This document shows positions 1-25,534 of a stretch of 25,534 nt of DNA, piece after piece. Under the pieces are notes generated by a model. That model saw only the letters and a list, made by a program, of their open reading frames with translations. It ran no database searches and was not told the origin of the DNA. The DNA lies in IMG/VR virus record IMGVR_UViG_3300011339_000787, positions 1-25,534 of that record. One strand, given 5' to 3'. The DNA is from a virus. Taxonomy: Duplodnaviria; Caudoviricetes. How positions within the stretch are numbered: the stretch's first letter is position 1; every line of letters begins with the position of its first letter. Position numbers and translations under genes: made by a program.

Positions 1-32
1 AGTCCTCAACATCACCCCGACGAGATAGCCCC

Positions 33-47
33 CTAGGAGACTCCTAG
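33..47. repeat. Perfect inverted repeat CTAGGAG-A-CTCCTAG (possible protein-binding or packaging-related site)
   Basis: Seen directly; lies just downstream of the last early gene, where terminase genes would be expected next. Function is inference. Confidence 0.4.
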
Positions 48-80
48 TATGGGGTAGGTAGGCACCTTTTACCCTGTGCC

Positions 81-419
81 CTACCCTAGGATGGCTTTGC
101 GTGCCCTCTCCCCCGCATCAGCCACGGCCTGCCTGCTCACTCCCAGCGCATGTGCCGCTGCAGCTTGGTGCTCATGCCCGGTGATGTGGCCCATCCCTAC
201 ACCGAAGGCTAACCCTACAAGTCGCAAGTGTAGGTTGCTGTCCTTGTGTCCAGTCAGCATGTAGGTCAGGAGACGCACGATAGCAACCCCTCCTGCTGTT
301 TGCGCCTGGCGTCGTGCTGTGATCCGGTGCCAACGCCACACGTCGTCGATCTGGTCCTCGGTCAAGCCGAGGTCGGCTAGGTCATCGCAAGCGGCTGAGT
401 AGTCGGCGTCGTCAATCAT
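81..419 (-). CDS. HTH DNA-binding protein (112 aa), possible late-gene regulator
   Basis: C-terminal QAAAAHALGVSRQAVAD resembles a sigma70 region-4-type HTH. Start moved to ATG 419 (MIDDADY) because the upstream ORF extension runs through the structured repeat region. Confidence 0.65.
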   Translation of the reverse strand: MIDDADYSAACDDLADLGLTEDQIDDVWRWHRITARRQAQTAGGVAIVRLLTYMLTGHKDSNLHLRLVGLAFGVGMGHITGHEHQAAAAHALGVSRQAVADAGERARKAILG

Positions 420-428
420 TGATAGGTA

Positions 429-611
429 GCCGTCTCTCCGGCTGTCACACCACTGCATCGACCGAGTATCCCGGTCCGTGCCACCGGCATGGAGCCAGTA
501 TGGCAGGTGTCGCAAATTAAGTGACCCGCCGGTTTGAGGAACGCTCTCGCGTCTAGCCTTGGCGGGTCTGGTGCCGTCTCTCCGGCTGTCACGCCTCACT
601 GTTCGTGGCGT
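429..611 (-). ncRNA. Candidate structured RNA with two copies of a stem + GACA + GCCG-GAGAGA-CGGC hairpin motif
   Basis: Exact 20-nt direct repeat at 429-448 and 573-592; each copy follows a closing stem (ACGCC/GGCGU versus ACACC/GGUGU). Central 8-bp stem GACCCGCC/GGCGGGUC capped by ACGC-GAGA-GCGU. Confidence 0.55.
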
Positions 612-635
612 TCTGCATTGGGTGTTTGTACAGTG

Positions 636-908
636 TCACCCTCTCTGTAGTTCGTCAAGATCCTCCTGTGTCCACCCTTCCCTGCGCATCTGTACTTCCA
701 GTATAGCAGCCCAGGCTGCCCAGCGTGCGGCTTTGGCCTCGGCCTCTTTCAGCTTCATTTTGAGCAAATCAAGCACGCACTCCAACTTGTCAATCCGTGC
801 ATTATCCTCCATTATGCTGCGGTGCAGATTTTCCACGATGCTCTGAGCTAAATCAGGATCGCGTCTGTAGCGGTCCGTCCATGTTTGCTTGGCTTCTGCT
901 GCGGTCAT
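636..908 (-). CDS. Hypothetical coiled-coil protein (90 aa), paralog of 1081-1305
   Basis: MTAAEAKQTWTDRYRRDPDLAQSIVE; ATGA overlap with the upstream gene at 905-908. Confidence 0.75.
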   Translation of the reverse strand: MTAAEAKQTWTDRYRRDPDLAQSIVENLHRSIMEDNARIDKLECVLDLLKMKLKEAEAKAARWAAWAAILEVQMRREGWTQEDLDELQRG

Positions 909-1084
909 TTTGTTCCCTTTTTTAATTTGCGCACTTTTGCCTTCCATTCACCCACTGTCTTTCGGAGTTCCTTATTAGTTTCAATCAAAATACGGATGTG
1001 CACTTGTTGGCTTTCAACGTCTTTTTGAAGGCAATCATTTTCTTCTGCCAAGTCGCTGAGAAACTGCATGAGTCGTTTATTCAT
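905..1084 (-). CDS. Small coiled-coil protein (59 aa), not in the ORF track
   Basis: Hand translation MNKRLMQFLSDLAEENDCLQKDVESQQVHIRILIETNKELRKTVGEWKAKVRKLKKGTK; ATGA overlaps at both ends fill the gap exactly. Confidence 0.75.
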   Translation of the reverse strand: MNKRLMQFLSDLAEENDCLQKDVESQQVHIRILIETNKELRKTVGEWKAKVRKLKKGTK

Positions 1085-1305
1085 TCAAGTGCCTCCCGTG
1101 CTATTTGCCGAACTGCGTCCATGCGGTCAGGCAAAGTGATGACAAAGTCACAGTCGCGGATGCGCTCAAGTGCGCCCTCCAGTTTGTCAGTGCGTGCCTG
1201 TTGCTCGGCTAGGCTAAGTTGCAGCGTCTCCACAATGCTCTGCGCTAGGTCAGGATCGCGCCGATAGCGTTCTGTCCAGGTAAGTTTGGCTTCTGCTGGT
1301 GTCAT
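1081..1305 (-). CDS. Hypothetical coiled-coil protein (74 aa), paralog of 636-908
   Basis: MTPAEAKLTWTERYRRDPDLAQSIVE; ATGA overlaps; GGAGG upstream of the start. Confidence 0.75.
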   Translation of the reverse strand: MTPAEAKLTWTERYRRDPDLAQSIVETLQLSLAEQQARTDKLEGALERIRDCDFVITLPDRMDAVRQIAREALE

Positions 1306-1487
1306 TTTGCCTCCTCTCCCAGCGGTGCCAGCTTGGCCTCCATCATTTCCAGCCCCACCCCGAGCTGGTCAGCCATAAGCATCCGGGCCTCAATCTCGCT
1401 CTCGGCAGTGACCGACCACCACCGAAATGGATGGAAGTCGCAGGACACTAGGTAGTGGAGTTTTCTTATAGGGTTGGCTGTGGTCAT
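1302..1487 (-). CDS. Hypothetical protein (61 aa)
   Basis: Fits the minus-strand operon tiling; ATGA overlap with the next gene. Confidence 0.65.
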   Translation of the reverse strand: MTTANPIRKLHYLVSCDFHPFRWWSVTAESEIEARMLMADQLGVGLEMMEAKLAPLGEEAK

Positions 1488-1511
1488 ATTGGGTCGATAT
1501 AAAAACGCTTT

Positions 1512-1772
1512 CTAGGGCTGTTTCTGCCCCGCCATGAGGTGGTCTAGCTTTTCTTCAAGGTCAACCATACGGGCTGGCCATATGATTTCGCACCCGATGC
1601 AGTTTTCATGCGACCGGGAGAGGTCGAGTCGAAGTGCGTCATTAATGGCAATCTGCCGTTCCAACTTGCGGGCTAAGTCCTGGGCGGCTACGTACACGTC
1701 GGCTTTGGTCACGTTGGCTAGGTCTAGGGTCATGGTCTGTAGTCGGTTGGTTTTAATGCGAACTTTAGACAA
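1512..1772 (-). CDS. Hypothetical protein (86 aa)
   Basis: Operon tiling; 8-nt overlap with the initiator gene. Confidence 0.65.
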   Translation of the reverse strand: MSKVRIKTNRLQTMTLDLANVTKADVYVAAQDLARKLERQIAINDALRLDLSRSHENCIGCEIIWPARMVDLEEKLDHLMAGQKQP

Positions 1773-2367
1773 ATCCTAAAGCGGCCCTCATTCGGGCCAA
1801 TCGTTCCAAATCTTTGGGATCGGTAATCTCGCGCTCGTCGTTTTTTGAGCCGCTGCCGCCCCTCAAGGGCGAGCAAGCGGGCTCAGGTTTTTTATTCTCT
1901 ATATCTCCCGCTGCCGCTTGGGGCGGCGCGGAGATATTGTTCTCTGTTCTCTTCTTGCACACCTGTGAGGGTTTCACGTCGTGACCCTGTGAGGGTTTCA
2001 CCTGCTCACCCTGTGAGGGGTTGCCATGACCCTGTGAGGGGTGGCTGATTGAGAGCAAACAAAAGGCGTTTCGGGTTGCCCTAAGTGCTCCGTTGGCGCC
2101 GGAAAAAATGCGAATCAACCCGGCCTCTTGGAGGTCAGGAAGGCATCTAGAAACGGTGTTTTTTGACGCTCCTATGTGCTCGGCCAGCTGCTCATAGGAG
2201 GCTGCAAAACGGCGTTTCTGGTCGGTGCCAGCGGCACTCTGAAAATGCGTCAAGGCGTGATAAACGGCGTAATGGTTTGGGCCAAATTGGCCTGCAATCT
2301 TGGCAGCTTCGCGGGTCTGCCAGGCGAACGGTCCTTCCTGTTTTGGGTTCTCTGATCTGGGTTTCAT
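1765..2367 (-). CDS. Replication initiator-like protein with winged HTH (lambda O-like organisation)
   Basis: ASYEQLAEHIGASKNTVSRCLPDLQEAGLIRI is an HTH_36-type helix-turn-helix; internal PSQG repeats are encoded by DNA iterons; adjacent to the helicase. Confidence 0.75.
   Translation of the reverse strand: MKPRSENPKQEGPFAWQTREAAKIAGQFGPNHYAVYHALTHFQSAAGTDQKRRFAASYEQLAEHIGASKNTVSRCLPDLQEAGLIRIFSGANGALRATRNAFCLLSISHPSQGHGNPSQGEQVKPSQGHDVKPSQVCKKRTENNISAPPQAAAGDIENKKPEPACSPLRGGSGSKNDEREITDPKDLERLARMRAALGFV
1962..2040. repeat. Four iterons CCTGTGAGGG, probable replication origin
   Basis: Copies start at 1962, 1986, 2010 and 2031 (spacing 24, 24, 21) inside the initiator gene, as in lambdoid origins. 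Confidence 0.75.
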
Positions 2368-3710
2368 TTGCGTTTCTTAGGTTCGGGATCTTCCAGCACC
2401 GGCTTGGTACATGGCTTCCAGATCATGCCGTCCCGCTCGGGGTCTGGGCTGTGACGAATGTGGATCCGTGCGGAAAATTTACCCGTGTCCATGCTCATCA
2501 TGCCCGCCCGCAGTCGCCGCTTGGTCATCGTCAGCGAGCACGTCGGCGGGTCTCCCTCGGGAGTCTCCACCCGCTGCAATGTCACCACCTCTCTCGCCCA
2601 ATTCGTCAGCGCGCTGGATCCAAACCCAGCGTAGGCCAGATCGGAGTCGGTGCGGGCAGTGCCCTCCCTCGGCTTTGGCAAGTGGTGAATCAGTGCCATG
2701 ATGACGCCGGTCTTGCCGCTGGTCCGGTTGAGTGCATTGCAAAACTGAGTCACCACTGCCTGGTCGGAAATGTCGTCTCCGAGGTAGCACATAAGCGGGT
2801 CAATCCAAACGATGTCGGGCTGATGCCGGATCACTAGGGCCTCCAAAACCCGCAGGAACTCGGCCCCGGCGTGCGTGTTGTCGCGGTAGAACACCAGCTT
2901 TTCGTTAAGTTCCGCCCGCACCCGCTCGGTGCATTGCCCCTTTCCATACTTGCAGATGACGGATTGCAAGATTTCGGACTGGTCGCCTAGGTCATTTTCG
3001 GCCTGCAGAATGAGGCTTTTTAAAGGTCGCACTGGCAGGATCCCAAAGGTGAGCAGTTCGCCAAAAGTGGAAAGTTCCGCAGTGTCCCTCGGTATTGCCC
3101 AGCCTATCGCAAGCTGCATGGTCAGGCTGCTTTTGCCGATGCCCGATTGAGCATTGATGAGCACCGAGCCGCCTTTGCACAGCCAACGGTCGCCAAGGAT
3201 CGTGTTGGGGTCATGTTTCGTGTCATATTCGAGCAATTCCGCAAAACTAGTCTGCCGAACTTCTCCCAGCCCCTGCTCGGCAGCGGCTACGGTCACCGCA
3301 TCGCCCAGGCTCGCCACTACGTCGCCGGTTGGCTCCCCGGTTGAAAGTGCCTGGGTCGCCTGAGTTAGTTTTGCCAACAGCACACGGCGCCGGGATGCGT
3401 CAAGCACCAGCCCGCACCAATCTGGCAACGGGTGCAGGCTTGGCATCATTGCTGTCAGGTCGGAGATTGTGCCGAATGGCACGCCCTGGTTTGCGAGCCG
3501 ATGGAAAACAGCAATCGGGTCCATGCTTGCCCCCTCATCGGCTGCGGCGCGGATCCCGGCAAAGATGACGCCGTGCGTTGCGTCAAAAAAGTCGCCAGTT
3601 CGGAGCCCTTGGCTGGTCACCACCTGCAATGCAGCGTCGGGAGCAAACAGTAGACACCCCAGCACCGCCCGCTCGGCCTGTATGGCCTGCGGGATGTTTG
3701 GTTCGCTCAT
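2364..3710 (-). CDS. Replicative helicase: DnaB N-terminal domain fused to a RepA/AAA_25-type SF4 ATPase
   Basis: N-terminal PQAIQAERAVLGCLL...DFFDATHGVIF is DnaB-N-like; Walker A AQSGIGKS, AEND, Walker B IVWIDP, IHH, and GSSAL motifs. Confidence 0.85.
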   Translation of the reverse strand: MSEPNIPQAIQAERAVLGCLLFAPDAALQVVTSQGLRTGDFFDATHGVIFAGIRAAADEGASMDPIAVFHRLANQGVPFGTISDLTAMMPSLHPLPDWCGLVLDASRRRVLLAKLTQATQALSTGEPTGDVVASLGDAVTVAAAEQGLGEVRQTSFAELLEYDTKHDPNTILGDRWLCKGGSVLINAQSGIGKSSLTMQLAIGWAIPRDTAELSTFGELLTFGILPVRPLKSLILQAENDLGDQSEILQSVICKYGKGQCTERVRAELNEKLVFYRDNTHAGAEFLRVLEALVIRHQPDIVWIDPLMCYLGDDISDQAVVTQFCNALNRTSGKTGVIMALIHHLPKPREGTARTDSDLAYAGFGSSALTNWAREVVTLQRVETPEGDPPTCSLTMTKRRLRAGMMSMDTGKFSARIHIRHSPDPERDGMIWKPCTKPVLEDPEPKKRK

Positions 3711-3712
3711 AT

Positions 3713-3928
3713 CTAGAGCGCGGCCTCGAAGTCTCGTTGCTTCCGGCCAAACGGGGTCAGTGTTTCGGCTTCTAGAGTCCCTTCAAACATCTGCACGGCT
3801 TTTGCCAGTGTCCACGTCTCAATGCTGTCCCCGTCAATCCCCGCCTGTCCGCACCCCACCAGCGCCCTGTGCGCCTGTTCTAGCTGTCCCGCAATTCTCT
3901 CTGCTTCTGTGTTCTCTGATTTTGTCAT
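3713..3928 (-). CDS. Hypothetical protein (71 aa)
   Basis: Operon tiling; AGGGGG upstream of the ATG. Confidence 0.6.
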   Translation of the reverse strand: MTKSENTEAERIAGQLEQAHRALVGCGQAGIDGDSIETWTLAKAVQMFEGTLEAETLTPFGRKQRDFEAAL

Positions 3929-3983
3929 TTGTCCCCCTAAAGATTATGCGCGTGATCGGATGCGCGCCCCCCGGACTGTCAGT

Positions 3984-4391
3984 TTAGAACGGGATCTCGT
4001 CAGACGCGAGGTCGTCAGACGCACCTGCGCTCAATGGGAGCCAGTTTTTAATCTCTAGATAGCCGCGCTCAGTTTTTGGGTTAATTTTCTCACCCTCAAC
4101 AAGCTCCACCTTGGCAATCTTGCCGATGCAATCTTCAGGCTCGATATTCAGCGTCTTGCCCTCCACAACTTTCTTTCCGATGGCTGTGGCAAACTCGGCC
4201 ACGTTACGCGAGTTTTTTGCGGTGAAGACGACCCAGCTTTTGAAGGTCAGCGGCCCCACTTTAACCTCAAGCTGAAGCATCTCGTTGCCTGCCTTAGAAA
4301 CGGCGTCAATGGCGTGCTCAATGCGGGCCAGATGGATGCCTGGTCCGATGTTCTGGGTGGATTCGGTGGATTCAATTTTTAGTGATGGCAT
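3984..4391 (-). CDS. Single-stranded DNA-binding protein (DUF669-like)
   Basis: PGIHLARI...SKAGNEMLQL pattern; acidic tail ending DDLASDEIPF; near the annealase gene. Confidence 0.75.
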   Translation of the reverse strand: MPSLKIESTESTQNIGPGIHLARIEHAIDAVSKAGNEMLQLEVKVGPLTFKSWVVFTAKNSRNVAEFATAIGKKVVEGKTLNIEPEDCIGKIAKVELVEGEKINPKTERGYLEIKNWLPLSAGASDDLASDEIPF

Positions 4392-4397
4392 GGTGTT

Positions 4398-4586
4398 TTA
4401 ATTTTGAGATTCGCTGATTCTTTTTTTGACTAACTCGAGTGCGGCAACAAGTAGTTGGCCGTCAGTGATCCAGTTTGGCTTGCTGGAAATAAAATGTAGT
4501 TGAGTGCTGTCTTGTGCCAAAATCAAAAAATGATCTGACCCATCTAGCAAATCGTTCAACTCGTCGTTTGTGTATTGAATTTTCAT
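4398..4586 (-). CDS. Hypothetical protein (62 aa), AT-rich
   Basis: ATGA overlap with the recombinase stop; fills the gap before SSB. Confidence 0.6.
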   Translation of the reverse strand: MKIQYTNDELNDLLDGSDHFLILAQDSTQLHFISSKPNWITDGQLLVAALELVKKRISESQN

Positions 4587-5320
4587 ATTCCAAAAGCTGC
4601 AAAGAATCGCTCAGGAAATGCGACGGCTTGAGTGGCAATGGTGTCGGCTGGAATGTCCAAATAAGTTTGGTCTGCAGTGATCCAGCCCCGTTTCCGTGCG
4701 CCTGCGGTGACTTTTTCACGCTGGGCGTCGGTCTTGTCTGCCAACAGCCGCTGCATCGGGTTGATGCGTTGGATCGGATCCGGCAGCGGTTGCGATGTCG
4801 CCTCGATTTGCAAAGGCTCAGGATCGCTCTGAGTTGTCACCGGCCCAAACTCTGCCACTTCCTCCGGTGCGTAAAGCCCGGACAGAACGCCAGGATAGAT
4901 CCCGCGCACTGCCTCGGAAATGCACCGTGCTTTGAGCATCTGTCTCGGAAACTTTTTCCAAGTTAAATTTCCAGTGAGCCCGGCGCGTTCGGCGTCTTTG
5001 ATCGTCCAGCTAACCTTTAGCGTCCCTCCTTGCGGATGGCTAAATGTGCCAGAGACTGACTCATGCGTGTAATCGTGCCACTCAACGCGGCCCCCAGCTT
5101 GCTGGAAACGTGCCAGCATTGCCTCGGATTTAAGAGACGGCTTACCGTTGATGATGTGGTAATCACGGGCGGCCTCCGCAGGATGTCGTCCCTCGGCTTG
5201 GCAGAGAAGTCCTAGTGCGAGCGCCTGTGCAGGTGTTTGGATCCCGAACAGTTTGGACTCGGCAATGGCCTGCGCCATTAGTTTTGTTTGGTCGAATGGT
5301 ATCAGTTGCATGTTGTTCAT
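4583..5320 (-). CDS. RecT/Red-beta-like single-strand annealing protein (245 aa)
   Basis: HIINGKPSL and WKKFPRQMLKARCISEAVR...GLYAPEE motifs typical of the RecT/Bet family; start reassigned to ATG 5320. Confidence 0.8.
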   Translation of the reverse strand: MNNMQLIPFDQTKLMAQAIAESKLFGIQTPAQALALGLLCQAEGRHPAEAARDYHIINGKPSLKSEAMLARFQQAGGRVEWHDYTHESVSGTFSHPQGGTLKVSWTIKDAERAGLTGNLTWKKFPRQMLKARCISEAVRGIYPGVLSGLYAPEEVAEFGPVTTQSDPEPLQIEATSQPLPDPIQRINPMQRLLADKTDAQREKVTAGARKRGWITADQTYLDIPADTIATQAVAFPERFFAAFGI

Positions 5321-5331
5321 TTTTTTTGTTG

Positions 5332-5625
5332 TTAGGGAAGATCTACAATCCACTTTCCGTTTTGTTTGGCAATCCAGAGCTTCTGCATGCCATAGCATCC
5401 TTCATGTCGCTCCCATGCCATTGATTTTAGGCAGTTTGCAAGAGCATCAAAAAGCTCAGTATCTGGAACAATCCAGACTCTAGTTTCTCCTGCATACTCA
5501 AAGCTGGCATATAAATTCTCATTCAAATCATCCGTGCCGTCACAAGGATGGATGCCAACGCCTGTGATGTAGCCGTAGAACCGTTCTGTTTCTCCAATAG
5601 TTTCTATTTTTGTGTGTGTTTTCAT
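5332..5625 (-). CDS. Hypothetical protein (97 aa)
   Basis: ATGA overlap with the resolvase stop; lower GC than neighbours. Confidence 0.65.
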   Translation of the reverse strand: MKTHTKIETIGETERFYGYITGVGIHPCDGTDDLNENLYASFEYAGETRVWIVPDTELFDALANCLKSMAWERHEGCYGMQKLWIAKQNGKWIVDLP

Positions 5626-6098
5626 TTGGTTGTCGTGAGCTTTTTTCCTGCTTCAAGTATGAGCAGTGCGTCGGCGGTCTTGAGCGTCACTGTGAGTTGC
5701 GGATACAGCGCCTGAGCGCGTCCCTTAAGATGCGCCTTCCATCGGTTGCCGTGCGTCTTCTTGTCGCCTAGTCCAAGAGCTTGCTGCCACTTTTTGGGCG
5801 GCAGATACTCAATGCGCGCACCGTAGGCTGCCAGCAGTCCCTCGATCCTGCCGTAGTTCCGAAACATAGTCGCCATGCTGGAACCGCTCATTTTGCCCGC
5901 AAACTTGGGCAACTCTTCAAGGAACACCGTCGGCGTGTCTGCGCTGGTTGTATTGTGCTGCGTGCACAAAATCATCATCTGCGTGTCCATGTCGTGCAAT
6001 GTGCCCGGCATTGGCAGTGCGTGCGTGCTGCCATCGGTATCGATGTAGGCAATCCCGCCGCCTACACCTGGGTCAATGGCGATGTAGTTTTGGGTCAT
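5622..6098 (-). CDS. RuvC-like Holliday junction resolvase (158 aa)
   Basis: IAIDPG at the N-terminus, VFLEE, PKKWQ and ADALLI match the RNase H-fold RuvC pattern; start at ATG 6098 (ATGA overlap). Confidence 0.8.
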   Translation of the reverse strand: MTQNYIAIDPGVGGGIAYIDTDGSTHALPMPGTLHDMDTQMMILCTQHNTTSADTPTVFLEELPKFAGKMSGSSMATMFRNYGRIEGLLAAYGARIEYLPPKKWQQALGLGDKKTHGNRWKAHLKGRAQALYPQLTVTLKTADALLILEAGKKLTTTK

Positions 6099-6454
6099 CC
6101 CCACACCTCCCAGTCGGTCGCAAGTATATCCTTTACAGTCAACGCGACTGGGCCATCTCCAAAAATCATGCCTTGCAGTTTGGGCCATTGTGGCCGCCTG
6201 ACGTAGTAATACGGTGAGTCAGAAAGTCTCAACGCATTTTGCAAGGTGCAGCCAACAAACCTTTTTTTAGGGTCAGGAGCATGAGGCTTTGGTGGTTCAC
6301 CTTCCCACATTCTCTCTACCAAATGCGCAACAGGTACGCCTTTGAGTCCTGCAAGATTGTTCAGGTAGTTTATATCTTTGGTCGAATCTTTGACCCGCAC
6401 CCTCCAGCCAGCGGCCAGCTTGTCCAGCAGTTCGTTTCTTGGTATGTCTTGCAT
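6095..6454 (-). CDS. Protein with a DUF2829/Tad2-like C-terminal motif (119 aa)
   Basis: ALR...VRRPQW...LTVKDILATDWEV resembles the DUF2829 signature (V.R..W...D.LA.DW); start at ATG 6454. Confidence 0.55.
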   Translation of the reverse strand: MQDIPRNELLDKLAAGWRVRVKDSTKDINYLNNLAGLKGVPVAHLVERMWEGEPPKPHAPDPKKRFVGCTLQNALRLSDSPYYYVRRPQWPKLQGMIFGDGPVALTVKDILATDWEVWG

Positions 6455-6455
6455 A

Positions 6456-7448
6456 TTATCTTGCTTGCACCAGCGGTTGCTGCCCCGCTTTTTTGTGCAC
6501 AACCCATTCCGGCAGTTCGTGCCCTGCCGTGCTCCAAAGCGTTTCCGCTTTTTTCCGGCTGAGTGCCCCGAGTGCAGCAATCGCGTTGCCTGCGCCAATG
6601 ATTCCCTCCTCGACTGCTCTAGCGAGGTGCTCGGGCTCGACGTACTCGGTCACCCTCGCCTTCTGCAATCTCCACCCATGCACCGGCTGCCCAGCTTCGA
6701 GCAGTTCGCGGGCCTTGACCTTGGCGGCATCACGGAAGTCTTCTAGCGTGCTGCACGCCGTTAGAAACTTGCCAACCTGCACCGGGTCATTGAGCAGCGC
6801 CAGAAACCCCTCGTCCTGCACCGTCGGGGCGAGCCCTGCCACTGTCACTAGTGCGCTGTCTTTGGCCTGTACCCGAGCGGGACAGGTCAGGCTTTTGGCA
6901 CACCAGCCGCAGTAATCGTTTTCACGCGGCCCGCTGCCCACATTGGCGAGGATGCCGCGCACTAGGTCGGACGCGGACTTGTATGTCCAGTGATGTGTGA
7001 CGACCTGCCGTTGGTCGCAGAATAGCAGGTGCGTGGTCCAAGACTGTTCAAAACGCATCTGCATGAGCCCGAGTGCATAGGCTGCCATCTGCGCTCGGTA
7101 ATCGTAGATCTGCCCGCTCTTGAGGTCCATACTCCAGTTAGCACGGGCTGCCACGCCGTCCACCGTGCCAGTGTGCTCTAGCCCCGCTGTCTGCACTCGG
7201 CACCCCTCATCCAATGTCACAAGTCCGTCACGGACGCCTCCCATCTGTGCGCATTGGTTGATGGTCCACCGCACTGCGTCGGCGTCCTCCTCAGGTAAAT
7301 CCCAGTCAGGGAATTCGCCGGTCGTCCACGCATGACGAAAAGCCTGGTCCAGTTTGGTCCCGCGTGCGGCTGCCGGACTGGTGCCTGGCGCCCCTTCGTA
7401 CTGCCCGCACAAGGCGAGCTTGGGGAGTGATGAATGTCTAATTTTCAT
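6456..7448 (-). CDS. PD-(D/E)XK exonuclease, Cas4-like/DUF2800 type (330 aa)
   Basis: GTVD, DLKSG and QMAAYALG motifs; one N-terminal Cys plus CGWCAKSLTC suggests an Fe-S staple; start at ATG 7448 (MKIRHSSL). Confidence 0.85.
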   Translation of the reverse strand: MKIRHSSLPKLALCGQYEGAPGTSPAAARGTKLDQAFRHAWTTGEFPDWDLPEEDADAVRWTINQCAQMGGVRDGLVTLDEGCRVQTAGLEHTGTVDGVAARANWSMDLKSGQIYDYRAQMAAYALGLMQMRFEQSWTTHLLFCDQRQVVTHHWTYKSASDLVRGILANVGSGPRENDYCGWCAKSLTCPARVQAKDSALVTVAGLAPTVQDEGFLALLNDPVQVGKFLTACSTLEDFRDAAKVKARELLEAGQPVHGWRLQKARVTEYVEPEHLARAVEEGIIGAGNAIAALGALSRKKAETLWSTAGHELPEWVVHKKAGQQPLVQAR

Positions 7449-7449
7449 G

Positions 7450-7677
7450 CTACTTAGCCTCCTTGATTGCGGCGGTGAACAGCGCGCGAATTGATTCAAC
7501 CGAGTAAAGCCTGCGTCCGCGTGTTCTGCCTGGCTCGCAAATCGCCACAGTTTGCACCTGTCCCGCTTTTCCCAGCTTCCAAAGATGGGTACGTGTGAGC
7601 CCGAACATTAATTCGGCCTGCTCATACCCCACCCATTCGGCAAAGGGCGGCTGTTCTGTTTTTTGTGTTGTGTTCAT
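7450..7677 (-). CDS. Small excisionase-like winged-helix DNA-binding protein
   Basis: WVGYEQAELMFGLTRTHLWKL...GRRLYSVESI fits the Xis/AlpA-like pattern. Confidence 0.65.
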   Translation of the reverse strand: MNTTQKTEQPPFAEWVGYEQAELMFGLTRTHLWKLGKAGQVQTVAICEPGRTRGRRLYSVESIRALFTAAIKEAK

Positions 7678-8246
7678 TTTGTTCTCTGCTGGTTTCTTGC
7701 TGCTCTAAAAACTTTGCTGCACGCGGGGCTGCACGTCTTGGCAACGCCGCTGCCTGCTGGCCTCACTGGCCTCACCTGATGGCATATGACGCACTCAGCC
7801 ACCTTTGGCTGCGTCTGCGTGTAGCTGTGTTGAGCTTTGAAGCTCGCTACCTGCATCGTTTGGCTGCACTCTTTAGAGCAGCACACCTTTTTCTTGTCGG
7901 CTGGTCTAAACTCAACCCCGCAGCTTTTGCACGGCTTAATCGGGATCCTGCACACCTGGCACTTGGTCAACGTGCGCTTGTGCCGCTCAAAGCTGCATCC
8001 ACATTCGTCGCACTCGGTTGTCTGCCAATCCAGCAGCGGGCCGCGTTTGACGACCGGCACCGGCACCAGCCCGCTCGGGTCAGGCCGTTTGATAAGCCCT
8101 TGGCGGATTGCTGCTGCCACCAATGCGGGCAACTCGGCCAACTCCGGCTTGAGTGTGTTCTCGGCTAGGCTGCCGAGACGGGCGATGTACCCCTTGTGAT
8201 GGCGACTTGGCGGGCTCCAGTACGGCGCCCCGTTCATGGTGCTCAT
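7674..8246 (-). CDS. Cys-rich multi-zinc-finger protein (190 aa)
   Basis: CDEC...CQVC, CKSC...CCSKEC, CVIC...CSPAC; ATGA overlaps at both ends. Confidence 0.7.
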   Translation of the reverse strand: MSTMNGAPYWSPPSRHHKGYIARLGSLAENTLKPELAELPALVAAAIRQGLIKRPDPSGLVPVPVVKRGPLLDWQTTECDECGCSFERHKRTLTKCQVCRIPIKPCKSCGVEFRPADKKKVCCSKECSQTMQVASFKAQHSYTQTQPKVAECVICHQVRPVRPAGSGVAKTCSPACSKVFRAARNQQRTK

Positions 8247-8452
8247 CGTGTCAGGCGAAGGATGACCCCCACGTTGATGATTGTCAGTGCGGCAAAAATC
8301 AGCGCCTCTACCATGTCATTGGCGCCAGCGAGGGCCAGGATGTCGACGATGGCCAGCATCCAAAAACCAGCGGAAAACAAGATGCTGTGCTTGCGTTTGT
8401 TGGGCGGCGGTGTCGGGCCCTGAAAAGGGCGGGAGTAGTGTGAGGTGGACAT
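8243..8452 (-). CDS. Small two-TM membrane protein (69 aa)
   Basis: Two hydrophobic stretches (ILFSAGFWMLAIVDILALAG; ALIFAALTIINVGVIL); start reassigned to ATG 8452. Confidence 0.65.
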   Translation of the reverse strand: MSTSHYSRPFQGPTPPPNKRKHSILFSAGFWMLAIVDILALAGANDMVEALIFAALTIINVGVILRLTR

Positions 8453-8457
8453 GGCAA

Positions 8458-8682
8458 TTAGGCGAGCTGAAGGCTGTAGCTGCGCCCGCCGTCCCAATGG
8501 CCCTCGGTTGCCACCGCCAGATCTGCCACTGCCTGGGGCAGGTCGCTGAGGTCGTGACCCCTCCACAGGTCAACGTGCAGCGTCGGAGTGGAGTCCTCCG
8601 CAGAGTATTCGCAGACCGCCACATGGGCGGCTAGTTCTGCGGGAATGAGTGCGGCAATATCAGTCAGGAATGCAGTGTTCAT
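8458..8682 (-). CDS. Hypothetical early protein (74 aa), first gene after the ribozyme
   Basis: A-rich leader, operon tiling. Confidence 0.65.
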   Translation of the reverse strand: MNTAFLTDIAALIPAELAAHVAVCEYSAEDSTPTLHVDLWRGHDLSDLPQAVADLAVATEGHWDGGRSYSLQLA

Positions 8683-8711
8683 TTTGTTCTTGGTTCATTG
8701 TTCACTCTGAC

Positions 8712-8763
8712 GGCCTCGTCAGCACCCGCCTTACGGGTGGACGCCCCCTCGGGCGTTTCGGCC
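8712..8763 (-). ncRNA. Type II hammerhead ribozyme
   Basis: Minus strand GGCC-GAAA-CGCCC(GAGG)GGGCG-UC^CACCCG(UAAGG)CGGGUG-CUGACGA-GGCC: all core nucleotides (CUGANGA, GAAA, GUC) and three stems present; intergenic and sense to flanking genes. Confidence 0.92.
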
Positions 8764-8767
8764 TTAA

Positions 8768-8989
8768 TTAAGAGTTTAGACGGGCATTCACAATGTGCTT
8801 TGCCATCTTCAGGCTAGCCTCACTGTCACTCATATTCTCCTCTCCGGGAGCATAAATATTCCACTCAACCTGTCCCTCCGCGTCGTTCAAAGACGCGTAG
8901 TCAAATCTGCGGATCGTGTAGCCCCTGTAAAGGTATTCTCCGGCTGTTATTTTCGTGGCTGTGTGCTGTTGCTTCTTGGTTGCTTTCAT
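8768..8989 (-). CDS. Hypothetical early protein (73 aa), predicted leaderless
   Basis: ATG 7 nt downstream of a TAAGAT -10 box; KITAGEYLYRGYTI is a small beta-rich phage-type sequence. Confidence 0.7.
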   Translation of the reverse strand: MKATKKQQHTATKITAGEYLYRGYTIRRFDYASLNDAEGQVEWNIYAPGEENMSDSEASLKMAKHIVNARLNS

Positions 8990-8996
8990 GGCGCTG

Positions 8997-9046
8997 ATCT
9001 TAGTCGGTTGCGTACGGTTGGCTAGCTTTTTGTAAGATTATTTTTA
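8997..9046 (-). promoter_or_regulatory. Early promoter P1: AT-rich UP element, TAGCCA-N16-TAAGAT
   Basis: -10 at 8997-9002, -35-like at 9019-9024; shares an exact 20-mer (9011-9030) with P2. Confidence 0.7.
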
Positions 9047-9052
9047 AGGGGG

Positions 9053-9077
9053 AAAGGAAGCCCCCCTTGCGGGGGGC
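9053..9077 (-). terminator. Intrinsic terminator after the 60-aa gene
   Basis: GCCCCCC-GCAA-GGGGGGC hairpin followed by UUCCUUU. Confidence 0.65.
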
Positions 9078-9084
9078 GGGTGGT

Positions 9085-9267
9085 TTAGTTTTTGCGAAAA
9101 ATCTCAGAACCAATGTTGAGATATTCAGCGTCTAGTTTTTTGAATAAATCCCATTGGCAGAGGCTGGCGGCCACCAAGGCCAGTCGCTTGACCATCTGCT
9201 GCTTGTCTTCAAGCGTTGTGATTTTTTCGATTTTTGCGTGGAAGGCGATGTAGTCGTTCGTTGTCAT
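9085..9267 (-). CDS. Hypothetical early protein (60 aa), monocistronic and predicted leaderless
   Basis: Bracketed by promoter P2 (ATG 6 nt after the -10) and a terminator. Confidence 0.7.
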   Translation of the reverse strand: MTTNDYIAFHAKIEKITTLEDKQQMVKRLALVAASLCQWDLFKKLDAEYLNIGSEIFRKN

Positions 9268-9273
9268 GCGCCC

Positions 9274-9323
9274 ATCTTATCCCCTGCCGTACGGTTGGCT
9301 AGCTTTTATTTAATTTATTTTTA
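9274..9323 (-). promoter_or_regulatory. Early promoter P2: AT-rich UP element, TAGCCA-N16-TAAGAT
   Basis: -10 at 9274-9279, -35-like at 9296-9301; exact 20-mer at 9288-9307 identical to P1. Confidence 0.7.
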
Positions 9324-9463
9324 GCCCTCCTTAAAGCGTTGGCAACGCTGCGGTTAGGACGCGGCTTGCGTGCGTTTTCCCGTGCGGCCTGTGCTTTTTT
9401 TTCACTTTTTGCACTGCCTCCCAGGCTGGCAATCCGTCGGCAAACGTCAGCGCGCGTTTCCAT
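9299..9463 (-). CDS. Small very basic protein (54 aa), not in the ORF track
   Basis: Hand translation METRADVCRRIASLGGSAKSEKKAQAARENARKPRPNRSVANALRRAKNKLNKS; overlaps the end of the DUF3310 gene and fills the gap. Confidence 0.65.
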   Translation of the reverse strand: METRADVCRRIASLGGSAKSEKKAQAARENARKPRPNRSVANALRRAKNKLNKS

Positions 9464-9674
9464 GGTGATTTAACCTGTTGATTTCGCGCTCGATATACCA
9501 AATCGCCTTGCGCAAATCCTGCACGGCGTCGCCTTTACTGCCAGCGCGCCACAGGTATTTGATCGCGTTGCCGATGCAGAAGTTGTGGTGCTCGGTCACC
9601 GTAATGCATTCCACCCCGGACGGATGCCCGGTGTAATGCGGAGGATGGTTTACGGGGTCATTAGGTGGCTTCAT
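9447..9674 (-). CDS. DUF3310 (SaV-like) phage protein
   Basis: DPVNHPPHY...ECI...FCIGNAIKYLWRAG.K...DLRKAIWYI is the DUF3310 signature. Confidence 0.9.
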   Translation of the reverse strand: MKPPNDPVNHPPHYTGHPSGVECITVTEHHNFCIGNAIKYLWRAGSKGDAVQDLRKAIWYIEREINRLNHHGNAR

Positions 9675-9680
9675 GCGCCC

Positions 9681-9708
9681 ACCTTACCCAACCGCCCACC
9701 GCTGTCTA
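9681..9708 (-). promoter_or_regulatory. Promoter P3: TAGACA-N16-TAAGGT, leaderless for the DUF3310 gene
   Basis: Same box spacing as P1/P2 and the same GGGCGC-ATG junction as P2; lacks the AT-rich UP element. Confidence 0.55.
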
Positions 9709-9727
9709 CAGCCAACCGCAGCCCAAA

Positions 9728-9829
9728 GTCGCAAGTGCCTTTGTTTCATGGGGAAAACATGAGCCCCGTCGCAGGCTCTCCCTGCGCACCATACGGCAGA
9801 TTGCTGGGATCCAAAGCGGCACTCCCGAC
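9728..9829 (-). ncRNA. Candidate multibranch structured RNA after the endolysin gene
   Basis: Closing helix GUCG/CGAC, GAGUGCC/GGCACUU, UUUG/CAAA enclosing CCGU/ACGG + CGCAGG/CCUGCG and UCAUG/CAUGA hairpins. Confidence 0.5.
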
Positions 9830-9836
9830 GCTTAAT

Positions 9837-10439
9837 CTACTCGCCAGCCGGTACAAGTCCAGCCTCGAACAGTTCGGCCTCCTCGCGGCGGCGCCTGCGC
9901 AGCCCTGCGGTGTCAGGCCAGAGCCGCTGCATTTCGCGAATCGCGTGCGGAATCTGTTTTAGCTCACCTACGCGGAGCAGACCTTGAATTTCGGCCATCT
10001 CCCTGCGCCGGTCGCCCGTCAGGGATGCGCCACGGTTGAACACCATCGACACGAGCGCCGCAGCACAATCGCCCGGCAGCTCCACAACCTGCGGCCAAAT
10101 GCGGAGCGTCCGCATGTACCAGGTCGGCAGCGTCACGGTCTCGAAGACGGCCATGGCAGCGGCCCAGGGTACTACTAGATGCCTGACATGTGGGAGGACT
10201 ACCTGCGCTTGCTCGCCCTTGCGCCCCGAGACGCTCACCAGCAGCGCCAGCGTTGCAGAGTCTAGATGCGGCACCCATGCTCGGCTCGTCTCGGTGGCAG
10301 GAGTATGGCCTAAGTCCCAGCCGATGCCGATGGTGATGCCAGACTGCTCGCCCGGCCATTCGGGGTTGCGGTCGTAACAGGATTCGCCTCCTGTCTCCCA
10401 GCCGATGATTGATTTGATGCCGCGCTCACTAAGATTCAT
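9837..10439 (-). CDS. Endolysin, lysozyme-like (GH24/pesticin-C type muramidase)
   Basis: IIGWETGG (catalytic Glu position), SGITIGIGWDLG, ALVSMVFNRG, GLRRRRREEAELF. Confidence 0.85.
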   Translation of the reverse strand: MNLSERGIKSIIGWETGGESCYDRNPEWPGEQSGITIGIGWDLGHTPATETSRAWVPHLDSATLALLVSVSGRKGEQAQVVLPHVRHLVVPWAAAMAVFETVTLPTWYMRTLRIWPQVVELPGDCAAALVSMVFNRGASLTGDRRREMAEIQGLLRVGELKQIPHAIREMQRLWPDTAGLRRRRREEAELFEAGLVPAGE

Positions 10440-10653
10440 CGTCGTCCTCCTCCTCGGTTAGTTCTGCTTCTGTCGGATGCTCCGACCACCGTAGCGCCTG
10501 GTACATTCGTGCGTAAAGGCTGCCGCTCCCAGCCTCAAAGGTCTGGTACGTGTCGGTGTCGCTGTCGTGCGCAAGTATCTGGACGCAATCAAAATGCTCG
10601 CCTAAATCGGCGGCAATGCGCTGCAGGTACGCCTGCTTTTCATCTGTGGTCAT
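10429..10653 (-). CDS. Hypothetical acidic protein (74 aa)
   Basis: Overlaps both neighbours; operon tiling. Confidence 0.7.
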   Translation of the reverse strand: MTTDEKQAYLQRIAADLGEHFDCVQILAHDSDTDTYQTFEAGSGSLYARMYQALRWSEHPTEAELTEEEDDDES

Positions 10654-10871
10654 AGTTTTCCTGTGTGGTAGTGGTTTGCAAGAATCACCTTATTGTCCCG
10701 CGTCAAAGTGCGGTACTTTTTGCATTCCCACTTTTTGCGGATCACAAGGTTCTCGGCCATCCCGCGCTTGATGCCGAGTTTATCCATTAATTCGATTAGC
10801 GTGTACCAGCCCACGGGCGGATGTTCGCCCACTAGTTCCGCTTTAAGTAGTTCTAACAACGTGCTTTTCAT
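10650..10871 (-). CDS. Hypothetical protein (73 aa), possible winged HTH
   Basis: GWYTLIELMDKLGIKRGMAENLV; ATGA overlaps. Confidence 0.65.
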   Translation of the reverse strand: MKSTLLELLKAELVGEHPPVGWYTLIELMDKLGIKRGMAENLVIRKKWECKKYRTLTRDNKVILANHYHTGKL

Positions 10872-11617
10872 ACGGGTAGACGAAAGTCACCGGCGTGCGT
10901 TTCTTTTGCCAGCCAGACAACGGTTTCGGAGTCGCAGTATTCTCCCCAGGCAAATCCCCTGCTCCATGAGGTAGTTGCGCGCCGGTTGGCCGCGTAGCCC
11001 ATCGCGTTTTTATCCCCCAGCCAGCCTACACAATACCCAGTAGGATGCGCCCGATTGCGCCCCTCGGCCTGCATGACGCGGTGCAGGTGTGCAATCACGA
11101 CCTTGCTGGCAGTTCCGCCGCACACGGCCTCGGCGTGATCGCGCACGGCAGCCTCATTCGTCATATAACCATGGCCCAGCAGCGTATCTCCAATCTGGCG
11201 CCACCCGTTTTGGAAATTATAGTCCACCACCTCGCACCGCATCCGTTTGGCCTGGTCGGTGATCTGGTTCATCACACGGCCCGCCAGTGCGGCTACAATG
11301 GCACGCGGTGATTCCATAAGCGTGTTTAATCGCGCTTCGTGGTTGCCCAGAAAGTAGAGTCGCGGCTCCAGTTGATGCAGGAACGCGAGCCCGTCCTGTA
11401 GGTCAGACTCGGGATCCACGGCAGAATCCGCACTGTCAATTCCCGCGCCCCCGCGAAGGCAGGCTAGGTCCACAGCATCCCCCAAATGGATCGTCGTGTG
11501 CGGCTTCCATCGTGTTTTAAACGCCAGCACGCGCTTAAGCAGCGCCTGGTCGGCGTGGTGCCCGTGGCTGCACCCGACGGCCAAGAATCGCTTCCAGCTT
11601 CGGGTGATGTTTGCCAT
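10868..11617 (-). CDS. Calcineurin-like metallophosphoesterase
   Basis: Motifs GCSHG, LGDAVD, GNHE, GHG and AHLH in canonical order. Confidence 0.85.
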   Translation of the reverse strand: MANITRSWKRFLAVGCSHGHHADQALLKRVLAFKTRWKPHTTIHLGDAVDLACLRGGAGIDSADSAVDPESDLQDGLAFLHQLEPRLYFLGNHEARLNTLMESPRAIVAALAGRVMNQITDQAKRMRCEVVDYNFQNGWRQIGDTLLGHGYMTNEAAVRDHAEAVCGGTASKVVIAHLHRVMQAEGRNRAHPTGYCVGWLGDKNAMGYAANRRATTSWSRGFAWGEYCDSETVVWLAKETHAGDFRLPV

Positions 11618-11788
11618 CTATTTACGGAGGCTGCGTATCGTTTCCACAATCTTCAGCGCCGTGAAAACCGCCGCCAGCAGACAGCCAGTGACGCGCACCC
11701 ATTGCTCTACCTCGGACAGCGAGAGTGCCAACGCGCTGACGTTGGCAAGGTTAACCGTTGCGAGGTCGTAGAAATGGCGGCTAGACAC
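11618..11788 (-). CDS. Small holin-like membrane protein (about 56 aa)
   Basis: Hydrophobic segments and basic C-terminus (IRSLRK); GTG start at 11788 is inferred (track ORF begins at 11845). Confidence 0.55.
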   Translation of the reverse strand: MSSRHFYDLATVNLANVSALALSLSEVEQWVRVTGCLLAAVFTALKIVETIRSLRK

Positions 11789-12014
11789 GGGCAAGGAAGG
11801 TTGATCCCGCCCCTGGCACTGTTGGCAGTCTTCCGGCGGCGTCATAAATTCCAGAGTAGGGCATGATTTTGTCGGGAGGCAGCCCGACGCCGTCAGTTCC
11901 CGCCGGGGGGAGGATTCTTTTTGCGACCGATAGGACTACGAGTCCTGCGGGCGGGGTTGCGCCGAGGTAGCGCGCTTGCATCGCGGGAATTACGGGGACC
12001 GGCAAAATTGTCAT
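11781..12014 (-). CDS. Proline-rich hypothetical protein (77 aa)
   Basis: Fills the gap in the lysis cluster; overlaps the 3' part of the upstream membrane-protein ORF in another frame. Confidence 0.55.
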   Translation of the reverse strand: MTILPVPVIPAMQARYLGATPPAGLVVLSVAKRILPPAGTDGVGLPPDKIMPYSGIYDAAGRLPTVPGAGSTFLARV

Positions 12015-12147
12015 ATCGTTTTAAAAGCTGTTTTCCGAAATAGCCGACAAAGGCGCCGAGGATGCCCGCAACGATAGCCCAGACCCCCGGTGCTACGGAA
12101 GATGCGATTGCTAGCAGCATGGAAAGGTTGCCGGGTGTGATGCTCAT
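11893..12147 (-). CDS. Small membrane protein (84 aa)
   Basis: ATGA-coupled start at 12147; hydrophobic N-half (VWAIVAGILGAFVGYFG) and a basic tail. Confidence 0.55.
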   Translation of the reverse strand: MSITPGNLSMLLAIASSVAPGVWAIVAGILGAFVGYFGKQLLKRYDNFAGPRNSRDASALPRRNPARRTRSPIGRKKNPPPGGN

Positions 12148-12629
12148 TTCTTTTCGCCTCCCTGCGGGAAGTGACTGGCGCCGTAGTAGAAAGCCACAAT
12201 AGAGCCCCATGCCGTTGTCAGGCTACCGAGCAGCAGCGTCAGCCCCTCGGAGTTGCCAAGTTCCAACCTGTGAGACATTAGGCCGATGAGGATGGCAAAG
12301 TACCCAACGGTGACGCTACACGCCAGTGCCGACGGCACCCATGAGCCCGTAGTCGTCTGCATGTCTCGCGCGTTGTTGCGGTCCTCGGCAGCGAGTTTTT
12401 CGGCGTCAATTCCAAGCTCGGCCATGCGGGTCTTAAGTTGCATGTCCGCAGCCTGCAGCGCGGCGATCTGTTCCGCTGTCAGGTTGCCCGAGGTCAGCGC
12501 CCGCTGCACCTTGTCGGCTGTCGCGTCACTCATTCCAAGCGCCTTCCCAACGGCCTCCACGGCAGCCCCGCCTAGGGGTCCACCAAGGAGATTGCCGATC
12601 GTGGGGAGAAGTTTTGCGAGGAAGGACAT
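12144..12629 (-). CDS. Holin-like membrane protein (161 aa)
   Basis: N-terminal Gly-rich amphipathic helix (LLGGPLGGAA), central coiled coil, two C-terminal TMs ending FYYGAS; first gene after the fibres. Confidence 0.65.
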   Translation of the reverse strand: MSFLAKLLPTIGNLLGGPLGGAAVEAVGKALGMSDATADKVQRALTSGNLTAEQIAALQAADMQLKTRMAELGIDAEKLAAEDRNNARDMQTTTGSWVPSALACSVTVGYFAILIGLMSHRLELGNSEGLTLLLGSLTTAWGSIVAFYYGASHFPQGGEKK

Positions 12630-14299
12630 TAGAAGTAGGTGGTGACAATTACGATCCCTTGCGCGCCGTTGCCGCCTGCACCAGAATTTCCAACGCCGTC
12701 AAGTGCTGCTCCACCACCACCACCTCCCCCGCCGTAAAGCCCACCGTTGCCACCGTTGCCTGCGTTGCCGGTGACGCTGGACCCGCCGCCTGCGCCTGCG
12801 CTGCCACTCGCAGTAAACCCTATTGTGACGCTTGGAGCAGATCCGCCATTGCCTCCAATTGTTCCGCCGGAGGCAGTGCCACCAGTAAGCCAACTGCCAA
12901 GCTGCGTTCCTCCTGAGCTTCCGGTAAATCCAACCGTTGCAGAAGCTGGAAGTCCCCCGCCAGCGCCGCCGCCAGCGCCGCCGACAGTCATGTTTGAGCC
13001 GCTAGAAAGAACTCCTGCCCCTGCGCCTCCCGCAGATCCGTTAGCCCCTTGAAACATGGCGCGCGCGCTCGAAGAAGCCCCAGCAGGTCCACTTGCGGTT
13101 GTTGCAGCCGCAGCACCTCCGCCGCCCGAAACTTGTATCCACGCTCCAAAGGAAGAGTTTCCTCCATTAACGCCAGCGTTTCCGTTTGTGGTATTAACCG
13201 TTACTGAAGCGCCACCAGTCCCCCCGCTTCCAACGACAACAGTTTCAGTCGATCCTAAAATTGCAGCCGCAATATCACGGACTGAATATGATCCGCCACC
13301 CCCTCCACCACCGCCTGATGCTTGAGATGTGACGCCCGCTTTGCGACCAGAGGCTCCGCCGCCGCCGCCAGAAATTACGACGACATTTACGGATTTTGCG
13401 TTTTCTGGTTTTGTCCACGTGAACGTCCCCGCCGTTGCGTAGACATCCACCTGAGCCTGTGCAGCCTTGGCGCCCAGCGCGGTTGTCAGCCCGCTAATTT
13501 TGCTCTGCGCAATAGCCGCAGCCGGGTCCACATCAGCGTCCACCAAAAGGCTTGCTGGCGATTGCAGCACCCCTGCGGTGTTCTTCCAAAGTCCCGTGCC
13601 GCCCACTAGCCCGAGCGAGGTGTGAACGTGGCTCGGCGTGTTGTCCCCGAACTGGGCCGTCACCGTGTGCCCGTTGGCTGTGGCGAGCGCCTCGATGGCA
13701 ACGTAAATGCGGTCAGTCGCCAGCAGTGTGGTCTGCTCCACCAGCATCGAAAGTGCGTACTGCGCCGACGTGTCAGTAATTACCTGCACTGCCGATGTCG
13801 CCAGCGGCGTCAGGGTCGTGCCATTGTAAATGTAGGCCCGCGTGCGAATGCTGTTGCTGTGGTTTTGGTCAGCCACGCCCAGCGCCCAGACGTTAAAGTC
13901 CCACAGCCCTGCCGGGATGAGCGTTGTCGCAGGATCCTGCGGTGTCACCTCGGACACAAAGCCAGCCACCAGCGTCCATGTGTCGGGCGTCAGCGTGCCA
14001 GTCGTCACGTCCACCTGCGTCACCTGCCCCGTGCGCCCAAGTTGCTTAGGCGTGCCGGGGATGCCGGTCACCGGGGCGTCTGCGTCGGTGCTCTGGTTGA
14101 GATAATACGTTAATCCGTTTGCGCCACCGCCGCCTCCGCTAGAGGGTGTTGCCGGTGCCCAGGCTGTGCCGTTCCAGACGAGCGTCTGCCCAGCAGTCGG
14201 TGCAGTGCCTGCCAGCGGTTGAGCTTTGAGCTTGTCCACACTGGTCGAGTGCAGGCCGCCGGAAACGTCGCCGGTTAGGATTGGAGAGTTAAGAGGCAT
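12629..14299 (-). CDS. Tail fibre/spike with a glycine-rich C-terminal domain (556 aa)
   Basis: GTFTWTKP...VVVISGGGGG...GAQGIVIV brackets a Gly-rich (polyglycine II-type) domain; N-terminal adaptor motif GQTLVWNGTAW. Confidence 0.8.
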   Translation of the reverse strand: MPLNSPILTGDVSGGLHSTSVDKLKAQPLAGTAPTAGQTLVWNGTAWAPATPSSGGGGGANGLTYYLNQSTDADAPVTGIPGTPKQLGRTGQVTQVDVTTGTLTPDTWTLVAGFVSEVTPQDPATTLIPAGLWDFNVWALGVADQNHSNSIRTRAYIYNGTTLTPLATSAVQVITDTSAQYALSMLVEQTTLLATDRIYVAIEALATANGHTVTAQFGDNTPSHVHTSLGLVGGTGLWKNTAGVLQSPASLLVDADVDPAAAIAQSKISGLTTALGAKAAQAQVDVYATAGTFTWTKPENAKSVNVVVISGGGGGASGRKAGVTSQASGGGGGGGGSYSVRDIAAAILGSTETVVVGSGGTGGASVTVNTTNGNAGVNGGNSSFGAWIQVSGGGGAAAATTASGPAGASSSARAMFQGANGSAGGAGAGVLSSGSNMTVGGAGGGAGGGLPASATVGFTGSSGGTQLGSWLTGGTASGGTIGGNGGSAPSVTIGFTASGSAGAGGGSSVTGNAGNGGNGGLYGGGGGGGGAALDGVGNSGAGGNGAQGIVIVTTYF

Positions 14300-14300
14300 G

Positions 14301-15605
14301 CTAGTAAGTGATTGTGATGGAAGCGTTTCCTGCGCCTTCTGAAATTACGATTGCCACGTTGCTGCCAGCGTACGCGGAAAAGTTTGCTGCGCCGTTGAAA
14401 GATTGCCCTGCGGTGCCTGCGGTGCCTGCGGTGCCTGTGCCACCTGCTCCGGGAGTTCCGGGCACACCTACGTCGTTTGAAGTTCCGCTGCTGCCGCCGC
14501 CGCCGCCGCCGCCGCACCGATCATATCCGCCGCCGCCGCCACCGCCCCCTCCTGTAAACTGTGCGAAGCCGCCATCTGCGCCAGCTCCTCCATTTAAGTC
14601 TCCAGCGCCACCAATTCCTTGTATGCCTGGCCCGCCATTTGTTCCGGGAACAGCATTGCCTCCACCTGCTGCTCCACCAAATGCCTCACCAAGCCCGCCT
14701 TGTCCACCTGCTCCCGCAGTTACTCCACTGCCAGTGGCGCCAGCAGCCCCCTGAGAACTTGGCGCACCTCCACCGCCACTGCCGCCGCCACCGAAACCTT
14801 TTAAGCCTTTTGTTCCACCGATGCCACCAAGCAAAGACAGTGAAATGGCTGCAAGCGTGAGGTTTTTGCCTGCGTTACCATCAACGCCATCAACGCCATC
14901 GGCTCCATTTGCTCCGGTCGTAGGAGAAACCCATGATTGCGTGTCGTTGTCAAAATAAGCATTTGCTCCAACGCTCCCCGTTGCGCCATTTGTACCGTCT
15001 GTGCCGGTGCCGCCATCCCCTGCGGTTGCCTGCACAAGTGCGTAACGCACCGATGCGGGCACACTCCAAAGGTAAGTACCTGGCGCGTCAAACGTCACAC
15101 TGCCACCGCCACCTTGCGGCTCCCACTTGGACGTAGTCGCGTTCCATCCTAGCACCTGCCCGCCTGTTGGTGCCGTTGCCGCCACGTCGCGCCCCTGAAT
15201 CTTAATGGCATTACCGTCTCCACCACCGCCAGAGCCCGCCACAATCGCGCGGATGCTGATAAGCTCACCGGCCACCGGAGCCTCCACAAAGGTCAGCGTG
15301 CCGCCTGCGGTGTCGGTCACTGAGTACTTACTAGGCGGCTGGTCAATGCCTCCAACGCTCACTAGGTAGCCGCCGTCTGCGGTGCCGTTGTAGCCGGAAA
15401 ACGTAAAGGCCGTGGTGGTGCCGTCGCCGAGATGCTCGGTCACCGTCGTGCCCGCTGCCACGGGCCCATTGAGCAGCGTCACGCCACCGTCGGCGCCAAG
15501 GAAAAGCTCACTCGTCAGGGTGTTAACGGCAAGCTCTCCGAGATTTAGCGAGGACGGATTACCCGTCGCCCCGCTCCTCTTTTTGGGGATGATCGGGAAG
15601 GCCAT
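14301..15605 (-). CDS. Tail fibre with a glycine-rich domain (434 aa)
   Basis: LNLGELAVN N-terminus, GDGTTTAF...VSVGGIDQ beta domain, GQVLGWN adaptor motif, Gly-rich C-terminus. Confidence 0.8.
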   Translation of the reverse strand: MAFPIIPKKRSGATGNPSSLNLGELAVNTLTSELFLGADGGVTLLNGPVAAGTTVTEHLGDGTTTAFTFSGYNGTADGGYLVSVGGIDQPPSKYSVTDTAGGTLTFVEAPVAGELISIRAIVAGSGGGGDGNAIKIQGRDVAATAPTGGQVLGWNATTSKWEPQGGGGSVTFDAPGTYLWSVPASVRYALVQATAGDGGTGTDGTNGATGSVGANAYFDNDTQSWVSPTTGANGADGVDGVDGNAGKNLTLAAISLSLLGGIGGTKGLKGFGGGGSGGGGAPSSQGAAGATGSGVTAGAGGQGGLGEAFGGAAGGGNAVPGTNGGPGIQGIGGAGDLNGGAGADGGFAQFTGGGGGGGGGYDRCGGGGGGGSSGTSNDVGVPGTPGAGGTGTAGTAGTAGQSFNGAANFSAYAGSNVAIVISEGAGNASITITY

Positions 15606-15608
15606 AGT

Positions 15609-16550
15609 TTAGTAAGTTCCAGCAGATGCGACTGTTGCGGTGCCGTCACCTGCAATCTCAATGGATGCCGAGGACTTCACACCGCCGACTACGGTGGAGG
15701 TGCCAGGAATCACCTTGGCCGCACCAGCGCCAGAGATGAACAGACCGTTGCTTGCGGCGGAGTCAATGCTCAGAACCCCAAGCTGGGCAGTCGTGGCGAT
15801 CTGTAGCTGGGCGGTTGCGATCTGCCCGCTGGCGTTGAGTTGCGGGACTTTGCCAGCCTCCGCAAGCTGCGTGATTTGATCAGTGCTAAGTGCGCCCACG
15901 TTGGCCGCTGTCAGCACTACGTTGCCCGCTGCTGTTGGGGAAATGTCGTTGACGCTGCGCACTTCGGATTTGGCTCCGTCGATAAAGTCCCAGGTGCTGC
16001 CGTTAAAGGCAATCACGTCGCCCGCTTGCACGTACGTCTGCCCGTTAATCGCTGGGCTGAGTGCCGCGCTATTTGCCGCAACGTAGTAATCGCCTTTGTC
16101 AGCAGTGCCACCGCCAACAACGCCATTGGATGCAATCACCGGCGAACTGTTGACCGTCCACGCGCCCTTGTAGGTAAGTGCCCCAACAGATGCCGGAGGA
16201 AGCTGTGCGCTCGAGATCTTGCCATCCACGCCCAACTGCGGGACCAGTCCGGCAATGGCTGCGGTAGTCAGCGCCGGAATAAACTGTGATGTGGTCAGCC
16301 CCACAATCTGGTTGGTCGAGATTAGCCCAGAACCCGTAAGTTGTGGGACGCCGTTAGGTGTCGCCAGCACGGTCAGCTGTGAGGTCTGCACTGCGCCGCC
16401 ACCGATCTCCACCACTCCACTGTTGGCCTTGGCGTAGAGTTTGCCGCTGGCGGTATTGATAGCCAACTCGCCCAACTGGAGCGCGCCGGAAAGCGGTGCG
16501 ATTTCGGAGGTCGCAACAGCGTTGCGGATAGGGATGATTGGGAATGCCAT
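15609..16550 (-). CDS. Tail fibre protein (313 aa)
   Basis: LQLGELAINT N-terminus; repeated VPQL..G.I...Q motifs; YKGAW...GDYY domain; VRSVN...GNVVL fibre motif. Confidence 0.75.
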   Translation of the reverse strand: MAFPIIPIRNAVATSEIAPLSGALQLGELAINTASGKLYAKANSGVVEIGGGAVQTSQLTVLATPNGVPQLTGSGLISTNQIVGLTTSQFIPALTTAAIAGLVPQLGVDGKISSAQLPPASVGALTYKGAWTVNSSPVIASNGVVGGGTADKGDYYVAANSAALSPAINGQTYVQAGDVIAFNGSTWDFIDGAKSEVRSVNDISPTAAGNVVLTAANVGALSTDQITQLAEAGKVPQLNASGQIATAQLQIATTAQLGVLSIDSAASNGLFISGAGAAKVIPGTSTVVGGVKSSASIEIAGDGTATVASAGTY

Positions 16551-16559
16551 AGGATGAGT

Positions 16560-16841
16560 TTAGTAAGTGCCTGCGGTGTACGTTGATGGCACCCACTCGG
16601 TGCCGTTAAATTGAAAAACTTGGTTGGCTGTCGGATCCGTGGTGGACACTGGTTGGCCTTGAATGCCGATAACAGTTGCCACGGTGTCAGTCTCGCCAGC
16701 CACCAGCGAAAGGTCCCCAGAGACACTGGTCAGTGCACCAGGAGGGCCCTGTGGCCCTGCTGGGCCTGCTGGGCCTTGGAGCCCTGGCACACCAGTAAGG
16801 AGAGTGACGACCAAAGGGCCGCAAGAGTTGTCGCAGCTCAT
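16560..16841 (-). CDS. Small collagen-repeat fibre adaptor (93 aa)
   Basis: Seven consecutive G-X-Y triplets (GVPGLQGPAGPAGPQGPPGAL) and a QVFQFNGTEWVP motif. Confidence 0.75.
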   Translation of the reverse strand: MSCDNSCGPLVVTLLTGVPGLQGPAGPAGPQGPPGALTSVSGDLSLVAGETDTVATVIGIQGQPVSTTDPTANQVFQFNGTEWVPSTYTAGTY

Positions 16842-16842
16842 G

Positions 16843-17163
16843 TCAGGAAATAGTTACGCGGGCCTCGATAAGGCGAATGTCCCAGCCGTCCGGGCGCTGG
16901 ACGTTGATGGTTAGCACCGCCCCAAACTGAGCCGATAGCAGCGCGGTCTGCGTGTTGGTGAGCCGCAGTGCCACCGTCTCGGGCGTGGGCCGCACAATGC
17001 TGGGGGTCGTCAATGCCACACCGGCAGCGGTTTTGAGGGTCACGCCGACGAACCAAGCCGTCAGGTCGGAATACATCGAGCAGGGACCGTCTTCCTGAAG
17101 CTGGAAAGAAAAATCCCAGTCCGTCCCGCGCTGGATAGTTGAAGATGTTTGGACGGCGACCAT
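16843..17163 (-). CDS. Baseplate/fibre-attachment protein (BppU N-terminal-like, 106 aa)
   Basis: TIQRGTDWDFSF...LRLTNTQTA...RLIEARVTI beta-sandwich pattern; immediately precedes the fibre genes. Confidence 0.55.
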   Translation of the reverse strand: MVAVQTSSTIQRGTDWDFSFQLQEDGPCSMYSDLTAWFVGVTLKTAAGVALTTPSIVRPTPETVALRLTNTQTALLSAQFGAVLTINVQRPDGWDIRLIEARVTIS

Positions 17164-17396
17164 TACAATTTAGAGGGTCGGGACAAGTAATTTTGCGCGC
17201 TGTCACAGCAGCCGCTCACTGGTTGCGCGCCCTCTGGCCACGCCTTGGCAGCGATCTCATCGGCACGGCTGGCGAGCTTATTAAGCGGGCATGTCGGCGC
17301 CTCGCTGAGAATTTGGAACCGTGCCACGCAGCCGGTCCGCTGGTAGCAGCTTAGGCAGATGGCGGTCCTTTTGTCGACTAACCAGCGCGGGATCAT
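17163..17396 (-). CDS. Small Cys-rich protein (77 aa)
   Basis: RTAICLSC...C...TCPLNK...GCC; ATGA-coupled start at 17396. Confidence 0.65.
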   Translation of the reverse strand: MIPRWLVDKRTAICLSCYQRTGCVARFQILSEAPTCPLNKLASRADEIAAKAWPEGAQPVSGCCDSAQNYLSRPSKL

Positions 17397-17980
17397 GTGA
17401 TTTGAAAATTGACCTGCAGCGACGCAGTTAGAAAGCCGTTTTCCGAAACGCCCGATTGATTGTCCTTGAGCCACACAAATGCGACCTCCGATGGCGATGG
17501 TGCGCCCGGTGTGCCCTCACCCAGGCCAACCCGCAACACTGGCTCGGCCAGCCCGTCAATTTGGGCGCGAAATGATTTGGAATAAGGATCATTTTCCCAA
17601 TCGGGGTAGGGGTTCAGTGGCAACAAAGTTGTACGCACATCGTAATTATCGGGCACGTACTTAAAGTAGATTCCCACCTCAGACTCAAAGGTCTGTCCAT
17701 CATTGGTCGTTGTGGTCAGCGTGATTGTGTTGCGCTGTTGCAGGCTGCCTACAATCTGAGCGCGACCCTCGCAAAGATTGTCGCCTCTCAAAATGTAGTC
17801 ATCGGTCGAGGTCAACGGGTTACCCACGCATTGTAGTTCTCGGTGCGTCCATCCCGTGTACAACGGGCCGTGCGTAATCACTCCAGATCCACTGGTCGTA
17901 GATGTCTCGTCACTCTCACTGTAACTCACTGTTACAGCCACACTTCCCGTAATTTTCTTGCGCCACTCGTAGCAGTTCAT
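17393..17980 (-). CDS. Putative tail-tip protein (195 aa)
   Basis: Beta-rich composition; ATGA-coupled start at 17980; position in the tail module. Confidence 0.6.
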   Translation of the reverse strand: MNCYEWRKKITGSVAVTVSYSESDETSTTSGSGVITHGPLYTGWTHRELQCVGNPLTSTDDYILRGDNLCEGRAQIVGSLQQRNTITLTTTTNDGQTFESEVGIYFKYVPDNYDVRTTLLPLNPYPDWENDPYSKSFRAQIDGLAEPVLRVGLGEGTPGAPSPSEVAFVWLKDNQSGVSENGFLTASLQVNFQIT

Positions 17981-19302
17981 TCGGTCCAGGCAAGGGTGCA
18001 AGGATTAGGCACTGGCTCTGTGCACACGTTAGTGATCTGCGTAATGGCCTTGGGATCACCAGCGGTGATCACTGTCGCAATCAAAATGTAGACCTCGCTG
18101 GCTGTGTTAGGCAGCAGCGCGTCGGACGCCAAAATAGTGATGGCAGTGTTGTCTGGGTCGATCTGTAGCGTGGTCGTGTTGTACAGAATTTTGGCGTAGA
18201 TGTATGAGTTTTTGCTTATGTCCAGTTTGAAGGCGCCAAACCCTAAACCCATGCCGTTGGGCCATCTACCAGCAATTTGATTCTGCGCGACCTCCACTTT
18301 CATTACGGTCCCCTCGCTGGCGTCAGTCACTTTAAAAAACCGGCAAGGCGCAATACCGCCCGCCACAAACGGCACGGCGCAAGTGTTTAGCACCCAATCA
18401 ACGTAGCGGCTGGAGTCCGCTCGATAGCCAACGCTAAACTCTGCCAGCTTGAAATAAACGTAGGTGTCGGTGCTGGCCTCGTACTGGGTGTCCGTAAAAA
18501 TTGTGATGTTGCCGGGGTCGGTCTGAATAATCCCGTTATCCACAACCATCCCACAGTAAACGACATACCAATCTTGATCTTCTGACACCACCAGCGAAAA
18601 GGTGTCTGTCAGAGTCATGTCAGTTGGCAGCGTGTTGTCCACCAGCCCACTGCGCACGGTGATGCGGCAGACTCCATCCCTGCTGTCGTCCTCAACCAAA
18701 AACGGGCAAGTCGGGACTGGCCGCTGATTTACAAGCGGACACAGGTTTGTGATTTTAAAAATGTACGGCTTGTTTTCTTTGTCGTTCCTTTTTTCAATGA
18801 TTGCCGCAGGAAACTTTTGGTACGTCGAGTTACCGTAAGAAAGAAACGCCTCGTTGCTGACGGTTATGGATGTCGCGTCAGGCAAGATTTCGCCGTACTG
18901 ATCTGTGAGAAGGTTGATGTAAATATACTCAATGCCAGCCTCTTGAGTAATCTCCATTACGTAATTGGGCGCGCCAGAATCGCCACTCATCCCCTGCGGA
19001 TAACGTCCCTTTGGCACTGCCTCACTGATCGTGCTCAGGATGGGGTTTTGCGAAACCATTACCTTCAGCGTCAACACTTCGCCATTAAGTTCCGACACGT
19101 CGCTCACTCGGAATTGGCATTCATTTTCACCGCCGCCTCCACCCCGAACCTGCGGGCTCACCGTAATAGTAGTGCCACCAGGCGTCCGCGAAAACGTGCC
19201 GCCAATTACGGAAGTGACTGCTGCGGAACGAATGGCGTTGCTGAGTTTATTAAGCTCGGTGGAGCTTAGTTCAAACCCGCGCCGAAAGTTTGGGATGTCC
19301 AT
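17977..19302 (-). CDS. Tail-tip/baseplate protein with three tandem internal domains (441 aa)
   Basis: N-terminal FRRG..LS...LN anchor, Gly linker, then three repeats starting C.F.V.D.S; second gene after the tape measure. Confidence 0.65.
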   Translation of the reverse strand: MDIPNFRRGFELSSTELNKLSNAIRSAAVTSVIGGTFSRTPGGTTITVSPQVRGGGGGENECQFRVSDVSELNGEVLTLKVMVSQNPILSTISEAVPKGRYPQGMSGDSGAPNYVMEITQEAGIEYIYINLLTDQYGEILPDATSITVSNEAFLSYGNSTYQKFPAAIIEKRNDKENKPYIFKITNLCPLVNQRPVPTCPFLVEDDSRDGVCRITVRSGLVDNTLPTDMTLTDTFSLVVSEDQDWYVVYCGMVVDNGIIQTDPGNITIFTDTQYEASTDTYVYFKLAEFSVGYRADSSRYVDWVLNTCAVPFVAGGIAPCRFFKVTDASEGTVMKVEVAQNQIAGRWPNGMGLGFGAFKLDISKNSYIYAKILYNTTTLQIDPDNTAITILASDALLPNTASEVYILIATVITAGDPKAITQITNVCTEPVPNPCTLAWTE

Positions 19303-19303
19303 G

Positions 19304-19915
19304 CTAAGTGTAAAGGACGTTCTCCCAATTGCTTCCGCGCGCGCTGCTAAGGTACTCGGTCGTTACCCGCCACTTGCTGCCCTCCTGCTGCGCACTGAGT
19401 CCCGTCATAATAAAATTCACCTGACCTGTATTTCCGCCGTAGCCCGGATCGGCAATGATGCCAACCGACGCGGTGCTAGGGTAGCCGTCTTCTAGCGTCG
19501 TGTGCTTGATGACCGTGCGAGGCGCCAAGTAGGTAGTAATGCCTTTGGTCCACAATAGATACAGAGTGGAAAACACTTCTCCGGTTTCGTCCGCAGGCGT
19601 CCACCCGTTAAGGTCTGGATTGTTCGGACTCTGTTTCCAGATGGACCAGTCCTGTTTATTTTTGGTCGTCAACGCGTTAAAATAAGGATGCGACTCAACC
19701 GGCTCCTGCGTGGTCGAGACATCAATCGAATAGACCGCAGGCATGTCTGCGTCAAAAAACTCTTCCACCGTTGTCACCACCCCATCGGCTTGTGTAACGC
19801 GGTATGATCGGCAATTGGGGTCTGGATCCTCCCAAGCAAAAGCCTGTTTCGTGACCGTGTAAGTGATTAGACCCGTTGGGTCTTTGCTGGCTTCAACTTG
19901 CGTTTCGGTTGCCAT
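19304..19915 (-). CDS. Putative distal tail/hub protein (203 aa)
   Basis: Directly after the tape measure; beta-rich with an EPVESHPYF motif. Function inferred from synteny. Confidence 0.55.
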   Translation of the reverse strand: MATETQVEASKDPTGLITYTVTKQAFAWEDPDPNCRSYRVTQADGVVTTVEEFFDADMPAVYSIDVSTTQEPVESHPYFNALTTKNKQDWSIWKQSPNNPDLNGWTPADETGEVFSTLYLLWTKGITTYLAPRTVIKHTTLEDGYPSTASVGIIADPGYGGNTGQVNFIMTGLSAQQEGSKWRVTTEYLSSARGSNWENVLYT

Positions 19916-19919
19916 AAAA

Positions 19920-21209
19920 TTAAGCAGTGAGAATCATGCTGCCGCTGACGTTGGGAGAGATTTGGTAGCTTTGTCCGCCTTCTTTTACAGTTTGGATCAG
20001 GTCTTTGATGTAGTCGCGGATGTCCTCCTGAATTCGCACGGACTGGTATGCTGGCGAGTTGTCTTGTCCCCCTGACAAAAGAGCAGAACCGCCCCCGACC
20101 TTTTGCAGGCTGGATATGTCTGCCATTGCAAGCGGGCCACGGCCTCCAGTTTCTAACTTTTGCAAATATCCTGCGCCTGATTCTCCAACTTCTGGCGTTG
20201 CGTATTTCTTGCGAGCCTCTGCCCGCTTCTTTTCGATGTCCTGGCGGATCTGATCAAAAATGCTTGTGGTCGGCTGCGGTTTTTCGGCAGCCACAACAGC
20301 CGCGCTTAATGCTGTGCCTCCCCCGCCCATTCCCATGCCGCCCATTCCCATAAATGCTTGGCCTCCATAGGTTCCCTGAGTTTGGCTAAGTTTTTCGGAA
20401 GCCTTAACTGCTGGCTCTATTGCTTTAAGTGTGCGCTCCAAAAGTTCAAGCGCCACAGCAATGCCATCACCTAGGCTTTCCCCAATGTGCGTGAGGTCAA
20501 TCTTGTTTAGTTCGTCAATGAGCCCAGTAAACTGCGGCATCACTTGAGCCGCCATGCCCACAAACAAACCGCGCACCTTGCTGCCAGCAGTTCCCAAGAC
20601 ATCCGATGCGCGATCAAAGACTCCAGCGTTTTCAAGCATCACCTTGGCCTGCGCGCCTAAATTCTCCTCAACATCAGCCAGCCCTCCTGCGGCAAAGACT
20701 GACAACAACTTTGCGCCGCTTTTCCCGAAAACTTCCATTGCCATGGCAGACCGCTGCGCCGGGTTCTGGATTTTAGAAATCGCCTCGCCAACCTTGGCTA
20801 GTTGCTCGTCGGCGCTCAGTCCTTGAATGTCTTCAATCTGCACGCCCATTTGTGCAAATTTCAAAGCAGCCTCTGCGCTTCCGCTGGCTGCTTCGGCAAT
20901 GTTCTTTTGCAGCTTTGCCAGCACCGGCTGCACGTCTCCGGCACTCATTCCCGCTTGGTCGAAAGCCATCTGCAAAACCATCAGCTTGTCGATGGCGACT
21001 CCCGTCTGCCCGGAAAGGTCCACCAGTGCTCCTCCGGCTTCCATGGCAGAATAAAATCCCTTTGCGGCTGCGGTAAGTGCACTAAATACAGCAGCCCCTC
21101 CAACCACTCGCTGAATCATTGAACCCAACCCAGCCATCGAATTTTGAGCACGGTTGATGCCACTGACAAACCCGCTGGTGTCTGCGCCGATTTGGATTGT
21201 GTTCGCCAT
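19920..21209 (-). CDS. Tape measure protein (429 aa)
   Basis: IGADTSGF N-terminus; Ala/Gly-rich helical; LSGQTG...L and AMEVFGKSGAKLL are common TMP motifs. Confidence 0.85.
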   Translation of the reverse strand: MANTIQIGADTSGFVSGINRAQNSMAGLGSMIQRVVGGAAVFSALTAAAKGFYSAMEAGGALVDLSGQTGVAIDKLMVLQMAFDQAGMSAGDVQPVLAKLQKNIAEAASGSAEAALKFAQMGVQIEDIQGLSADEQLAKVGEAISKIQNPAQRSAMAMEVFGKSGAKLLSVFAAGGLADVEENLGAQAKVMLENAGVFDRASDVLGTAGSKVRGLFVGMAAQVMPQFTGLIDELNKIDLTHIGESLGDGIAVALELLERTLKAIEPAVKASEKLSQTQGTYGGQAFMGMGGMGMGGGGTALSAAVVAAEKPQPTTSIFDQIRQDIEKKRAEARKKYATPEVGESGAGYLQKLETGGRGPLAMADISSLQKVGGGSALLSGGQDNSPAYQSVRIQEDIRDYIKDLIQTVKEGGQSYQISPNVSGSMILTA

Positions 21210-21214
21210 AATTT

Positions 21215-21967
21215 TTAACGGGAAAAAACGTCACTGCGCCGAATTGCCCTAGCCGAAATGCCAGAGATCAACCGGCGCCTCATTGCCTCGGCTTGGATGT
21301 CGTAAGCCTGCTGGAGCGCCCGCTGAATGGTTGATGAGTCAGTGTGCCGGTTTGGGTTTCTGGCTCGAAATGCCACGATGTTTCCGCTCACGCGGAGATT
21401 TACCGTGCCAGAGTTTTTGCTTTGCAGCCTTCCCACCCAATCAGGAAATGGGACCCTAAGTCGAGTGGCGGCCTTGCACCACCCTGCGGCAGTGACGCCA
21501 ATCGTACGCTCCAACAGTGCTTCGACTTGTGCGCGTTTTGCTACGGTGGTGAAATGCTTGGGAGCATTGTCTGGGTAACGCTTGTCTGGCTTTTGATGCT
21601 CCTTGATAAACTGCACCAGTGCTGTGGGAGCGGCTTCCATTTCCCGAGAGACAACCTCAAGTTGCGAGCGGCGTGCGGCATTCCTAGCCCTGTCCAGTTG
21701 CCTTGCAATGGTTGCCTCGTTGCGAATCACAAGCGCCTTGCGGAGTGAGTTTCTAATTGCCTTTTTGGACGCACGAAACCCTTTTGCAAAAGACCGCCCA
21801 GCCATTGGTGGGGTGTATTTAAAAGCGTTTCGCACGAGCCCACGAGCCTGCTCCTCCACCACTTCCTGCGTGGTTCTGCGGGTTACAGCAATCGACCGTT
21901 GCAGGTATCGGTTAAACCGAACACCAAACTCGCCTGCATTGGTTGTGACTCGGATGGCGTCACTCAT
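21215..21967 (-). CDS. Basic neck/tail-completion protein (possibly HK97 gp10-like, 250 aa)
   Basis: Very Arg-rich; N-terminal helix ending in KYTPP followed later by GW, as in this class. Family call is inference. Confidence 0.5.
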   Translation of the reverse strand: MSDAIRVTTNAGEFGVRFNRYLQRSIAVTRRTTQEVVEEQARGLVRNAFKYTPPMAGRSFAKGFRASKKAIRNSLRKALVIRNEATIARQLDRARNAARRSQLEVVSREMEAAPTALVQFIKEHQKPDKRYPDNAPKHFTTVAKRAQVEALLERTIGVTAAGWCKAATRLRVPFPDWVGRLQSKNSGTVNLRVSGNIVAFRARNPNRHTDSSTIQRALQQAYDIQAEAMRRRLISGISARAIRRSDVFSR

Positions 21968-22181
21968 CGTCCTCGTCCTCCTCCTGTTGGCGGGTCACAA
22001 ACAGGCTTTCCAATGCCACTTCCTTGCGACGCACGGTCCACGCACCATTGCCCCAGATCACGGCGTGGTAAAGCCGCATAAGCTGCGCCAACGGGACCCG
22101 GCGTTGTAAGTGGTCTTGTGTCCATCCTGTTTCTCGCGCCAGAACCAAGAGGAACGATTCCTCCCAGCCTGGCGCCGTTAG
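21960..22181 (-). CDS. Tail assembly chaperone GT extension (-1 frame; fusion about 188 aa)
   Basis: The -1 frame is open from the slippery site: LTAPGWEESFLLVLARETGWTQD...; no ATG at its 5' end. Confidence 0.8.
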   Translation of the reverse strand, partial: LTAPGWEESFLLVLARETGWTQDHLQRRVPLAQLMRLYHAVIWGNGAWTVRRKEVALESLFVTRQQEEDEDDE

Positions 22182-22187
22182 TTTTTT
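22136..22187 (-). other. Programmed -1 frameshift signal: A AAA AAC plus a 3' hairpin
   Basis: In-frame heptamer at 22187-22181 directly before TAA; 5-nt spacer; hairpin 22175-22136 of about 18 bp including G-U pairs. Confidence 0.85.
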
Positions 22188-22525
22188 GGCGCGTCCTCCC
22201 GTGTCTTGCCGGGCTGTGGCAGAACGTCCACGCGGCCCGATTCTACGGCTTCAGCTTGTGCTTGGCACCATTCAGCCACCGGCTTTGCCAACGCCAGCGG
22301 AAACGCCCGCGTAAAGGCTTTGATGTCAGCAAGCGCGGTGCCGTCGCTGATTGCCTGCTCTACCTCTTCCGGTTCGCGGCTTTGCAGCCAAGCGCATGCG
22401 ATTACTTGCTTCTGGTCGGAAAGTTTTGCCAACTCCAGTTCGGAGATGGCGAGTTGCGTTGTCATTGTCCAGGGACGCAATTCAAGCGGCCCGACCTGCG
22501 TGGTTTTGAGAAAAAACGGGTTCAT
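22178..22525 (-). CDS. Tail assembly chaperone G (115 aa)
   Basis: Ends ...DAPKN at the slippery site; lies between tube-like genes and the TMP; ATGA-coupled start at 22525. Confidence 0.8.
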   Translation of the reverse strand: MNPFFLKTTQVGPLELRPWTMTTQLAISELELAKLSDQKQVIACAWLQSREPEEVEQAISDGTALADIKAFTRAFPLALAKPVAEWCQAQAEAVESGRVDVLPQPGKTREDAPKN

Positions 22526-22947
22526 GCGAAGCGCGCTTGAAATTCGTTTTTGAGCCACTCTGGCGAGTCAGGGTAGACCACCCCAAAGCTGCGGGCGTCT
22601 CCGCGTGAGATCCCAACGGCGGCAGATCTGGCAAACCGTTTTAGGTCCCGTGCGTTGTCACGGTAGCCGCGCATCCACGCGATGTCGCTATCAGAGTTTG
22701 CCTTGCACCACTCGATGCTTTCAAATCGTTTGCGAAACTCATCAAAATCAATGTCCTCGCCGTCAACCTTGGCGAGCACATCGCAGTTCACGATCCAGCG
22801 GACGTGTGCTTTTCCAGCCTCGTCCACGAAGTGCTGGAACCCACCACGTTTGATGAGAGCACCGCCTGAGGTTAACCAGGCGGCAATGATGTCAGTGTTG
22901 AAGCTCTTGCCGGGAGCTTCGGAATCCTCAAGTAATCGGAGGCGCAT
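22522..22947 (-). CDS. Hypothetical protein in the tail module (141 aa)
   Basis: Operon tiling; no recognised motif. Confidence 0.7.
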   Translation of the reverse strand: MRLRLLEDSEAPGKSFNTDIIAAWLTSGGALIKRGGFQHFVDEAGKAHVRWIVNCDVLAKVDGEDIDFDEFRKRFESIEWCKANSDSDIAWMRGYRDNARDLKRFARSAAVGISRGDARSFGVVYPDSPEWLKNEFQARFA

Positions 22948-22957
22948 AAGTTAATTG

Positions 22958-23272
22958 CTAGGAGGCGTTTTTGTAAACTGTCGCGGATGCGGACCATCCA
23001 CGGAAATCGTCGTTTTTGGAATCCAGCGTGACGTTGGTCCAGATGCCTTTGCCGCTTGTTACGCCAGGCATGCCGGAAGATGAACCGGCAGCAAAAGGAC
23101 ATGTGTCGCCTTTGCCTTTGACGCTCACGGAATAGGTCACATCAAACGTCTTAGCTTCAGAATGCGTGCCGGTGCTGCTGATAAGCTGTTTGAATTCTGC
23201 CTTTTGCTCTACGTCTGCGGATTCAATGATTGATCCAGACGCGCTGATGATGGAAATGCCAAAGGTAGCCAT
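22958..23272 (-). CDS. Small tail tube-like protein 2 (104 aa)
   Basis: Start reassigned to ATG 23272 (MATFG); Ser/Thr/Gly-rich beta pattern; paralog of 23274-23573. Confidence 0.6.
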   Translation of the reverse strand: MATFGISIISASGSIIESADVEQKAEFKQLISSTGTHSEAKTFDVTYSVSVKGKGDTCPFAAGSSSGMPGVTSGKGIWTNVTLDSKNDDFRGWSASATVYKNAS

Positions 23273-23273
23273 A

Positions 23274-23573
23274 TTAAGCAAAAAGCGTGTAGGTCGTTTC
23301 AGAAGTTGCGAAATCGTCGTTGGTTTCAGAAACCTTAGACCCAGTAATTTTTGCCCCGCTGAAGCTACCCTCTGGCACTGCGTCCAGATCGGCTTCGCCC
23401 TTGGTTTTGACGGTTGTCGTGGTAGTGCTGCGCGGTTTTGCCTGCACAACTACCGTTTGCCCGTCGGAATCGCGGATTGTGGCAAGCTCCACAACAGTTT
23501 CTTGCGTGGATTCTTGCAGGTAACCACTAGGCGCGGTCACTCCAAATGTTACGGCTCCAAATGATACGGGCAT
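23274..23573 (-). CDS. Small tail tube-like protein 1 (99 aa)
   Basis: Follows the terminator-like gene; Thr-rich beta pattern; shares TFG, SG...ES, VK.KG and NDDF with the next gene. Confidence 0.6.
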   Translation of the reverse strand: MPVSFGAVTFGVTAPSGYLQESTQETVVELATIRDSDGQTVVVQAKPRSTTTTTVKTKGEADLDAVPEGSFSGAKITGSKVSETNDDFATSETTYTLFA

Positions 23574-23579
23574 AATGCT

Positions 23580-23960
23580 TTAGGGTGTTGGACCAAACCC
23601 CACGATGTAGGGCATCGACGTGCGCCAGTGCCGTTCTTCGCGGAGGTTGTCGGTTGATTGTGCGACGACACCGTAAATCTGCACGGCGCCGGAAGTGATT
23701 GAGATGGATCGCATTGCGGCATCTACGGCAGACGCAAATGCAGCCTGGTCAGCTTTGGAAAAATCATCGGCCTGTGAGATCACGTTGAGCGTCAGTGTGC
23801 CGCGTTGTAGCGGGCTGCCGACCACTACGTCGGTCTGCAACTCCATGAGCACGGCCTGCGACGGGATCGGCTGGTCGTCCTGCGGTTCGCCAATGTAAAC
23901 GCCCGGAAGCGCCAGCGAGAGAGCTGCCTGCACTGCATCAGCGAGGACGCCGTCGGTCAT
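23580..23960 (-). CDS. Putative tail terminator protein (126 aa)
   Basis: Size, alpha-beta pattern and position before the tube genes. Confidence 0.55.
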   Translation of the reverse strand: MTDGVLADAVQAALSLALPGVYIGEPQDDQPIPSQAVLMELQTDVVVGSPLQRGTLTLNVISQADDFSKADQAAFASAVDAAMRSISITSGAVQIYGVVAQSTDNLREERHWRTSMPYIVGFGPTP

Positions 23961-24259
23961 CGCGTCACATCCTCCAAGTAGATCTTCCAGCTGATCGGAT
24001 CCTCGTCCCAGCTTGTAATGCGCCGCTCGGTGCCATTGACAGTGAGCTTGGCGCCCTTCACCGGCTCGGGAAACCCAGCTTTCAGAAGTCGCACAAAGCC
24101 CGCAAAGTGCTGCTCGTACCCGCCCATTGCCAGCAGGTCAGAGGTCTTCTCACTTGCCACCGAAAACACCGTGACGCCGTCATAAGTGACGGAGTCTGCC
24201 TGCATGTAGTCCAGTGCTTGGCTCATTGCAGCTTCGGTGGTGGCGGTCCAGTCGGACAT
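23957..24259 (-). CDS. Putative head closure/head-tail joining protein (gpFII-like, 100 aa)
   Basis: PVKGAKLTVNGTERRI beta-barrel motif; synteny. Confidence 0.6.
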   Translation of the reverse strand: MSDWTATTEAAMSQALDYMQADSVTYDGVTVFSVASEKTSDLLAMGGYEQHFAGFVRLLKAGFPEPVKGAKLTVNGTERRITSWDEDPISWKIYLEDVTR

Positions 24260-24486
24260 TACAGCAGGCTCTCTTTGTTGCGCTTAGATGCGGGGCGCGG
24301 TGCAGGTTGAACATTTACCACCACTAGCGGGCGGCCTTTTTTTCGGTCAGGACGATTAAGGATGTGCAACGAAAGCTCTCCCTTGTCGGGAGTTAGAGTC
24401 TTAAACTCGCGCACCGCCGCGTCGTAATCGGTAAAGCTGGCAAGAATCTCCTGCCCCTGAAGGATGACTGTAATCGGTTTAGACAT
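24259..24486 (-). CDS. Hypothetical protein after the capsid gene (75 aa)
   Basis: Start reassigned to ATG 24486, downstream of the terminator. Confidence 0.6.
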   Translation of the reverse strand: MSKPITVILQGQEILASFTDYDAAVREFKTLTPDKGELSLHILNRPDRKKGRPLVVVNVQPAPRPASKRNKESLL

Positions 24487-24495
24487 AATCGGGTT

Positions 24496-24532
24496 ACACA
24501 AAGGGGCGGGCAGCGGTTAAGCCACCCGCCCC
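24496..24532 (-). terminator. Intrinsic terminator/attenuator after the major capsid gene
   Basis: GGGGCGGGUGGC-UUAACC-GCUGCCCGCCCC 12-bp stem then UUUGUGU; the G-U pairs only work on the minus strand. Confidence 0.8.
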
Positions 24533-24544
24533 AGAGTTTAAAAA

Positions 24545-25423
24545 CTACTCAGCAACAATGCGGATGCCCATTTCAGTGCGACCCGCCTGCACTCCGTAAA
24601 GTACACCAAATGAGTACACTAAATTTGCAGTAAGGTTGTCGTAGAAACGTCGAAATTGGCAGGGAAGGTTCAAGCCCGGCACGATCACGTCAGCGATCTC
24701 GGTGCCCATCTGCTGTGCGCCAGAAGCGTCAACGCGGCGAGCTGCCATCAACAGTGCGGACTTGTGGAACACGAAACCGCCAAGGCCCTGGCCGTTTGTG
24801 TCGGCGAGATCGGACTCGTAGATGTCAAACCCAGCAACGCGGGGAATGAAGCCTTCGGTCTTTTCGCGGATGAAGCCAGGGAACTCTGCGCTGTTAAGGC
24901 TCTTAACGAGGCTGGCAAAGTAGGTCGGGTTCAGCACCACTGCACGGCCCATCTGAGGAGCGCCAGCGGCATTCAAGGATGCGCGCAGGTCAGCGAGGTC
25001 GTCCCGGTTGAAATTGCCGGGGTTGATGCCCACGCTGTTAAAGTTGCCGGAAGTGATTAAGTCCCAAAGATCCGAGAACATGCGCTTGCCAGTGGCCTGC
25101 AGTGCGGGCTCAACGAAAAGCTGGTTGAGGTCGATGGCAGACTTGGAACGCTCCAAATCGTTGAAGCCGTAGGGGAAGCCGTAGAAGTTGGAAAGCGTGA
25201 TCGTCTTTGCAACAGTTTCGACGCCCTGGGGGCTGTAGCCGCTGGAAAGGTCCACGGCAGTCGGCTTGACTGGATAGCGAGTTGTGACGGAAGCGCCTGC
25301 GGCAGAGATGTCTGCGGAGAAGTCCGTGGCAATCGCGTTAAGCGGTGCAAAAAGGTTCTGGAGAGCGGGAAGGCTTTCCTGAGCGATGGCAGCCAGGTTC
25401 ACCCCGGCGATGGTATTGGGCAT
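24545..25423 (-). CDS. Major capsid protein (HK97 fold, P22 coat-like, 292 aa)
   Basis: G.SVT..YP, GRAVVLNP, G.IPRVAGFDIYES, FHKSAL and GVLYGV motifs; followed by a strong terminator. Confidence 0.85.
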   Translation of the reverse strand: MPNTIAGVNLAAIAQESLPALQNLFAPLNAIATDFSADISAAGASVTTRYPVKPTAVDLSSGYSPQGVETVAKTITLSNFYGFPYGFNDLERSKSAIDLNQLFVEPALQATGKRMFSDLWDLITSGNFNSVGINPGNFNRDDLADLRASLNAAGAPQMGRAVVLNPTYFASLVKSLNSAEFPGFIREKTEGFIPRVAGFDIYESDLADTNGQGLGGFVFHKSALLMAARRVDASGAQQMGTEIADVIVPGLNLPCQFRRFYDNLTANLVYSFGVLYGVQAGRTEMGIRIVAE

Positions 25424-25447
25424 GGTCTTGTGGTTGTTGGGGTTGGA

Positions 25448-25534
25448 CTAGCTGAGTTTCAGCGCGGCTTTGTGCTGCGCATAAAAAGCGTTTCGAGCGT
25501 CAATTGGCAGGCTGTTGTACTCAGCCCAAAGCTC
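25448..25534 (-). CDS. 3' end of the gene upstream of the capsid (probable scaffold/prohead protease), partial
   Basis: Open frame ELWAEYNSLPIDARNAFYAQHKAALKLS-stop running off the window edge; helical-hairpin C-terminus typical of scaffolds. Confidence 0.55.
   Translation of the reverse strand, partial: ELWAEYNSLPIDARNAFYAQHKAALKLS

Follow-up and report, generated by a model that had tools for sequence, protein, structure and literature searches.

A conserved tail complementary to the catalytic core of a type II hammerhead motif between small phage genes

The locus and its ribozyme

The window analyzed here, a 25,534-base virus record, carries on its minus strand head, tape-measure, and tail genes, followed by small genes and then by replication and recombination genes, which encode an exonuclease, a Holliday junction resolvase, a RecT-like annealing protein, a helicase, and a replication initiator. 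On that strand, the gap between an ORF of 73 aa (stop at 8770-8768) and an ORF of 74 aa (start at 8682) is filled by a type II hammerhead ribozyme, which matches Rfam model RF02276 at 8763-8705 with 40 bits (gathering score 37; E 4.7e-5). No second hammerhead was found in the window. The elements of the locus are as follows.

8997..9025, minus strand: putative early promoter, CTAGCCAACCG ... TAAGAT, a repeated motif 7 nt before the ATG at 8989
8768..8989, minus strand: upstream ORF, 73 aa, with a TAA stop 5 nt ahead of the 5′ arm (GGCC) of stem II
8764, minus strand: conserved A directly before stem II, from the sampled hammerheads
8760..8763, minus strand: 5′ arm of stem II, GGCC, from the RF02276 match and the fold
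8741..8759, minus strand: core strand GAAA, with the 6-bp hairpin of stem III and its loop GAGG, from the RF02276 match and the fold
8739..8742, minus strand: cleavage triplet GUC, with the cut predicted between C8740 and C8739 by the hammerhead consensus
8723..8739, minus strand: stem I hairpin (6 bp, loop UAAGG), which would be the extreme 5′ end of the 3′ product, from the RF02276 match and the fold
8716..8722, minus strand: catalytic core strand CUGACGA, doubling as the 5′ arm of the masking hairpin, from the sequence and the RF02276 match
8712..8715, minus strand: 3′ arm of stem II, GGCC, which supplies the loop and closing base of the masking hairpin, from the fold
8707..8711, minus strand: masking tail GUCAG (CGUCAG with C8712), complementary to core positions 3-8, from covariation and enrichment in relatives
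8683..8706, minus strand: leader of 24 nt, A/C-rich and without a Shine-Dalgarno motif, from reading the sequence
8458..8682, minus strand: downstream ORF, 74 aa, heading the same-strand run of exonuclease, resolvase, RecT-like, helicase, and initiator genes

Read along the minus strand from 8763 to 8707, the element runs GGCC, GAAA, CGCCC-GAGG-GGGCG, and UC up to the predicted cut and CACCCG-UAAGG-CGGGUG, CUGACGA, GGCC, and GUCAG after it. The consensus positions are filled by CUGACGA (8722-8716, for CUGANGA), GAAA (8759-8756), and GUC (8742-8740, the NUH triplet), and loops close off both stem I and stem III with stem II open, as RF02276 requires.

Homologues of the 73-aa ORF, which had no match in PHROG or Pfam, occupy the same slot at related loci (L033, L036, L053, and L063), and homologues of the 74-aa ORF sit behind the same ribozyme in L053 and L065. 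A second copy of the CTAGCCAACCG ... TAAGAT motif lies with equal spacing at 9302-9274 (minus strand), before the ATG at 9267 of the preceding ORF. The two copies are probably tandem early promoters giving near-leaderless messages (6-7 nt to the ATG); they were not among the promoters reported by a promoter consensus scan of the window. Between them lies a terminator-like hairpin of 7 bp, all GC (9077-9060, minus strand). Inside the 73-aa ORF, an in-frame ATG at 8833 has a strong GAGGAG motif ahead of it and could open a 21-codon peptide with the same stop (8843-8768, minus strand). The leader contains an out-of-frame ATG whose 12-codon frame overlaps the start of the downstream gene (8698-8660, minus strand), and a Shine-Dalgarno motif was found in none of the 20 own-clade rows with a called start. 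Elsewhere in the window, a 200-aa ORF (9837-10439, minus strand) adjoins the late gene block; it has no match in PHROG or Pfam, and by eye it may resemble a phage lysozyme. The abiF RNA model gave a weak match at 524-566 (minus strand; 29.2 bits, below the threshold of 37).

Among named phages, no relatives were found for 8400-9100, and the ribozyme alone gave only short weak matches. The window's exonuclease found a match in neither of the two Spartobacteria-labelled assemblies that carry such ribozymes. One metatranscriptome contained 0.07 of the words, in 18 contigs that were mostly less than 90% alike and gave almost no cover of 8660-9079.

The masking hairpin and its conservation

The original prediction held that the core strand could be hidden by a hairpin formed with the sequence just 3′ of it, and we confirmed six Watson-Crick pairs on the minus strand between CUGACG (8722-8717) and CGUCAG (8712-8707), across AGGC (8716-8713). 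As had also been proposed, this hairpin excludes stem II, and it is present in the minimum-energy fold of 8770-8705 (66-mer; -30.6 kcal/mol); the description of the 4-bp stem II as weak was mistaken, GGCC/GGCC being the strongest stem II in the sample. Evaluated as defined structures, the active fold is at -27.2 and the masked fold at -29.4 kcal/mol, a difference of ~2 kcal/mol in favor of masking in an energy model that omits the core and tertiary contacts, which favor the active fold. The saddle between the two lies at -17.3 kcal/mol, ~10-12 above them. In the model, the hairpin has a probability of 0.96 with the 5′ arm free and 0.98 in the 3′ product, where it forms one of two flush hairpins, and in wider context the probability of stem II is 0.008-0.09. 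The hairpin reaches the base of stem I and goes no further, and 24 nt separate the element from the start codon. Pairing of 8775-8771 with 8708-8704, an extended stem II which was the minimum fold in one 96-nt window, had a probability of ~0.1 or less in others, and was not evident among the relatives, was treated as incidental. At the base composition of the window, the chance of finding CGUCAG within 11 offsets is ~0.003; the decisive evidence against chance, from sequence comparison, is conservation and covariation in relatives.

We searched for hammerheads with patterns that did not include the tail, to avoid bias. Set 1 (stem II GGCC) was drawn from viral scans run separately for each class of base at core position 7 (for U, 127 of ~180 stretches; for C, 125 of ~250; for purines, all 35) and from a genome scan (123 of ~190 stretches); after we required paired stems and removed duplicates it held 220 viral and 44 genomic rows, most genomic matches having failed the stem test. 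Set 2 (other stem II sequences; 126 of ~1400 plus 130 of ~700 stretches) gave 243 rows from 256 loci. The two sets together comprise 507 distinct hammerheads among the matches listed, and since sampling was stratified and confined to those matches, the frequencies below are not population values. Clusters built on similarity of the flanks, a common locus, and identity of stem I numbered 242, one of which comprises 167 rows. We took no frequencies from a scan for the exact 16-mer, in which 117 of 130 matches lay in a hammerhead context, because its design makes it biased.

Among the matches listed, R-UCAG was present within 19 nt after stem II in 114 of 507 rows versus 19 in a distal control window, and in the first viral parse of listed matches N-UCAG was present in 69 of 228 (shuffle mean 10, maximum 21). 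The base before UCAG followed core position 7: over the 507 listed rows we counted C:G 62, U:A 47, U:G 5, and C:A 0, with nine rows having another base before UCAG. Within the listed matches, set 1 alone gave 40:0/2:25, and set 2 alone, with its other stem II sequences, gave 21:0/3:23, an independent replication. When one tailed member was taken from each of 50 listed clusters, the counts were 22:0/4:24 (p 2e-10), and the covariation of the 3′ complement that had been suggested as a check is present in homologous phage hammerheads. Near-identical pairs change at both positions together (L209/L334 and L172/L320). In the window's own clade, all 22 unbiased rows among the matches listed mask the core, 17 by GUCAG and 5 (L266, L289, L300, L341, and L355) by a shifted register, a 7-bp hairpin of GACGAGG with CUUCGUC of the same stability (-8.1 to -8.7 kcal/mol), own-clade hairpins all falling between -7.7 and -9.2 kcal/mol. 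Another masking register (CUCR with YGAG) showed a weak trend only (11:3 vs 5:7) and is not claimed. These comparisons indicate that the tail recurs and covaries with the core in dozens of unrelated phages and that the hairpin is a selected RNA structure.

The strength of the hairpin was matched to that of stem II. In all 114 of the tailed matches listed, the masked fold is more stable than the active secondary structure (median 2.2 kcal/mol, middle range 2.0-2.6, full range 0.4-6.3), and over 50 listed clusters hairpin strength tracks stem II strength with a rho of 0.69. Because the hairpin and stem II share one base, the test was repeated on arms ending in C, which gave a rho of 0.66 over 42 listed clusters. 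With a weak stem II, the strong C-G hairpin was found in 3/77 listed rows versus 20/92 for the weaker U-A form; with a strong stem II, the listed rows held the C-G hairpin in 42/117 and the U-A form in 19/118. At the cluster level the matching has a p of 0.006, and tail-less clusters have no such pattern. Pairing between the base that follows the tail and the final base of stem I is also avoided (2 observed vs 10.9 expected in 50 listed clusters), and the listed tail-less rows show no deficit of stem I extension (73/384 vs 73.2 expected). We infer that hairpins that would abolish the active fold have been selected against, which implies that the ribozyme must still fold with the tail present.

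The position of the start codon also follows the hairpin. Among the matches listed, a start codon lay <16 nt from the element in 1/36 tailed versus 41/155 other clusters (p 0.001), and the listed clusters of set 2 alone agree (0/19 vs 22/90). In the five shifted-register relatives the start codon is 38-41 nt after stem II, having moved back ~10 nt with the hairpin, and of the 15 remaining own-clade rows that have a called start, 14 place it 25-33 nt after stem II. Since the start codon is kept clear of the hairpin and moves back with it, the hairpin probably exists in translated RNA. The modeled openness of the initiation region was 0.78 with the tail and 0.72 with the tail shuffled (better in 49/57), a small gain, in related rows, from a comparison that is partly built in.

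Proposed cutting and closing, and the competing readings

We read the type II hammerhead motif with its selected second fold, at about even confidence, as a device that would cut and then close, giving the operon a uniform 5′-OH end regardless of the upstream gene. The precursor would exchange between the active and masked folds, with tertiary contacts in magnesium repaying the ~2 kcal/mol so that it still cleaves, perhaps more slowly, after GUC, between C8740 and C8739. Displacement by the tail would next eject the 5′ piece, to which only four pairs hold, and the core would close into the hairpin, blocking religation. The downstream message would start with a 5′-OH and two flush hairpins, followed by an open 24-nt leader, and would be translatable, and the replication and recombination operon would get the same 5′ end whichever small gene is upstream. 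Such an element would likely be a natural counterpart of the engineered RiboJ insulator. Of the three mechanisms originally put forward, refolding after cleavage fits best, with the hairpin dominant in the predicted 3′ product, stem I not invaded, and the start codon clear; several points speak against its extension here to cutting and closing. The tail is not needed for processing as such, since about three quarters of the sampled type II hammerheads have none; a 4-bp stem II should release its product unaided; the 5′ end is already capped by stem I; and cleavage may be much reduced, given that the masked fold is the more stable in every tailed match listed and the active fold is rare in the wider-context model.

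The genes around the element are exchanged on both sides. Upstream, 35 ORFs from 37 related loci together with the window's own (36 sequences) fall into 22 protein groups; these loci were drawn from the tail-bearing scan, five of them added by eye from leader resemblance. At one locus, L034, the masking hairpin (1501-1516, minus strand) and the leader lie directly behind a promoter-like motif, without stem III or the GAAA strand (the 5′ half of the ribozyme); this is a single case and may reflect a recent deletion. The promoter-like motif of L034, at about 1548-1523, has an inverted copy ~185 nt further upstream, and for this reason the motif may be an operator too.

The main rival, which we consider a tentative possibility, is that the hairpin acts mainly before the cut, as a rheostat: a masked precursor would cleave slowly or partially and so set the ratio of intact to processed early message or delay processing. 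The uniform preference for masking among the matches listed, with its narrow middle range around the median of 2.2 kcal/mol, fits this reading, and the saddle is low enough to allow exchange between the folds. Of 30 multi-ribozyme loci among the matches listed, 21 lack tailed copies altogether, 7 carry both kinds, and 2 have only tailed copies, the mixed loci also being in keeping with a rheostat. The narrow range is, however, inflated by one large clade (the full range extends from 0.4 to 6.3), and the energy model omits the very contacts that would favor the active fold. Hairpin strength that is matched to stem II and capped fits a rheostat and cutting followed by closing equally, whereas the avoidance of stem I extension is left unexplained by a rheostat alone. 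The two readings are compatible, and both may hold.

The position of the upstream stop codon bears on a second rival, a ribosome-gated switch, in which a ribosome terminating at 8770-8768 would cover the 5′ arm and let the core fall into the hairpin, so that cleavage occurs only when upstream translation is low. Consistent with this, a constrained fold with bases blocked down to 8759 gave the hairpin a probability of 1.0, and among the matches listed the stop of a long ORF lay ≤8 nt from the 5′ arm in 42/48 tailed and 103/136 other rows, versus 0 and 3, respectively, in a window 50 nt further upstream. The excess of stops in tailed clusters was clear in the listed matches of set 1 (26/28 vs 69/112, p 0.001) but did not replicate in those of set 2 (15/21 vs 73/105, p 1.0), leaving a p of 0.04 for the sets pooled, and tail-less hammerheads abut stops too (122/189 listed clusters), as genome compactness would explain. 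The hairpin is, moreover, favored already without a ribosome, and the upstream gene is freely exchanged. The proposal of a ribosome-gated switch is thus weakly supported, the stop enrichment standing in set 1 and failing in set 2, and we consider it quite unlikely. We take an abutting stop to be a family-wide trait, perhaps one of compactness, and no proof of gating. With or without the tail, roughly two thirds of the sampled type II hammerheads, or more, have a long ORF that ends ≤8 nt from the 5′ arm, often in a TAG overlapping it. A broader version, in which these are widespread phage hammerheads that can be switched, the masking tail being balanced against stem II, and an outside input, most plausibly a ribosome terminating at the abutting stop, decides whether the early polycistronic message is cut, would make them ligand-free, translation-gated switches; we regard it as unlikely.

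A strict cotranscriptional window, also part of the original prediction, would confine cutting to the interval after stem II has emerged and before the tail has, with molecules that miss the window staying uncut. The active fold is complete 5 nt before the hairpin can form, and five nucleotides of transcription take well under a second. That span is short against rate constants of about one per minute (>1.2 per min for a tested type II hammerhead, in the part of PMC3088659 available), and a pause would be needed, although viroid hammerheads have been argued to be selected for cotranscriptional cleavage (available part of PMC1636495). The apparent selection against over-strong hairpins fits poorly, as it is not expected if the tail need only win late, and before the tail is made the upstream coding sequence mispairs with the core (modeled stem II probability 0.001). 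We therefore find this reading very unlikely.

The 16-mer is also a perfect inverted repeat in DNA, at a site of gene exchange, and could in principle serve as an operator or a site of recombination, or have arisen neutrally by template switching, and lack any role in RNA. This reading is largely refuted and extremely improbable. The spacing between stem II and the tail varies from 3 to >10 nt, the listed matches contain G-U wobbles but never C:A (5 vs 0) as well as five G-U variants at core G5 among the tailed rows, and the second register replaces the first within the same clade, all of which argue for an RNA hairpin rather than a DNA site. The tail is absent from all 37 listed hammerheads with a purine at core position 7. 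For the other core strand, no enrichment of the complement is seen (of 264 among the matches listed, 5 upstream, 3 downstream, and 2 control), which argues against template switching.

The single A before the 4-bp stem II, which was not part of the search pattern, is present in 264/264 hammerheads among the matches listed (8764 in the window), and after the 6-bp stem I the first base of loop I is U in 68/69 listed tailed rows (8733 in the window). We take A8764 to be the likely partner of this U in a tertiary contact of the kind known from hammerhead structures, and the invariant A and loop I U suggest a pseudoknot-free subclass held by one U-A tertiary pair. That the tail is instead the usual type II pseudoknot partner of loop I, its complementarity to the core being accidental, has almost negligible probability: such pseudoknots are the published norm (available part of PMC3088659) and loops like UGACG could pair with the tail, but at least 4 loop-tail pairs are possible in only 12/69 listed tailed rows and impossible in the window (UAAGG with GUCAG), 31 loop I sequences co-occur with the nearly fixed tail in those 69 rows, and the tail tracks core position 7, not the loop. 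We do not file the window's ribozyme in the pseudoknot subclass of type II hammerheads.

Relation to known hammerheads

For type II hammerheads of bacteria, phages, and prophages, the proposed role was the cleavage of long transcripts to yield shorter mRNAs (Perreault et al. 2011, PMC3088659, in the part available), and the window's ribozyme resembles them in its core, its permutation with an open stem II, and its place between small variable phage genes. In that set, so far as the available part describes it, the tail forms an activating pseudoknot with loop I; in the window, by contrast, the partner of the tail is the catalytic core, and their pairing is incompatible with the active fold. 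We found no description of a core-masking tail in the available part of PMC3088659 or in its searchable supplements, of which the alignment dataset was covered in part, and no mention of such a tail in the available parts of PMC3185496, PMC13725137, and PMC7761336. The full-text literature, in a search covering few subscription papers, likewise yielded no description, and the core-masking tail is real, selected, and apparently unpublished.

The bacterial role of hammerheads has been called largely elusive (PMC6765202). The type II hammerheads of Desulfovibrio vulgaris, as the available part of PMC8782182 reports, are active in vitro and in cells, with cleavage products detected in vivo, and share with the window the type II architecture, the CUGACGA core, and phage-like genes nearby. 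Unlike the window's ribozyme, the three each combine a short stem II with a pseudoknot-type AGCC tail and no R-UCAG, and they are for that reason no test of the masked variant. In RiboJ, according to the available part of PMC6993053, a hairpin placed after a hammerhead makes the 5′ end uniform and exposes the ribosome binding site, with reported message stabilization; the window's hairpin 3′ of the predicted cut may act in a similar way, given its spacing and a small predicted gain in openness. RiboJ is engineered and carries a 23-nt hairpin downstream of the core, whereas the window's hairpin is natural and built from the core itself and so can exist only instead of the active fold. Viroid and satellite hammerheads offer a further parallel, in that the core can be trapped by pairing of a CUGAU motif and the order of folding affects cleavage; those traps are described as avoided by evolution or are part of the global fold of a replicating RNA (available part of PMC1636495), unlike the dedicated five-base element found here in a DNA phage mRNA and kept by compensatory change.

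A conserved second fold that is matched in strength to the active fold and placed relative to the start codon means that the fate of the RNA around and after the cut is under selection. Since a single compensatory pair (core position 7 and the first base of the tail) switches the hairpin off or on with catalysis untouched, the purpose of these ribozymes is directly testable. At least two tail designs, an activating pseudoknot and a core mask, are hidden within Rfam-style models of type II hammerheads, and the latter offers synthetic biology a natural insulator that is compact, or a tunable ribozyme. On many contigs, more than one type II hammerhead lies between small genes (L019, L061, L124-L125, L536-L537, and others).

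Follow-up and report, generated by a model that had tools for sequence, protein, structure and literature searches.

A type II hammerhead ribozyme motif with a covarying core-complementary tail in a partial tailed-phage genome

The window analysed here, a stretch of 25,534 nucleotides of viral DNA, carries on its minus strand a type II hammerhead ribozyme motif whose 3′ flank is complementary to the motif's own catalytic core. Since this tail covaries with core position 7 among the copies found elsewhere, the hairpin that it would form with the core, in competition with the ribozyme fold, appears to be an RNA hairpin under selection. The ribozyme, its location between phage genes, the idea that it processes mRNA and its tertiary contact are all already known; the covarying core-masking tail, which we have not found described in the literature, is the seat of interest.

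That the window element is a type II hammerhead motif is confirmed. It was proposed in a preliminary description, whose minus-strand letters at 8763-8712 agree with those read directly, and the proposal is borne out by an Rfam cmscan of the whole window, in which model RF02276 (Hammerhead_II) matches 8763-8705 (minus strand) over the whole model with 40.0 bits, above its gathering cut-off of 37, and an E-value of 4.7e-05. This is the sole gathering-level Rfam match in the whole window, and no second ribozyme was found there by Rfam at E-values up to 5. The parts of the element, by mapped coordinates unless said otherwise, are the following.

8712..8764, minus strand: type II hammerhead ribozyme motif (Rfam RF02276, mapped coordinates, fold)
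8764, minus strand: A immediately 5′ of stem II, probably joined to loop-I U8733 in a reverse Hoogsteen U-A pair (invariance in same-shape copies)
8763-8760/8715-8712, minus strand: stem II, open, 4 bp
8759-8756, minus strand: GAAA
8742-8740, minus strand: GUC triplet, with U16.1 at 8741 (end of stem III) and C17 at 8740
8739-8734/8728-8723, minus strand: stem I, 6 bp
8733-8729, minus strand: loop I, five bases, the first being the invariant U (position 1.7)
8722-8716, minus strand: catalytic core
8707..8711, minus strand: core-complementary tail GUCAG (minimum-energy fold, covariation with core position 7)

The window has the core CUGANGA (8722-8716), the GAAA (8759-8756), a UH cleavage site in the GUC (8742-8740) and the pair G10.1-C11.1 (G8715-C8760), and its topology is that of type II, with stems I and III closed by loops and stem II open. 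The predicted cut after the GUC falls between C8740 and C8739, exactly where it had been placed before, and the earlier statement that the ribozyme starts 5 nt after a stop codon agrees with the sequence as well (stop 8770-8768, four bases between, stem II from the fifth base on). The limits first given, 8763-8712, contain the motif itself but are slightly too short, as A8764 and the tail (8711-8707) are part of the element too. Folded alone, 8764-8712 takes up the three-stem structure at minimum energy (-27.2 kcal/mol, z -1.96), yet 7/200 shuffles are equally good, so that folding energy by itself is weak support; the motif's real support comes from the Rfam score and from the covariation of stems I and II in the 131 same-shape copies described below. 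The motif very probably self-cleaves. A 41-base piece over the ribozyme, with 4 differences, comes from one probably-DNA run (two small-share runs, contigs only, no joints or read ends).

The window's ribozyme belongs, as an ordinary case, to a phage element that is common, given the at least 253 copies of our survey and the hammerheads between prophage genes described in parts of Perreault et al. 2011 (PMC3088659). The survey consisted of two pattern scans of IMG/VR, over 8/64 and 22/64 of the database parts (about 1000 and about 360 stretches estimated), from which a structural finder gave at least 253 distinct motifs from 251 loci plus the window. Because the scan patterns required stem III or stem II of the window's type, the sample is biased; they left core position 7, loop I, the tail and the base 5′ of stem II free. 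The window's shape, a 17-base stem-loop I with a 4-bp stem II, is that of 131/253 among the matches listed, and these 131 same-shape copies, all tail-bearing ones included, combine a perfect core with compensatory variation in stems I and II, the compensation in stem I having to be read with the class itself being defined by 6 paired positions there. Pair 10.1-11.1 is G-C in 131/131 among the matches listed, a count largely set by the search patterns. In other phages, at loci L132-L134, L166-L167, L186, L198 and L019-L022, three or more such hammerheads lie within a few kilobases, each between small genes.

Among the same-shape copies of the matches listed, the first base of loop I is U in 131/131, the base directly 5′ of stem II is A in 131/131, and a purine stands directly 3′ of stem II in 115/131 (G8711 in the window). 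With stem II length left free, U and A are each found in 132/133 among the matches listed, and the one exception, the single case of locus L106, appears to have A and U swapped. A tertiary contact between U8733 and A8764 is likely in the window, and A8764 should count as part of the ribozyme. Such a contact is not new, since a reverse Hoogsteen pair joining loop 1's U with the 3′-A of loop 2 is known in viroid hammerheads, as parts of Dufour et al. (PMC2632901) describe, and Figure S5 of Perreault 2011 (PMC3088659) gives the motif U-Nm-Y-N / R-Nm-A for all three hammerhead types. At the penultimate position of loop 1, where a pyrimidine is found in 84/131 same-shape copies among the matches listed, the window has G; three of the four motif bases correspond to the 'imperfect' class of that figure. 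A pseudoknot between loop I and the 3′ tail was rejected for the window, its longest pairing being of 1 bp instead of at least 4 bp, a potential seen in 17/131 same-shape vs 86/122 other-shape copies among the matches listed. Pairing of loop I with the 5′ flank was not kept as a pseudoknot either, since the upstream sequence differs between the related loci that carry the ribozyme.

The tail at 8711-8707 is complementary to core 8722-8718 and, with C8712 added, would make a 6-bp hairpin with core 8722-8717; this hairpin and stem II are mutually exclusive. The sequence xUCAG within 14 bases of stem II is found in 56/253 motifs among the matches listed, against 31/1238 downstream control windows, and core position 7 and the tail base facing it are combined as 37 C/G, 14 U/A, 0 C/A, 0 U/G and 5 others (again among the matches listed). 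The naive p of 8e-13 for this covariation overstates the independence of the copies, which have 22 (C/G) and 13 (U/A) distinct stem I strands, three common to both. The link to position 7 is also kept at variable spacing (3 C/G and 7 U/A among the 15 off-position copies of the matches listed), and an independent GTDB set has xUCAG in 7/43 (4 C/G, 2 U/A, 1 other). Among the 82 same-shape copies without the tail in the matches listed, position 7 and the first tail base show no covariation (p 0.29). The tail GUCA as a fixed 'loop 2' contact was rejected because of this last result and of the variable spacing, 15/56 copies among the matches listed being off position 0. The preliminary description had seen the 3′ flank as a nuisance to be trimmed off before assaying cleavage, a view to be given up if, as the covariation indicates, the flank belongs to a selected core-complementary hairpin.

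We define here a tail-bearing (core-masking) subclass by RUCAG within 14 bases of stem II that matches core position 7, to which the window belongs with its GUCAG and C7. Among the matches listed, the core:tail hairpin is of 6 bp in 43/52, and RUCAG occurs in 47/131 same-shape vs 5/122 other-shape copies; in same-shape copies the tail seems to take the pseudoknot's place. The broader claim that all tails sequester the core is unsupported (82/130 among the matches listed vs 52% of shuffles), as the 84/131 same-shape copies without RUCAG among the matches listed have a general core:tail excess that is not significant (p 0.12). A second tail type, complementary to the 3′ strand of stem II, is weakly enriched (12/84 vs 22/495 among the matches listed). 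In loci L254, L256 and L277 (also L053, L184 and L196), a lengthened tail can pair, in a shifted register, with the core and the beginning of stem II, which may be a second solution to core masking.

How the two folds share the RNA can be approached with energy models. In short context, the active fold has -27.2, the active fold with a distal extension -30.2 and the core:tail fold -29.4 kcal/mol; the distal extension of stem II (8775-8771/8708-8704), although predicted in the window, was rejected, lying in coding sequence that differs among carriers. In the naked full 250-nt context, a nearest-neighbour model gives the core:tail fold a probability of 0.85-0.99, and stem II one below 0.07 even before the tail is transcribed. 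Stem II probability exceeds 0.5 in 8/46 tail-bearing vs 33/84 tail-less copies among the matches listed. As such models leave out tertiary contacts and ribosomes, they show a competition, not its winner, and they allow for an uncut RNA that would be mostly OFF. The predicted 3′ product folds into stem I and the core:tail hairpin, with the leader unpaired (z -3.77).

The window covers part of a tailed-phage genome and has its genes on the minus strand, where PHROGs gives the order major head protein, tape measure, endolysin-like protein and then the exonuclease onward through the O-like initiator. Around the ribozyme the layout is as follows.

9681..9708, minus strand: promoter-like motif P3, followed after 6 bases by the ATG of the DUF3310 gene (9674-9447)
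9274..9301, minus strand: promoter-like motif P2, followed after 6 bases by the ATG of the 60-aa ORF (9267-9085)
9060..9077, minus strand: GC hairpin with a poor U-run, possible terminator between the 60-aa gene and P1, kept in relative L290
8997..9024, minus strand: promoter-like motif P1 (-35-like 9024-9019, 16 bases, -10-like 9002-8997, 7 bases before ATG; AT-rich upstream)
8768..8989, minus strand: 73-aa ORF, first gene behind P1, likely leaderless, a variable slot (ORF list; homolog in 1/52 related loci)
8683..8706, minus strand: A/C-rich leader, 24 bases between the tail and the next AUG (sequence; unpaired in the 3′ product fold)
8458..8682, minus strand: 74-aa ORF, first gene of the predicted 3′ product (homolog in 4/52 related loci)
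1765..7499, minus strand: recombination/replication genes (exonuclease, Holliday junction resolvase, RecT-like, helicase, O-like initiator; PHROGs)

P1 and P2 are a 56-nt direct repeat (77%), and the consensus TAG[AC]CA-16-TAnnnT has three copies in the window (9708, 9301 and 9024), each 6-7 bases before an ATG. In the window and 52 RecT relatives, an ATG lies 5-7 bases after the -10 part in 29/36 distinct copies of the motif; in the control, a -10 part accompanies 3/598 of the -35 matches, and an ATG at 6 or 7 accompanies none. This conservation supports P1 as a leaderless promoter and with it the earlier placing of the 73-aa gene as the first behind P1; a sigma-70 scan did not call P1. Of the leaderless monocistron of roughly 250 nt that the ribozyme was said to cut off, the length holds if transcription starts at the A of AUG 8989, but the piece need not be monocistronic, with two more promoter copies upstream and a hairpin of poor U-run between; read-through from P2 or P3 past hairpin 9077-9060 would make the 5′ piece longer than 250 nt. 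PHROGs does support that recombination/replication genes follow downstream on the same strand, and we infer that the ribozyme is co-transcribed with those at 1765..7499. The 73-aa protein has no PHROGs or Pfam match, 2 other homologous proteins were found, and a search of viral contigs with it gave no match. The leader at 8683..8706 is free of Shine-Dalgarno-like motifs, and relatives have similar leaders; among the matches listed, such a motif is present in 10/31 tail-bearing vs 91/131 tail-less copies (p 1.8e-4), a comparison confounded by lineage. In many relatives the -35 hexamer is repeated inverted just before the -10 part, where it may be an operator, and inverted copies of the P1/P2 motif CCAACC(G) around P3 (9720-9712 and 9694-9685) are possible binding sites of a phage regulator. 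A 54-aa basic protein (9463-9299, minus strand), encoded just upstream of the early promoter, is conserved in 30/52 related loci and has no PHROGs or Pfam match.

Among the relatives, which are 52 loci found by RecT and include some near-duplicates, 23/52 carry the ribozyme upstream of RecT, one copy each: 18 were recovered by the strict structural finder, and 5 more, with a bulged stem I, by a relaxed pattern. All 23 carriers keep a core-complementary tail, this being GUCAG in 18, a G-U variant in 2 and a longer complement in shifted register in 3 (by inspection). The 30 loci that reach the 54-aa gene upstream of the promoter divide by hand count into 20 with and 10 without the ribozyme, and in L252, L279 and L300 genes of the same kinds follow the promoter region with no ribozyme between. 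The gene preceding the ribozyme varies widely between carriers. Judged by these sequences, the element is an optional cassette made of stop codon, ribozyme, tail, A/C-rich leader and an ATG about 28-32 bases past stem II. Neither tail nor ribozyme would be essential, seeing the many copies without RUCAG (84/131 among the matches listed) and the 10/30 relatives without the ribozyme. Relative L290 has the window's order of promoter, gene, GC hairpin, promoter, gene and hammerhead, each of the two slots being filled by another gene.

In L263, L268, L274, L290 and L294, one bulged A interrupts stem I near the cut site and the loop U stays in register. The four bulged copies scanned are all below the Rfam threshold, and Rfam gave no match in the 11 relative loci scanned. 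This threshold misses many such hammerheads (5/5 copies in the loci scanned), and an Rfam blank is no proof of absence, since the relaxed pattern recovered the bulged copies. Clustering, meaning two or more ribozymes close together, is not seen: there is one in the partial-genome window and one in each carrier locus.

As to function, the likeliest role, to which we would give about an even chance, is a one-time cut of the early mRNA, after which the tail, paired with the core, would complete a double hairpin and thereby keep the cut locked and the new end protected. Transcription from P1 would give a leaderless mRNA in which the core:tail hairpin is a competitor of the active fold, itself stabilised by the U8733-A8764 contact and stem II, and would somewhat delay cutting. 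The 5′ piece (250 nt from P1) would then end in stem III and a 2′,3′-cyclic phosphate, and the 3′ piece would begin with a 5′-OH on the first base of stem I, its first 33 bases being paired up in stem I and the core:tail hairpin. This double hairpin would displace the 5′ piece, block re-ligation and leave the next gene's A/C-rich start region open, thereby insulating the recombination/replication message from whichever gene occupies the first slot, as a natural RiboJ. In E. coli-type hosts, a 5′-OH and terminal hairpins slow mRNA decay; against a lock, a 4-bp stem II would let the product go unaided. What favours the lock is that catalysis seems to be still under selection alongside the tail, given the perfect core and covarying stems in all tail-bearing same-shape copies among the matches listed; that a hairpin of only 6 bp is fitting where it must not kill cleavage; that stop codons adjoin the ribozyme equally often with and without the tail; and that tail and pseudoknot would be alternative designs, both leaving the 3′ product self-folded, as the pseudoknot forms in the long strand alone according to parts of Perreault 2011 (PMC3088659).

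In the main alternative, the core:tail hairpin would above all keep the uncut RNA in an OFF state, with translation as the gate. With A8764 and the 5′ strand of stem II covered by a ribosome stopping at the upstream stop codon, the hairpin would close at once and be slow to open again; well-translated messages would stay whole, whereas untranslated or late ones would be cut. Such a brake, which we consider rather unlikely and which does not exclude the lock, draws on the position of the gene-ending stop codon, which relative to the tertiary A directly 5′ of stem II falls at -12..+1 in 130/162 copies with enough flank among the matches listed (control 70/1620), that A being inside the stop codon in 74/162 of them. 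The stop is, however, no more frequent with the tail (25/31) than without it (105/131, both among the matches listed), which gives the tail no special link with translation; the adjacency may be plain genome compaction, and the window's own A, at offset -6, is not part of the stop codon. In short context, about 2 kcal/mol or less separates the two folds, the tail-free interval during transcription is only about 4 bases, and downstream competitors can block ribozyme assembly in vivo, as reported in parts of PMC2817708. Masking the region to stop+6 or stop+9 gives the core:tail fold 0.997 in the model, a result built into that model. Unlikely, and more so than the brake at large, is a ligand-free switch read by the ribosome, with the stop codon supplying or abutting the tertiary A, the terminating ribosome flipping the RNA to the core-masked hairpin, and only messages with an untranslated first gene being cut; if true, phages would couple the processing of their replication operon to translation of a swappable first gene.

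A 5′-OH end is not always protective, cleavage of glmS leading to decay, and a differential stability of processed transcripts has been suggested (both in parts of PMC6765202). Hence the ribozyme might be a plain cutter whose cut condemns the mRNA of the first gene or of the downstream genes to decay, the ratio of early proteins being set in this way, with the tail only tuning the fraction cut. The optional presence among relatives fits such tuning, but both products are predicted to be hairpin-ended and the 3′ piece to have no unpaired 5′ end, and we hold it improbable. Most improbable of all is that the element makes no cut in vivo, being just a run of hairpins or a conserved boundary for RecT-type swapping of the first-slot gene. 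The unrelated genes flanked in relatives by conserved promoter and conserved ribozyme, the RecT and exonuclease encoded by the phage and the masked state favoured by folding models would suit it; however, a homology tract would have no need of what is seen, compensatory changes in the stems next to unchanging catalytic bases, U1.7 and 5′ A, and the G-U tail variants in 2/23 carriers point to RNA. Between lock after the cut and brake before it, the tail's two possible roles predict different results in simple assays, for which the window's copy is a clean handle, being single, directly behind a defined promoter-like motif and from a phage family with both carriers and non-carriers.

Hammerheads flanking genes in prophages, with cleavage demonstrated and mRNA processing proposed, are described in parts of Perreault et al. 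2011 (PMC3088659), and cleavage of type II hammerheads near phage genes has been seen both in vitro and in vivo (parts of PMC3088659 and PMC8782182). The window's ribozyme shares with Perreault's type II the topology, the core and an intergenic site among small variable phage genes, and the proposal of polycistronic RNA processing is likewise in that paper; in the parts concerned, theirs have a loop I:3′ tail pseudoknot and occur in clusters, whereas here the tail is complementary to the core and the copy is single, in 25.5 kb and in each of 23 carriers. The main text of that paper (PMC3088659) does not contain 'stop codon', nor a passage with 'alternative' or 'hairpin' on a core-masking tail, and four exact tail-bearing strings are absent from the text of its supplement, where alignment gaps could hide them. 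The same type and kind of context are found in Desulfovibrio vulgaris prophage regions, whose type II hammerheads cleave in cells by cyPhyRNA-seq and are given no function there (parts of PMC8782182). With the viroid and satellite hammerheads, as treated in parts of PMC2632901, the resemblance is in loop 1 starting with U, the purine after stem II and the A before its other strand; unlike theirs, loop 2 is open here and its A often comes from an upstream stop codon, and the window is without the penultimate pyrimidine. RiboJ, the sTRSV ribozyme plus a 23-nt hairpin, raises transcript about twofold according to parts of Clifton et al. (PMC6206723). It is alike in the cut followed by a hairpin-capped 5′ end before the start region and in a downstream message independent of the upstream one, but RiboJ (PMC6206723) is synthetic and has a separate added hairpin, whereas here the second hairpin would use the core itself and compete with catalysis. 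In literature covered by titles and abstract openings, figures and most subscription papers being beyond reach, no natural core-masking tail was found. The role of bacterial ribozymes is called largely elusive in parts of a 2019 review (PMC6765202) and likewise of PMC6155905.

The sole match of the head protein in the phage collection is Verrucomicrobia phage P8625 (57%), RecT and tape measure have weak matches to the same phage, and a similar cassette is present in a Spartobacteria bin (locus L309), which makes a host among the Verrucomicrobiota likely. Phage P8625 itself gave no Rfam match, at a cut-off that misses many such hammerheads. A weak Rfam match to abiF RNA at 566-524 on the minus strand of the window (29.2 bits vs a cut-off of 37, E 0.15) is probably due to chance. 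In most of the window's genes, the start codon is often preceded by an A/C-rich stretch with no Shine-Dalgarno-like motif, which suggests a host that initiates translation without Shine-Dalgarno.
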